This document shows, in pieces, positions 1 through 64,000 of a stretch of 64,000 bases of DNA (its first letter is position 1; every line of letters begins with the position of its first letter). The stretch is from an uncultured delta proteobacterium (lineage in GTDB: Bacteria; Myxococcota_A; Polyangia; Haliangiales; Haliangiaceae). Below the pieces are notes generated by a model. That model did not search any database and was not told the origin of the DNA. It was given only the letters and a program-made list of their open reading frames with translations. The DNA lies in NCBI GenBank assembly GCA_963848295.1, contig CAWKDB010000002.1, positions 224,001 to 288,000 of the forward strand, written 5' to 3'. The position numbers and the translations under genes are program-made.

Positions 1-300
1 CGGGAGGTTTTTTAGATAATCCATCACGGTCGGCCGCCCGCGATCGTCGCTGACCGCGGTGATGCAGGCCTTGGGCTTGTTGAACAACACGTAGAAGTGG
101 TCGAGCATGACGACCGCTTCGTCGTCGACCTGGACGTGATCCTTGTTCGGATCGATCTTCGTGCCGAGCTCGGCCGCGACCTTGCCGTTGACCTTGACGC
201 GGCCCTCCGCGATCATGACCTCGGCCTTGCGCCGCGCCGCGACGCCAGCGGCGGCGAGGTAGCGCTGCAGCCGCATCGGGCCGTCCGCCGGCTTGGTCAA
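1..300 (-). CDS. rluB: 23S rRNA pseudouridine synthase (RluB/RsuA family), 3' part outside the window
   Basis: Manual translation gives [31 protein letters not shown] (S4 domain) and [23 protein letters not shown]. It follows scpB. Start is TTG 300 (overlapping the scpB stop) or ATG 276. Confidence 0.9.
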
Positions 301-1211
301 CCGACGTCGTCCGGCGCCGGCTCGTCCAGCGGCACGATCTCCGGCAATTGTTCGATCGCCGGCTCCGGCATCGCATCGAGCGCGGCGACCGCGGCGACCG
401 CGGCGACCGCGGACTCGGCGCCGGCGCCATCATCGCGCTCGTTCGTCGCGTCACCGAGGCGATCGAGCACGACCTGGCGGCTCTCCGCGGTGAGCTCGCT
501 GTACTCGCGCAGCGTCGGCAGCTCGCGCAGGTCGCCGAGGCTGAAGAAGTCGAGGAACTCCTTCGTCGTCCCGTACAGCATCGGCCGGCCGACTTCTTCG
601 CGCTTGCCGAGCACGCGGATCAGCGCGCGCTCGAGCAACAGCCTGAGCGTCGCCGACGAATCGACGCCACGGATGTCGTCGATCTCCGGCCGCGTGATCG
701 GCTGGCGATAGGCCACGATCGCGAGCGTCTCGAGCTGGGCCCGCGACAGCCGCACCGGCCGGCCCGCGATCAGCTGCTGGACCCAGCCGGAGTACTGGGT
801 GTTCGTGCGGAACTGATAGCCGCCGGAGACTTGCTGGAGCGACAGCCCGCGATCGCTGTAGTGGTCGCCGAGCTCGGCGAGCGCTTGATGGATCCGACCG
901 ACATCGCTGATCCGGGTCAGCTGGCGGAGCCGCGCGACGGTCACCGGCTTGTCGGAGGCGAAGATCAGCGCCTCGACCAGGTGGCGCAGCTGCTCGGGCT
1001 CCATCGCGGAGGCGCCGGTCGGCAGCGCCGCGGCCGCGATCGCATCCGCCGTCGCCGCGAGCTCGGCATCGGGATCCACGGCGACGCCGTCGAGCGCCAT
1101 CGCCTCGACATCGGCCGCGTCACTCGGCTCGGGCTCGGGCGTGCCTGCGCTGCCCTCGGCCAAGATCTCCTCGGGTACGGCGTCTGCCTCGGGCTCGACT
1201 TCGCTCGACAT
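297..1211 (-). CDS. scpB: SMC-Scp complex subunit ScpB
   Basis: [47 protein letters not shown] and [16 protein letters not shown] motifs. Start MSSEVE at 1211. Confidence 0.95.
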
Positions 1212-1228
1212 AGCTGGCCTTACTACTA

Positions 1229-2080
1229 CTACCGATAATCGTCGGCGCGGGCGACTGTTTGCTCCATTCGCGCCCGGAGATCTGCCCCGGCCCGCTCGAT
1301 GAAAATCTCGTCGCCGAGGCCGTCCCCGTCGAGCCCGGCGGTCTGGCTGATCGCGATCAGTCGCAGCTTCGCCATCTCGAGCAGCGCGAGGAACGTGACG
1401 ACCGCCTCGTGGCGGACCTCCTCGTAGCCGCGGGCGAGGCCGTCGCGCAGGAACGAGAACATCGAGCTGAACGCGAACCGGCCCTCGAGCTCGAGCCGAT
1501 CGGTGAGCTCCGAGATCTTCTGGCTGACGCTGAGCCGGTCGATCAGCACCTCGTGCGAGACCTTGACCTTCGCCGCGCGCATCAGCCGGTCGAACGCCTC
1601 GATCAGCTTGTGGACCGGGAACGCGGCGAGTGGCGCGATCGCGTCGGGGTCGATGTCGCCACCGACCGCGTCTTCGGATGCGGCTCCGCGGCTCCACACG
1701 TTGCGCCCCACGACCGGCCGGCCGCCGAGGTTGTCGGCCGCCTCCTTGTACTTCTGGTACTCGAGCAGACGCCGGATCAGATCGCCGCGGGGGTCGAGCG
1801 CTTCCTCGTCATCGCCGAGCTCGCCGTCGTCTTCGAGCGGCTCCGATGACGGCAACAGCTCGCGCGACTTGATGTGGCACAAGGTCGCCGCCATCAGGAG
1901 GTACTCGCCGGCCACGTCGATGTCGAGCGCGGCCATCGCATCGAGGTACTCGAGGTACTTCTCGGTCACGAACGAGATCGGGATCTCGAGGATCGACAGC
2001 TCGTGCTTCTTGACCAGGTGGAGCAAGAGGTCGAGCGGACCCTCGAACACGTCGAGCGCGACTTGATACGAAGCATCCAT
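1229..2080 (-). CDS. scpA: Segregation and condensation protein A
   Basis: [31 protein letters not shown] and VTFLALLEM motifs. Confidence 0.95.
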
Positions 2081-2090
2081 CGTGGAACCG

Positions 2091-2777
2091 CTAGAACAGC
2101 GCGTGGAACAGGTTGTACACGTGGTCCGCGCAGAACACCGCCGGCGTGACGAAAATCCACTGAACCTGGGGGATCAGCATCACCCCGAGCACGATGAACG
2201 GACCGAACCTCGCGAACTCGTGAAATTTGTCGCGGTAGCGGTACGGCGTGAAGCTCTCGGCGACATGACCGCCATCGAGCGGCGGCACCGGCACGAGGTT
2301 GAAGAAGAACAGGATGAAGTTCGTGAACGTCGCGAACTCGAGGATCGAGTTGATGTCGGTCAGCCCCGCCCACGCGCCCGCGTGGACATGAATCACGCCG
2401 CGGGCGAGCAACAGCGCGCGGGTCGCCGCGAGCACGGTGCCGAGCACCACGTTCATCATCGGGCCCGCGAGCGCGACCAAGATGGTCGCGGTCGACATCG
2501 AAACGCCGCGCCGGATCTTGTGCGGCTGCCACTGCACCGGCTTGCCCCAGCCAAAGCTGCCGCCGCCGTAGAACCCGCCCAGGACCGGCAACAGCAGCGT
2601 GCCGATCGGGTCGGCGTGGGCGAGCGGGTTGAGCGTGACCCGACCCTGGCGGCGCGGCGTGTCGTCGCCGAGATAGTCGGCCATGAACGCGTGGCCGAAC
2701 TCGTGGATCGCGACCGACACGACCAGCACGAGCACGTACAGGAACACCCGTCGCAGTTCTGTGGTCGAGATGTTCAA
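2091..2777 (-). CDS. Site-2 protease family (M50) membrane metalloprotease
   Basis: HEFGH zinc motif, [17 protein letters not shown] and [12 protein letters not shown]. Confidence 0.92.
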
Positions 2778-2884
2778 AGCGGCGCCTTTTCCCGAGCTCG
2801 ACGGACTATGGACGCCGGCTCTGACATCTGCAACCCCACAAGAACTTGCCCGATCGGCGAGGTCGAGCGCCCAATGGATTCGCG

Positions 2885-3796
2885 ATGGCCCGCCGGCTCC
2901 AGATCGACGAGGCGATCGACCTCTACCTCGACTTTCTCAAGGTCGAACGCCACCTGTCGCCGCACACGCTCGACGGCTACTCCCGCGACCTCGCCCGGCT
3001 CGCCCGGTTGCTCGCGGAGCGCGGCCGAGTCGACATCGATGATGTCACGGCGATCGACATCGTCGACCATCTCGGCGTGATCGCCGAGGCGGGCCTCGCG
3101 GCTCGGTCGCGGGCGCGTGCGCTCGTCGCGATCCGCGGCGTGTTTCGCCACCTCGTGGCCGAGCGCTGGCTCGCCGCCGATCCGACCGCGCTGATCGACG
3201 CCCCGCGCGCCGCGCGCCGGATGCCCGGGGTGCTCGGCGAGGAGGCGATCGCGAGGCTGTGTGCCGCCCCGCCCGATACCCCGCGCGGGCGCCGCGACGC
3301 CGCGATGATCGAGCTCGCGTACGCTTCGGGCTTGCGCGTCTCCGAGCTCGTCGCGATCGCGCGCGCCGACGTCAACCTCCATCAGGGCTTCGTGCGCGTC
3401 ACCGGCAAGGGTAACAAGACGCGGGTCGTGCCGCTCGGCGCCACCGCGCGCACCAAGATCGAGCGCTACCTCGCCGAGGATCGCCCCGCCTGGCTACGCG
3501 ATCCGGCCGAGCGCGCGCTGTTCCTCACCGAGCGCGGCAAGCCGATGACCCGCCAAGGGTTCTGGAAAGCGCTGCGCGGCCATGCCCGGCGCGCCGACGT
3601 TCGCCTCGCCGGGGGCGATGTCTCGCCTCACAAGCTGCGCCACTCGTTCGCGACGCACCTCGTCGAGCGCGGCGCGGATCTGCGCGCGGTCCAGGCGATG
3701 CTCGGCCACGCCGACATCTCGACCACCGAGGTCTATACGCACGTCAGCGCGGCGCGCGTGATCGAGCAGGCGCGCAAGCATCCTCGGGCGCGCTGA
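2885..3796 (+). CDS. xerD: Site-specific tyrosine recombinase XerD
   Basis: ERHLSPHT, RDAAMIELAYASGLRVSEL, GKGNKTR, HKLRHSFATHL and LGHADISTTEVYTHV. Adjacent to scpAB. Confidence 0.92.
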   Translation: MARRLQIDEAIDLYLDFLKVERHLSPHTLDGYSRDLARLARLLAERGRVDIDDVTAIDIVDHLGVIAEAGLAARSRARALVAIRGVFRHLVAERWLAADPTALIDAPRAARRMPGVLGEEAIARLCAAPPDTPRGRRDAAMIELAYASGLRVSELVAIARADVNLHQGFVRVTGKGNKTRVVPLGATARTKIERYLAEDRPAWLRDPAERALFLTERGKPMTRQGFWKALRGHARRADVRLAGGDVSPHKLRHSFATHLVERGADLRAVQAMLGHADISTTEVYTHVSAARVIEQARKHPRAR

Positions 3797-3845
3797 ATAG
3801 TGAACCGGAACCGAGAACTCGAACGGAGTGCGCTACCATTGCCAG

Positions 3846-5900
3846 ATGCGATGGCTCGGAGCAACGCTTGCCCTCGCGGCCTGCGTCGGCGCACCGCGCG
3901 GCGACACCGGCACGTCGTATATCAAGACATACCGCCCGCTCGGCCACAAGGCCGACGCGAAGTCGCGCCAGCAGGCGGTGATCCTCGGCACCGACGCGAA
4001 CGACGGCTCGACCGTGTTGCACCTGCCGGCCGCGCCGCCGAAAGCGGTGGTGGATGCGATGTTCGTCAAGACCGGCGGCACCGACCCGGCGACCGGGGGG
4101 ATCACGCCCGTCAAGCTGTCGGCGTCGCCGACGACCGATGGCTCGGTCGAGGTCGGGATCTTCGAGGAGTTTGCGAACGGCACCGGCACGCAATGGCGCG
4201 CCGGCGTCTGGATGTCGGCGCTCGTCGCGGCGTCGACGCTCGGCAAAGACCTGACCGACTACGCGTTCGCCGCCAGCTCGGGCGGCTACATCGACGGCCC
4301 GTCCGCCTCGGGTCTCATGGCCGCCGGGTTTCTCGCCGTGATGACCGGGGCCGCGATCGATCCGACCGCGACGATGACAGGCGCGATCAACCCCGACGGC
4401 ACGATCGGTCCGGTCGGCGGCATTCCGGAAAAGTTCCTCGGCGCGATCGCGAGCGGCAAGCGCAGGCTCGGCTATCCGATCGGCATGCGCTGGGCGAAGT
4501 CCGAGGCGACCGGCAAGGCGGTCGACCTCGTCCAGCTCGCCAAGGACCACGGTGCGGAGGCGGTCGAGATCGCCGATGTCCACCAGGCATACACCCTGCT
4601 CACCGGCAAACAGCTGCCCGACACCGTGCCGGTGTCCGAGGCCGAGATGGCCCTCGATCCCGACACGGCGAAGCGGCTCGAGGCGAGCTATCAGGACTGG
4701 CAGCGGCTGATCGCCGGGCAATGGGCAACGATCGTCGAGCTCCACCAGTCCGGGCGGTTACCGGCCGGCCTGGTCTCGACCGTGCAGTGCGCCGAGGATC
4801 GTTACAAGGAGGCGCAGCAGCTCCACGGCGCTGGCAAGGTCGGCGCAGCGTGCCTGCGCATGATCGGCGCGTGGAGCTGTGCGGCGAGCGCGGTCGACAC
4901 CTACGACGTGCTCACGAAGGTGCGCGCCGGCGACACGACCGGCGCGATCGCGCAGATCGATGCCTACGGCCAGCTGCTGAAGAGCTCCGAGGCGGTGTTC
5001 GCGACGATCGGCGAGCAGAAGCCGGCGACGCTCGGCGGTTACTTGCAGATGCTCGCGTCGTTCGAGACGGCGCTGCGCGGCGCCGGGTTCGAAGGCCTGG
5101 CCGACCAAGGGCTCGTCACGGCGCGCACGACGCTGACCCAGCTCGCGACGAAGACCGTCGCGCAGCTCGGCGCGCCCGAGGTAGCCGATCAGGTCGTCGC
5201 CGCGATCCAACCGGTGGCCGTGCTCGTCAGCCAGGCCGTCGGCGAGGCGACCCTAGCGACCCAAGAGCTCGGGCTCGCGAACGCGCGCAGCGTCGACTAC
5301 ACGTGCTCGCTGCCGAACGTGCATCGCATGGCGACGTCGTATTCGTCCGCGGCGGTCGCCGGCCTGACCTACTTTGATGCGCTGCTCGTCCAGCCGTTCA
5401 TGGAGAGCCAGCACCTGAGCGAGCAGGAAGCGCGTGCCCGGGTCGCGACCGCCGAGCCGTCGTACCTCGTCGCGTACCTCGGCGCGCGGATCGATGGCTC
5501 GGAAGGCGTGCCGAAGCAGCTCAAGGACTCGTGGGGCGAGCAGTCACTCGCGTGGAACCTGTTCGGCCTCGCCGCGAGCCAGCTCGCGTACGCCAGCTCG
5601 GCCGAGCTGATCGCGAAGTACTACTCGCTCGGCGTCCACACCGGCTCGGACGGCAAGGTGCAGTCACTGGAGTACGACAAAGCCTTCACGAACATGCTCG
5701 CGCTCGCCGAACGGAGCGCGCGATCGAGTGCTCGCGCGGCGAGGATCGCGACCGGCGCGATCCCGATCCAGGCCAAGCTCGCGTACCAGCTCGCGACGGT
5801 CGAGCGCGACGGCGACGTGGTCGAGCAGATCGAAGCGCTCGGTCAGTTCTGGGCGTCGTCGGCGATGTCGCAGACCGCGGTGATGCTCGCGCGCAACTAA
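3846..5900 (+). CDS. Predicted lipoprotein with Lon-type (S16) protease domain and no AAA+ module
   Basis: Lipobox LAAC. IDGPSASG (catalytic Ser) and MTGAINPDGTIGPVGGIPEK (catalytic Lys), followed by a long helical C-terminus. Confidence 0.8.
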   Translation: MRWLGATLALAACVGAPRGDTGTSYIKTYRPLGHKADAKSRQQAVILGTDANDGSTVLHLPAAPPKAVVDAMFVKTGGTDPATGGITPVKLSASPTTDGSVEVGIFEEFANGTGTQWRAGVWMSALVAASTLGKDLTDYAFAASSGGYIDGPSASGLMAAGFLAVMTGAAIDPTATMTGAINPDGTIGPVGGIPEKFLGAIASGKRRLGYPIGMRWAKSEATGKAVDLVQLAKDHGAEAVEIADVHQAYTLLTGKQLPDTVPVSEAEMALDPDTAKRLEASYQDWQRLIAGQWATIVELHQSGRLPAGLVSTVQCAEDRYKEAQQLHGAGKVGAACLRMIGAWSCAASAVDTYDVLTKVRAGDTTGAIAQIDAYGQLLKSSEAVFATIGEQKPATLGGYLQMLASFETALRGAGFEGLADQGLVTARTTLTQLATKTVAQLGAPEVADQVVAAIQPVAVLVSQAVGEATLATQELGLANARSVDYTCSLPNVHRMATSYSSAAVAGLTYFDALLVQPFMESQHLSEQEARARVATAEPSYLVAYLGARIDGSEGVPKQLKDSWGEQSLAWNLFGLAASQLAYASSAELIAKYYSLGVHTGSDGKVQSLEYDKAFTNMLALAERSARSSARAARIATGAIPIQAKLAYQLATVERDGDVVEQIEALGQFWASSAMSQTAVMLARN

Positions 5901-5909
5901 CGCCCGCCG

Positions 5910-6662
5910 TCACGGGCACTCGAACAGCGTGTGCGAGCTGAGCGCGTAGTTCATGAAGTCTCCGCTCCCCGGTTCGACATCGACCGCGAGCACGCCATCC
6001 GCGATCGCGCCGCGAACAAGCGGTGCCATGAATACGATGGTCGGCCAATCCTTTTCGACGATCAGCGCGAGCTTGTGGCCGACACTAGCTGCGGTCACGC
6101 GCGCGAACTGTCTGGCGGTGCCGGGCGAGAGCACGAACCGGACTTCGTTCGCCGCGCGATCGGCCGAGATGGACGAGAACGTCGCGTCGTCGATCATCGG
6201 CTCGGCCTCGACATAGAAGGTCCGCCATGAATCGGGCGCTACATCGAGCGCGAGGGGATCACCTTTCATGTGTCGCGACGTGTAGGCGCGACCCTCGACC
6301 ACGATTCGATGATCGTGCGCGATCGGGCTATCGCGCGTTAGCTGGGCGACGTAGGACTCCAGCCGGCCGCGATCATCGGCCGCGAGATAGTAGTCGGCGT
6401 GCTCGACGCCGGCGACCTGCCAGGTGTCCTCGCCTGCGACGAAGCCGGCCGCTCGTGCTTTCGAATCGGCGGCCAGCTGATCGTGCAGTCGTTTCATGTA
6501 CTGCGCGCCGTCGTCGACGGTCGTCACTTCAAACGGCCGGGTACAACCGGCTGCCTGTACGGCTACCGGCTTCGCCGCAGGCGGATCGGCCGGCTTCGAG
6601 CTGCAGGCCGCGATGGCAAGCCCAGCGAGAACGAACGATTTCACCCGCGAACGATGCCACAT
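5910..6662 (-). CDS. Lipoprotein with SecDF P1-head-like domain
   Basis: Lipobox IAAC. VRFVLSPGTARQFARVTAASVGHKLALIV...MAPLVRGAIADG resembles the SecD periplasmic head. No TM segments. Confidence 0.6.
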   Translation of the reverse strand: MWHRSRVKSFVLAGLAIAACSSKPADPPAAKPVAVQAAGCTRPFEVTTVDDGAQYMKRLHDQLAADSKARAAGFVAGEDTWQVAGVEHADYYLAADDRGRLESYVAQLTRDSPIAHDHRIVVEGRAYTSRHMKGDPLALDVAPDSWRTFYVEAEPMIDDATFSSISADRAANEVRFVLSPGTARQFARVTAASVGHKLALIVEKDWPTIVFMAPLVRGAIADGVLAVDVEPGSGDFMNYALSSHTLFECP

Positions 6663-6695
6663 GGCGACCGCGGCGGAGGTTACAGCTCGTCGGGT

Positions 6696-7190
6696 TCAGC
6701 GCGACTGACGAAGTAGCTCGGCCATGTCTTTTTGCCCGGCCGGATCTTCGAGCAGCGTGATCGGCTGGTCGGCGAGCAGCTGCTCCTCGAGGATGATCTC
6801 GATCGCGCGGCGCGCGCCGATCAGCCCGGACGCCCTGCCCGGGAGCTGCACCGACCAATCGCCGACTCCAGCGCGCGTCACGACCCCGAGGATCCACGCG
6901 AGGTCCTTGCGGAACCGGTCCTCGTTGTAGCCCTTCGTGTCGCCGAGCCCGAACCACAGCACGCGCTTGAATCGCAGGCGCCGGCCGGGCGGCAGCAGCA
7001 TCGTCTCGCCCGCATCCGCAGTCGCGCGATTCGCCTTGATCAACCGCGACAGCCGACCGCATAGCCGCCAATCGACGAGCCCGGCCGCGCCGCGCAGCGG
7101 ACGATCGTCGCGGAACACCGGCAGCACCAGGCAATCGCGCGCGGTCTCGTCCCAGCGCGCGAGATCGAGGGGGAGCACCGACAGCGCCAT
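6696..7190 (-). CDS. Stand-alone M17 aminopeptidase N-terminal-like domain protein
   Basis: LVLPVFRDDRPLRGAAGLVDWRLCGRLSRL and RVLWFGLG. Start MALSV overlaps the nusB stop. Confidence 0.75.
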   Translation of the reverse strand: MALSVLPLDLARWDETARDCLVLPVFRDDRPLRGAAGLVDWRLCGRLSRLIKANRATADAGETMLLPPGRRLRFKRVLWFGLGDTKGYNEDRFRKDLAWILGVVTRAGVGDWSVQLPGRASGLIGARRAIEIILEEQLLADQPITLLEDPAGQKDMAELLRQSR

Positions 7191-7624
7191 CAGTCCTCCG
7201 CGCCGCGGCCGACCGCGGTCGCGATCCGATCGAGCACCCCGTTGACGAACGCCGACGACTCGGCCGTGCCGAACCGCTTCGCGAGCTCGACCGCCTCGTT
7301 GATCACGACCTTGACCGGGACGTCGTGAAACGCGAGCAGCTCGCAGGCCCCGAGCCGAAGGATGTTGCGATCGACGCGCGACATCCGGTCGATCCGCCAG
7401 TTCTTCGACGACGACGTGATCAGCTCGTCGACCTTGGCGGCGTGGGTCGCCGAGGCCGCGACGAGTTCGCGCGCGAACGCGGCGGCGTCGGGCTCGACCT
7501 GGAGCTCGAACGCGTTGGCCCAGTCGCCCGCGGCACCGGCGACGTCGGTCGACGCGTCGCCGTCGCGCGCATAGAGCAGCTGCAGCGCGTAGGCGCGTCC
7601 CGAACGGCGATGCCCCGCGGTCAT
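7190..7624 (-). CDS. nusB: Transcription antitermination factor NusB
   Basis: RAYALQLLY, NWRIDRMSRVDRNILRL, VVINEAVELAKRFG and FVNGVLD. Confidence 0.96.
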   Translation of the reverse strand: MTAGHRRSGRAYALQLLYARDGDASTDVAGAAGDWANAFELQVEPDAAAFARELVAASATHAAKVDELITSSSKNWRIDRMSRVDRNILRLGACELLAFHDVPVKVVINEAVELAKRFGTAESSAFVNGVLDRIATAVGRGAED

Positions 7625-7633
7625 GACAGCTCG

Positions 7634-8146
7634 TTATTCTGCCTTGCCGCGGGCGCCGGCCTTGCCGCGGCCCGGCGCCTTGCCGAGCGCGCGGAACAGC
7701 GTCGCGAGCTCGATCGCGGCGATCGCGGCATCGAAGCCCTTGTTGCCGGCCTTCGTGCCAGCGCGCTCGAGCGCCTGCTCGACCGTGTCGGTCGTCAGCA
7801 CGCCGAAGCTGACCGGAACGGCCGAGCTCGCCGCCGCGCTCGCGATGCCGCGCGCGGCTTCGCCGGCGACGAGATCGAAGTGCGGCGTCGCGCCGCGAAT
7901 CACCGCTCCGAGCGCGACCACGGCGTCGATCCCACCGCGGTCGATGACCTTGCGCACGACCTGCGGCAGCTCCCACGCGCCGGGGCAGCGCACGATCGAG
8001 ATCGCATCGTCGTCGCCACCGGACCGCACGATCGCGTCGATCGCGCCGTCGATCAGCGGCTCGACGATCAGCCCGTTGAACCGGCTCGCGACGATCGCGA
8101 ACCGCAAGCCAGCCGCGGACAGGGTGCCTTCGATCGTGGTCGCCAT
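7634..8146 (-). CDS. ribH: 6,7-dimethyl-8-ribityllumazine synthase
   Basis: AIVASRFN, PGAWELP, GAVIRGATPHFD, FGVLTTD and GNKG. Confidence 0.96.
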   Translation of the reverse strand: MATTIEGTLSAAGLRFAIVASRFNGLIVEPLIDGAIDAIVRSGGDDDAISIVRCPGAWELPQVVRKVIDRGGIDAVVALGAVIRGATPHFDLVAGEAARGIASAAASSAVPVSFGVLTTDTVEQALERAGTKAGNKGFDAAIAAIELATLFRALGKAPGRGKAGARGKAE

Positions 8147-8188
8147 ACGCCGCGGGTATACCTCATTCAGCGGGCCGCTTGCCGCGAA

Positions 8189-9375
8189 TCAGGCGCCGGT
8201 CTTCGCACGCGCGGCGGTGGCGCGCGTCGGAATCGGCACGCGCTCGACGACATCGATCCCGAAGCCCTCGAGGCCTGGGATCTTGCGATCGCTCCACATC
8301 ATCAGCCGGATCTTCTTGCAGCCGAGATCCGCGAGCACCTGCGCGCCCAGCCCGAAGTCGCGCAGCGCTTCGCTCGACGCCGCGCGCGACTCCTTCGCGA
8401 TGTCAGTGAAGCTCGGCCGCACGACCTCGCGCTGGAGCACGAGCCGATCGAACGAATTCGCGAGCCGCATCCGGCCGCGATTGACGACGTAGAGCAACAC
8501 GCCGAGCCCGGCGGCATCGATCGCCTCGAGCGCGGCGGTGAGATCGGGCCGGAGCGAGAACGGATCGCCGAGCGGATCCATCGCCGCGACCCGCACGAGC
8601 ACGGTCTGGCCCGCGGCCGATGCCGCCGCGACATCGCCGCGCACGAGCGCGAGGTACTCGGTGTCTTCGACCTCGGTGTCGTAGTAATGCGCGACGAACG
8701 GCTCGCCCGGCGCCGAGCCCTCCCGGCCGCAGCGTGCCGGTGCCGCGGCAGCGCACGATTCGCTCGTGCTGCAGGCGATACGCGATCATGTCGGCGACCG
8801 ACAGCACCATCACGTGGTGGCGTTGGCCGAACGCTTCGAGCTCCGGCATTCGGGCCATCTCGCCGTCCTCGCGCATGATCTCGCAGATCACGCCGGCGGG
8901 CTTGCAGCCCCGCCATGCGCGCGAGGTCGACCGAGCCTTCGGTCTGGCCGGTGCGGACGAGCACGCCGCCCTTGCGCGCGCGCAGCGGGAACACGTGGCC
9001 GGGAGACACGATCTTGTGCGGCCCGGTGTCGTCGGCGATCGCGGCGCGGATCGTCGTCGCGCGATCGCGAGCCGAGATGCCCGTCGACACGCCGTGCCGC
9101 GCTTCGATCGACACCGTGAACGCGGTGCCGAGCGAGGCTTGGTTGTCGCGCACCATCATCGGCAGCTCGAGCTTGTCGATCATCGCGTCGTCCATCGCGA
9201 GGCAGATCAGGCCCCGCGCGTGGGTCGCCATGAAGTTGATGTGCTCGGGCGTGACGAGCTCGGCGGCGAACACGAGATCGCCTTCGTTCTCGCGATCTTC
9301 GTCGTCGACGAGGATCACCATCTTGCCGGCGCGGATCTCGTCGAGGGCACGCGCGACGCGTTCGAGGGCGGTCAT
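8189..9375 (-). CDS. ribB: DHBP synthase fused to a degenerate GTP cyclohydrolase II domain (RibBX-type); apparent frameshifts near 8900 and 8700
   Basis: [27 protein letters not shown] and [13 protein letters not shown]. The C-domain has [15 protein letters not shown] but no Zn-binding Cys. Confidence 0.9.
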
Positions 9376-10029
9376 GACTGGCCTCCAGCAACTAGTTTTT
9401 CGACGTGCTTCGCGAGGATGTCGGTCTCGAGGTTGACGCGGTCGCCGATCGCGAGCGCGCCGAGCGTCGTGTGATCGCGGGTGTGCGGGATGATCGCGAC
9501 CGAGAACGTCTCGCGATCGACCGCGTTGACGGTGAGCGACACGCCGGCGATCGCGATCGAGCCCTTCTCGACGATGTGGCGGAGCAGCGCCGCCGGCGCG
9601 CGCACGCCGAGCACGAGGTTCGCGCCGAGATCGCGGCGCACCGCGAGCTCGCCGGTGCCGTCGATGTGGCCGGTCACCCAGTGACCGCCGAGCCGATCGC
9701 CGAGCCGCAGCGCGCGCTCGAGGTTGAGCTTTCCGCCGACGCGGGCGTGGCCGAGCGTCGTGCAGCGCGAGCGTCTCGGCGCCGGCGAGCACGGTGTAGC
9801 TGTCACGGGCTATTGAACCGCGCCGCCCTTCGGCGCCGCTGCCGGCCGGGGGCAAGCCCCGACCGTCGATCGCCGTGACCGTGAGGCACGCGCCGTCGTG
9901 GCAGATCGATTCGCCGATCGCGAGGTCGGCGAGCGCGAACGCCGCCGGCCGGATCGCGAGCACGAGCGCGTCGCTACGGCGATCCGCGCGCGCGATCGTG
10001 CCGACGTCAGCGACGAGCCCGGTGAACAT
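9372..10029 (-). CDS. ribE: Riboflavin synthase (alpha chain); frameshift near 9765; carries a 19-codon repeat insertion
   Basis: [56 protein letters not shown] and [10 protein letters not shown]. Confidence 0.93.
9811..9870 (-). repeat. Intragenic two-hairpin repeat, copy 1 (in ribE)
   Basis: Minus strand ATCGACGGTCGGGGCTTGCCCCCGGCCGGCAGCGGCGCCGAAGGGCGGCGCGGTTCAATA. Ungapped hand alignment: 49/60 identical to 25050-25109 and 43/60 to 18546-18605. Confidence 0.85.
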
Positions 10030-10040
10030 CTGCTGCGGGT

Positions 10041-11120
10041 CTACCACGCGGCTCGCGCGAGGTGCAGGCGCAGGTCCGGGCCCTGCTGTACCGGTGCCGA
10101 GGCCCACGCAAAGCCGTGCGCGGCGGCGAGCTTGGCGACGCCCTCGCCGCCGACCCAGCTCGGCGCGGCGCCGCCGACGATGATCGGCGCGACGTAGAGG
10201 TAGAGCTCGTCCGCGAGCTTGGCGGCGAGCACCGCGGCGTGCAGCTCGCCCCCACCTTCGACCAGCACCGACATCACGCCGGCCGCGCCGAGCTTCTTCG
10301 CGAGCTTGCCGAGGTGAACGCGGCCGTCTTTCGACGCGGGGAGCCGCCAGACCTCCGCGCCGGCGGCGACCAGGCCGCGCTCTGCCCTCGCCGACGCGGT
10401 CGCGGTGGTCGCGATGATCGTGCGCGGGCCCGTGCCGCGCGGCAGCACCAGCGAGCGATGCGGCGTGCGCAGCGCGCTGTCGACGACGATGCGGATCGGA
10501 TCGCGTCCGTTCGGCACGCGCGCGGTCAGCCGCGGATTATCGGCGACCACGGTGCCGATGCCGACCATCACCGCGTCGGCGCGATCGCGCAACGCGTGGC
10601 CGTCGCGGCGCGCGACCTCGCCCGTGATCCACTTCGATTCGCCGGCGACCGTCGCGATCTTGCCATCGAGCGTGATCGCCGCTTTCAACGTGAACTGCGG
10701 CCGGCCCAGCTTTGCGAGCGTGAAGAACGGCCGATTCGCGGCGTCGCACTCGGCGACGAGCGCGCGGTCGACCGCGATCCCGGCGGCGCGCACCGCCGCG
10801 ATCCCGCCGCCGTGCGCCGCGATCGGATCGGCGCTGCCGACGACCACGCGCGAGACACCCGAGGCGATCACTGCAGGCGCACACGGCGGCGTGCGCCCGT
10901 GGTGGGTGCACGGCTCGAGCGTGACGTACAGCGTGCCGCCTTCCGCGCGCTCGGCCTCGACCTGGTCGAGTGCGAGCCGTTCGGCGTGCGGCGAGCCGGC
11001 GCGCTCGTGCGCCGCCTCCGCGATCACCTTGCCGCGCACGTCGACGATCACGCAGCCGACGATCGGGTTCGGCGCGGTCCGCCCGGCGAACCGCTCCGCG
11101 AGCTCGAGAGCGCGCGCCAT
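10041..11120 (-). CDS. ribD: Riboflavin biosynthesis deaminase/reductase RibD
   Basis: [35 protein letters not shown] and VEGG. Confidence 0.95.
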
Positions 11121-11150
11121 CAGGGTGATGTCGCGATCGGCGCGCAGCGG

Positions 11151-11652
11151 CTACTCTCCCGCAGAGACTGGCGCGGCGACTGGCGGATGCTCGTCGGTCG
11201 CTTCTTCGCGCATCGCGTCGAGCTCCTTCGAGAACACGTCGAGGTCCGCGAAGTCGCGATAGATCGACGCGAACCGGACGTACGCGACCTGATCGATCGT
11301 GCGCAGCTTTGGCAAGACGCGCTCGCCGACATCGCGCGCCGCGATCTCCGCGACCCCGAGCTCGCCGATCTCGCGCTCGACATCGAGCGCGAGCGTCTCG
11401 ACTTGCTCCGGCGTGACCCGGCGCTTCGCGACCGCGGCGCGAATGCCGTGCACGATCTTGTTGCGGTCGAACGGTTCGCGCCGGCCGTCGTTCTTGATGA
11501 CGAGCGGCATCGACATCTTCGATCCGCTCGTACGTCGTGTAGCGGCGCGTGCAGCCCTCGCACTCGCGCCGGCGGCGGATCTCGTTGCCGTCTTTCGACA
11601 CCCGAGTCTCGATGACCTTGTCTTCGTAGGCGGCACAGAACGGGCAACGCAT
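11151..11652 (-). CDS. nrdR: Transcriptional repressor NrdR; frameshift near 11515
   Basis: MRCPFC...[18 protein letters not shown], then an ATP-cone [15 protein letters not shown]...[15 protein letters not shown] in the adjacent frame. Confidence 0.93.
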
Positions 11653-12092
11653 TACACGTGGTCCAAGCTGCCGAGCTGATCGACTCGGCGTTGATGACGT
11701 CCACCCGCAAACGTCGTCGAGCGGAACGTCGCGAGCGCATGCTGCGCCACGCCGCCGCCGACGACCCGTGCCCCGAATGCGATGACGTTCGCATCGTTAT
11801 GCTCGCGCGCCATCTGCGCGGTGAACGCATCGTGCACGACCGCGGCGCGCACGCCCGCGATCTTGTTCGCGGCGATCGAGATGCCGATCCCGGTGCCGCA
11901 CACGATCAACCCGAGCGTGCCGGGCTCGCCCGCGACCTTGCGACCGACCGCCGCGCCGAACGTCGGATAGTCGACCGAGTCCTCGGTCAGCGTCCCGAGA
12001 TCCTCGACCGAGTCGCCGAGCTCGCGCAGGCCCGCCACGAGCTCGCGCTTGAGCCCGAGCCCCGCGTGATCCGAGCCGGCGTACCACTTCAT
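11652..12092 (-). CDS. rpiB: Ribose-5-phosphate isomerase B
   Basis: [32 protein letters not shown] and GGRHQRRV. Confidence 0.95.
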
Positions 12093-12097
12093 CGCGC

Positions 12098-13348
<1,251 letters not shown>

Positions 13349-13443
13349 GGAGCTCCTTGTCGATCCAACCGGGCCCAGGTCCCGGCCAGCGATCCAGTCG
13401 CGGGACTAGACCCCGAAAATCGCTTCGAGGCGACCCTCCGCGC

Positions 13444-13686
13444 CTACTTCGCGTGGGTCTTGATGTAGTTGACCGCGTCCTTCACCGTCTTGATCTGCTC
13501 GGTGTCTTCCTCGGGGATCGTGATCTTGAACTCTTGCTCGAACGCGAGCACGAGCTCGACCACGGCCAGCGAGTCGGCCTTGAGGTCATCGATGAACGAC
13601 GCCTCGGGCTTCAGCTGCTCGGGGGAGACCTCGAGCTGATTGCAGATGATTTCCTTGACCTTGGCTTCGATCTCGTCAGGCGACAT
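13444..13686 (-). CDS. acpP: Acyl carrier protein
   Basis: [21 protein letters not shown] phosphopantetheine motif; 80 aa, acidic. Confidence 0.96.
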
Positions 13687-13732
13687 GACACTTCCTCGAT
13701 GAGGGATGCGCGTTCTTAGTCTAGAACCGGAA

Positions 13733-14521
13733 TTACATCAACATCCCGCCGTTGACCCTGAGCACCTGCCCGGTGATGTAGGCAGCCTCCGGTCCGGCTA
13801 GGAAAGCCACGGTATCGGCAATGTCATCGGCCTTGCCGATGCGACCGAGCGGGATCTGTTCCATCAGCTTGGCCCGCGCGGCCTCGGGCAGATGGTCGGC
13901 GGTCATCGCGGTGTCGATATAGCCGGGCGCGACCGCGTTACAGGTCACGCCGCGCGACGCCAGCTCGCGAGCGGTCGACATCGTCAGGCCGATGATGCCG
14001 GCCTTGGACGCCGAGTACGCGGCCTGGCCGCCGTTGCCCATCTCGCCGACGACCGACGACAGGTTGATGATCCGGCCCGCTTCTTTCGCGCGCAGCAGCA
14101 GCGACGCCGCGGCCCGCGTGGTGTGGAACGCGCCGTTGAGGTTGACGTTGATCGTGCGCTGCCACTGATCGTCGGTGAACCGCATCAGCAGGCCGTTGAC
14201 CGCGATGCCGGCGTTGTTGACCAGGATGTCGAGCTGCTTGTGCTCGCTGCCGATCGCCTTGATCGCGTCGGTCACGCTCGCGCTGTTCGCGACGTCGAAT
14301 CCGGAGATCGCGCCTTGGCCGCCCGCGGCTTCGACCTCGGCCGCGACCGTGCGCGCGTCGGCTTCACGTGACGCCGGTGCGCCCGCGGCGTCGGGCAAGT
14401 AGTTCACGATCACCTTCGCGCCGCGCCGGCCGAGCGCGACGGCGATCGCGCGCCCGATGCCCTGCGATGCGCCGGTGACGAGCGCGACCTTTCCCGCGAG
14501 TGCCTTGTCCGTGATCGCCAT
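13733..14521 (-). CDS. fabG: 3-oxoacyl-ACP reductase
   Basis: [23 protein letters not shown] and [12 protein letters not shown]. Start MAITDK. Confidence 0.94.
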
Positions 14522-14529
14522 GTGCTCTC

Positions 14530-15454
14530 CTAAGCCTTGAACGCTTCCACTTCGTGCGGCTCGCCGATCGTCGTCGTCTCGATCTGGTTCGCGATGCGCT
14601 TGACGAGGCCCTTCAACGTCGACCCAGCGCCGAGCTCGTAGGCGCGCACGACGCCGAGCTTGCCGAGCGTCTGCACGCTCTCTTCCCAGCGCACCGGCGC
14701 GGTGACTTGCTGGACGAGCAGCTGGCGGATCGCGGCCGGGTCGCGCGTCGGCTCGGCCGTGACGTTCGCGACGACCGGCACGCTCGGCTGCGCGATCGCG
14801 ATGTCCGCGAGCGCCAGCGGCGAGTCGATCCGCGGCCGGCTGCATCAGCGACGAGTGGAATGGCGCGGACACCGCGAGCTTCTTCGCGATCTTCGCGCCG
14901 GCGGTCTTCGCCTCGGCGATCGCGCGATCGATCGCCGCGCTGTGCCCGGAGATCACGATCTGACCCGCGCCGTTCAGGTTCGCCGGCTCGACCGGCTCGC
15001 CCGGCGCCGACGCCTTCGCGCATACCGCGCGCACCGCCGCGAGCTCGAGACCGATGAGTGCCGCCATGCCGCCCGCGCCAACCGGCACGGCGTCCTGCAT
15101 GAACGTGCCGCGCAGGTGAGTGAGCCGAACCGCATCGCCGAGCGACAGCGCGCCGGCGGCGACCAGCGCGCTCCACTCGCCGAGCGAATGACCGGCGGCG
15201 ACCTCGAACGTCAGGCCGCGCTCGCGGAGCACGCGGAACACCGCGATCGACGTGGCCAGGATCGCCGGCTGCGCGTGCTTCGTCAGCACGAGGTCGTCCT
15301 CGGGTCCGTCGAAGCACAGCTTCGAGATCGAGAACCCGAGCGCCGAATCGGCCTCGTCGTACGTCTGGCGCGCGAGCGGGAACGTCAGCGCGAGGTCGCG
15401 GCCCATGCCGACCCGCTGCGAGCCCTGCCCTGGAAACAGCAACGCCGTGTGCAT
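14530..15454 (-). CDS. fabD: Malonyl-CoA:ACP transacylase; frameshift near 14815
   Basis: [27 protein letters not shown] and PVRWEESV. Confidence 0.93.
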
Positions 15455-15474
15455 CGCGGGGGGTTTTCGCACAA

Positions 15475-15566
15475 GGGGACGGAGGAATCTCTGTCAACCG
15501 GCCCGAACCCGCAACTCTGCGTATCTGCGAACCTTTGCCGGGGACGGAGGAATCTTTGTCAACCGG
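15475..15566. repeat. Two 27-bp direct repeats separated by 38 bp
   Basis: GGGGACGGAGGAATCT(C/T)TGTCAACCGG at 15475-15501 and 15540-15566, one mismatch. Confidence 0.9.
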
Positions 15567-15614
15567 ACGCGGCGGCGTTCAGACCCCTCCGCGCGGTCGC
15601 GCGTTCAACCTGCG

Positions 15615-16610
15615 GTGCGGAGGCTCGTCGCGCTCGCGTTGGTCGTGGCCGGGTCCGACGTCGCCTATCGCGCGCCCGAGCACGTCGCCACCCGCTGGCC
15701 GGCTCCGCCGCCCAGTGCAGCCCCCGCCGGGATCGCCCGCCCGCTCGATGTCCGCGCCTGCGAGCTCGACCTCGGCGCCGGCGCGGCCAAGCCGCAGTCG
15801 TTGACGGACCTGCCGGCCGAGCGAGGGTCCCCACCTCCGGTCTCGCCGCGAATCGCGCTGATCGACCGGGCGACCGCGCTGGTGACCGCGGCGACCGTTG
15901 CGGCGACGTGGCCGACGGCGTGGCGACCGCATGTCGAGCTCGACTCGACGGGCATGGCCGCGCACGTCCAGCTCGAGCTGCCGGGCGAGCACAAGCCGAG
16001 CGAGCTCGTACCCGACGTGCTCGCGTTCGTCCGCTCACATCCATGCTTGTTCGGCGCGACCGATCCTAAAGCACTCGTCGCGCGCGCCAGCGAGATCCGA
16101 GGCCCGTGGGTGCTGATCGACCAGCCCCACTCGTTCGGCGCGATCCAGGCCGAGGTCGTCGCCGACCACGGCGTCACCCATGTGCGGATCGACCAGCACC
16201 TTTGGCCGATCGCGATGCCACGGGTCGCGATCGATCCGGCGCGCGTCCTCGCCCGGTATCTCGGGCTCGCGGCTCACCTCGAGATCGGCACGCGTTACAT
16301 GGTCGATCCGAAGACGCACCAACACACCGGCTGCGTACCGATATTCAAAGACGAGGTCACGACGGTAGACAGCTTTGCGCTACACGCACCACCGCTGTTG
16401 GTGTGCCGCGACCGGATCGCCACCGTCACCGCGGGAACCTACGTCGTGCTACCGGGCACGCCCGTGCAGGTCGATCCGGTGCTCGCCGAGCTCCCCGCCG
16501 CGCTCGATCCGAGCGGCGCGGTGATCGCCAAGCCGTGGATCGTCCCCGCCGAACGCCCGGTGGACGAGGACAACCTCGAATTCGACGTCGGTAGCTGCCC
16601 GCCGCCGTAA
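15615..16610 (+). CDS. Hypothetical exported protein
   Basis: GTG start with signal-like VRRLVALALVVAG; fills the gap after fabD. Confidence 0.6.
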   Translation: MRRLVALALVVAGSDVAYRAPEHVATRWPAPPPSAAPAGIARPLDVRACELDLGAGAAKPQSLTDLPAERGSPPPVSPRIALIDRATALVTAATVAATWPTAWRPHVELDSTGMAAHVQLELPGEHKPSELVPDVLAFVRSHPCLFGATDPKALVARASEIRGPWVLIDQPHSFGAIQAEVVADHGVTHVRIDQHLWPIAMPRVAIDPARVLARYLGLAAHLEIGTRYMVDPKTHQHTGCVPIFKDEVTTVDSFALHAPPLLVCRDRIATVTAGTYVVLPGTPVQVDPVLAELPAALDPSGAVIAKPWIVPAERPVDEDNLEFDVGSCPPP

Positions 16611-16653
16611 GATCGCGCGCAACCGGCGGCGCGACCGGCCGATACGCCGGCCC

Positions 16654-17766
16654 ATGGGATATGGACACGCTCACAAGCCGAAACCCGCCGACCACCACGC
16701 CAAGCCCGCAGCGCACTACGATGCGCCGATGCCGAAGCCGAAGCTGATCGGCGACCCGTACCTGGACAACGGCCTCGTCTGCGACCGGCCGCTTAGCCAG
16801 CGCCCGTCGATCGCGGTCTGCGACTTGTTGGCGGCGACGCGTGCCCGCCTCGTTGGCGAGCTTGACCAGCGGGCCGGAGCTGCCAAGACCAACTACCAGC
16901 TCGCTCTCGTGGAGAAACGCGTCGATCTGCTGCTCAGCAAGAGTGACGATTGGGGGCTTCTCGGCGACCTCGCCTTCGGCGCCATTGCCGCGCTGTTGAT
17001 CGCGTGCAGCGATGGACTGCTGGCGCCGGCGGTGGAGGTCGCCGGTGGCGCCGAGGGCGCCACGCTCGCCGCGAAGGCCGCAGCGCCGGCGGAGGTTGCG
17101 ACAGTCTCGGAGCACATCTCGAACGCCGGCCCCGCGGTCGTCAAGTCGCTCATCAGAAGCGGAACCACAGCGATGAGGGCACCGCTCAAGGACAAGCTCC
17201 GGACGCTGCGCCCCGACGTGGCCGCGAAGACGCAATTCGTCGACGGATTGATCGACGCTGCAGGCCAGCTGTTCAATGGCATCACGAGCGCGGTGGAGGC
17301 AAAGGGCGATGATGCGGCGTTGCTGGCCTGGTATGCTGCCCTGGCCGACCGCAACGTGACCGTCTCCATCTTCGCGGCACAGATCGACGAGCTCGTTGCG
17401 CGCTTCTCCGCCAACCGCCTCGACCAGCTCGGGCGCGATACGTTGCCCACGTCGGATGCCCATCCGCGCGAGCTCAGCCGCGAGGTCGTGCGGATTCGCA
17501 ACGGCAAGCAGGTTCGCTACGCGGTGATCCAGTTCGCCGACCGTCTCCCGCCAGGACTGACGATCGGCGAGGTGCTCGGCATGGCCAAGCCCGTACCGCC
17601 GGGCCCGCCGCTCGCGTTCTTTCTCAACTGGGTCGACGCCGACTTCGTCGACGAGGGGGAGTCGATCCAGATGGCGACGTTCGGCACGATGCGCACCCTC
17701 GATGTCGACCACCCCGTGATTCGCGACCTGCCCGAGATCGCAGATTTCGCCGAGGAACACCGATGA
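16654..17766 (+). CDS. Hypothetical protein (370 aa) with His/Pro-rich N-terminus and a hydrophobic Gly/Ala segment
   Basis: Long ORF with protein-like composition; ATGA overlap with the next gene. Confidence 0.75.
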   Translation: MGYGHAHKPKPADHHAKPAAHYDAPMPKPKLIGDPYLDNGLVCDRPLSQRPSIAVCDLLAATRARLVGELDQRAGAAKTNYQLALVEKRVDLLLSKSDDWGLLGDLAFGAIAALLIACSDGLLAPAVEVAGGAEGATLAAKAAAPAEVATVSEHISNAGPAVVKSLIRSGTTAMRAPLKDKLRTLRPDVAAKTQFVDGLIDAAGQLFNGITSAVEAKGDDAALLAWYAALADRNVTVSIFAAQIDELVARFSANRLDQLGRDTLPTSDAHPRELSREVVRIRNGKQVRYAVIQFADRLPPGLTIGEVLGMAKPVPPGPPLAFFLNWVDADFVDEGESIQMATFGTMRTLDVDHPVIRDLPEIADFAEEHR

Positions 17767-18155
17767 AGACCACCGTGATCAGCCTCGTAGCCGCGGCGGT
17801 GGCGCTCGCCGCCGCGATCACCACCGAAGAGGTTCGGCTTCAGCGTGCCGACGCTCGGATCGAGACGCTCGTCGCGGAGCGCACCGAGTATCGGATCCTG
17901 TGCTCGTCGATCCGGTACACCGCCCGCACCGCTTCGCAGAGACTCAACGCATCTGCGTTCGCGCAGCTCGACATGATCGGGATCTTCGCCGGGCTATGCG
18001 GGGCCGATCGCGAGCGCGCTCACCGAGCCGCCGAGCGCGCCGGCGACTGCGCCGCGATCAGCCACGACTGGGCGTGCGCTCGGCAAGCCGCCACGGAACT
18101 AGTCGACATGATGCCGGAGGACTATCCCGAGCTCGACCCGGCGTTCGACCACTAG
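17763..18155 (+). CDS. Hypothetical small exported or membrane-anchored protein with 4 Cys
   Basis: MKTTVISLVAAAVALAAA signal-like start; ATGA overlap with the upstream gene. Confidence 0.7.
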   Translation: MKTTVISLVAAAVALAAAITTEEVRLQRADARIETLVAERTEYRILCSSIRYTARTASQRLNASAFAQLDMIGIFAGLCGADRERAHRAAERAGDCAAISHDWACARQAATELVDMMPEDYPELDPAFDH

Positions 18156-19201
18156 CCCAACGCAGCGGCCAGCTGCTCGGTGAGCCCGCGCTCCGCGAAG
18201 CTCGCCGCCGAGCGGATCGCACTCGCGATCGCGGTGGCGTCGCTCCGGCCATGGGCGATCAGCACGGGCTTGGTCACGCCCGCGAGCAGCGCGCCGCCGA
18301 CCTCGGTGTAGTCGATCCGCTTCGCGAGGCCGCGCAGCGCCGGTGCGACGAGCGCCGCGCCGAGGCGGGCCCGGGGCGTGCGCTCGAGCTCTTGGCGGAC
18401 GAGGCCGAACAAGCCCTCGGCGATGCCCTCGCACGTCTTCAACACGACGTTGCCGGTAAAGCCATCGGTCGCGACGACATCGACCACGCCGCGAAACAGG
18501 TCGCTGCCCTCGACGTAGCCGACGTACTGGAAGGCGCCGGTTAGCGATCGAACCGCGCCGTCCTGCGGCGGCGCTGCTCGCCGGTCGTTCGCCCCGGCCA
18601 GCGCCGCGAGCAGTGCGTGGGCCTCGCGCGTGACCGCGGTGCCTTTGCCGGGCTCGCCGCCGTTCGACAACAAGCCGACCCGCGGGCGCGAATGCCCGTG
18701 GACGACGCGATCGTAGGCCGCGGCGAGCACGCCGAACTGCGCGAGCATCGCCGGCTTCGGCTCGACGTTCGCGCCGGCATCGCACAACACGAGCGGGCCC
18801 GACGGCGTCGGCAGCACGGTCACGATCGCGGGTCGCTCGACGCCGGGCAGGCGACCGAGCACGAACAGCGCGGTCGCGAGCATCGCCCCGCTGTTGCCGG
18901 CGCCGATCATCGCGTCGCCGCGCCCGGCCGCCAGCTCGGCGACCGCGATCCGCATCGACGAGTCGGGCTTGGCGCGGAACGCTTGCCCGGGGTGGTCGGT
19001 CATCGTGACGACTTGGCTCGCCGGCACGATCGCGAGCCGCGCACGATCCTCAGCGCTCGCGCCGGCGCGCACGAGCTCGGCTTCGATCCGCGCCGCGTCG
19101 CCGACGAGCGAAACGTCGATGCCGCCACCCGCGCGCAGCGCACCTAGCACCTCGGGCGCGGGTGCCCGATCACTTCCCATCGCGTCGACGACGACGCGCA
19201 T
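18152..19201 (-). CDS. plsX: Phosphate acyltransferase PlsX; carries a repeat insertion
   Basis: VVVDAMGSDRAP, SSMR, GNSGA, GVERPA, DAGANVE, DGFTGNVVLKTCEG and AHGRS. Confidence 0.95.
   Translation of the reverse strand: MRVVVDAMGSDRAPAPEVLGALRAGGGIDVSLVGDAARIEAELVRAGASAEDRARLAIVPASQVVTMTDHPGQAFRAKPDSSMRIAVAELAAGRGDAMIGAGNSGAMLATALFVLGRLPGVERPAIVTVLPTPSGPLVLCDAGANVEPKPAMLAQFGVLAAAYDRVVHGHSRPRVGLLSNGGEPGKGTAVTREAHALLAALAGANDRRAAPPQDGAVRSLTGAFQYVGYVEGSDLFRGVVDVVATDGFTGNVVLKTCEGIAEGLFGLVRQELERTPRARLGAALVAPALRGLAKRIDYTEVGGALLAGVTKPVLIAHGRSDATAIASAIRSAASFAERGLTEQLAAALG
18546..18605 (-). repeat. Intragenic two-hairpin repeat, copy 2 (in plsX)
   Basis: Ungapped match to 9811-9870 at 43/60 (35/45 in the core). 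Read one frame shifted, giving ALAGANDRRAAPPQDGAVRS. Confidence 0.75.
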
Positions 19202-19212
19202 GGCGACCCACC

Positions 19213-19413
19213 CTATTCTTCAGCCGACTTCTTCGCGACGATGGTCTCGCCGCGGTACTGGCCGCAGCTCATGCACACGCGGTGAGTGATCCGCGGCGCA
19301 CCGCAGTTCGGGCAGGCTTGAACCGCCATGTGGTTCGCGCCTGACTTCTTGGACCACGCCGAGCGCTGTTGGCGAGTACGGGTGGGTCCACGACGACGTT
19401 TCTGCAGTGCCAT
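19213..19413 (-). CDS. rpmF: 50S ribosomal protein L32
   Basis: MALQKRR...CPNCG...[12 protein letters not shown]; sits between yceD and plsX. Confidence 0.95.
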
Positions 19414-19443
19414 AAGAAGACTCCGGGCGGCCTTTCTGCCAGT

Positions 19444-20061
19444 TCAGGAAGGTAATTTCAAGCCCTTGAGCGCGGCCAGGCGGGGGTCGATGGGCTTCTC
19501 GCACGCGCAGGTCTGTGTATTTCGGTCGATTCCGCACTGCGGGCATAGGCCCTTGCAGTCTTCGCGACACAGCGGCGCGTAGGGTACGGCGAGCACGAAT
19601 TGCTCTCGAAACAGCGGCTCGAGGTCGATCGCCTCGCCGTCGTAGGGGAACACGTCGAGGTCGCCGTCGCCGAGCTCGGCGCCGTCCTCGTCGTCATCGA
19701 CCTTATCTTTGTCCTTGTGCTTCGGCGTCGCCGGCTCGATCTCGGTCGGCAGCTCGCCGCGCGGCAGGAACGTCACGCGCAGGGTCTCGTCGATCGGCAG
19801 CGTGACCGGGCCGACACACCGGCTGCACGCGACCACGAGATGGCCGTGGAACTCGCCCGAGACGAACACCGTCTTGTCGTCGCCGTACAGATCGAGCTCG
19901 GCGACGCCCTGGCCGGCCTCGGGATCCGGTTCGGGTGCGCCGAGCGCGTCGCGCATCGGCATGCCGCGCAGCCAGTCGGAGACCTGGGTCGGCGTGACCT
20001 CGAACCGCCGATGGGTCGGCAGGTCGCGCAGCAACACCGAGAAGGGTGCTTCCTTCGCCAT
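19444..20061 (-). CDS. yceD: YceD/DUF177 family protein
   Basis: CSRC and PLCREDCKGLCPQCGIDRN...IDPRLAALK; upstream of rpmF. Confidence 0.9.
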   Translation of the reverse strand: MAKEAPFSVLLRDLPTHRRFEVTPTQVSDWLRGMPMRDALGAPEPDPEAGQGVAELDLYGDDKTVFVSGEFHGHLVVACSRCVGPVTLPIDETLRVTFLPRGELPTEIEPATPKHKDKDKVDDDEDGAELGDGDLDVFPYDGEAIDLEPLFREQFVLAVPYAPLCREDCKGLCPQCGIDRNTQTCACEKPIDPRLAALKGLKLPS

Positions 20062-20121
20062 GGCGGCTGGGGAATATAGGTGCGCGATCGCCGCTGTCAA
20101 GCTGCGGTTAGAATGTTCCGT

Positions 20122-20559
20122 ATGAGCCAGCCGCCGATGTGGGTCGTACGCAGTCCCGTGCGATCGTCGTTGGGATACGGGATCCTTGTCGCGCTCAAAC
20201 GCGGGGCTCGGTCAATGGGACGCGGCAATCGAGTACGGCGCACGCTGGAGGTGACAACCAAAGCGCCGGCGGCCGAGGCGTACGCCAAGATCGAAGCGAT
20301 CGGTAGGCCCGTATCGGATCGACGATCGCGACGCCGAAGCGGGCCGCATGCTCGATGCTGTCGTCGCATCTACGCTGGTGATCTTGGGGGTTCATCTACC
20401 CAGTGGTCGTTAGATCGCGGCGCCGAGCGGCTCGCGGATCACTATCGGGATCCAGTCGAAGGTCTTCCAATACGGTTTTTTCGCCAACCGTGCCCATCGC
20501 CCGCTGTGCGACGCGAGCTGGAGGCGCTGCTGTCGGTGCCGGCGGCGCGAGTCGCGTAG
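20122..20559 (+). CDS. Small hypothetical protein, probably with several frameshift errors
   Basis: TAGAAT lies 7 nt before the ATG. Protein-like segments occur in alternating frames (APAAEAYAKIEAIG, SWGFIYPVVV, SRITIGIQSKVFQYG, ELEALLSVPAARVA*). Confidence 0.45.
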   Translation: MSQPPMWVVRSPVRSSLGYGILVALKRGARSMGRGNRVRRTLEVTTKAPAAEAYAKIEAIGRPVSDRRSRRRSGPHARCCRRIYAGDLGGSSTQWSLDRGAERLADHYRDPVEGLPIRFFRQPCPSPAVRRELEALLSVPAARVA

Positions 20560-22145
20560 TGCGCTGGCTCGCGGCGCTCGCGTGCTGTGCGGCGTGTAGC
20601 GACGCCTCGACCGCACCGATCACGTTCGGATCGATCGGCCCGCTGTCGGGCGACGCCGGCAAGGGCGGGTTCCGGTTCGGCGTCGCGACCGCCGCGACCC
20701 AGATCGAGGATATGAACCCGAACACCGACTGGTACGTGTGGACCGAGCCCACCGCGCAAGGCGGCCTCGGCAAGGACACGTTCGTCGGCGACGCGGTCGA
20801 CGGCTTCACCGACGACCTCGGCGATGTCGGCCTGATCGCCGACATGGGGCTCGACAGCTACCGGTTCTCGATCGAGTGGGCTCGGATCGAGCCGCAAAAA
20901 GGCGTGATCGACGAAGCCGCGATCGCGCACTACCGCGCCGAGCTGCAAGCGCTGCACGACATGGGCATCCGTCCGCTCGTCACCGTGCTGCACTTCTCGG
21001 TGCCGGTGTGGGTCGGCGATCCGCGCGCGATCAGCTGTCCCGACGGCCCGACCGACACGAACCTGTGCGGGTTCGGCTCGGCCGGCGGCCCGCAGATCAT
21101 CGCCGCCGCGGCCGCCCACGCGACGTTGCTCGCGCAGCGGTTCGGCGATCTCGTCGACGAATGGGGCACGGTCAACGAGCCGATCAATTACCTGATCGCG
21201 GCTTACGGCGCCGGCACGTTCCCACCGGGCAAGGGCCTGGTGTTCGATCTGCCGAGCCTGGTCGCGGTGCTGCGCGACTACCTCGCGATCCACGCCGCGA
21301 TCTACACCGCGATCAAAGCGAACGACACGATCGATGCCGACGGCGACGGTATCGCGGCGTCGGTCGGGTTCTCGATGTCGGTCGCGGACTGGGAGCCCGC
21401 GCGCGGCAACAAGCCGTCGACCGATCCGGACGATATCGCCGCGCGCGATCGCCTGGTCTACATCTTCCACTACCTGTGGGTCGACGCCGTGGTGCAAGGC
21501 GGGCTCGACACCGACTTCGACGGCACGATCGACGAACCGCACCCCGAGTGGAAGGGCACCGTCGATTGGCTCGGCTTGCAGTACTACCTGCGCGGTGGCG
21601 TCACGAGCGCGCCCGCCGCATTCCCGCCGCCGATCTCGTTGACGCCGTGCGTGCTCGGCTTCGATCTCGGCGCGTGCCTGCCGGCGCCGGATCCGACGTA
21701 TTGCGTCGGCCAGATGGGCTACGAGTTCTACCCGCCGGCGCTTCGCGACTTGCTCGGCGCGTTCGCGAAGCGCTACCCGGGGCTGCCGCTGGTCGTCACC
21801 GAGTCCGGCATCGCGAGCGATGTCGGCACGCGGCGCGCGGAGCAGATCGTGCGCACGCTCGAGGCGATCGCGGCGGCTCGCGACAGCGACGGCGTCGACG
21901 TCCGCGGGTTCTACGAGTGGAGCCTGACCGACAACTTCGAGTGGGCGCAGGGGTTCGCGCCGCATTTCGGGCTGTACTCGGTCGACGACACGACCTACGC
22001 GCGGACCGCGACCGAGGGGGCGACCGTCCTCGGCGCGATCGCGAGCTCGCGCACGGTGACGAAGGCCCAGCGCGCGCAGTACGGCGGCACCGGGCCGATG
22101 ACCGCGGACGCGGTGGCGACCGACCCATTCTGCGCCGCGCAGTGA
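20559..22145 (+). CDS. Glycoside hydrolase family 1, predicted lipoprotein
   Basis: FRFGVATAATQIE, YRFSIEWARIEP, TVNEP (acid/base), VTESG (nucleophile) and WSLTDNFEW; lipobox CAAC. Confidence 0.92.
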   Translation: MRWLAALACCAACSDASTAPITFGSIGPLSGDAGKGGFRFGVATAATQIEDMNPNTDWYVWTEPTAQGGLGKDTFVGDAVDGFTDDLGDVGLIADMGLDSYRFSIEWARIEPQKGVIDEAAIAHYRAELQALHDMGIRPLVTVLHFSVPVWVGDPRAISCPDGPTDTNLCGFGSAGGPQIIAAAAAHATLLAQRFGDLVDEWGTVNEPINYLIAAYGAGTFPPGKGLVFDLPSLVAVLRDYLAIHAAIYTAIKANDTIDADGDGIAASVGFSMSVADWEPARGNKPSTDPDDIAARDRLVYIFHYLWVDAVVQGGLDTDFDGTIDEPHPEWKGTVDWLGLQYYLRGGVTSAPAAFPPPISLTPCVLGFDLGACLPAPDPTYCVGQMGYEFYPPALRDLLGAFAKRYPGLPLVVTESGIASDVGTRRAEQIVRTLEAIAAARDSDGVDVRGFYEWSLTDNFEWAQGFAPHFGLYSVDDTTYARTATEGATVLGAIASSRTVTKAQRAQYGGTGPMTADAVATDPFCAAQ

Positions 22146-22168
22146 CCGCCGCATAGTACGATCGGATC

Positions 22169-23041
22169 GTGCGGGCCGCGTGTGTCGTCATCGTCGGGCT
22201 CGCCGCGTGTAACTTCACGTCGAACGCCGGGGGTGGCGGCGGCGGTGGCGGTGGGCCGGCGGACGCGCCTCGCGACACGAGCACGGTCGACAGCGATGGC
22301 GATGGCGTGCCGGACAACGTCGACAACTGTCCGCACCAGGCGAACCCGGATCAGCACGACGAGGATCGCGATGGGATCGGCGACGTCTGCGACCTGTGCC
22401 CGCAGGTCGCGGCGCCCCAGATCGACAGCGATGGCGACGGCATCGGCGACGATTGCGATCCGCACCCGATGGTGGCCGGCGACGTGCTCGTCACGTTCGA
22501 ACCGTTCGCGACGCCAGGCGGGATCCCGGCCGACGCGACGCTCGTGGTCGGCACCGCGAGCGACTGGACGGTCGCGAACGACGAGCTGTCGAACACCGGT
22601 CTCGATCTCACCGACGTGCTGTTATTCGATGCCGGCACGCCGAACCAGACGATCGACGCGGGCGTGACCGTCACCGGGATCGAGGCGTCCGCGACCTCGA
22701 CCATCGCGATCATGGCGGTCACCGATTCGGAGAGCACCGCCGACAACTTCTTCCTGTGCCTCGCGGAGACGAACAGTTTCCCGAACTACGCGCTGTACTA
22801 CGATGCCGGAGGCATCTTCACCGCGCTCGATTTCGACGACGTGACCACGGCGACGTTCCCGGGCGTGTTCCGGTTGCGGTCGCGGATCGACGCGAACGGC
22901 GAGTCGTGCGCGATCGCTGCCTCGCCTGCGCCGCAGGCGCTGACGTCCGTCTCGATCCCGGTCGGCAACACGTACGTCGGGCTCCGCTTGCGCGAGGTCG
23001 TCGTGTCGATCCAATACGTCGCGGTCTACAGCTCGCCTTAG
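22169..23041 (+). CDS. Thrombospondin type 3 repeat lipoprotein
   Basis: Lipobox LAAC, poly-Gly, and DSDGDGVPDNVDNCPHQANPDQHDEDRDGIGDVCD. Confidence 0.85.
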   Translation: MRAACVVIVGLAACNFTSNAGGGGGGGGGPADAPRDTSTVDSDGDGVPDNVDNCPHQANPDQHDEDRDGIGDVCDLCPQVAAPQIDSDGDGIGDDCDPHPMVAGDVLVTFEPFATPGGIPADATLVVGTASDWTVANDELSNTGLDLTDVLLFDAGTPNQTIDAGVTVTGIEASATSTIAIMAVTDSESTADNFFLCLAETNSFPNYALYYDAGGIFTALDFDDVTTATFPGVFRLRSRIDANGESCAIAASPAPQALTSVSIPVGNTYVGLRLREVVVSIQYVAVYSSP

Positions 23042-23823
23042 CGACGCGGCATCGCGGCGGAGAGCTGTTCGACCAGCGCGCGAAGCCCAGGCACGCCGGC
23101 GGTCGCGAGCCGATCGACGAGCGCCGAGCCGACGACGACGCCATCCGCAACTCGCGCGAACCGCGCGGCATCGGCCGCGGTGCTAATGCCGAAGCCGATC
23201 GCGACGGGCGCTCCGGCGGCGAGTCGGATCTGCGCGAGTCGCACCGGATCGACCGCGGCGGCCGCGCGCGCGCCGGTCACGCCGGTCATCGAGATGTAGT
23301 AGACGAACGGCGCCGTGAAGTCCGAGAGGCGGGCGATGCGTTCGGGCGTCGACGTCGGCGCGACGAGCGGCACGACGCCGACCCCGCGCGCGGCGAGCGG
23401 GTTCGCGAGCTCGGCGAGCTCGTCAATCGGCAGGTCGACGGTCAGCACCGCGTCGATGCCGGATGCCGCCGCGCGTTCGGCGAACGCCGCGACGCCGAGC
23501 GCGAAGATCGGGTTGTAGTAGCCGAACAAGACGATCGCGACGCCCTCGCCTCGCGCGCGCAGCTCGGCGACCGCAGCGAGCGCACCGGCCAACGTGCCAC
23601 CCGCGGCGAGCGCACGCTCCATCGCGGCCTGGATCGACGGGCCGTCCGCCGACGGATCGGAGAATGGCACACCGATCTCGATGACATCGGCGCCCGCTCG
23701 CGCCGCGGCGACGACCGCCTCGATCGACGTCTGCGGATCGGGGTCGCCGAACGTGAGGTACGCGACGAGCGCGGCGCGATGCTCGGTGGCGGCGCGCTCG
23801 AACGCCGCGCGCAAGCGGTTCAC
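23038..23823 (-). CDS. trpA: Tryptophan synthase alpha chain
   Basis: [33 protein letters not shown] and GFGI. Confidence 0.96.
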
Positions 23824-25136
23824 GCGCCCCCTTGCTTCGCCGCGACCGTGGTCACCGCATCGATCGGCGCGCCAGCCCGCTTCGCCGCTATCGTCGTCAT
23901 GTCTTTATCGCCGCGGCCGGACAGCCCGACGATCACGACGCCGCCGTTGACCGCGCGCGCGACCTCCCCGAGCGCCGCGACTGCATGCGCGGTCTCGAGC
24001 GCGCAGATGATACCTTCGCTGCGCGCGAGGCGTTCGAGCGCCGCGAGCGCTTCGGCGTCGGTGCGCGCGATGTACGTGACCGCGCCAGTGTCCTTCCAAT
24101 GTGCGTGCTCGGGCCCGACGCCGGGATAGTCGAGGCCGGCGCTGATCGAGTGCGCGTGCGCGATCTGACCATCGGGAGTCTGCAACACGTAGCTCTTGCT
24201 GCCGTGGAGCACGCCGACCGCGCCAGCGCCGAGCGTCGCGGCGTGGCGCCCGGTCGCGATGCCGTCGCCCGCGGCCTCGACGCCGAAGCAGCGGACCTCG
24301 CCGATCATCGGCGCGAACAGCCCCGCCGCATTGGAGCCACCGCCGACGCACGCGACGAGCGCGGACGGCAACGCTCCGGTCGCGGCGATCACCTGCGCGC
24401 GCGCTTCGCGGCCGATCACCGACTGCAGATCGCGCACCAGCCATGGATACGGGTGTGGGCCGGCGACCGAGCCGATCAGGTAGAACGTGTCGCCGACGTT
24501 GGTCACCCAATCGCGCAGCGCCTCGTTCATCGCGTCCTTGAGCGTGCGCGTGCCGCTGTGCACCGCGTGTACCCTCGCGCCGAGCAGCCTCATGCGCTCG
24601 ACGTTGAGCGCCTGGCGCACGACATCTTCGGCGCCCATGTAGATCTCGCACGGCAAGCCGAACAGCGCGGCGACCGTCGCGGTGGCGACGCCGTGTTGAC
24701 CCGCGCCGGTCTCGGCGATCAGGCGGCGCTTGCCCATCCGGCGCGCGAGCACCGCCTGGCCGATGCAGTTGTTGATCTTGTGCGCGCCGGTGTGATTGAG
24801 ATCCTCGCGCTTGAGGTACACGTCGGCACCGACCTCGGCCGATAGCCGGCGCGCGCGATACAGCGGCGATGGCCGGCCCACGTAGTCGACGAGCAGCTGA
24901 TCGACCTCGCCCCAGAACCCAACATCCGCCCGTGCCGCTCGCCACGCGGCTTCGAGCTCGCCGATCGCCGGCATCAACGTCTCGGCGACGTATTGTCCGC
25001 CGTAAGGACCGAACCGGCCCTGTACCGGCTCGGGCAGCCGTACGATTTGCTCGACGGTCGGGGCTGGCCCCCGGCCGTCAGCGCCGCCGGATGGCGGTCC
25101 AGTTCTATCGGCGGTCGCCACGCCCGTGCGTACCAC
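23820..25136 (-). CDS. trpB: Tryptophan synthase beta chain; repeat copy in the N-terminal extension
   Basis: [39 protein letters not shown] and [15 protein letters not shown]. Confidence 0.96.
25050..25109 (+). repeat. Intragenic two-hairpin repeat, copy 3 (antisense within the trpB 5' end)
   Basis: CTCGACGGTCGGGGCTGGCCCCCGGCCGTCAGCGCCGCCGGATGGCGGTCCAGTTCTATC, 49/60 identical to the minus-strand reading of 9811-9870. Confidence 0.85.
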
Positions 25137-25139
25137 GGC

Positions 25140-26417
25140 TCACGGGTCGCCCGGGCTGCCGAAGAAGCCGAGGTAAGCCTCGAGGACTTCGTCATGTTTG
25201 CCGACTGAAAAGACGTGTTGGGGCACCGACCAGCGATCGAAGCTCTCGACGTACACCCGGTCGCCGTCGACGATCGCGTGCGCGGTGAGTTGCATCGTGC
25301 CGGCGAACGGCGCGACCTCGCCCGCGGTCTCGCGATACGCGAGCTCGAACGGCAGCTCGATCGCGCCGCTCGCTCCTTCTGGTAACGCCGGCGCGCGGAG
25401 GCCGATCTCACCCTCGACGACGATCTCGCGCCCGCCGTCCAGCGCGATCGTGAGTCGCGCCTCGCCGCGCTCCTCGCCGCCGATCGCGCGCTCGGGGATC
25501 ACGGTGAACATCGCGCCGAATTGTTTGCGGTCAGCACCCGGACGTGTCTCGTTCACGTAGAGCGAGAACCAACGCCGGCGATCTAGATCGGACGGCAACC
25601 GGGCTCGGTCGTGCTCGACCGCCAACTCCGCGAGCGCCGGCCCTGGCTCGCCGGCGAGCACGCGCCGAGCCGCGACGAGCGTCGCGGCGTCGAACGCGCT
25701 GACGACCTCGAGCGGAAACCGCGAAGGGTCGGCGTGCAGGTTCCACAGCTGCGGCTCGCCTTGCCGTCCGACCACGGCGTCGATCCACGCCGGGGCCGAC
25801 GTGACGTCTCCCTCGCGCAGGTCTCCAGGCCGAAATCTGCCGCCCGATTCCTCGGTCGGCGCGCGTCCCGCGATCACGGTGAGCTCGCGGTCGGCCTTCA
25901 GCCGCACGTGGAGCACGCGGATGCCACCGTAGTCATCGTGCGGATCCGACGGTCGTACCGTGAGCTCCTCGATCGCCAGCTCGCGATAGAGTCCGTCGTA
26001 GACGATCGTGATCCCGCGTGGGATCCGGATCTGATACTTCGCAGCGATGTCGGCCCGGATCGCATCAGCGAGGGGTGCGACCGCGGAGTCGAATGCGGGC
26101 TGCTCGCCCGGATCGCGAATCAAACCTCCGAACCCGGTACCGAGCAGATGCACGCGCGCGCCAGGCTCGGTCGCGACCTCGTAGACTGCCTCGACGAGCT
26201 CGATGTGGTTGAAGAACGCGCGAAAGTGGTGAACGTACGGTCCGACGCTGACCACGCGGTAGTAGTTGCGGAGCTCGCGAAGCTGACCGTACTCGGCGTG
26301 TGGTGGCGGCGGCGGTGGCTCGGGCGCGACCGCGGGTGGCGGCACCGCGGGCGCGACTGGGGGCGGGCGGCCTGGCGCGGTACAACTCAGGACCACGAGG
26401 ATCAGAGCGCGTCTCAT
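25140..26417 (-). CDS. Hypothetical lipoprotein (425 aa) inside the trp operon
   Basis: MRRALILVVLSC lipobox-like start and a Pro-rich linker. Confidence 0.75.
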   Translation of the reverse strand: MRRALILVVLSCTAPGRPPPVAPAVPPPAVAPEPPPPPPHAEYGQLRELRNYYRVVSVGPYVHHFRAFFNHIELVEAVYEVATEPGARVHLLGTGFGGLIRDPGEQPAFDSAVAPLADAIRADIAAKYQIRIPRGITIVYDGLYRELAIEELTVRPSDPHDDYGGIRVLHVRLKADRELTVIAGRAPTEESGGRFRPGDLREGDVTSAPAWIDAVVGRQGEPQLWNLHADPSRFPLEVVSAFDAATLVAARRVLAGEPGPALAELAVEHDRARLPSDLDRRRWFSLYVNETRPGADRKQFGAMFTVIPERAIGGEERGEARLTIALDGGREIVVEGEIGLRAPALPEGASGAIELPFELAYRETAGEVAPFAGTMQLTAHAIVDGDRVYVESFDRWSVPQHVFSVGKHDEVLEAYLGFFGSPGDP

Positions 26418-26500
26418 GACTCCGCGATATCACGCGGTCGCGCGTGCATGGCGAGCAAACTCGCGGTGCGACCACCGACGCGAAGTCGCGTCTCATGAAG

Positions 26501-27136
26501 TCATTGGCCGCGAGCGGCTGTAACAAATGCGGCGAGCTTCGCCGGATCCTTGATCCCGGGTCCGGCCTCGACGCCGCTCGCGACATCGACGACCCACGGG
26601 TCGACCTGCGCGATCGCGGCGCCGACGTTGTTCGCATCGAGGCCGCCGGCGAGCACGATCTTGAGCGCGGGGAACTTGTGGCGCGCATCGGCGGCGAGCG
26701 CGTGATCGAAGCGAGCCCCTGCCCCGCCGCGGCTGGGCGTCGGCGCATCGAGCAGCACCGCTTCGACCGGCCAGGCCTCGAGGTGCTCGAGGTCGCGCGC
26801 GGACTTCACCGCGATCGCCTTCCACACCGGGCGATAGACCGCGGCCGAGACGCGCTTGCACGTCTCGGCATCCTCGTCACCGTGCAGCTGGATCACGTCG
26901 AGCTCGACGCGGCCGGTGATCGCGAGGATCTCGTCGACGTCCGCATCGACGAACACGCCGACGAGCTTCGCCGCACCCGACGCGCGGGCGACCGCCGCGA
27001 GCATCGGCGCGCGCTCCGGCGCGACATAGCGCTTCGACTTGTCCCAGAAGTTCAGGCCGATGAAGTCGACGCCCGCAGCCGCGACGCGGGCGGCATCGTC
27101 GGCGAGCGTGACGCCGCACACCTTGATCCGCGTCAT
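26501..27136 (-). CDS. trpF: Phosphoribosylanthranilate isomerase
   Basis: MTRIKVCG, IQLHGDE, LLDA, LAGGL and DVASGVE...KD. Confidence 0.94.
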   Translation of the reverse strand: MTRIKVCGVTLADDAARVAAAGVDFIGLNFWDKSKRYVAPERAPMLAAVARASGAAKLVGVFVDADVDEILAITGRVELDVIQLHGDEDAETCKRVSAAVYRPVWKAIAVKSARDLEHLEAWPVEAVLLDAPTPSRGGAGARFDHALAADARHKFPALKIVLAGGLDANNVGAAIAQVDPWVVDVASGVEAGPGIKDPAKLAAFVTAARGQ

Positions 27137-27930
27137 CGCAGCAGCTCCGCGAGCGCGACGCCAGGCGATGGTGCGCGCATCAAGTGCTCGCCGACCAGCA
27201 CGGCGTGCGCGCCGGCGTCGCCCATCCTGCGGACGTCGGCGCTCGTCTTGATCCCGCTCTCGGCGACGAGCACGACGCCCGCGGGCACGCGCTTCGCGAT
27301 CTGCTCGGTCAACGTCATGTCGATCGCGAGGGTGCGCAAGTCGCGATGGTTGACCCCGAGCAACGTCGCGCCCGCCTCGAGCGCGCGGTCGGCCTCCTCG
27401 ATCGTGTGCGCTTCGACGAGCGCCTCGACGCGACAGTTGCGCGTCGCCTGCAGCATCGTCGCGAGCTCGCCACCTGGCAACGCGGCGACGATCAGCAGCA
27501 CGGCATCGGCGCCGAACATCATGCCCTCGTAGACTTGCTCGGGATCGATCAGGAAGTCCTTGCGCAGGATCGGGATGCGGGTCGCGTGCTTGCACGGGCC
27601 GAGGAAGGCGATGTCGCCGGCGAAGAACTCGCGATCGGTCAGCACCGAGATCGCGGCGGCCCCTGCGGCTTCGTACTCGCGCGCGATCGCGACCGGATCG
27701 GCATCGCGGCGGATGTCGCCCGCCGACGGCGACGCGCGCTTGATCTCGGCGAGCACGCGCACGGGGGCCCCGCTCGGCCGGCGCAGCGCCGCGACGAGCG
27801 AGCGCTTCGGCTCCTTGATCAGCGTGCCCGCTTGCAGCGCCGCGATCACGCGATCGGTCGGCGCCACCGCGCGCAGGGCCGCGGCCTCGACGCGTTTGTT
27901 CGCGAGGATCGTGTCGAGGATCGAGCTCAT
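27133..27930 (-). CDS. trpC: Indole-3-glycerol phosphate synthase
   Basis: AEIKRASPSAG, ISVLTD, LRKDF, GVNHRDL and AESGI. Confidence 0.95.
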   Translation of the reverse strand: MSSILDTILANKRVEAAALRAVAPTDRVIAALQAGTLIKEPKRSLVAALRRPSGAPVRVLAEIKRASPSAGDIRRDADPVAIAREYEAAGAAAISVLTDREFFAGDIAFLGPCKHATRIPILRKDFLIDPEQVYEGMMFGADAVLLIVAALPGGELATMLQATRNCRVEALVEAHTIEEADRALEAGATLLGVNHRDLRTLAIDMTLTEQIAKRVPAGVVLVAESGIKTSADVRRMGDAGAHAVLVGEHLMRAPSPGVALAELLR

Positions 27931-28970
27931 GCGGTCGCCTCGCGCCAGCGGTCGAGCACGCGCAGCGCCGAGCCATCGCGCACCGCCGCGGCCACGCGCG
28001 CGTACTGGCGGTGGAGCTCGGCGAGATCGAGGGGACCGAGCTCGAGCAGCGCGAGCCCGAGCGCCGCGGTCATCGCCGCCGCGTTGAGCACCGCTTCGTT
28101 GCGCTCGCCCGAGCCGATCTCGCGGCCCCGCGAGCACGTCTTCGCAGATCTTGGCGTTGTGCGCCGCATCGCCACCTGCGAGCCCCGCGGGATCGACCTC
28201 GCGGATATCGAAGCTCGCGGGTGACAGCGTCACCGTGCAAGTCGCTCCGTCGTCAAAGATCACGACGTGCGTCGTCGCCGGCGCACCGCGATTTCATCGA
28301 GATTCCCGGCGCCGTGCACGACCGCCGCCCGGCGCACGCCGAGCGCTCCGAGCGCTGTCGCCATCGGCTCGCACCATGCGCGGTCGTAGACGCCGACGAC
28401 TTGATGGCCGACATGCGCTGGGTTCGTGAGCGGTCCGAGCAGGTTGAAGATCGTCCGCGTGCCGAGCTCCTTGCGCGGGCCGGCCGCATGACGCGTCGCC
28501 GCGTGAAACCGCGGCGCGAACATGAAGCCGATGCCGAGCGTATGCGAGCTGACGCTCGACGACCGCCGGCTCACGATCGATCGCGACGCCGAGCGCTTCG
28601 AGCACATCGGCCGAGCCACACTTGCTCGACTGCGCGCGGTTGCCGTGCTTCGCGACGGTGCCGCCGCACGCCGCGATCAGGATCGCCGCGAGCGTCGATA
28701 CGTTGATCGTGCCCACACCGTCGCCGCCAGTGCCACACGTGTCGATCGCGCGCGAGGCATCGAACGCGAGCGGCGTCGCGCGGGCTCGCATCGCGGTCGC
28801 GGCACCGACGAGCTCGTCGACGGTCTCGCCCTTCGCGCGCAACGCGACGAGCAAGCCGCCGATCTGCGCCGGCGTCGCCGCGCCATCCATGATTTCGCCG
28901 AACACCGCGGCCATCTCGTCGCGCGCCAGGTCGACGCGCGCGATCAACTTCGCGATCGCGCCGGCGATGT

Positions 28971-28974
<4 letters not shown>
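27927..28974 (-). CDS. trpD: Anthranilate phosphoribosyltransferase; several frameshifts
   Basis: [18 protein letters not shown]...[20 protein letters not shown] and VLNAA spread across frames. Confidence 0.9.
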
Positions 28975-29546
<572 letters not shown>

Positions 29547-29550
<4 letters not shown>

Positions 29551-31079
29551 GACGCCACCGGCCCGGCCGTGCGGGCCATCGCGACCGCGCGCAGCACCGC
29601 TCGCGCCTTGTTCACGGTCTCTTGGTACTCGGTTTCGGGCACCGAATCTGCGACCAATCCGGCGCCGGCTTGCACGTAGATCGTGCCGCCGGTCGCGACC
29701 AGCGTGCGAATCGCGATCGCGAAGTCGACGTTGCCGGTGTAGCTGACGTAGCCGACCGCGCCGCCATACAAGCCGCGGTGATGCGGCTCGAGCTCGTCGA
29801 TGATCTCCATCGCGCGGATCTTCGGCGCGCCCGACAGCGTGCCGGCGGGAAACGCGGCGCGCAGCACGTCGAGCCAGGTCTTGCCCGGCGCGAGCCGGCC
29901 GACGACGTGCGACGTCAGGTGCATCACGTGCGAAAACTTCTCGACGATCATCTGCTCGGCGACCTGGACCGAGCCGATCTCGGCGACTCGACCGACATCA
30001 TTGCGGCCGAGATCGATCAGCATCAAGTGCTCGGCGCGCTCCTTCGGATCGGCTAGGAGCTCGGCGGCGAGCCGGTCGTCGTCGCTCGCGGTCGCGCCGC
30101 GCGGCCTCGTGCCGGCGATCGGCCGGAGCTCGACCCGGTCGTCCGAAAGCCGGACGAGCGTCTCGGGCGATGCGCCGGTCACCCGCGCCTCGGGAAACTC
30201 GAGGTGGAACATGTAAGGCGACGGATTGATCACGCGCAGCGCGCGATAGACATCGAGCGGTCGCGCGCCTGCCTCGGGCATCGCGAACCGCTGCGACAGC
30301 ACGACCTGGAACACGTCGCCGGCGAGGATGTAGTCCTTCACGCGCTCGACCGCGGCGATGAACTGCTCGCGCGGGAACGCCGACTCCGGCAACACCTCGC
30401 CGACCGCGCCGCGCATCTCGAGCTCCGCCAGCGCCTGACGTGGGGCGCGCAGCCGCTCGATGATCGCCTCGATCCGGGCACACGCGCGGTCGTAGACCGG
30501 CTCGGCGCGCTCGGGCCGTCCGACGTACGGTGTCGCGACGATCTTCATCGTCTGGCGCAGGTTGTCGAAGATCAGCAGCGTGTCGGTGATGACCATGCAC
30601 AACGGCGGCACCGCGGCCGAATCCGCGTAGGGGCCTGGCTTGCGTCGCGCCGGGAGATCCTCGAATGCGCGCACGCAGTCGTATGCGATCCAGCCGACCG
30701 CGCCGCCCCAGAACCGCGGCAAGCCGGGCACATCGACCGGGTGGAGCTCGCCGAGCACCTCGGCGACCGCCGCGGCCGGATCGGCGCACGCCCACTCCGC
30801 CGAGCGCGGCGCGCCGCCGCCATCGACGTCGTACCAGATGACGCTCGCGGTCCCCGCGGCCCAACGCACGACCGCGCGCGGCGCGACCCCGACGAACGAG
30901 TACGCCGCCCACGTCGCACCGCCGACGACCGACTCGAGCAAGAAGCTGTGCTCGCCAGCGCCGAGCGCGGCGTACGCCGACACCGGCGTGTCCGAGTCGG
31001 CGAGCAGCTCGCGATAGACCGGGATCAAATTCCCGCGCGTTGCGGCGGCGGCGAACTCGGTCCGCGAGGGCGTGTACAC
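29547..31079 (-). CDS. trpE: Anthranilate synthase component I
   Basis: [41 protein letters not shown] and [14 protein letters not shown] start VYTPS. Confidence 0.95.
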
Positions 31080-31184
31080 GCGAGCGTTATACCCCGCCGG
31101 GCATCGCCGCGGGATCGTGCGCTCGCGCGGGCTGCACTCGCTCGAGCCGGCGTTTTGTAACTTGCAGCCCGCTCGGCGCATCTC

Positions 31185-31811
31185 ATGCTTGTCGTGATGG
31201 AGCCGTCGTTCGCGACGATCGCCGCCCGCCGCCGGATGCGGATCGCGTTCGGTTGGGCGCTGATTGCAGGGGCGCTCGCGATGGTCGCGAACGGTCTCCA
31301 CCACCGCGTGCACCACGCGACGATTCTAATCGCGGCGTGGGGACTCGCGGTGTTCGCAGTGCTCGTGGCCCACGCGTTTCCCAGCCGCCGCATGCCCGGA
31401 CTGGCGCGCAGCCTCGCCATCCCGATGATCGGGCTCGCGCTGACGCTGCCGCTCACCCTTCACCTCGGCTTCGCGACGCTGGTGGGCTGGGGGAACGGCT
31501 GGTTCGACGACTGGGTCGATATCAGCCTGGTGATCGTCGGCCCCGCCCATCTCGCGATCGCCGCGATGTGCGCGTGGCGCGCGCACGAGCTCGCGATGCC
31601 GCAGCGACTGCCGATGTCGACGTTCACGATCTACTGGACGACGATCGGCGTGTCGTGCGTCCCGTTCGGCTTCCTGTGGATGATCCCGCCCGGGCTCGTC
31701 GCGGTCACCGCCCTCGGCCTCGTGCCGTTCATCTCGGCGATGCAGCGGATCGCCGAGCGTGAGCGCGTCCCGGCCGGAGACCGCATGCCGCGCGCGGTCG
31801 CTTCGGTGTAA
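31185..31811 (+). CDS. Hypothetical multi-pass membrane protein
   Basis: About six hydrophobic segments. Confidence 0.75.
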   Translation: MLVVMEPSFATIAARRRMRIAFGWALIAGALAMVANGLHHRVHHATILIAAWGLAVFAVLVAHAFPSRRMPGLARSLAIPMIGLALTLPLTLHLGFATLVGWGNGWFDDWVDISLVIVGPAHLAIAAMCAWRAHELAMPQRLPMSTFTIYWTTIGVSCVPFGFLWMIPPGLVAVTALGLVPFISAMQRIAERERVPAGDRMPRAVASV

Positions 31812-31821
31812 GACTCCCGGC

Positions 31822-33057
31822 ATGACGCTCGCCGACACCGACCCCGAGATCGCGAAGCTGATCGCCGCCGAGGAACAGCGCGAGCGCGACAAGATCCGCC
31901 TGATCGCGTCGGAGAACTACGTGTCGCGCGCCGTGCTCGCCGCGACCGGCTCCATCCTCACGAACAAGTACAGCGAAGGCTATCCAGGCAAGCGCTACTA
32001 CGAGGGTCAGCAGTTCATCGATCCGATCGAGCAGACCTGCATCGATCGCGCGAAGGCGCTGTTCGGCGCCGAGCACGCGAACGTCCAGCCGTACTCCGGC
32101 TCGCCCGCGAATCTCGCGATCTACTTCGCATTCTGCAAGCCGGGCGACACCGTGATGGGCATGGGCTTGCCCGCCGGCGGCCACCTCACGCACGGCTGGA
32201 ACGTCTCGATCACCGGCAGCTACTTCCGCGCGGTGCAGTACGGCGTGCGCAAAGACACGCAGCGCGTCGACATGGACGAGGTCCGCGATCTCGCGCTCAA
32301 GGAAAAGCCGAAGCTGCTGTTCGCGGGCGGCACCGCGATCCCGCGCACGATCGACTTCCCGGCGTACGCCGCGATCGCGAAAGAGGTCGGCGCGATCTTC
32401 GCGGCGGACATCGCGCACATCGCTGGGCTCGTCGCGGCGGGCGTGCATCCGTCGCCGGTGCCGGTGGCCGATGTCGTGTCGACGACGACGCACAAGACCC
32501 TGCGCGGCCCGCGCGGCGGCATGCTGCTATGCACCGCGGCGCATCAGAAGGCGATCGATCGCGCCGTGTTCCCCGGCTTGCAGGGCGGGCCGCACAACCA
32601 CACGACCGCCGGCATCGCGGTCGCACTGCGCGAGGCGGCGACCGCCGAGTTCAAGAACTACGCGCAGCAGATCGTCGCGAACGCGAAGGCGCTCGCCGCA
32701 GCGCTCGTCGAGCGCGGGTTCTCGCTCGTCACCGGCGGCACCGACAACCACCTGATCCTGTGCGACCTGACCTCGAAGAACGTGTCGGGCAAGATCGCCG
32801 CGAAGGCGCTCGACGCCGCCGGCATCGAGCTCAACTACAACAGCGTGCCATTCGACACGCGCAAGCCGTTCGACCCGTCGGGCATCCGCCTCGGCACCGC
32901 GGCGGTCACGAGCCGCGGCATGAAGGAACCGGAGATGAAGCTGATCGCGGCCTGGATGGATCAGGTCGTCAACGCGCCGGCGGATGCGGGTTTGCACGCG
33001 AAGCTCGCGGGCGAGATCCGCGAGCTGTGCGCGAAGTTCCCGGCGCCGGGGCTGTAG
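31822..33057 (+). CDS. glyA: Serine hydroxymethyltransferase
   Basis: LIASEN, NKYSEGYPGKRYY, GGHLTHG, TTTHKTLRGPRGG and FPGLQGGP. Confidence 0.97.
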   Translation: MTLADTDPEIAKLIAAEEQRERDKIRLIASENYVSRAVLAATGSILTNKYSEGYPGKRYYEGQQFIDPIEQTCIDRAKALFGAEHANVQPYSGSPANLAIYFAFCKPGDTVMGMGLPAGGHLTHGWNVSITGSYFRAVQYGVRKDTQRVDMDEVRDLALKEKPKLLFAGGTAIPRTIDFPAYAAIAKEVGAIFAADIAHIAGLVAAGVHPSPVPVADVVSTTTHKTLRGPRGGMLLCTAAHQKAIDRAVFPGLQGGPHNHTTAGIAVALREAATAEFKNYAQQIVANAKALAAALVERGFSLVTGGTDNHLILCDLTSKNVSGKIAAKALDAAGIELNYNSVPFDTRKPFDPSGIRLGTAAVTSRGMKEPEMKLIAAWMDQVVNAPADAGLHAKLAGEIRELCAKFPAPGL

Positions 33058-33060
33058 GTC

Positions 33061-33951
33061 CTATCGCTTCGGCGCCTTGCGGTTGATCTGTGCCGTGCCG
33101 GTCGCGGCGTCGATCTTCACTTCCCAGGTTTCCGGATCGATCTTCTGCAAAGCGATGCCGAGGCCGATTCGCTCGTTCGGACTCAGATCGTTCTGCTCGA
33201 ACAGGTGCTCGCACATAGCGCGGAGCGGTGCGTGCTCTTTCATCAAGGCCTCGAGCGACCACGCAGCAGCCTGGAAGATCGCGTCGTTCACCGCGAGCCT
33301 CCGGTCTGCCTCCGTCTGCTGCGTTGTCTTGAAGCGCGCCGCAGCGCCGAAGTCCGACAGATAATCGAACGCCGAAATGATGCGACGGACCGGGCGCGGA
33401 TCTCCTGTCGCGAAGTAGTAGGCCCACAGCGCATCGAGGATGGAGGGGTCGTCGACCTTGCAGGTCAGGATATCCAGAGGCGGGCCGCGTAGCCCGGTTG
33501 GCGCGCCACTATGGTCGAGGAACGCTCGGCCCTCCTTTGTTCCGGACAACCATGCCGCGAGCTGCAGCGTCTCGCGGGCCGCGCCTTTCAGATCGCCGAG
33601 CGCGCCAGCCCAGTCGTGAATCCTTGCCGGATTCGCGCGCATCACTTGCCCGAAGAAGACCGCGGTGACAAACCGCTGTGGGGCGCCGTCGAGGGATCCC
33701 GACTCCGCCCGTGCTCGCAGTTCGGGGACGAACCGGTCCGGGCTCGGGTTGGCGTAGTAGAACTTCATCCAATCGGTCGCCATTCCGATCGCCTCCGTCT
33801 TGGGCTCTGTGCGTGTCTTGGAAGTGACATCGAAACCGCTGCCGATCAGCTGCCTGAGAGCGTCGTCGCACGCAGGAGGCGCCGCGTGCCCTGCCAACGA
33901 GCAGGACGCCCCGGTGCAGATCGCCAACGCCGCCGTCCAACGCCAACGCAT
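33061..33951 (-). CDS. Hypothetical exported protein
   Basis: Signal-like N-terminus and a helical domain (LDALWAYYFATGD). Confidence 0.7.
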   Translation of the reverse strand: MRWRWTAALAICTGASCSLAGHAAPPACDDALRQLIGSGFDVTSKTRTEPKTEAIGMATDWMKFYYANPSPDRFVPELRARAESGSLDGAPQRFVTAVFFGQVMRANPARIHDWAGALGDLKGAARETLQLAAWLSGTKEGRAFLDHSGAPTGLRGPPLDILTCKVDDPSILDALWAYYFATGDPRPVRRIISAFDYLSDFGAAARFKTTQQTEADRRLAVNDAIFQAAAWSLEALMKEHAPLRAMCEHLFEQNDLSPNERIGLGIALQKIDPETWEVKIDAATGTAQINRKAPKR

Positions 33952-33960
33952 CAACGGGTC

Positions 33961-35268
33961 CTAACGTTTCTTCGATTTCTTCGACGGTTTCGCCGCCGGC
34001 GTCGGCGCCGGGCCGAGCAACTCGACGAGCTTGTCGATGATCCGGTGCGCGACCTCGGTCTTCGGGCCCGGCGGCACGTCGGCGACGCCGTGGCGGTCGA
34101 CGAGGTGGACGTGGTTGGTGTCGACCGCGAAGCCCGCGTTCGGCTCGCCGACATCGTTCGCGACGATCAGATCGCAGCGCTTGGCCGCGAGCTTGTTCTG
34201 CGCGTTGCCGATCACGTCATCGGTCTCCGCCGCGAACCCGACCAGCACGGGGTGGTGCCCTCGCCGCTTCGCGCCGAGCCCGGCGAGCAGATCGGGGTTC
34301 GCGACGAGCTCGATCTGGGTCTTCGCGCCGAGCTCGCCGCGCTTGAGCTTGGACTTCGCTTCTCTCGCCGGCCGGTAGTCCGCGACCGCGGCGGTCATCA
34401 CGATCGCGTCGGCGGTCTTCGCCGCGCTGTCGAGCGCCCACTGCAATTGCGCGGCGGTCTCGACGTGGCTGGTCGTCACGCCGATGGGCGGCGCGACGCC
34501 GCTCGGCCCGAGGATCAACGTGACGTCGGCACCGCGGCGCTGCGCGGCGGCGGCGAGCGCGATGCCCATCTTGCCGGAGCTCCGGTTGCCGACGAACCGC
34601 ACCGGATCGATCGGCTCGTACGTCGGCCCGGCGGTGACGACGATCCGCACGCCGGCCAGGTCTTGCCTCGACAGCACGTGCGCCGCGGCTTCGAGAATAT
34701 CGTCGGGTTCAGCGAGCCGCCCGGGACCGGTCCAGCCGCACGCGAGGTAGCCAGCGCCCGGGGCGACGACGTGATAGCGCGCGATGTCGACGAGCCTCTT
34801 TAGATTTGCCTGGGTCAGCGCGTGGCCCCACATGTTGACGTTCATCGACGGCGCGACGAGTACCGGCGCCTTCGTGGCGAGCGCGATCGCCGCGACCGGA
34901 TCGTTGGCCATCCCGGCGGCGAGCCGCGCGATCGCGTTCGCGGTCGCCGGCGCGATCACCAAGAGATCCGCGCGGTCGGCGAGCTGGATGTGGCCGATGT
35001 TCGCTTCGTCGGTGAGCGAGAACAGATCGGTGAACACCGGCCGCCGCGTCAACGCCTGGAACGTCATCGGCGTGACGAACTTCTGCGCGCGCGCGGTCAT
35101 CGCGACCTCGACGTGCGCGCCGGCCTTGTCGAACAACCGCACGAGCTCGGCGGCCTTGTACGCGGCGATCCCACCGGTGACGCCGACGACGATCCGCGCG
35201 CCGTCGAGCGGCCGGGCGGGGTCGCGAGCTGCGCGATCGCTGCGAGGTCCTAGTGCCATTTGCGGCAC
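33961..35268 (-). CDS. coaBC: Bifunctional PPC decarboxylase / PPC synthetase
   Basis: [48 protein letters not shown] and GFAAET. Confidence 0.96.
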
Positions 35269-35284
35269 TGTACCCGAGTTGTGA

Positions 35285-36712
35285 TCAGCCGACGCGCGTC
35301 GCGATGTACTTCAGCTGCGTGTAGTCGTCGATGCCGTGGCGACTGCCCTCGCGGCCGACGCCGGACTGCTTGACGCCTCCGAACGGCGCTTGCGCGGTCG
35401 ACACGAGCCCTTCGTTGACGCCGACCATCCCGACCTGGAGCGCCTCGGCGACGCGAGTCTGGCGCGCACCGTCGCGGGTGAACACGTAGCCGACGAGCCC
35501 GGCGTCGGTGTCGTTCGCCTGGGCGAGCGCGTCGGCTTCGTCTCGCGCGATCCGGATCGCGACGATCGGTCCGAAGATCTCCTCGCGCCAGATCGCCATC
35601 TCGGGGGTCACGCTGCCGAGCACGACCGGCGCGACGAGCCGCGACGTGCCGGTCGGGGCCGTGCCGAGCAGGATCCGTGCGCCGCGCGCCGTGGCGTCGC
35701 CGACCAACCGCGCGCACTTGCGCGCCGCATCGTCATCGATCACCGGACCGAGATCGACGCCGGCGACGAGCCCGCTGCCGACCGCGAGCTTGGCGACCGC
35801 CGCGCACAGCTTCTCCGTGAACGCCGCGGCGACCGGCTGTTCGACGATGAAGCGATTCGCCGCGACGCAGCTCTGGCCGGTGTTGCGAAACTTCGCGACC
35901 ATCGCGCCGGCGACCGCGGCATCGACGTCTGCGTCGGCGAGTACGACGAACGGCGCGTTGCCTCCGAGCTCGAGCGAGATCCGCTTGAGATCCTCGGCCG
36001 CGCCGCGCATCAGCAGCCTGCCGACCTCGGTCGAGCCGGTGAACCCGATCTTGCGGATCGCGCGCGCGTTGACCAGCCGGGTTCCGGCGCGCGCGCCGTC
36101 GAGCGCGGGCACGACGTTGATGACGCCCGCGGGCACGCCGACGTCGTGCGCGATCGCCGCGAGCGCGAGCGCACCGAGTGGTGTTTGCTCGGCGGGCTTC
36201 GTCACGGTCGTGCAGCCGGCGGCGAGCGCGGCGCCGAGCTTGCGCGTGAGCATCGCGTACGGAAAGTTCCACGGCGTGATCAGCGCGCACGGTCCGACCG
36301 GTTGGCGGATCACGTGCAAGCGCTGGCCGGCGGAGCTCGCGGGAATCGTCTCGCCGTAGATCCGCTCGGCCTCGCCCGCGAACCAGTGGAAGAAGCTCGC
36401 CGCGTAGCGGACCTCCGCGGCGGATTCCTGGAGCGGCTTGCCGTTCTCGCGCGTGCACAGCTCGGCGAGCTCGGCCTCGGCCTCGAGCATGCGCTCGGCC
36501 ATGGCAGCGAGCAGCGAACCGCGTTCGATACCGGGCACCGCGGCCCAGGCCGGGAACGCGCGCGCCGCCGCGCCGACCGCCTGATCGATCACCGCGTCGT
36601 CAGCGTCGGTGACGTTCGCGATGACCGAGCCGTCGAACGGGTCGTGAACCGGAAAGCTCCGAGCGCTGCGCTGCCAGGCGCCGTCGATATAGGCTTCAGT
36701 TCTCGGCTCCAT
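35285..36712 (-). CDS. gabD: NAD(P)-dependent succinate-semialdehyde dehydrogenase
   Basis: [39 protein letters not shown] and [14 protein letters not shown]. Confidence 0.9.
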
Positions 36713-36781
36713 GTCCGAGGTCTACCGCGAGATCCGAGATCCGGTGCGACTGTGCACCCGGATCACGCGTCTATTGCTGAT

Positions 36782-38398
36782 ATGACCCAGCCCATGAAGG
36801 CCGAGCGACTTCGCATTGCGTTGATCTTCGTCGTCACGATGGCGGTCGTGGTTGGCGGCGCCGTCTACTTCTTCGCGATCTATCGGCCGAAGCAGGTCAA
36901 GAAGGACGCGCAGGCCGAGATCCTGACGTGGGAGAAGCGCTGGGACGCGGCGCGCGCATGCATGCTCGGATCCGCGAAGCCCGAGGGCAAGACGAGCGAA
37001 GCGCTCGCGATCCACGAGATGTCGCCCGAGGCGTGGGACGAGCACGCGTGCTCGGCGCTGGTCGGCAACATCAATCGCGGCGCCGCGCCCGACACCGGCC
37101 TCGACGACGTCGAGCGCGCCTGGCAAGCGCTCGATCACGACGCCGCGAAGGCCGCGAACGCGTTCGCGATGCATGCGCCGGACGAGGGCAAGCCCGACGG
37201 GCTACCCGCCGCGCTCGACGCCCTCGACGATGACCGGGCGGCGTTGCGCGTCGCCGCCGGCTTGCCCGACGATCGCACGACGACGGCCGCGCTGCCCGCC
37301 GCGACCGTGACCCCGATCATGCTCGGCACCGCCGCGGTCCACGTGACCGACTCCCGGCGCGAGCTCGCGACCTCGGTCCACGGCGTGGTCGCGAACGGCC
37401 GCGCGAGCTCGACGACGGTGCGCGTTCAGCTAAGCGCCGACGGCAGCGTGAAGGCCGGCGCGGTTCCGAGCGATGTCCCCGGCGAACGCAGCCTGACCGA
37501 TCCGTCGTGGGGTGCGGTCGCGGTCGGCGATGGCCTCGCGATCGGGGCGTTCGGCGAGACCGGAGAGATCACCGGCGGCGCGGACCAGGCCATGAAGGTC
37601 CAACCTCAGCTCATCGGCGCGCTCGGCGGCGCCGCGAAGGGTACGCTCGTGTTGTCGCCAAACGGCAAGGACGAATACGCGATCGCGCGGTGGGCCGACA
37701 GCAAGCTGACGATCGGTCCGGTCACGAAGATCGTCGATGGTCGCGTCGGCCGCGACCCGGGCGCCGGCGCTCGGCTCGCGTTCGTGTGGTCGGACCCGCA
37801 CGGCGCGATCCAGGGCCAGATCGTGACCAACGACGACGCGTCGAAGGTGGCCGAGCTGCGCCACGCAACCGGCAAGCCCGCCGCGGCGGACTCCGAAGAC
37901 GGTGACGACGGCGCGAATCCGGCGGATCGCGTCGCCGGCCCGATCTGCTTCACCAGCGACCGCGCGTGGACGACGGTCGACCATCGCCTGATGTCGTTCG
38001 CGGCCGACGGCACGGTCGCATCGCCGTGTCCCGCCGGCGGCTACTGCCCGGCCGAGCTCGGCGCGGAGGCGACGATCATCGCGTGCACCGCAGACACCGT
38101 CGTCGTCGCCGACAACACGCGTAGCTCCGCGTTCGCCGTCTGCACCGCGAGCGCCTGCCGCACCGCGAACCTGCCGCCGCAGCCGTGGTTCCAAGCGGTC
38201 ACCGTCGCCGACGGCAAGCTGGTCTCGATCTTCGGCCATGCCGGGGTGATCGCGGTGCGCCGCGAAGGCGGAGCGACGACCTACTACAGCGTCGCCGGAT
38301 CGCCGCACATGATCGCGGCGGTGACCGATGGCAAGGCGGTGTCGGTGCTCGCGTCGCAGAACGGTGGCGACGTCGTGGTTCGCGTCCCGCTCAAGTAA
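36782..38398 (+). CDS. Hypothetical membrane-anchored protein
   Basis: N-terminal TM ([20 protein letters not shown]) and a beta-rich, Cys-containing C-terminus. Confidence 0.75.
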
Positions 38399-39707
38399 CG
38401 GCGAGCTGCGCGGCGAGCGCCCGGGTCTCGACCAGGTTGTCCTCGATCGAGCAGTAGGTCCAGCCGCCGTAGCGGCCGACCGAGTGCACCCCGGCGGCGC
38501 TCAGCTGCGCGCGGAGTCGCGCCGTTTCGGCGAGCGAGCGCCGCGTGATGTGGACGTACGCCGGATCGAGCACGACGCTGTGATGCGCGACGAGCTGGTG
38601 GTCGGTGACGATCTGCTCGCGCCGTAGATCGGCGAGCGTGCGGGCGAGCAGCGCCTCGGTATCGAACACCGCGCCGGCCGGCGCGCCGATCTCGACGTAC
38701 AAGCTCATCCGCGCCCCCCCGGAATGGAGCGGACCAGGCTCTGCGTGGCCCGCGGGGTCGACGATGTTGTCGTACCAACCGACGCGATAGAACACGTCGG
38801 CGCGCTCCGGGAAGTACATCCAGTGGACGTCGTCGCGGCCCTTGCGATCGAACCCGAGGTTGAACACCAGCACCGCGTTCGCCGAGAACGCGCCGGCATC
38901 GTGCGGCGCGGCGCACAACCGCGCGAGCGTGGGCAGCGGCGCCGAGCTGATCACGAGCCCGGCCTCGATCGATCGCCGCGGGGTCGAGACCGTGCGCGTC
39001 GCGAGATCGATCGCGATCGCCGGCTCGCCGCAGCTGACGCAGTCGGCCGGCAGATCCTTCAGCAGCGCGTGGATGTAGCGGATCGCGCCCTTCGCCGGAT
39101 ACGTGAACGTCGCGTTGTAACCGTGCTTGCGACCCGGCTCGGGACGCATGTTGCCGATGATGTCCGCGATGTCGGCGTGAGGGAAGAACCGGCCCATCGC
39201 GTCGGGATCGAGCGCGTCGAGCTCGGTCGCGTACAGCTTCTCGTTGTACGGGCGCAGGAACTTGTCGGTGATGCCCTTGCCGTACTTGCGATAGAGCATC
39301 TCGCCGAACGACGTGGGCGGATGCTCGCCCGCCGGCCGAAAGTACAACTCGGTCAGGCACTCGATGAAGTCGTCGTGCGGCAGCTCGTGGATGTGCGACT
39401 GAAACGGAAAGTGGATGTCTCGACCGGCGAAACGAATGAGCGCCTTGCGCTCGACCGTCCGCACGTCCTCGCCGGGCATGCGATCGCGCAACCACGCCTC
39501 GATCTCGGGATGCTTGAAGTGGAAGAAGTGACCGGAGTAGTCCCACACGAACCCGGCCTGCTCGACGGTGCGGCAGTAGCCGCCCGGTTCAGCCGCGGCC
39601 TCGAGCACGACGACGCGCGCGCCCGGATGCGCCGCGCGCCACCAGTTCGCGAAGCCGAGGCCCGACACGCCGGCGCCGATGATGACGACGTCGGCGGTCC
39701 CGGTCAC
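38391..39707 (-). CDS. FAD-dependent oxidoreductase (HemY / UDP-galactopyranose mutase-like)
   Basis: [29 protein letters not shown] and GRYGGWTY. Confidence 0.85.
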
Positions 39708-41407
39708 CCGAGCCGTCCGATCTCGCTCGTGAAGATCCGCCGCGCGATCGCGATCGCGCAGCCGTAGGTCGAGTCCATGCCGAAGTACGACAGGCTCTTC
39801 GATAGCAAGCTCTGGCGTCGCGAGTACGGCGTATCCGACGCGTAGTGGATGACGCCGAGCTCGAGCATGTTCTGATCGACGAGCGAGACGATCTCGTCCT
39901 TCGGGTGGCGTCGAGGCTCGACCAGCTCGTACGCCGCCGATAGGTACGGGCCGGCCTCCATCTCCATCACGGTGTAGCCCTCGCGATAGAACACGTCCAT
40001 GTACTCGCGGTTCTGCAGGAACGCGGAGCGCACGGTCAGCGCCTTCTGGTTGTCGAGCACGGTGCCGTGGTGCAGGTACGGCGCGACGTCGTGCGCGGTC
40101 AACGCGTTGCGAAATAGGTACGTATTCGACGAGTGCTCGTCATGGACGACCTTGCTGATCATCACGTCGCCGATCCGGCCGTTGAGCGTCGCCGCTTTGC
40201 CCATGATGTACAGCCCGCGCAGCTCGTCGACGCCCAAGCCCACGGCCGACAGGTGGTGATACGCCGCCATCCCGAGCGGGTAGTCGATGTTGATGATCAG
40301 CGCGCGGCTGTGCGCGAGCCGTTCGATGCCCGGGACGTGCAGCCGCGGATCGAGCTTGTCGACTCGTAGCTTGCCGAGATCGATGACCTGCGCGTCGACG
40401 TCGATCTTGCCGGGCGACGCGATCGCCTGGATGCCGACCGCGGCGTCGGACGCCTGGACCTGCGCCATCCGTTCGCCGTCGCCCTTGTCGTGGATGAACG
40501 CGCGCAGCGAGTAGTAGAGGATGTTCGCGGCCGAGGACACCTCGCCGGCGGCGACCGTCTCGTCGTAGCGCGGCGCGAGATCCTCGAAGTTGCGACGGCG
40601 CAGGAACTCGACGATCTCGTCCTGGTGCTCGCGCGCGTAGCCGCCCATGAGGTTCGCGAGCGAGTGGCTGTTCGACGACACGAAATAGATCGGGCGCCGC
40701 CGCGGCACCGCATCGACGATGCCGCGCCACCAGCGCAGCGCCGAGCGCTGATACTCGCGGAACGAGCCGTCGAGCAGCCGGACCAGCACGTCGCTGTCGT
40801 GGGCGATCATCTCGCGCAGCACGTCGTTCGCGTTGGGCCCGAGGGCGCCGCGCAGCTTCGCGATGCCGACGTCGTCGACGCCGATCGCCGCCGCGAGCGC
40901 GATGTCATCCTCGACGTTCGTGACCCGGGCTTGCAGCAGCCGATCGCGCACCTTGTTCCACTCGATCTGATACGCGGTGATGATCGGCACGAGATCGTCG
41001 ATGTCGGAGCCCGACGCGACGAACACCGCGAGGTTGCCTTCGCCATCCCAGCGCAGTGGGCGCCGCCGACCGCGCGTGCGCACGACCTGCCAGCTCTTGA
41101 TGTGAAACCCGGCCGCTTCGAACTGCGCGACCGACTGGCCGAGCACGATGCGCTTCACGCTCGGCATGCAGTCGGGCAAGCGCGCGGCGCTGTACGCGAA
41201 CGCCGCCAAGTCCGGATCGGGATCCTCGGCGCCGAGGTGCAGGCTCGATCGCGAGTAGAGGTGCGCCTCTTCGAACCCGCGCACCCGAACGTCGCCGCTG
41301 CTCCTCAACAGCGAATAGTACGTCCGGATGTACAGGTCGATTTCATCGCTGGACGCACGAGGGGGCTGGCGATCCACCCCTCTAAGGTAGATCACCAATC
41401 GCCTCAA
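39704..41407 (-). CDS. Conserved hypothetical protein with nucleoside-phosphorylase-like C-terminal domain
   Basis: [25 protein letters not shown] and YASD resemble PNP/AMP-nucleosidase motifs; start uncertain. Confidence 0.7.
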
Positions 41408-41457
41408 ACGCTTTTCTTGGCGCCTAGATAGTGATACCCAAGCGTCCCTGAGGTCAC

Positions 41458-41676
41458 GTGAGTAAGGAAGAGCTGATCAATCTCGACGGCGAGGTCGTCC
41501 TGATCGCGAAGGGCGGCAACTTTCGCGTCAAGCTCGACAACGGCCACGAGGTCCTCGCCAAGCTCGCCGGCAAGGTCCGCCGGCACCGGATCCGCGTCGT
41601 GCTCGGGGACCGCGTCACCGTCGCGGTATCGCCCTACGATCCGACCCGCGGCTTCATCGTCTATCGCCAGCGCTAA
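41458..41676 (+). CDS. infA: Translation initiation factor IF-1
   Basis: FRVKLDNGHEVLAKLAGKVR...IRVVLGDRVTVAVSPYDPTRGFIVYR, 72 aa. Confidence 0.95.
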   Translation: MSKEELINLDGEVVLIAKGGNFRVKLDNGHEVLAKLAGKVRRHRIRVVLGDRVTVAVSPYDPTRGFIVYRQR

Positions 41677-41703
41677 GCACTGCCGACGCGGTAGGCTTGG
41701 GGC

Positions 41704-44160
<2,457 letters not shown>

Positions 44161-44164
<4 letters not shown>

Positions 44165-44502
44165 CCAAGCCGACGACCCGAGGCGACGATAATCCGTTCC
44201 TCGTGCTCGGCGTCTCGCCCGACGCCAGCCGGATCGAGATCGAGCGCGAAGCGCAGAAGCTGCTCGGCATGCTCGAGCTCGGCTTTGCCGAGGCGAAGTC
44301 GTTCGACACGCCGCTCGGTCCGCGCGAACGCACCGCCGAGGCCGTGCGCGCCGCGGTCGCCGCGCTGCGCGACCCCTATCAGCGCTTGCTCGCCGAGCTG
44401 TGGGCGCGCAATGCGCCGCCGGTCCGCGAGGCCGCGCCGGTGCGCGAGCCGCCCGGGATCGCGCCGACCGGTCTGCGGCGCGCGCTCGGGTGGAGGCCGT
44501 GA
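44161..44502 (+). CDS. J-domain-like small protein lacking HPD
   Basis: DNPFLVLGVSPDASRIEIER and ALRDPYQR; ATGA overlap with the Hsp70 gene. Confidence 0.7.
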
Positions 44503-46017
44503 TCCGGATGTACGCCCTGCCCTACGTCGCGTTCTTGCGTCTGCATCGCTACGCGCTCGATGCGCGGCGGCGCGATCGCACGTGGCGCTATCTCGCGTGG
44601 TCGGTGCTCGCCGGCGTGACCGGCGGCTTGCTCGTCGGCGTGACGCTCGCGGTCGCCGAGCTGTTGTGGATGGTCGGCTGGTGGCCGCTCGCGGTCGGCC
44701 TCGTCGCGCTGTTCGCCGTGCCGCTGCTCGATCCTCTGCTCGCGCGTCACGTGCTCGTGCCGCTCGGCGCGGTGCGACCTTCGTATTGGGTCGCTCGGCT
44801 CGCGACGATGCGCGACCCCGAGGCCTACGCGTTGTGCCTCGCGGCGTGGGCGCATTCCCACCGGCCGACGCCCTCGGGCGAAGCGTGGATCGCGGCGCGA
44901 CGCGACCGCCGGGTGCCGCTCGGCGATGCCGAGATCGTGACGACCGCGCTCGTCACCGCCGGCCGCGGCGATGCCGAGGCCGCGCGCCAGCTGATGCGTT
45001 CGACCGCGTTCATCGTCGAAGATCATCCGCAAGTGCGCGAGCTCGCCGGCGAGTGGCTCGCGTGCGACGCCGCCGAGCGCGGCGCGTGGCAAGAGCTCGC
45101 CGACGACGGCCGCGCCGCGACGTGGCCCGCGAGCTCGCTGACGTATCTGCTCGAAGGCATCGCGTCTCGCCAGCTCGGCGCGGGCACGCCGGGCGTCGTC
45201 GAGCTCCACGCGCGCTGGCTGATCGCGCCGTTTCGCCGCGCGACCCGGCCGTTGCTCGACCGCGCGCTCGCGGTCGCGCCCGCGCCCGCCGCCGCGACGA
45301 CGGCGAGCGAGCCCGAGCCGATCGCGAACGCCGACGACGATGCTCGCGGCGCCGCACCGCTGCCGCGCGCGATCGCGGCCCAGCTCGCGTTCGCGACCGA
45401 CGCCCCGACGCCGGCCGCGCTCGCTCGTGCCGTCGCCGCGTGGGACGCCGCGCTCGCCGATCCCGCGACGCGGACCTGGCTCGCGCGACGCGCGCTCGAG
45501 CTCGACGCGCCACTCGGCGCAGCCGATCGCGCGCTGCGTGACATCGCCGCGAGCGTCACCGACGAGCTCGGCCGCGCCGCCGATCGGGCCGGCCTATCGC
45601 TGACGCGCGCGCGCGGCATCGTCGGCGACGGCCTGGCGCATCGCTTGCGCCACGGCCGGCTCGACGCGCTCGAAGCCGGCTTCACGAGCTGGGCCGATCG
45701 CCGCCACTCCGGCGCGATCCGCGCGCCGATCGACGAGTGGCGCGAATGGGTCGCGTTGCGCGCGAGCTACGACGCGACCGCCGCCGCGGGCGGGCTCGAC
45801 GTGCGCCGGCTCGCGTTCCCGCACGTCTACCGGACCGCCACGACGATGGCCGCGTGGTTGTGGAACTCGCGCCACGAGTACGCCGTGTCGCACGCGATCT
45901 CGGCGTGGCTGCGGGTGGAGGCGATGGCGGTCGGCGATGCCGAGGCGATCGAGCTGTGCACGCGCAACTGCCAGCCTCGCCGTGCCGACCCGCCTCGGCA
46001 GCGTCAATGCACCTTAG
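44499..46017 (+). CDS. Membrane protein with helical soluble domain; probable frameshift near 45970
   Basis: Two TM segments near the N-terminus; GTGA overlap with the J-like gene; likely stop at 46015-46017. Confidence 0.7.
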
Positions 46018-46028
46018 ATCGGAGATCC

Positions 46029-46487
46029 ATGTCCACGCGCCTACTGCTCTCGCTCGCGTTGCTCGTCCCCGCCACCGCTCGCGCCGACGACAAGGTGCCG
46101 CCCGCGTGCGCCGCGGTCGGAACGCCCCCGGCGTCGGCGAAGATCCAACCGCCGGTGACCGCCGCGCGCATCGCGCTCGCGATGTGCGAAGCGGAGGGCA
46201 AGTTCAACGCGCTCCATCTCACGCCCGATGACGCCGGTATCGCGGCGATCACCGACGCTGCCGCGCCGAGCCTCGCATTGCTAGACGCCGAGGTGCAGCG
46301 CGACGACCCGTTCTGGAGCCCGATCGCGCAGAAGGCGCGTGCGGCGCTGCACGTCGCGATGGCCGTGCGGATGCGCAACGCCGTGCCGCCGATCACGGCG
46401 ACCACGACCACCGCCGAGCTAACCCAGCACGATCAGGCGCACGCGGCGCTCGAGCCGAAGCTCAAGCCGTGGCTCGATGCCCACTAG
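46029..46487 (+). CDS. Secreted hypothetical protein, paralog A
   Basis: Signal MSTRLLLSLALLVPATARA; similar to 46536-46982. Confidence 0.8.
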   Translation: MSTRLLLSLALLVPATARADDKVPPACAAVGTPPASAKIQPPVTAARIALAMCEAEGKFNALHLTPDDAGIAAITDAAAPSLALLDAEVQRDDPFWSPIAQKARAALHVAMAVRMRNAVPPITATTTTAELTQHDQAHAALEPKLKPWLDAH

Positions 46488-46535
46488 CGTCCACCGCACG
46501 ATACCGCTCCCGCCGGATTCTGTCAGGATGCGATC

Positions 46536-46982
46536 ATGTCCACACGCCTACTCGCCACCGTGTTCGTGATCCTAGCCCCGAGCGTTGCTCGCGCGGATGA
46601 TTGTGCCGCCTTGGGCACCCCGCCGGCATCGGCGACGATCCCACAGCCCGCGATCGAGGCGCAGATCTCGATGGCGATGTGTCAAGCCGGGCACGCCCTC
46701 GATGCGCTCAAGGTCACGCCCGACGACGCAGGCATCGCTGCGATGACCGCCGCGACGAAGTCGAGCTTCGACATGCTCGACGACGCGATCGCGAAGAACG
46801 ATCCGTTCTGGAGCCCGGTCGCGCGGAAGGAGCGCGACGGGTTGCAGATCGCGATGGCGGTGCGCGTGCGCGATTCGATTCCGCCGATCACGGCGACGAC
46901 CGTCGGCCAGCCACTCATCGATCACGATCGAGCACACGCCGCACTCGAGCCGAAGCTCAAGACCTGGCTCGCGGTGCGCTAG
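46536..46982 (+). CDS. Secreted hypothetical protein, paralog B
   Basis: Shares GTPPASA, TPDDAGIAA, DPFWSP and AHAALEPKLK with paralog A. Confidence 0.8.
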   Translation: MSTRLLATVFVILAPSVARADDCAALGTPPASATIPQPAIEAQISMAMCQAGHALDALKVTPDDAGIAAMTAATKSSFDMLDDAIAKNDPFWSPVARKERDGLQIAMAVRVRDSIPPITATTVGQPLIDHDRAHAALEPKLKTWLAVR

Positions 46983-47539
46983 AACCGATGCCGCTCAGAT
47001 AAGTGCGTTGACCTTGACCTTGACCTCGACATGAACATCAACGCCACCTTGGACATTGACGTCGACCCGATCAGGTCATCTTGGTGAGCATCGCCACGAT
47101 GGCTTCAAGTGGATCGATGCCGCGCGCGTAGGTCGTCTCGCCGACCAACTTCAGGACTCGCATCGTGTCCAAAGCCGCTGCGGCCTCCATCGCGGAGCCG
47201 CGCGCGTGCGTGTAGAAGCGAGCCTGATCGACGTTCGTGCGACGACCCGCACCCTCGGCGATGTTACGAGGTTGCGACTGCGCGGCGCGGACCAGCTGAT
47301 CGGCAAGCTCGGCATGACCCTTCGGAAGCTCGCCGATGATCTCCAGTGCCAGCGCGAGGAACTCGATCGAGCGTTGATCGACGCGAAGCTTCTGGAAGCT
47401 GAGCATGACCGGGCTATCGGCCACACAACTCTGGAGTTGCGGTGTCAACAGCAACGCCTAAGGTGCCGTGCAAGTTCAGGTTCAGGTTCAGGTCAAGGTC
47501 AAGGTCAACGTTATCTGAGCGGCATTGGCGCTAGAACCG
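46976..47539. mobile_element. Transposase-less inverted-repeat element with target-site duplication, carrying a four-helix-bundle gene
   Basis: Direct repeat GCGCTAGAACCG at 46976-46987 and 47528-47539. Inverted repeats at 46985-47026 and 47490-47528 include (GACCTT)n / (AAGGTC)n hexamers. Confidence 0.8.
47071..47406 (-). CDS. Four helix bundle protein (23S rRNA IVS protein / bAvd-like family)
   Basis: MLSFQKLRV, LADQLVRAAQSQPRNIAEG, FYTHARGSAME and IVAMLTKM. Confidence 0.9.
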   Translation of the reverse strand: MLSFQKLRVDQRSIEFLALALEIIGELPKGHAELADQLVRAAQSQPRNIAEGAGRRTNVDQARFYTHARGSAMEAAAALDTMRVLKLVGETTYARGIDPLEAIVAMLTKMT

Positions 47540-48752
47540 CGCCGACGCCTTCGACCAATCACAGCCGAGCTCGTCTCGCGAGACGTGGCAGCGCAAGCAC
47601 ATCCGGCGATTGCCGCGATCGAGCGCGTGACATTGCGCGCTACCTCGCCAGTTCGCGGGGTGCGGCGTGAACCGTCCCTTGCCGGACTCGGCGCTATGGC
47701 ACGTCAGGCAGTCCTCTTCGCGATGACACGACGCGCACGTCTGTACGTTGCGCCGCGCCTCCTGCGCGTGCAGGTTCGGGCCGCCCATCGCCGACGCCCA
47801 GCCGGGGCGATGAAACGCGCGCGCCAGATCGGTCGAGTTGAAGTCGGTCTGAGCGCGCGTGCCGAGCCCCGATCGCTCGTGGCACGCGACGCAGAAGCTC
47901 TCGAGCCGATGGCACGCCGAGCAGTCCGGCTGACCGCGCCGCGCCTCGACCGCGTGGGTCAGCAAGTAGTTGCCCGGGTGAAAGTCGGTCGGCTTGACGA
48001 CGCCCTGGTGGCAATCGACGCACTCCGAGCGATCGTGGCAGGCGGTGCACGTCGCGCCGACCTGCCGCGCCTGCTGTTTGTGATCCTGCGCGAAGCCCGG
48101 GTCGTGGTCGTCGCCGAGCCCGCCGCGGCGCGGCACGAGATCGCCTTGCGGCAGCTGCGTCTCGAGCAGACCGCCGAGCTTCGTGAGGTGGCAATCGGCG
48201 CAGTGGCGCGGGGTCGTGCCGTCGGTGTGGCACTCCAGGCACAGGCCCATCGTCGGGAGCTGCTTCGTGCTCGCGAGGTCGACCGTGCGCAGATCGCCGT
48301 GACAGCGCGCGCAGTCGATCTTGGCATGGGCGGCGTGACCGAACTTGAGCGCCGGCGGCGCGATGTGGACGCGATCGACCGGGCGATCGACGGAGAACCC
48401 GCGGTGACATGCGACGCAGGCCGCCGGCGGGGTCGCGACCTTCGCCGGTACGGTGCGCTCGATCGCGTGGCACGCGCGACACGCCGCTTCGGTCGGGATC
48501 AAGTTGTCGACCGCCGAGCGCGAGGTGGTCGCGGTCGGATGACACATCGCGCACACCGCGCCGCGCGCGAGGTGCGCCTTGTGCGAGAAGATCAGCGGCA
48601 GCCGTTGCTGCGGGATAGACGATCGGCGACCAGCCGACGCCCGGGTCCTCGTCGCCCGCACCCGCGACGTCCGCGCGACCGAACCGCGCCGCGCCGATCA
48701 CGGCGGCGAGGCACAGCGCGCAGACGAGGGTGAGCTTGGCGTTCGTCGTCAT
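47531..48752 (-). CDS. Multiheme cytochrome c (c3/c7-like, 13 CxxCH); frameshift near 48615
   Basis: 13 CxxCH motifs counted; FSHKAH and FGHAAH motifs; signal peptide MTTNAKLTLVCAL in the adjacent frame. Confidence 0.9.
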
Positions 48753-50393
48753 GGTTCGGGTAGGAAGGCGAGATCGAGCACGGCGATCACGCGGGTTTGG
48801 AACGCTCGGATCTCGTCGTAGTCGCCTTCGAGGATCGCGTGGATCGCGACGGTGTCGGCGACCCGCCACGTCGAGCTGAGCACGGTCGAGCTCGTCGTGT
48901 ACTTCTGCGCGGTGACGTTCGCGCTCACGACCGGCTCGGTCGGCGTTTCATCGTCGCGCACCGCGAGCACGATCACGCGACCGCGCAGCCAGAGCTCGCG
49001 TTGCCAGCGCCACGAGGCCTCGGCGGTGCCGCCGACGCGCCGGCCGCCCCAGCCGTCGTCCCATAGCGCGTCGAGCCGCGCCGCGCCAGGTCTCGCCGAG
49101 CCGGCGCTCGATGCCGGCGTCGCCGCCGCCGGCGACCGACGTCGTGTCGTCGATCGGGGCGTAACGGCGCAGCCACACGCTCGCGGTGCCGCGCCACGGT
49201 CCAGGCGCGGCGTATTGATAGGCGATGCGGAAATCCGTCGTCGGCTCGATCGAGAACGCGTTGAAGATCGAATCGCCGTCGAACGTCGGATAGAAGTATT
49301 CGACCGTCGGCTCGATGACGTGGTCGCCGAACCGCAGGCGGACCCCGAGCGTCTGCACGATCGAACACGGCGTTGAGGATCGAGTAGCGCGCGTCGGCGT
49401 ACGGCTGTAGTTGCAGCGCACCGAGCGTGAAGTCGCCGTGGACGCGGCCGTACATCCGCTCTTCGTCGAGGCCGGTGCCGGGCGCTTGCCCGAAGTCGTT
49501 CGGATACAGCCCGAGATCGGGATAGCTGCAGGCGATCGACCGGCCCGATCAGGCCGACCGTGTCGGACCACGTGCGGCGATAGCCGAGCTCCGCGCCGAA
49601 GTGACGCATGCGCGCGGTCGCGATCGTGACGCCGATCGTCGGTTGCGTGACGTCGCGCTGCGGGCAATACGCGGTAGTCGCTCCCGAGCGCGGTGTTGGT
49701 GGTGTCGCGGTTGCGATCGATCAGCTGCCACGAGCCGGTGCCCGGGGTCGGCCCTTCGACGTACTCCTGACAGCCTGCGCCCGACGTGCCGTCGAGCTCG
49801 TACTGCGAGGTGCCGAGCGGCGACGACTCGCGCACGCGCAACCCGGCGGACGCCGTGATCGCGATCGGCGCCGGCGCGGGGAGCTCGGCGCGAACCTGGC
49901 CGCCGTCGAACGCGGTCGTGCCCCAGCCATCGTCGCTGAGGATCCGGCCGAGCTGCGCGGTGACGTGATCGTCGAACAGCCCTTCGAACTCGAGGTAGCC
50001 GTACATGAGATCCAACGCGACCGCCGACTCCGACAGCTCGGGGATCGCATCGATCGCGCTCTGGCTGACCGGCCCGGGCAACACGACCCGGCCGTTCGTG
50101 TAATCGCCGAAGTCGTGATCGATCCGAAGGTAGCTATAGAAGCTGATGCGTAAGCCGCGGTCCGGCAGGTGCGCGACCCGGCGATCGTGCGAGAAGTCAC
50201 CGACGTCGGTGATGCGCAGGGCGAGCGTCTGGGTGAACCGCCGGCGACCGAGGTAGACGTCGGGTCCGACGAGGCGAAAGTCGGTGAGCTGATACGCCTG
50301 GCCGGTGGTCTGCGCGCGGAGCCAGAACTCGTACGCGTGTGCCGACGTGGCCGACGCAGCCACAGCCGCGATCACCGCGCACGTACGACGCAT
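48749..50393 (-). CDS. Probable outer-membrane beta-barrel protein; several frameshifts
   Basis: Signal peptide ending AHA; many alternating aromatic beta-strand segments; C-terminal RVIAVLDLAF; ATGA overlap with the cytochrome gene. Confidence 0.65.
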
Positions 50394-50414
50394 CGGCGCC
50401 GACGGTATCACCCG

Positions 50415-52334
50415 CTACATGGGCTTGCGCGACGCGGTGACCGTGATCAAGTCGATGACCGAGCCCGCACCCACGGGCGCGATGCCCCACGCTCCGAGAT
50501 CGTTCGCCTCCGGATCGGCCTGGATCTCACACTGGACGAGCGTGGTCTCGGCGCTCGGTGGGCCGAACGTCAGCGTCGCCGTGCCGTTCGCCACGACCAG
50601 GTGGGCCGCGACCGACGTGTCGTCGGCGACCACCGGGACGACGCCGCCCTGGCACGATGGGCTCGACGAGCTGCCGTCGAGGCGATCGATGTGCGCGGGC
50701 ATCCCCGGCTCGACGTAACCGACGAGCGCGCGCCCCGGCCCGAGCTCTTGCGCGACGAGCGCGAAGCCGCCGGACCTGACGTCGAGGATCGCGCTGACCG
50801 AGCCGGTCGTCATCTTCGGGCCGCCGAGCAGCGCGCTCGCGCCGAGGCTGTCGTCGACCGCGGTCAACGTGTACAGCGCGCCACGCGTCACCGTGCTCGG
50901 ATCGCTCGCGGTCAAGATCGCGTTGTTCGCCGGATTCGAGAAATCGACGGCGGCGAGCGCCGAGGTCGCCCCGACGAGCGACGGCCGATAGATCCACGCT
51001 TCGGTGCCGGCATCTCGGCCGGGGAGCACGAGCACGCTGCCATCGCCGAGCCGGATCATCGTCGGCGCGTTGACGTTGCTCGGGTACCTCGTCGTCCCGG
51101 CCGCGGTCCATGTATCGGTCGTGGGTATGTAGAAGTGCACCGAATTCGGCGCATCGCCGCTGAGCGCGAGCACGCTGCCGTCTTCGAGCTCGACCATGTG
51201 GGCGTTCGTGAGCAGCGGCGCCGCAGCGGTCGCGACCAGCGTGCCTGCCGGTGTGATCTGCTGCGCGATACCCGACGCTGGGGCGAAGCCGTCGGCATCG
51301 AACGCGGTCAACGCGGCGCCACCGTCGAGCCCGACGACGTGAGCGCCGACCCCGGTGAGCTCGGTCGCGGTAGGCGTGAGCGACGGCGGATCTTGGAGCG
51401 CGAACACCTCGGCGGTGCCGGTCGTCACCTCGCTGCCCGCGACCGTGAACAGCTCGCCGCCGCCCGCCGCCGGCCCACCGTCGATCACGGTCGGGTAGAG
51501 AAACGCGGCATCGGACGCCAGGGTCTGGCCGACCTGCGGCGAATCCTGCGGCGCGTCGATCGCGAACACGTGGCTGGTCCGCGCCGCGTTCGCGGCGGTG
51601 CACGGGTCGGTCGTCAAGCAACCGCCGGTCAGCATCACGCGATCGGTGCCGACGGGGACCGCACCTTGATATGCGCGCGGCTCGGGGCGCGCCGACGCCG
51701 TGAACTTCATGGTCGTCGGATCGAAGATCGTCCACAACCGATCGCCGCCGGACAGCAGCACGCGCCCGTCGGTGAGCGTCGTCAGGACGACGCCGTCGAA
51801 GCCGAACGTGTCGTCGACCAAGCCGTCCGGCACGTCGACGTCGAGAAAGCTCGCGGTCCGCGGATCGTAGTACTCCGCGCTCGTCAGCGGCAGGTTCGCC
51901 GGATCGTGGCCGCCCGCGACGAGCACGCCATCGCCGGCCCGAGCGACGAGCGGTGCGCTGCGCGGCACGGTCATGCCGCCGACCTGGCAGAAGTCGTTCG
52001 GCGTCGCCATGAGGATCGGCAGCGCGGCGCCGGCGGCGAGGGTCTCGTAGTCGATCGGCGACGTCTTGCCTTCGGCGAGCACGAGCTGGTCGGCGTCGAC
52101 GAGCTCGATCCCGATCTGCTCGGTGTCGGCCGGGATATCGGACAGCTCGACCGGTTCGCCGTTCGGCACCGCCACCTGATGATCGCCCGCCGGGCCCCAC
52201 GCGTGGACGTTGACCGACGTGAAATCGGTGGCGCCGCAGTCACCGACCACCTCGAGCGACACGTGGGCGGGGCTGCTGCACGCGGCAAGCGCCATCGCGA
52301 GCAGGCACGCATCGAGCGCGGTCCGATGGATCAC
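50415..52334 (-). CDS. Kelch-like beta-propeller lipoprotein
   Basis: Lipobox LAAC; VLVAGG...SAEYYDP, LTDGRVLLSGG and LEDGSVL repeats; start GTG 52334 or ATG 52343. Confidence 0.8.
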   Translation of the reverse strand: MIHRTALDACLLAMALAACSSPAHVSLEVVGDCGATDFTSVNVHAWGPAGDHQVAVPNGEPVELSDIPADTEQIGIELVDADQLVLAEGKTSPIDYETLAAGAALPILMATPNDFCQVGGMTVPRSAPLVARAGDGVLVAGGHDPANLPLTSAEYYDPRTASFLDVDVPDGLVDDTFGFDGVVLTTLTDGRVLLSGGDRLWTIFDPTTMKFTASARPEPRAYQGAVPVGTDRVMLTGGCLTTDPCTAANAARTSHVFAIDAPQDSPQVGQTLASDAAFLYPTVIDGGPAAGGGELFTVAGSEVTTGTAEVFALQDPPSLTPTATELTGVGAHVVGLDGGAALTAFDADGFAPASGIAQQITPAGTLVATAAAPLLTNAHMVELEDGSVLALSGDAPNSVHFYIPTTDTWTAAGTTRYPSNVNAPTMIRLGDGSVLVLPGRDAGTEAWIYRPSLVGATSALAAVDFSNPANNAILTASDPSTVTRGALYTLTAVDDSLGASALLGGPKMTTGSVSAILDVRSGGFALVAQELGPGRALVGYVEPGMPAHIDRLDGSSSSPSCQGGVVPVVADDTSVAAHLVVANGTATLTFGPPSAETTLVQCEIQADPEANDLGAWGIAPVGAGSVIDLITVTASRKPM

Positions 52335-52358
52335 CTCCCACATGATACTCTGCCCGCG

Positions 52359-54311
52359 ATGGCCGGAGCCGATGAGGCCGGGACCGATGACGCCGGGGGG
52401 GGCCGGCCGCCCCGCCAGGCGACCGAGCTGCCGACGACGTTCGGCAAGTACTACCTGACCGAGAAGCTCGCGACCGGCGGCATGGCCGAGATCTACCTCG
52501 CGAAGCTGATCGGCCCGGGCGGGTTCGAGAAGCAGCTCGTGATCAAGCAGATCCATCCGAAGCTGACCGGCCAGCGCCACTTCGTCGACCTGTTCGTCGC
52601 CGAGGCCAAGACGCTCGTCACGCTCGCGCACGGCAACATCGTCCCGGTCTACGAGCTCGGCGTGATCGACGACACCTACTTCATCGCGATGGACTACATC
52701 GACGGGCCGACACTGTATCGGTTGACCGAGACGATGTCGCGGCGCGACGCGCTGATGGAGCCGCAGGTCGCCGCGTGGATCGCCGCGCGCGTGCTCGACG
52801 GCCTGGACTACGCGCATCGCAAAGGCGAAGGCGTGATCCATCGCGATCTGTCGCCGCGCAACGTGATGATGTCGCGCGACGGCGAGGTCAAGCTCGTCGA
52901 CTTCGGGATCGCGGTGACGCTCGGCGAGACCGGCGAGTCCCATCAGAGCGCGCCGACCGGCTCGTTCCCGTACATGTCGCCCGAGCAAGTGCGGCGCGAC
53001 GCGCTGACCGGGCAGACCGACTTGTTCTCGGTCGGCGTGCTGCTGTGGGAGATGCTCGTCGGACGCCGGCTGTTCGCGCGGTCGGATGCCGATGCGACGC
53101 TCGCGGCGGTCGTCGGGTTCGCGATCCCGCTGCCGTCGAGCGAGCGCCCCGAGGTGCCGGCGAAGCTCGAGGAGGTCGTGATGCGCGCGCTCGAGCGCGA
53201 TCGCGAGGCGCGCTGGGCCAATGCCGGGGACATGGTCGCCGCGCTCAATCGCTACCTCTATGCGCTCGACGAGCCGCCGGGCGCTCGCGAGATCGCGGCG
53301 CTGGTCGCGAAGTTCTGTCCGCCCGCGACCCGCCGGCTGCCGACGCACCTCGAGGCGATCGCGACCGATCCGTCTGCCGATGCGCGCGACCCCGCGGCGC
53401 CCGAGCCCGCCGACGCCGACGGCGACGCGAGCGGGCCGGTGACGCCCTCGCCGCCCTTGCCCGGGCCGCACACCGCCGTGATCCCGCGCGAGGGCAACGC
53501 GCCACGCGGCAAGAAGCAGCGCCGCGCCCAGACGTTCGCGACCCACGTCGAGCTCGCGAGCATGCTCGAGCGCGCGACGCCGGCCGAGGGCGATGGCGAA
53601 GTCGACGAGACCAACGGCGCGAACATCGAGACGTCACCGACCGCGGCGCCGCGCACCCCGGATCGGCCACCGACCGTCGAGGTCGCCGAGGATCTCGAAG
53701 AGCCCGAGCCGCGACCCGGCATCATCGCGCCGAAGTTCAACTTCGGAGTCCCCGGTCGCCGGGCGCCGAGTCGTTTCGTGCTCGGTATCGCGGCGATCGG
53801 CATGGCGGTGCTCGGCACGATCGCGCTGTTCGTCGTCCTGCGCGCGCGCAGCCAGTTCGCGCGCAACGGACTCGCCGACGCGCCGCGCGCCGACGTCGCC
53901 GCGATCGTGCCGCCGCTGTTCGACGCCGCGATCGACGCGCCGCCTGCGATCGATGCCGGCGAGCCCGATGCCGAGCCGCCACCGGTCGACGCCGCGGTCT
54001 TGGTCCATCGCGACGCTGCGGTCAGGCTCCGCCCCGATGCCGACGTCGTTCAGCCGCCGTCGCGCGTCGATGCAGCGGTCATTGCGCCGGCCGGGACGGC
54101 CACGCTGAAGCTGGGCGCGAAACCGTGGGCCGAGGTCTACATCGACGGCGCCAAGCAGGGGGCTCAGGCACCGAACGACTTCCGGGTGCCCGTCGGGCAC
54201 CATTCGATCAGACTCGTGTTCCCCGCCGTTGATCCGCCGCGCGAGCAGAAGTTCGAGGTCGACGTCAAGGCGGGCGAGACCATGCCACTCGCCGCCGACT
54301 TCACGCAGTGA
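52359..54311 (+). CDS. Ser/Thr protein kinase with TM and PEGA-like C-terminal domain
   Basis: LATGGMAEIY, VIKQI, IHRDLSPRNV, DFG, YMSPEQ and DLFSVG; TM; PWAEVYIDG. Confidence 0.93.
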   Translation: MAGADEAGTDDAGGGRPPRQATELPTTFGKYYLTEKLATGGMAEIYLAKLIGPGGFEKQLVIKQIHPKLTGQRHFVDLFVAEAKTLVTLAHGNIVPVYELGVIDDTYFIAMDYIDGPTLYRLTETMSRRDALMEPQVAAWIAARVLDGLDYAHRKGEGVIHRDLSPRNVMMSRDGEVKLVDFGIAVTLGETGESHQSAPTGSFPYMSPEQVRRDALTGQTDLFSVGVLLWEMLVGRRLFARSDADATLAAVVGFAIPLPSSERPEVPAKLEEVVMRALERDREARWANAGDMVAALNRYLYALDEPPGAREIAALVAKFCPPATRRLPTHLEAIATDPSADARDPAAPEPADADGDASGPVTPSPPLPGPHTAVIPREGNAPRGKKQRRAQTFATHVELASMLERATPAEGDGEVDETNGANIETSPTAAPRTPDRPPTVEVAEDLEEPEPRPGIIAPKFNFGVPGRRAPSRFVLGIAAIGMAVLGTIALFVVLRARSQFARNGLADAPRADVAAIVPPLFDAAIDAPPAIDAGEPDAEPPPVDAAVLVHRDAAVRLRPDADVVQPPSRVDAAVIAPAGTATLKLGAKPWAEVYIDGAKQGAQAPNDFRVPVGHHSIRLVFPAVDPPREQKFEVDVKAGETMPLAADFTQ

Positions 54312-54312
54312 C

Positions 54313-54481
54313 GGGACATGGTGGGACATGGTGACGCTGTCGCTATTGTCAACTTGCGCGCCGTGAGGGCATTTCGCATTCGTCGACCGGAAGCTGGATC
54401 TGCTCTGTGCCCAAGTAGACAAAAGCGACAGCGTCACCATCGGCTTCAAGTAGACAAAAGCGACAGCGTCACCATCGGCTT
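54313..54481. repeat. REP/MITE-like intergenic element: 29-bp inverted repeat with the right arm duplicated in tandem
   Basis: ATGGTGACGCTGTCGCTATTGTCAACTTG (54328-54356) is inverted (27/29) to a perfect 35-bp tandem repeat at 54412-54446 and 54447-54481. GGGACATGGT is duplicated at 54313-54332. Confidence 0.9.
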
Positions 54482-55706
54482 AGTGGCCGAATTTGCTCGG
54501 ATCGAGATCCAGGATGGGGGGCGGCTTGGAGGCTGAGGTCGAGACGATGATCGCCAGGGTCGTGATGACGGCGGCGGCGCCGACGCTGCCCCACAACCAG
54601 CCGTTGCGGCAGAGCTTGCATCGCGGGCCGCCGCCGCCAGCGATGCCGCCGGCACGGACGTCGCGCAAGACGCTCGGGGGATAGCGCAGCTCGCCGTTCG
54701 AGACGCCTTGCCACACCGAACGCGCCGCCGCGTCGAGCCCGCTGCGATCGGCGTAGCCGATCTCGACGACCGCGCTGCACAGGGCCGGTGCGCCGGCACA
54801 GCGCTGCGCGAGCAACGTCGGTCCACCGCGGCGTTCGGTCTCGACCACGACGATCACCTCGTCGACATCCGCGAACCGCAACGTCGCATCGACGAGCTCC
54901 TGTTGCGCGTGGTCCGACATGCCGAGCTCGGCGCCGGCCGCGAGTCGAGTCGTCGCCTCGTCGCGATCGAGCTCGATCGAGACGTCGCGGGTCGCGTCGT
55001 CGACCGCGACCGCGATCGCATGCGCGTGATACATCGGCGCGCGCGCGATCACGACGTGCTGGCCGCGCGCGAGCTCGCCCTCGAACGGGGCGCGCCCGAC
55101 GTCCTTGCCGTCGACGCTGACCGTCGCGTCGGTCGGATCGACCGCGATCCGCGTGTGCTGCATCGTCGGGGTCAGCGCACGCACCGCGTCCACCTGCTGC
55201 GATCACGTTCGGCGAGAACTCGAGCTCGGTGATCGGCCGATCCGGGTCGAGCGCGAGCGCGAGTGCGATCGCGGCTTGCGACGCCTCGGTGCGCCCGAGC
55301 TGGCCGAGCACCGCGCCGAGCTTGAGCGAGGCGTCGGCGTAGAGCACCGAGCCACCAGGCAACGCGACGATGTCCTCGGCGTCGGTGCGCGCCGCGGCGA
55401 GCCGCTCGGCCGCGAACCCGAGCGTCGACGCGCTGGTAGGCATCCCAGCCCTCGTCGATCTGTTCGCGGACGCGGCGAAACCGCTGCAGCGTCTCGACCG
55501 GCACGGCGCCCGCAGCGGCGGCATCTCGCGCCTCGTTCGACCGCTCCCGGGACGATCGTCCTGGGCCGCTCCGCCGCGATCGCGCGCGCCATCGCCGCGG
55601 CGACCGTGCCGCGTGACTCGCCGGCCGCGACGATCCCCACACTATCGGCCGCCGCGATCCGCGCGGTCAACGCGATCGCTGCCACCAGGGCGACCCGAGC
55701 CCGCAT
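54480..55706 (-). CDS. PEGA-domain protein with C-terminal TM; frameshifts
   Basis: Signal MRARVALVAA; DPTDATVSVDGKDVGRAP...GQHVV (PEGA); WLWGSVGAAAV TM. Confidence 0.75.
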
Positions 55707-55728
55707 CGGCACGAGTATACTCTCGCGC
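55707..55728. promoter_or_regulatory. Bidirectional -10 palindrome for two leaderless divergent genes
   Basis: GAGTATACTC gives TATACT on both strands, each 7 nt from an ATG (55729 plus strand, 55706 minus strand). Confidence 0.65.
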
Positions 55729-55998
55729 ATGTCGTTCGAATGGCTCGAGTGCACCCCGATGCGCCGCAACGGTGCCGAGCTGCGCGCCAAGGTCGCCGCC
55801 GCCGAGCTCGCGAGCCGAGCGGGCTTGCTGTATCGCCTCGGTTTCTCGCAGGACGCTGCCACCAAGCGGCTCGCCGCGCGCGTCGCGTGGGAGTACGACC
55901 CACCGTCGAAGCACGGCGGCCCGCACACGCGGCCGGCGGCCCTGTCCGACGCGGCGATCGCGAAGATCGTCGCCGAGACCTTCGCCCGCCGCCCGTGA
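55729..55998 (+). CDS. Small hypothetical protein (89 aa)
   Basis: MSFEWLECTP...AETFARRP; -10 motif upstream; GTGA overlap with the next gene. Confidence 0.7.
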   Translation: MSFEWLECTPMRRNGAELRAKVAAAELASRAGLLYRLGFSQDAATKRLAARVAWEYDPPSKHGGPHTRPAALSDAAIAKIVAETFARRP

Positions 55999-56954
55999 AC
56001 CTGCGCGCGCTCGCGATCGCGACGGTCGCGTGCCAAGTGCACGCCGGCGCGCCGGCGCACCCCGCAGCGCCGCTCGCCAAGGCCCCGGCGATCGATCAGC
56101 TCGGGCTGACGTCGATGATCGGCACGTGGCGGTGGATGCTGCGACACCGGCGCCGCCGGCACCGATCGCGTCGAGACCGAGACCTGGCGCTCGGGCAAGA
56201 TCCGGCGAGCGAGACCCGGCTCGTGGGTCACTACATGCGCGTGGTCGAGGTCCGCGTCGACCGACCGCGTGCCGTTCCAGTGCAACCAGCGGCTGTGGTA
56301 TCGCCAGCGCGCGGTGTTCGACGTCGTCGTCGAGCACGATCGCTCGGGCTTCGCGGTGCGCGAGACCGGCGTCACCGCCGAGTCCATCGCCGTGCGACGA
56401 CGGCTTGCGCGAGCTCGGCGACCTACCGCGCCGACCGCGCCGGCACGCGGCTCGTGCTGCACTGGCCGAGCGGGCAGCAGACGCTGTGGCAGATCGCCGA
56501 TCGCCCGCGAGCGCCCCGGCGCGCCGCGGCCCGCCGATCACGCCGGCGGGCCCGTGGCGCTGGGAAGACCTCGAGCTACGACGACGAGCGGCAACGATCC
56601 GCGACGAACGCGAGTGGTGGGAGATCACGCACCACAGCGCGACCCAGCTCGACATCACGTATCGCCGCCGCGTGACGGTCCGGACGGCCGGACGGCTCGC
56701 CGATCGCGTGTGCGGGCGCGCCGAGCTGGAGCTTCGACGACGCGTACGTCGCGAGCGCGCAGCGCGAGGAGGAGCACTGGCACCTGTTCGAGCTCGCGGT
56801 CGAACCCGGCGATCACCCGTGCCTGCGCCCGACGCCCGAGCGCACGCTCGACGAAGCGACCGCCGAGCAGATCGGCGACTACTTCGTGCTCGAGCTGGCG
56901 CGGCAAGCGCCGCGCAGGTCCTCTATCGGCCCGACCCGGTCGTCGGGCGAGTAG
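55995..56954 (+). CDS. Hypothetical lipoprotein with an internally duplicated domain; many frameshifts, end approximate
   Basis: VNLRALAIATVAC start; paired segments GTWRW / GPWRW, PFQCN / PIACAG and SPC / HPC across frames. Confidence 0.55.
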
Positions 56955-58590
56955 ATCTTCGCGACGTAGTCCTGGACCATGCGGTCCGACGAGAACCGCC
57001 ACTGCGACATCGCGATGCTCGCGCGCATGATCGCGAGCCACGCGCTTGCGATCGCGATACGCCGGCAGCACCTCGCGTCTCGAGCGTGCGGTACAGCAGC
57101 GCGCGATCGCGCTTGTCGACGCGCGCGGCGTCCTTGGCGTCGAACGCGTCGTCTTTCGGGTCGGGGTCGCCGATCTTCCAGCCGGTCACGCCGTGCTCGC
57201 AGCCCTCGGGCCACCAGCCGTCGAGGATCGACAGGTTCGGCACGCCGTTCATCGCCGCCTTCATCCCGCTCGTGCCAGACGCCTCGAGCGGTCGCCGCGG
57301 ATTGTTCAGCCAGATGTCGGCGCCGCGGGTGAGCAGCGCGCCGAGCGTCATGTCGTAGTTCTCGAGGAACACGACGTGGCCGGCATGCGCCTTCGCGGCG
57401 GCGACGAGCTTGCCGACGAGCTGCTTGCCGGCGAGGTCGCGCGGATGCGCCTTGCCCGAGTACACGAGCTGGACGCCGCCCGCGAACAGCTGCCGCGAGC
57501 GCCTCAGCGATCGCCGAGGATGAGATCGGCGCGCTTGTACGCCGGCCGCGCGGCGCGCGAAACCGATCAGCAGCTTGTCGGCGGCGAGCGTCGCGCCGGT
57601 GCGCTTCCCGATCTCGGCGATCAACTCGGCCTTCATCGCGCTGTGCGCTGCCCACAGCTCGCGATCTTGCTGCGCGCGCGGCTTCTCGACGACGAGCGCG
57701 GCGCGGATCCGCGCGTCCTGCCAGGTCGGCACGTGCACGCCGTTCGTGATCGCGACGATCGGCGCGGCGCCGCGCACCCGCTTCCACATCTTGCGCGCGG
57801 TCTCGGCGTGCAGCTCGGCGACGCCATTCGCCAAGCGCGCGAGCCGCAGCCCGGCGACCGTCATCGAGAACGGATCGCCGCCGACCTTGACCAGCTCGCT
57901 TGGCGCTGAACCCGACGTTCGCGCCGAGCTTCTCCATCAGCGCGAGGTCGTGGGTCTCGTTGCCCGCCGGCACCGGCGTGTGCGTCGTGAACACGACGTG
58001 CTGGCGCAGCTTCGCGATCTTTTCGTCGAGCGTCTTGCCGCCGTAACGCGCCTGGCGCAGCAGCTCGAGCCCGGCGAACACCGCGTGGCCTTCGTTGAAG
58101 TGAAACACGTCGACCGGCTCGCCGAGCGCGTCGAGCAGGCGCACGCCGCCGACCCCGAGCACGATCTCCTGCGCGAGCCGATCGGTCGTCGTCGCCGCCG
58201 TACAGCCGTTGCGTGATCCAGCGGTCGGCCGGCGCGCTCCGGCTCGAGCAGGTACAGCGTCCGACGTGATGAACCGCTCGACCTTCCAGGCGCGCAGCGG
58301 CACCTTCTTGCCGCGCACCGTGACGTCGATCTTGACGTCGATACGCCGCACCGCGTCGCGCGAGGTCTGCGGATACTCGTCCTTGACCGCTGCCCTTGGC
58401 CGAGATCATCTGGCGCGATATAGCCCTCGTCCCACAGGATCCCGATGCCGGTCAGCGGTACGTGGAGGTCGCCGACCGACTTCATGTGGTCGCCGGCGAG
58501 GATGCCGAGGCCGCCGGCATAAATCGCGAAAGCAGGATCGAGCCCGTACTCCATGCAGAAGTACGCGACGCGCTGAGCTTTTGCTGCCAC
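56923..58590 (-). CDS. glgP: Alpha-glucan (glycogen/maltodextrin) phosphorylase, short type; frameshifts, end approximate
   Basis: VAYFCMEYG, YAGGLGILAGD, HFNEGH, FTTHTPVPAG, ITNGVH, GKAHP and EASGTSGMK. Confidence 0.9.
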
Positions 58591-58646
58591 GCGCGAAAAG
58601 TGCCCGGCCGTGACGCGCGCCGCAAGCCCCGAGGCCGATCGAACGA

Positions 58647-58763
58647 TCGGCTGTCCGCCGCGCAGCGAAGGATGGCCGACTCATTGGGCCGAGGGGCCCC
58701 GTTCGTGGGGCGGGGTTGCCAAAAGCAACGCGGTCCGGCCCCGTAACGGGGTGCCCTCGGCTC
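58647..58763. other. Two adjacent strong stem-loops; candidate structured RNA
   Basis: TCGGCTGTCC/GGATGGCCGA stem (58647-58679) and a 78-nt rod at 58686-58763 capped by GTTGC-CAAAA-GCAAC. Confidence 0.5.
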
Positions 58764-58810
58764 GGGCGAAATCTGGCCGTATCTCCGACTCCCAGGTACA
58801 CAATGAATGG

Positions 58811-59353
58811 ATGAAGGCTCGCGCGACTGCGCGGAACAAGGGCCCGGCGGTCTCCGCCGAGGATCGCGACCTGTTCCTCAGCGCGGTCGCCGATGCCAAG
58901 CCGATCGCCGCCCGCGATCGCGTCGCCCCGCCGATCACGCCGCCCTCGCCGCGGCCACGTGCGCCCGAGGTGCCGGCCGAACGCGCGCTCGCGGTCGAAG
59001 CCGACGGCGGTCGTTACGCCGCGCGTGGTCCGGGCGTCTCGCGCGCCCAGATCGCAGAGCTGCGCGCCGGCCGCGTCCGAGCCGAAGCGACGCTCGACCT
59101 GCACGGCTCGAAGGTCGAGCGCGGGCTCGCCGAGCTGCGCGCGTTTCTGGTCGAGGCCGACCGAATCGGCCGGCGCTGCGTGCTCGTGGTCCACGGCAAG
59201 GGCTTGCACTCCGAGGTCGGCGCGCCGTTGCGCGAAGCAGTGCTTGCCGAGCTGCTCGGTCCGCTGTCGGGGCTGGTCCACGCGTTCGCCTCCGCGGCGA
59301 ACCCCGACGGCGGCGAAGGCGCGACCTACGTCGCGTTGCGAGTCAAGCGATGA
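58811..59353 (+). CDS. Smr-domain protein
   Basis: LDLHG, VLVVHGKGLHS and DGGEGATYV. Confidence 0.9.
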   Translation: MKARATARNKGPAVSAEDRDLFLSAVADAKPIAARDRVAPPITPPSPRPRAPEVPAERALAVEADGGRYAARGPGVSRAQIAELRAGRVRAEATLDLHGSKVERGLAELRAFLVEADRIGRRCVLVVHGKGLHSEVGAPLREAVLAELLGPLSGLVHAFASAANPDGGEGATYVALRVKR

Positions 59354-61074
59354 GCCGCCGCGCGCTCGCGATCGGCCTGTGCGCCGCGCTCGCCGCGACC
59401 GCGTCGGCCGCGCCCGGCGCTGGCAGAACCCGCACTACGGCGAGCTTGCCCGCGGTCAGAGCGGCGGTGCCCGGTGCCCTGAGCCACGACGGCGCGCACG
59501 CCCGCGTCGCGTTCAGCGTCGCCGGCGCGCTGCGCCCCGCCCGCGAGGTCGTCGGCCGGCGCGAAGAGCCGCTAACTCCGGAAGAGGCCACCGCAAAGCA
59601 GATCGAGAAGGTGCTGCGCGGGCCGTTGCGTTACGGCGTCACCGGGTTGTTCGTCGCGGACGCGCGCACCGGCGAGCCGCTGTTCGCGGTCAACGCCGAC
59701 GACCCGCTGAACCCCGCCTCGAACATCAAGATGATCTCGACCGCGACCGCGCTCGAGCTCCTCGGCCCGACGTTCCGCTATCCGACCCGGTTGCTCGGCG
59801 CGACGCCCGATCCGGACGGCGCGGTGCACGGCGATGTCTACTTGCTCGGCAGCTGGGATCCGACGCTTGTCGCCGCCGACCTCGACGACATCGCGCACCA
59901 GCTCGTCGATCGCGGCGTGCACTCGCTCGACGGCGATGTCGTCGTCGGCAGCGACCCGACGCGCGACGGCGTGTTTCGCGCGAGCGTACCGATCGCGGTC
60001 AAGGCCGGCGCCCCCGGGCAGCTCGCGATCGCATCGGCGCCCGCCGGGTTCGATCTCGTCGCACTCACCGTCACCGCGAAGACCGGCGCGCACCCCGGTC
60101 GGCCGCACCTGACGTACAAGTCGACGACGACGCCCGATCACAAGCTCGCGCTCGAGATCGGCGGCACGATCGGCGCCGGCGGCGAGACGACCTACAACTT
60201 CGTGACGACCGAGCGCACCGCCGACGCCGCATACGCGCTGCGCGCCGCGCTCCGCGCCTACGGCATCGCGGTCACCGGCGGCGTCAAGGTCGCCGAGCTC
60301 GACGAGTTCGTCGCGCATGCGGCGATCGGTGGCGCACTACCGGCCGAGCTCGGTCGCCACGAGTCGGCGATGCTTTCGGACATCGTCGCGCACGTCAACA
60401 AGTGGAGCATCAACTGGCTCGCCGATCGCGTCGTGATGACCGCGGCGGCGCTGTCCCGCCATCAAGCCCCGTCGATGGCGCTCGCGCTCGATGCGATGTA
60501 CGGCTGGCTCGAGCGCCACGCGCACGTCGCGAAGGCCAACGCGACGATCGATACGGGCTCGGGCCTGTCGTATCACACCCGGATCAGCGCGCACGAGCTC
60601 GTCGAGGTCGTGCGCAGCGCCGCCGGCTTCGCCGATGACTCCGACCCGGATCAGGCGCGGGCATGGCTCGCGTCGCTGTCGATCGCCGGTAACGACGGGA
60701 CGCTGCGCCGTCGCTTCAAGACGCCCGCGGTCCGCGGCAAGCTTCACGGCAAGACCGGCACGCTGTCGACCGTGATCGCGCTCTCGGGTGTGCTCGAGGT
60801 CGATCCGGATCGCCCGCTCGTGCTCTCGATCGTCACGAACGGCGATGCGCCGCTGTCGGCGGCGTACACGCGCAAAGCGCACGAGCAGCTCGTTGACCTC
60901 GTCTGCAGCTACCTCGCGAAGACCGCGAAGCACCACGTCGCGGCGCCGCCGCCCGCGGTCGTGCTCCCGCCGCCGCCGCCGCCGGTCGCGAAGCCCGCGC
61001 TGCCCGACGATCTCGAAGACGCGGTCGACGACCCGGCGCTCGATCACGAGACCGCCGGCTCGGCCGCGCCGTGA
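59350..61074 (+). CDS. dacB: D-Ala-D-Ala carboxypeptidase/endopeptidase (PBP4, S13)
   Basis: PASNIK (SxxK), SIN (SxN), GSGLS and GKTGTL. Confidence 0.9.
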   Translation: MSRRALAIGLCAALAATASAAPGAGRTRTTASLPAVRAAVPGALSHDGAHARVAFSVAGALRPAREVVGRREEPLTPEEATAKQIEKVLRGPLRYGVTGLFVADARTGEPLFAVNADDPLNPASNIKMISTATALELLGPTFRYPTRLLGATPDPDGAVHGDVYLLGSWDPTLVAADLDDIAHQLVDRGVHSLDGDVVVGSDPTRDGVFRASVPIAVKAGAPGQLAIASAPAGFDLVALTVTAKTGAHPGRPHLTYKSTTTPDHKLALEIGGTIGAGGETTYNFVTTERTADAAYALRAALRAYGIAVTGGVKVAELDEFVAHAAIGGALPAELGRHESAMLSDIVAHVNKWSINWLADRVVMTAAALSRHQAPSMALALDAMYGWLERHAHVAKANATIDTGSGLSYHTRISAHELVEVVRSAAGFADDSDPDQARAWLASLSIAGNDGTLRRRFKTPAVRGKLHGKTGTLSTVIALSGVLEVDPDRPLVLSIVTNGDAPLSAAYTRKAHEQLVDLVCSYLAKTAKHHVAAPPPAVVLPPPPPPVAKPALPDDLEDAVDDPALDHETAGSAAP

Positions 61075-61091
61075 CGTGATCCGCGTTCGCC

Positions 61092-62074
61092 CTACTTCTT
61101 GACGAACCGCAGCACGAACCGATCGCTCGTGCCGCGCTTGTCCCCGGCCGCTCTCGGCGACGAGTTCCAGTCGCGCTTGTCTTCCTTGTTGCGCAGCACG
61201 TCGCTCTCGGCATCGAGCTTGAAGCCGGCGGCGAGCACTTCCTTCTTCACGACCGCTTCGTCGATGCGGTGCAGCGTGTCGGTGTCCTTCGTGCCCGAGC
61301 CGTCCGGCGCGCTGTGAGTCCTCGATGTCGTAATACGCCGCCCTTCTTGAGGTGCGCGAACACCGCCTTGTTCATCTTCGCGCGATCGGTCTTGTCGTTG
61401 ACGAGGTCGTGATAGTTGAGGATGCACACGACCGCATCGAGGTTCTTCGCGTCGGCGGGGAACGGATCCTCGTTCGCCGATTCGACGAGCTGGGTGTTCT
61501 TCATCTCCGGCTTCTCGAGCCGCGCCTCGAGCGGCTTGCGCGCGAACTTGTCGAGCATCTCCTTCGTGTTCTGCGCCCACACGTGGCCCTTGTCGCCGAC
61601 GATCCGCGCGATCAGCTCGGTCGAGTAGCCGCCGGGCCCGGCGAAGATCTCGCCGACCTTGTCACCGGGAGCGATCTTGAAGAACGCGAACACCTCGCCC
61701 GGCTTGCGACCGGCATCGAGCGCGCGATCCTTGTCGCTCCGATCGGTCGCGGCGATCGCGGCCTTGATCGGCTCGGGCACACTGGCTGCGGGCGTGTACG
61801 GCGGCACGACGATCGCCGCCTCCGCCGAGCCCGAGCCGGCCATCGCCGAGCCCGAGCCGGCCATCGCCGAGCCCGAGCCGGCCATCGCCGAGCCCGAGCC
61901 GGCCATCGCCGAGCCCGAGCCGGTGGTGGCGGCCATCCCGTTCGCAGATCCGGCCCCCGTCGTCGTGGCGCTGCCCGAGCCCTGCTCGGCCGCCGCGGTT
62001 GCGGGTGCTTTCTTCTTACAACCGCTCGCGCCGACCGCGAGAGCGAACAAACCAAGAGCGAGGTACTTTTTCAT
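61092..62074 (-). CDS. SAM-dependent methyltransferase-like lipoprotein; frameshift near 61330
   Basis: Lipobox ASGC; DRALDAGRKP, PGGYST, NYHD, LHRIDE and GTSDRFVLRFVK. Confidence 0.85.
61824..61923. repeat. 21-bp coding tandem repeat (about 4.7 copies) encoding GSGSAMA
   Basis: (GCCGAGCCCGAGCCGGCCATC)n, perfect copies. Confidence 0.9.
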
Positions 62075-62118
62075 GCCCGCACGGTACCGCCACTCCGTCA
62101 GAGAAATTTCGATCCGGA

Positions 62119-64000
<1,882 letters not shown>

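Follow-up and report, generated by a model that had tools for sequence, protein, structure and literature searches.

The riboflavin synthase gene (ribE) in the 64-kb stretch of DNA analysed here (hereafter the window) encodes an extra peptide, and the first-pass annotation traced this peptide to a short two-hairpin repeat that it also placed inside two other housekeeping genes, plsX and trpB. The locus raises the question of what such a repeat is, how it came to lie in frame within core genes, and how it moves; for coding repeats that resemble the Rickettsia palindromic elements (RPEs), both origin and movement are an open question. The host of the window is uncultured, and our analysis compares its genome (hereafter G000; 7.78 Mb, 85% complete) with those of its relatives.

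All three copies lie where the annotation put them, at 9811-9870 (-) in ribE, 25050-25109 (+) in trpB, and 18546-18605 (-) in plsX, the latter two with ungapped identities to the ribE copy of 49/60 and 43/60, respectively, and the ribE copy is free of stops in its three sense frames, as had been reported. The interval 9811-9870 corresponds to positions 1-60 of our family model; with the preferred cut, the 57-bp element takes up model positions 6-62 (9809..9865, -). It consists of hairpin 1 (9843..9865, -), hairpin 2 (9820..9839, -), and an 11-nt 3' tail (9809..9819, -) in which the terminal (A)TCGA has decayed, and on its 5' side, across an inferred cut, lies a TCGA target core within the host codons ATC GAC (9866..9869, -). 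The ribE gene itself spans 9372..10029 (-), with its end inferred from the length of the open reading frame (ORF) in the sister genome G117. The insert adds 19 aa after CLTVTAI. That this peptide is extra was borne out by its absence from 27/27 orthologue loci, a set that leaves out two loci from unpublished genomes, and by a gap of exactly 19 columns in the RibE orthologue alignment; G062, G066, G076, and G086 lack the insert, and G117 carries it within an intact 218-aa frame. A one-base slip near 9764, approximately 45 nt downstream of the insert, interrupts the ribE frame in G000, is absent in G117, and is probably a sequencing error. One-base slips also occur in the ribBA, nrdR-like, and fabD-like ORFs (8189-15497) of the G000 assembly, and because the ribE slip is absent in G117, we regard slips in these housekeeping frames as probable sequencing errors. 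In an AlphaFold2 model of the G117 RibE (mean pLDDT 84), residues 56-74 are of low confidence and fall between strands 47-54 and 78-83; this one predicted model tentatively places the insert in a loop between two strands.

The plsX copy (18544..18605, -; model positions 1-62) is older and decayed, and it lies in frame within its host gene (18152..19201, -), to which it adds 19 aa. It is absent from 19/19 motif-matched orthologues, with six further fetched loci unmatched, and the alignment of PlsX to a solved structure breaks at the insert. The trpB copy (25050..25111, +) is antisense to its gene (23820..25121, -). All three genes therefore do contain the repeat, as the annotation had it, but in trpB it sits at the N-terminus, after codon 4, rather than in an internal loop. 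The GTG start at 25121 lies upstream of this insert and is orthologous to the M-(S/A)-T-V start of relatives. The insert is absent in four relatives, including G117, in which the protein starts with M-(S/A)-T-V or similar, and this copy is therefore younger than the split between G000 and G117. A 425-aa ORF (25140-26417, -) is located directly upstream of trpB in G000, and in G117 and other relatives the gene upstream of trpB runs straight into it.

The prediction of many more copies genome-wide held. An iterated nhmmer profile seeded with the three window copies (E<=0.1) recovered 188 copies at 162 loci in G000, compared with 0 matches when the reversed genome was searched in the same way. 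A covariance model of 50 copies scored the window copies at 81, 70, and 52 bits, while the rest of the window yielded nothing above 22 bits; together with the reversed-genome control, this excludes chance. Among 87 single copies in G000 there is no identical pair and the mean identity is 73%, so that no very recent burst is seen in this genome.

In the family model, which has 62 positions, (T)CGA at positions 2-5 is repeated at positions 59-62, and the unit is therefore 57 bp. Hairpin 1 pairs positions 6-14 with 20-28 around a 5-nt loop and is variable in sequence, with compensatory changes in eight of its nine pairs. Hairpin 2 pairs positions 32-39 with 44-51 around a G-N-A-K loop, its core pairs being almost invariant, and the 11-nt 3' tail that follows has a second (A)TCGA at its end in most copies. 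Both hairpins proposed in the annotation are backed by covariation: 91.8% of cells are paired and both sides change in 11 of 17 pairs (counts that are inflated by kinship among copies), with none of 500 shuffles reaching as high and slid controls dropping to 34-56%. Judged by the folding energy of single copies, the trpB copy alone beats its shuffles (z = -3.2, as against -0.75 for ribE and -0.73 for plsX). The outer ATCGAC/GTTCRAT stem that completed the proposed fold found no support, because positions 1-2 come from the host. The pairing also carries a strand signal, as G-T oppositions exceed A-C oppositions by 116:44 across 161 copies on the strand read ATCGAC; by context the ratio is 15:5 in sense copies, 10:1 in non-coding copies, and a weak 25:18 in antisense copies. 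Hairpin 1 contains tandem G-A oppositions in a separate subfamily. In eight copies that G000 shares with its sister, the stems diverge as fast as the flanks (24/272 vs 78/936 sites), which suggests that the element needs its fold in order to move, and not to persist at a site; 11 of 20 pair changes in these copies break pairing in one genome, and divergence in the tail is low (3/88 sites).

Of 12 loci with more than one copy, 10 hold head-to-tail arrays with a period of 57 and up to five units, and the remaining two hold pairs 108 bp apart. Orthologous loci hold single copies or head-to-tail arrays of the same period, and among metagenome loci the period is 57 in 22 of 24 close pairs. At one locus G000 has four units where a relative has one, and units within an array have locus-specific variants in common, for which reasons the arrays most likely grow in place. 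Variant periods were observed as well, namely 58 bp in an array of G008 (L076) and 54-bp units in G082, G062, and G066, with the loci concerned being L076, L070, L071, and C30 and C133 of G066.

Where these copies lie was called with a dicodon Viterbi model, which replaced a less sensitive test (61/162 loci; random 1007/2000). This provided the tally of intragenic position, frame, and length that the annotation had proposed: 112 of the 162 loci (69%) are in frame inside genes, 31 are non-coding, 10 lie at gene edges, and 9 are other. As 340 of 400 random TCGA sites are also in frame, genes are only mildly avoided. In-frame loci include both orientations (45 sense and 67 antisense), and 86 of the 112 have the nTC|GAn phase, matching random coding TCGA sites (266/340), so that the frame preference follows from the target and selection on the peptide is not needed. 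Because TCGA is abundant and mostly in the nTC|GAn phase, 57 is a multiple of three, and the frames are mostly open, most insertions that survive keep the reading frame and lengthen the protein by 19 aa. Of nine length variants not divisible by three, seven are in non-coding DNA, compared with 31/162 loci overall; of nine whose length remains divisible by three, eight are found within coding sequence or between two coding stretches of the same strand. This avoidance of ORFs by frame-breaking variants indirectly implies that the element is translated, and most likely it adds a predicted 19-aa loop to its host proteins. A Pfam family could be named for 26 of 30 chosen hosts, among them Era, ArgRS, RecG, an EF-G paralogue, a UvrD-like helicase, two CysG domains, and an Lhr helicase. 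The era, argS, trpB, and ribE genes each have one match in the 85%-complete G000, and each of these bears an insert; in argS, five tandem units in one open frame account for 95 extra residues. We regard the peptide as a probable passenger that its hosts tolerate, not as a function under selection. Many of the copies at L355-L394 that were not called in frame seem to sit at the 5' ends of genes or in the gaps between divergent genes, a placement unlike that of typical REPs, and some of them may be N-terminal in-frame inserts, as in trpB.

Comparison with close relatives provided empty sites at the DNA level. We combined 43 loci from close relatives with 40 regions of G117; identity of the flanks to G000 was about 80-97%, and the set comprised 90 distinct loci, 70 of them with orthologous flanks, 16 without, and 4 with short flanks. 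At 31 of the 70 alignable loci G000 lacks exactly the 57 bp, at 11 it is empty but with small indels, 26 loci are filled or remnant, and 2 are other. The empty-site alleles that the annotation had anticipated thus occur both in proteins (RibE, PlsX, and TrpB) and in DNA. The sites show that the unit is gained, or precisely lost, as a whole 57 bp at (T)CGA(Y), in either orientation, with the direction polarised for ribE and trpB only, and the 31 exact empty sites have the consensus T21 C27 G22 A27 Y25. Two genomes carry the element at one and the same position of an acyltransferase gene but in opposite orientations (L066:468-529 in G018 and L072:1501-1562 in G006), and these represent independent insertions; the same site is empty in G000, where a copy is found elsewhere in that gene (L029). 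Where the two ends of a copy differ, the empty site agrees with the left end up to and including position 1, shows no preference at position 2 (4:4), agrees with the left end 9:2 at positions 3-5 (a small count of 11 informative cells), divides 3:5 at position 6, and agrees with the right end from position 7 onward. The cut falls within TCGAY, most likely after the A. The base 3' of this inferred cut is itself biased, being Y in 25/31 empty sites. Variants at positions 5 and 62 are uncorrelated (3/13 vs 11/74, p=0.43), so that there is no copy-by-copy duplication of the target; positions 6 and 63 both track subfamily (p=0.0004 and p=0.002, respectively) and are weakly correlated with each other (p=0.03). 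The consensus has no terminal inverted repeat beyond the TCGA palindrome. GATC and TCGA are the top two over-represented tetramers in the genome, at about 4.5-fold over the mononucleotide expectation (counted on C10). On the same contig, TCGATC, GATCGA, and CGATCG reach 10-11-fold, a HIP1-like excess outside cyanobacteria.

The family appears to have a narrow range. At E<=1e-6, matches were found in 14/31 genomes of the same genus (the 31 include the unpublished G010, which is negative) and in 0/29 genomes from other genera of the same family and order. With 39 candidates scored per genome, the best E was below 1e-12 in 22/90 same-genus genomes, and the best outside the genus was 3e-7. A GTDB pattern scan returned at least 80 loci, and the matches listed were all labelled Kofleriaceae or Deltaproteobacteria apart from one Acidobacteriota contig. 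Strong matches therefore appear, as far as these genome searches reach, to be confined to one Kofleriaceae genus. There were 0 matches in viral contigs and none in phages, plasmids gave one weak partial match that we take as chance, and no Rfam family was hit at its gathering score. A plsX tree, with 17/26 genomes recovered, was unresolved and is uninformative on horizontal spread.

That the repeat was not recognised as a described family agrees with the literature we searched, in which no description of it was found, most subscription papers being beyond the reach of the search; the main text of PMC3733652, taken without its supplements, makes no mention of Haliangium, Myxococc-, Sorangium, or Anaeromyxobacter. 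The family is apparently undescribed, and the class of behaviour, that of RPE-like coding repeats, is already known. As described for the Rickettsia RPEs, hairpin repeats occur here in frame in unrelated genes and have no cognate transposase shown (PMC10969869, PMC3733652), and empty sites are present in orthologues. RPEs are approximately 150 bp long, their host is an intracellular alphaproteobacterium with a reduced genome, and close to half of the copies of three families are reported to lie in ORFs (PMC10969869), whereas the element here is 57 bp long, resides in a 7.8-Mb Kofleriaceae genome, is in frame at 69% of loci in both orientations, and has a defined TCGA target and head-to-tail arrays. 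The RPE family proper is set apart by its description, given the 57-bp length and strong matches in one Kofleriaceae genus only. Family size, empty sites, and in-frame residence nonetheless support the annotation in calling this a non-autonomous element that resembles the RPEs.

Cyanobacterial SDRs are 21-27 nt long. SDR5 is likewise a very small repeat that sits precisely in an over-represented palindrome of its host, HIP1, within one lineage, and SDRs are described as restricted to Nostocaceae (PMC5861425, PMC4390886); the element here differs in its 57 nt, two hairpins, and TCGA target. Lineage and description separate it from the SDR sequence family, since its host belongs to the Kofleriaceae. 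Like the present element, the GTAG and CGTC REPs are short hairpins that show compensatory changes and GT pairs and number tens to hundreds of copies (PMC3733652, PMC8266576), and some REPs are intragenic, with CGTC REPs also being without a dedicated transposase (PMC3733652). Here, however, the copies are mostly intragenic singletons and head-to-tail arrays rather than head-head dimers. CGTC REPs are defined by an unpaired CGTC tag, AT at stem positions 1-2, a CCA tail, and head-head dimers (PMC3733652); in our element CGTC-like letters belong to the target or the stem, the stem does not begin with AT, and a CCA tail is missing. A GTAG REP or RAYT REPtron was rejected because there is no GTAG tag beside the hairpin and no REPtron among the Y1 loci searched. 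Subclasses of Y1 without REPs exist according to PMC6006769, whose accessible part makes no mention of these bacteria. A MITE of the DDE type was set aside as there are neither terminal inverted repeats of 15-30 bp nor a target-site duplication. Integron attC sites (59-be) form one long hairpin with RYYYAAC/GTTRRRY ends and a G|TT crossover, whereas here there are two hairpins and the empty-site boundary falls at TCGA rather than GTT.

We are highly confident that the 57-nt element is mobile and that it inserts scarlessly and in frame. How it does so can be stated with less assurance. Our best overall explanation, to which we give an even chance, is a non-autonomous mini-element structured as a single strand, moved by HUH chemistry, and tolerated as a protein loop; for the trans-acting HUH chemistry taken by itself, which is argued by analogy, the chance falls just short of even. 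The element would fold and move as a single strand, as in IS91 and IS200/605, the intermediate would most likely be a small ssDNA circle, and a trans-acting HUH enzyme (Y1/Y2-type) would cut and paste this circle, leaving the target motif 5' of the element and the same motif at its end, as in IS91. IS91 elements have no target-site duplication, subterminal palindromes, and target and terminal cleavage tetranucleotides that resemble each other (PMC13181058), and the ends of IS200/605 elements are strand-specific ssDNA hairpins (PMC8266576). The element here shares with both groups the absence of target-site duplication, a short target that is probably retained on one flank and recurs at the element's end, the subterminal hairpins, and the strand specificity (PMC13181058, PMC8266576), and the left-hand retention of the target in 9/11 informative cells, the covarying hairpins, and the G-T excess on one strand are all consistent with HUH transfer. 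As a sign of descent from these elements, the small 9:2 count is suggestive only. The element differs from both groups in being 57 nt long. Several findings weigh against the HUH reading. No transposase gene or autonomous partner was found, and the wobble bias is weak in antisense copies. No bias of orientation relative to GC skew was seen (the skew is weak and was judged by eye), although lagging-strand movement of the IS200/605 kind predicts a replichore bias. There is also a bias 3' of the cut, at a base that tracks subfamily, which fits recombination at short core homology better.

The search for a mobilising enzyme also counts against HUH chemistry. G000 has nine Y1, two IS91-type, zero IS110, and four reverse transcriptase (RT) matches as candidates. 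Across 64 Y1/IS91 loci in G000 and 10 relatives (incomplete metagenome-assembled genomes), none is flanked by the repeat, the best score (21 bits) being background, and no autonomous IS91 or IS200/605 element there shares its ends; the IS91-type end motifs that can be read by eye in G000 are unlike the repeat. The repeat-flanked RAYT, IS200-605, or IS110 transposase that the annotation had suggested was accordingly not found, with 0/62 Y1 loci in 11 genomes (all matches in six, 30/63 in five) being a RAYT flanked by the repeat. We also looked at the genes next to 40 loci, 39 of which had not been called in frame; none of the 115 neighbouring ORFs belongs to a recombinase or HUH family, and the sole transposase trace in these neighbourhoods is a DDE fragment about 1 kb away. 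Across public loci there is no recurring enzyme neighbour, and clustering gave shared host genes only. At L438 a Y1 gene is located about 200 bp from a repeat that lies in frame inside a different gene, at L236 a Y1 fragment is about 1.5 kb away, and the copy at L470:404-465 is inside a transposase-like ORF that, by its motif, may be of the IS1182 family. The RAYT-like Y1 HUH genes of G000 (C10:3657361, C2:329455, C2:1374063, C10:1438888, C10:4550355, C10:261551, and C10:3039981) form a multicopy family of similar genes that have a common upstream leader of a few hundred bases and, in three copies, a common short motif past the stop; the family resembles a set of mobile units in its own right. 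In G082 there are 32 Y1 matches, and C10:51970-54550 of G000 contains adjacent remnants of two divergent IS91-type (Y2) transposases.

The strongest rival, which we consider somewhat unlikely, is recombination through short core homology, in which a circle with a TCGAY junction would recombine with a chromosomal TCGAY, driven by a tyrosine recombinase, by an IS110-like enzyme, or by host repair of nicks in TCGA/GATC palindromes. Bias on both flanks of the core, the 3' base that tracks subfamily, the cut position blurred across positions 2-6, and the 4.5-fold excess of GATC and TCGA would all suit it, and directed cutting at HIP1 has been suggested for SDR5 (PMC4390886). Against this, a specificity of just 4-5 nt is low, recombination of dsDNA has no need of strand-specific hairpins, and the searches above gave neither an IS110 match in the 85%-complete G000 nor a recombinase beside the 40 loci.

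An RNA intermediate followed by reverse transcription, a route reportedly proposed for cyanobacterial SDR elements and for msDNA-like repeats of Nannocystis, is quite unlikely here. The G-T wobble excess suits RNA as well, G000 does have its four RT matches, and the titles of two Nannocystis papers cited in PMC6868368 offer msDNA-like dispersed repeats as a precedent. However, no copy lies near eight RT loci (best 19.6 bits, which is background, in incomplete metagenome-assembled genomes), and the copy-rich G117 and G066 have no RT match at 90% and 89% completeness, respectively. The repeat likewise shows no Rfam match, poly-A tail, 5' truncation series, or target-site duplication.

Two further readings are highly improbable. 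A classical MITE, with 53 bp and a 4-bp CGAY duplication made by a DDE transposase, would explain CGA(Y) at both ends and the weak link between positions 6 and 63, but that link is explained by subfamily, the lack of correlation between positions 5 and 62 largely refutes the MITE reading, and that reading accounts neither for the missing terminal inverted repeats nor for head-to-tail arrays of period 57. A signal selected by the host (for RNA processing, pausing, or as a nucleoid site), or an element spliced from mRNA, would fit the conserved structure, the residence in core genes, and the slowly diverging tail, but G000 has an empty site at roughly half, or more, of the sister loci, both orientations occur, stems diverge like flanks with broken pairs, and frame-breaking variants avoid ORFs as though translated.

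Beyond the HUH reading, we also consider an insertion system not described before, distinct from RAYT, IS91, IS110, and RT, in which a structured single strand of 57 nt would be the complete cargo, writing 19 codons scarlessly at a target of 4-5 bases read partly by the foot of its own hairpin. This is unlikely on present evidence, and if true it would be a minimal natural mutagen for in-frame loop insertion that uses the HIP1-like TCGA excess of its host. The mechanism is testable in principle, because the family combines filled and empty loci in sisters of about 90% identity with a unit of exact length, a defined target, and arrays whose copy number varies. The family extends the RPE-like behaviour beyond reduced endosymbionts to a soil bacterium with a large genome, where it occurs at high frequency, and its copies in Era, ArgRS, RibE, and TrpB provide a natural map of insertion tolerance in core proteins.

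What the first reader, a model, noticed from the sequence alone, without database searches (positions are those of the whole stretch)
46976..47539. Four-helix-bundle gene carried in a transposase-less element with long inverted repeats and a target-site duplication
Seen: the 111-aa IVS/bAvd-like gene is bracketed by inverted repeats, CCGATGCCGCTCAGATAA(GTG)CGTTGACCTTGACCTTGACCT (46985-47026) versus AGGTCAAGGTCAAGGTCAACGTTATCTGAGCGGCATTGG (47490-47528). They extend imperfectly inward to about 47052 and 47457 with GTTCAG hexamers. Outside is a direct repeat GCGCTAGAACCG; the true TSD is about 8-10 bp because it overlaps the IR ends. The duplicated CTAG supplies the stop of the left plus-strand gene (46980-82) and of the right minus-strand cytochrome (47531-33), so the empty site would be two convergent genes sharing one CTAG. 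Established: this family has no known function and resembles the DGR accessory protein Avd, which binds RNA. Inference: a mobile unit moved in trans, or one whose fold-back RNA is bound by its own protein.
Basis: partly seen in the sequence, partly recalled or inferred. Interest (0 to 1): 0.85.

Follow-up and report, generated by a model that had tools for sequence, protein, structure and literature searches.

The report
IS4-ended cassette carrying helix-bundle gene
This is a real 542-base jumping element with the ends and 10-base landing scar of IS4 insertion sequences but no transposase, so it is likely moved by a borrowed IS4 enzyme, and its only cargo is a small gene of unexplained function that is strongly conserved across related copies.

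Summary
Confirmed and refined. The element spans 46986-47527, with 17-bp terminal inverted repeats, about 60-bp hexamer arms inside them, and an exact 10-bp duplication GCGCTAGAAC. The genome holds 11 loci of it at different sites, two of them gene-less. Autonomous IS4-subgroup elements in the same genus and in metagenomes have near-identical ends and make the same YTAG-centred 10-bp duplication. No such transposase is in this 85%-complete assembly. It is therefore a mobile insertion cassette, likely moved in trans.

The cargo is the interesting part: a PF05635 four-helix-bundle gene (2GSC/Avd fold) behind a conserved promoter-like motif. It is under strong purifying selection between copies from different sources (dN/dS 0.02-0.07) but decays within this genome. 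Related cassettes sit in IS5- and IS701-type ends, or in none. So the protein is not needed in cis for this transposition; I infer that it serves the hairpin cassette itself.

A group II intron homes 2 bp inside the repeat, an RmInt2-like strategy; this is not a diversity-generating retroelement. No empty allele was found. The scan noted the same design before in other genomes, and the intron in this genome.

The parts
46976..46985 (.). Left copy of the 10-bp target-site duplication (GCGCTAGAAC); its TAG (46980-82) is the stop of the 148-aa + strand gene 46536-46982
46986..47002 (+). Left 17-bp IS4-subgroup-type terminal inverted repeat; position 2 is G instead of the usual A
   Evidence: compared with autonomous IS4 ends
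47003..47066 (+). Left inner arm: 3-nt bulge GTG, then TTGACC / TGAAC-type hexamer repeats; pairs with the right inner arm
47071..47406 (-). Four-helix-bundle gene, 111 aa, PF05635 / TIGR02436; the only full-length in-frame copy among the 9 gene-bearing loci of this genome
47415..47440 (-). Conserved promoter-like motif GCAAC-N16-CGA ending 10 nt before the ATG, with no Shine-Dalgarno; predicted leaderless transcript (function inferred)
   Evidence: 20 of 22 congeneric homologues, background 0.4%
47444..47510 (+). Right inner arm: GTTCAG / GGTCAA hexamer repeats
47511..47527 (+). Right 17-bp IS4-subgroup-type terminal inverted repeat
47520..47526 (+). Homing site of a group II intron (CGGCAT^T, junction between 47525 and 47526); empty in this copy, occupied by intron remnants at the same step in other copies
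47528..47537 (.). Right copy of the 10-bp target-site duplication; its CTA (47531-33) is the stop of the - strand multiheme cytochrome gene

Best explanation
This is a transposase-less element with IS4-subgroup ends and a 10-bp CTAG-centred duplication, present at many sites, which is likely cut and pasted by an IS4 transposase acting from elsewhere.

Shown: ends, duplication, multiple sites, and matching autonomous IS4 elements. Inferred: the DDE transposase binds the 17-bp ends, excises the unit and inserts it by a 10-bp staggered cut at NNN-CTAG-NNN. In this GC-rich genome such sites are often TAG stops, so genes survive the insertion.

The cargo is an older module, an intervening-sequence-type cassette: hexamer arms, own promoter-like motif and a four-helix-bundle gene. 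IS ends have captured it several times. The protein is not needed in cis for IS4-type transposition, but it is kept by selection. My committed guess, about 40%, is that like Avd it binds the cassette's own hairpin nucleic acid and favours the cassette's persistence or spread. A host-useful stress protein is the next option, about 30%. A group II intron parasitises the ends secondarily.
For: Ends match the published IS4-subgroup signature '-AATR--------WTW', DR 10-13 bp (PMC2266710 Table 1, passages).

Autonomous partners: IS4 transposases (PF13006) occur in 29 of 91 genus genomes. Of 25 fetched loci, all show at least one CAATGCC-type end, nearly all with a YTAG/YTAA 3 nt outside. Of the 15 with both flanks, 7 have a perfect and 8 have a 9/10-or-better 10-bp duplication. 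Metagenome element L265 (1515 bp, NF033592 IS4 transposase, E 1e-56) has ends 16/17 and 15/17 identical to the cassette's and a perfect CTAG-centred 10-bp duplication. L261 has a 17/17 identical end beside a short transposase C-terminus match.

Own genome: 11 loci, 88-99% identical. Duplications are 10/10 at 3 loci, 9/10 at 1 and 8/10 at 1; two further loci match crosswise; 4 are untestable.

Other non-autonomous copies: 9/10 or better in 6 of 10 congeneric and 5 of 8 metagenomic elements with both ends. One metagenome assembly holds 18 ends of this cassette with different flanks.

Stops: 9 of 13 outer CTAGs close an open frame of at least 100 codons, against 36% of all CTAGs (the two ends of a site are not independent).

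Selection: dN/dS 0.02-0.07 at dS 0.23-1.15 in 10 pairs among 5 IS4-ended copies; pN < pS in 231 of 231 pairs of 22 congeneric homologues.

The IS4-ended family is one supported clade (98/89), with a shell-less relative next to it. Other clades carry IS5-type, IS701-type or no ends.
Against: No IS4-subgroup transposase was found in this assembly. PF13006 gave 0 hits, and tblastn with 5 congeneric transposases gave 0 hits. The assembly is 85% complete with 8 kb withheld, so the donor may be lost or unassembled.

No empty allele was seen. Cytochrome orthologues in 11 of 11 fetched relatives lack the element, but they also lack the left neighbour gene. Four runs gave no joint that skips the element (low cover).

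Four of 10 congeneric and 3 of 8 metagenomic copies have mismatched flanks (8/10 or less). I ascribe this to collapsed repeats or rearrangement because 7 of 15 autonomous IS4 show the same; this was not tested.

On the protein's role: net charge is only about +2, whereas Avd is described as a positively charged barrel (10.1101/2023.10.23.563531, passages). Within this genome the gene is drifting: 15 replacement to 3 silent changes after removing 5 junction codons and one diverged copy, against 2.9:1 sites; some may be assembly errors. A cassette's own arm was its best-matching partner in only 9 of 30 cassettes, so concerted change of the two arms is not shown.
Confidence: 0.85

Rival explanations
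1. The arm-plus-gene cassette is itself a mobile, intervening-sequence-like unit that moves by an unknown route needing its protein. It landed in a pre-existing IS4 miniature element, and the IS4 shell is a secondary vehicle. This concerns origin and is compatible with IS4-type spread of the present copies.
For: Most congeneric homologues have inverted arms and no IS ends (21 of 34 tree rows were labelled 'none' by a rough motif scan; flanks). The cassette lies inside a complete IS5-family element, between the transposase stop and the right end (L202). At least two IS4, two IS5 and one IS701-type associations fall in different parts of the tree. Twelve further loci of a shell-less family occur in this genome. 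IS4 ends also enclose gene-less fillers.
Against: No cassette-specific duplication or empty IS4 mini-element with a clean junction was found. IS elements could equally have inserted next to or into the arms. No enzyme can be assigned.
Confidence: 0.35
2. The gene is an ordinary host-useful passenger, a small stress-induced protein under an ECF-type promoter. The arms only stabilise or terminate transcripts.
For: The GCAAC-N16-CGA motif is conserved in 20 of 22 homologues; its likeness to ECF promoters is recalled, and a paper search found nothing. Purifying selection is strong. Known mobile insertion cassettes carry varied passenger genes (PMC6199540, passages).
Against: Distribution is patchy: 37 of 91 genus genomes at E <= 1e-15. 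Eight of 9 copies here are broken, and the packaging in inverted arms is constant. This pattern fits a selfish gene better than a host gene.
Confidence: 0.3
3. The element is a retroelement: the Avd-like protein and the neighbouring reverse transcriptase copy the fold-back RNA, as in a diversity-generating retroelement.
For: The model resembles Avd (4DWL and 8UB7, TM 0.64-0.72, E about 0.2). RT-bearing intron remnants abut 6 of 11 loci.
Against: The RT belongs to a group II intron (Rfam RF02005 and RF00029). It splits the IR at GGCAT^TG and has a loop ATGCTG complementary to the last exon bases. Close intron relatives also sit in the end of a transposase-bearing IS4 (L224). No complete intron copy is in the assembly. 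Substitutions among copies are not adenine-biased: 3 of 28, with A at 17.5% of sites. The ends and duplication are IS4-type.
Confidence: 0.04
4. The repeats are a chance or assembly artefact.
For: Several copies in the assembly are deleted or have swapped flanks.
Against: Contigs of other runs show the same junctions, including the left junction at this site and the intron-IR junction in a second study. The family occurs in other genomes and metagenomes.
Confidence: 0.01

Closest known systems
Mobile insertion cassettes (MIC231 of Bacillus cereus, IS231 subgroup of IS4); PMC6199540, passages
   Same: Two IS4-family IRs without a transposase flanking a passenger gene; IS4-type duplication; trans-mobilisation by a cognate transposase (shown for MIC231, inferred here).
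   Different: The ends are of the IS4 subgroup (CAATGCC), not IS231 (CAT). The unit is smaller (542 bp against about 700 bp-3 kb). The cargo is a hairpin-armed four-helix-bundle cassette kept under selection to dS of about 1.
IS4 subgroup of family IS4 (De Palmenaer et al. 2008, PMC2266710, passages)
   Same: End signature -AATR--------WTW and a 10-bp direct repeat with strong target specificity.
   Different: No DDE/YREK transposase; 542 bp instead of 1400-1650 bp; both ends nearly the same sequence and followed by repeat arms.
ORF-bearing 23S rRNA intervening sequences with S23p (Coxiella, Leptospira; PMC4990558, abstract and passages)
   Same: A PF05635 gene in the loop of a stem made by terminal inverted sequences; short tandem repeats near the gene start (heptamers in Coxiella).
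   Different: Not in an rRNA gene. It is multicopy at CTAG sites inside IS ends, with an own promoter-like motif. RNase III processing is untested.
Avd of diversity-generating retroelements (10.1101/2023.10.23.563531 and PMC10053308, passages)
   Same: Same four-helix-bundle fold family. Avd is a pentamer that binds an RNA stem-loop.
   Different: 7-10% identity, near-neutral charge, no template/variable repeat pair seen, no adenine bias, and no DGR-type RT.
RmInt2 group II intron in the inverted repeats of ISRm17 (PMC4615759, passages)
   Same: An intron that uses IS terminal repeats as its homing site.
   Different: The target here is the IS4-subgroup tip, 2 bp from the end, in autonomous and non-autonomous elements.

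Membership tests
Mobile insertion cassette / non-autonomous IS4 derivative | Two IS-type terminal IRs without a transposase gene | tested here: met
Mobile insertion cassette / non-autonomous IS4 derivative | One or more passenger CDS between the IRs | tested here: met
   PF05635 gene
Mobile insertion cassette / non-autonomous IS4 derivative | Ends and duplication shared with an autonomous IS | tested here: met
   L265, L261, L187 and congeneric IS4
Mobile insertion cassette / non-autonomous IS4 derivative | Cognate transposase present in the same genome | tested here: inconclusive
   Not found; assembly 85% complete, 8 kb withheld; two solitary IS4-type ends remain
Mobile insertion cassette / non-autonomous IS4 derivative | Transposition in trans demonstrated | not testable with these tools
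   Needs a transposition assay; no empty allele found
IS4 subgroup (autonomous IS) | End signature -AATR--------WTW | tested here: met
   Right end and other copies meet it; the left end of this copy has G at position 2
IS4 subgroup (autonomous IS) | Direct repeat of 10-13 bp | tested here: met
   10 bp
IS4 subgroup (autonomous IS) | Single-ORF DDE/YREK transposase | tested here: not met
   Only ORF is PF05635
23S rRNA intervening sequence with S23p | PF05635 ORF enclosed by a stem | tested here: met
23S rRNA intervening sequence with S23p | Located within a 23S rRNA gene | tested here: not met
   Lies between two protein genes
23S rRNA intervening sequence with S23p | Excised from the transcript by RNase III | not testable with these tools
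   No RNA holder listed
Diversity-generating retroelement | Avd-like protein | tested here: inconclusive
   Fold match TM 0.64-0.72 at 7-10% identity; closer to 2GSC and 2RLD
Diversity-generating retroelement | DGR-type RT beside a template repeat, with adenine-specific variation | tested here: not met
   The adjacent RT is intron-encoded; no adenine bias among copies
REPIN / RAYT system | Short REP doublets mobilised by a HUH RAYT, without IS-type ends (definition recalled) | tested here: not met
   Ends and 10-bp duplication are shared with IS4

The most novel reading that the evidence does not exclude
The 'intervening-sequence protein' family is the gene of a widespread, undescribed selfish cassette (mirror-image repeat arms, own promoter, Avd-like protein that binds its hairpin). 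The cassette repeatedly takes over the ends of unrelated insertion sequences (IS4, IS5, IS701-type) and is kept by selection there, so rRNA intervening sequences and DGR Avd would be offshoots of it.
Probability: 0.3. Interest if true: 0.8.

Novelty: new variant of a known kind. Interest (0 to 1): 0.5.

Why it matters
How this element moves is ordinary. It matters as a handle on PF05635, a large family with solved structures but no known function outside DGRs. Here the gene behaves like a selfish gene (conserved between lineages, decaying within a genome) in a 542-bp unit with defined ends and an identifiable candidate transposase. That makes the question directly testable: transpose a marked cassette with and without the gene, and test protein binding to its own versus a foreign arm. 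It also shows a three-level nesting of cassette in IS4 shell with an intron in the tip.

Tried and rejected
Transposase in the own genome: PF13006 gave none. PF01609 found other families; I inspected four of the five and saw no such ends, the view of the fifth was cut from the output, and the genome-wide end scan placed no end at any of them. tblastn with 5 congeneric IS4 transposases gave none.

A 16-mer scan of GTDB genomes gave 118 loci, almost all chance; only L117 and L137 had a partner end. Viral contigs: 0 hits.

Empty allele: none in 11 fetched relatives, where synteny is broken, and none in 4 runs at two sites (low cover, so no evidence either way). No RNA holder listed.

Concerted evolution of the two arms: own arm was best partner in only 9 of 30, so not shown. 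A 12-bp or 4-bp duplication was rejected because copies with intact flanks give 10 bp. A DGR or retro-mechanism was rejected.

Rows left out: L274 pairs in dN/dS (a 3-nt deletion shifts my ungapped comparison); L263 (start pattern not matched); L217 and L221 from the tree (alignment under 85 aa); 8 of 30 homologue loci (incomplete ORF). L117 and L139 carry the same sequence and were counted once.

Paper searches linking this family to IS-ended or repeat-armed cassettes found nothing relevant (open-access library only; supplements not read). No complex prediction was run.

Full report
1. Observation. The sequence shows a 542-bp unit, 46986-47527, bounded by 17-bp inverted repeats and flanked by an exact 10-bp direct repeat GCGCTAGAAC. 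Inside each repeat lies an imperfect arm of about 60 bp built from TTGACC / GTTCAG-type hexamers, and the unit folds back on itself (z = -7.5). The only gene is a 111-aa PF05635 / TIGR02436 protein. Its model (pLDDT 73, four helices) matches 2GSC and 2RLD at TM 0.69-0.80 and Avd more weakly at TM 0.64-0.72. The host is a 7.8-Mb, 68% GC genome; earlier scan notes call it a soil myxobacterium, which I did not test.

2. Copies in the genome. There are 11 loci of this family, 88-99% identical: 9 with all or part of the gene and 2 gene-less miniatures of about 80 bp. Every intact end has CTAG (once CCAG) three bases outside it. The duplication is 10/10 at the window, C10:4408k and C10:3467k, 9/10 at C10:4056k and 8/10 at C10:2647k. 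C2:797k and C11:722k have exchanged flanks that match crosswise; a contig of run X3 gives the exact 10-mer. Four loci cannot be tested. Only the window copy has a full in-frame gene; two share a one-base deletion near codon 102 and the rest are truncated or frameshifted. Contigs from other runs show several of the same junctions, so these are not only assembly errors (X1 may be related to the source sample).

3. The shell is IS4. The ends fit the IS4-subgroup signature and 10-13-bp repeat of De Palmenaer et al. (PMC2266710, passages). IS4 transposases occur in 29 of 91 genomes of the genus (the tally includes unpublished G057). Their elements end in CAATGCC(G/A) and duplicate 10 bp around YTAG; 8 of 15 with both flanks match at 9/10 or better. 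A metagenome scan with the cassette's end gave 51 loci: 15 with the four-helix-bundle gene within reach and 6 with an IS4 transposase match, among them the complete 1515-bp element L265 with a perfect duplication. One assembly holds 18 ends of the cassette with different flanks. No IS4 transposase was found in the own assembly, which is 85% complete. This is the arrangement of mobile insertion cassettes, for which trans-transposition has been shown with IS231 (PMC6199540, passages). CTAG is depleted here (3091 against 6955 expected), and 9 of 13 outer CTAGs close long open frames against 36% background. That explains the shared stop codons: the target is often a gene end.

4. The cargo is a separate, conserved module. 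Homologues occur in 37 of 91 genus genomes at E <= 1e-15. Most of those fetched lie between inverted arms, each clade with its own repeat type. A motif GCAAC-N16-CGA ends 9-11 nt before the start in 20 of 22, with no Shine-Dalgarno in any. I read it as an ECF-type promoter for a leaderless mRNA; this is recalled, and a paper search gave nothing. It lies inside the upstream arm, so the gene's own transcript would not form the long fold-back, though read-through RNA from the cytochrome operon could. Selection on the protein is strong: pN < pS in 231 of 231 pairs, and dN/dS 0.02-0.07 among five IS4-ended copies up to dS 1.15 (pairs not independent). Within this genome it drifts, 15 replacement to 3 silent changes after exclusions. 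On a tree of 34 proteins the IS4-ended family is one clade (98/89) beside a shell-less relative. A second IS4-ended cassette (L159), two IS5-ended groups and an IS701-type copy fall elsewhere (labels by rough motif scan; two rows on long branches). In L202 the cassette sits inside a complete IS5-family element. So IS ends and this cassette have joined several times.

5. The intron. Remnants of a group II intron (Rfam) abut 6 of the 11 loci. All 3 of its 5' junctions follow ...CGGCAT, and all 6 of its 3' junctions precede the last two IR bases and a (C)TAG-centred site, although CGGCAT occurs 11,847 times. A loop ATGCTG in domain I is complementary to the last exon bases. Five junctions of close relatives in three genomes are at IS4-type tips, one in a transposase-bearing element; more distant relatives use other sites. 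This is the strategy known from RmInt2 in ISRm17 (PMC4615759, passages). It is a parasite of the end, not the motor. No adenine bias is seen among copies, so this is not a DGR.

6. Mechanism. Shown: ends, duplication, multiple sites, matching autonomous elements, selection on the gene. Inferred (85%): cut-and-paste by an IS4 transposase in trans. Inferred (about 40%): the protein binds the cassette's hairpin, as the Avd pentamer binds an RNA stem-loop (10.1101/2023.10.23.563531, passages), and helps the cassette persist or spread; its near-neutral charge does not favour this. A host-useful passenger is the main alternative (30%). No empty allele and no RNA data were obtained.

7. Novelty. The class of element is known, and the gene-in-a-stem layout is known from 23S rRNA intervening sequences (PMC4990558, passages). 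I found no paper on PF05635 cassettes in IS ends (open-access library only, supplements not read). Earlier notes of this scan describe IS4-ended four-helix-bundle cassettes in other genomes and the intron in this genome. I reached the IS4 and intron readings before consulting them; they agree but are not independent support. Verdict: a real element, a new variant of a known kind, of moderate interest as a tractable test of what this protein family does.

Noticed in passing
G000:C10:3039850-3043989 (L001): A 4.1-kb element with CAATGCC ends and duplication GATCTAGACC, repeated in tandem on both sides. It carries a broken four-helix-bundle gene of another lineage and, by eye only, a RAYT-like fragment, a GDSL-like, an NmrA-like and a TetR-like gene.
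   Followed up: partly
G000:C8 about 9390-9910 (L004): A four-helix-bundle gene between CCCGAG / CTCGGG arrays inside IS701-type ends with TTAG on both sides (signature).
   Followed up: partly
G000: C2:610k, 860k, 1180k, 1462k; C10:511k, 728k, 1111k, 1502k, 4855k; C11:317k, 442k, 698k: A second family: ten back-to-back pairs and two single four-helix-bundle genes among long hexamer microsatellites, with no IS ends seen. Already noted by the scan.
   Followed up: partly
window 44400-46982: The last part of the 695-aa ORF is a paralogue of the 148-aa gene left of the element (73% DNA identity). This may be a tandem pair of small secreted proteins, one fused by a frameshift; no Pfam hit for the 148-aa gene.
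   Followed up: no
L137:184-317: A 134-bp element with IS4-type ends and an 11-bp duplication that encloses a REP-like inverted pair (REP likeness recalled).
   Followed up: no
L294: A different group II intron 5' end sits in the hexamer arm, 12 nt inside the IR of this cassette family; in L232 an intron 3' end abuts a cassette-type arm.
   Followed up: no
G000:C10:1095592 and C10:417797: Two solitary IS4-type ends with (C/T)TAG outside and no partner seen, possible remnants of lost IS4 copies.
   Followed up: partly
G000:C2:795381-797061 and C11:720981-722025: Two different deletions in intron copies share almost the same breakpoint in the RT gene (intron position about 637), and the two loci have exchanged flanks.
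   Followed up: no
L174, L176, L181, L185, L187, L189, L192: Many autonomous IS4 in the genus have a further TAG ten bases outside the duplication, as if the site had been used repeatedly.
   Followed up: no
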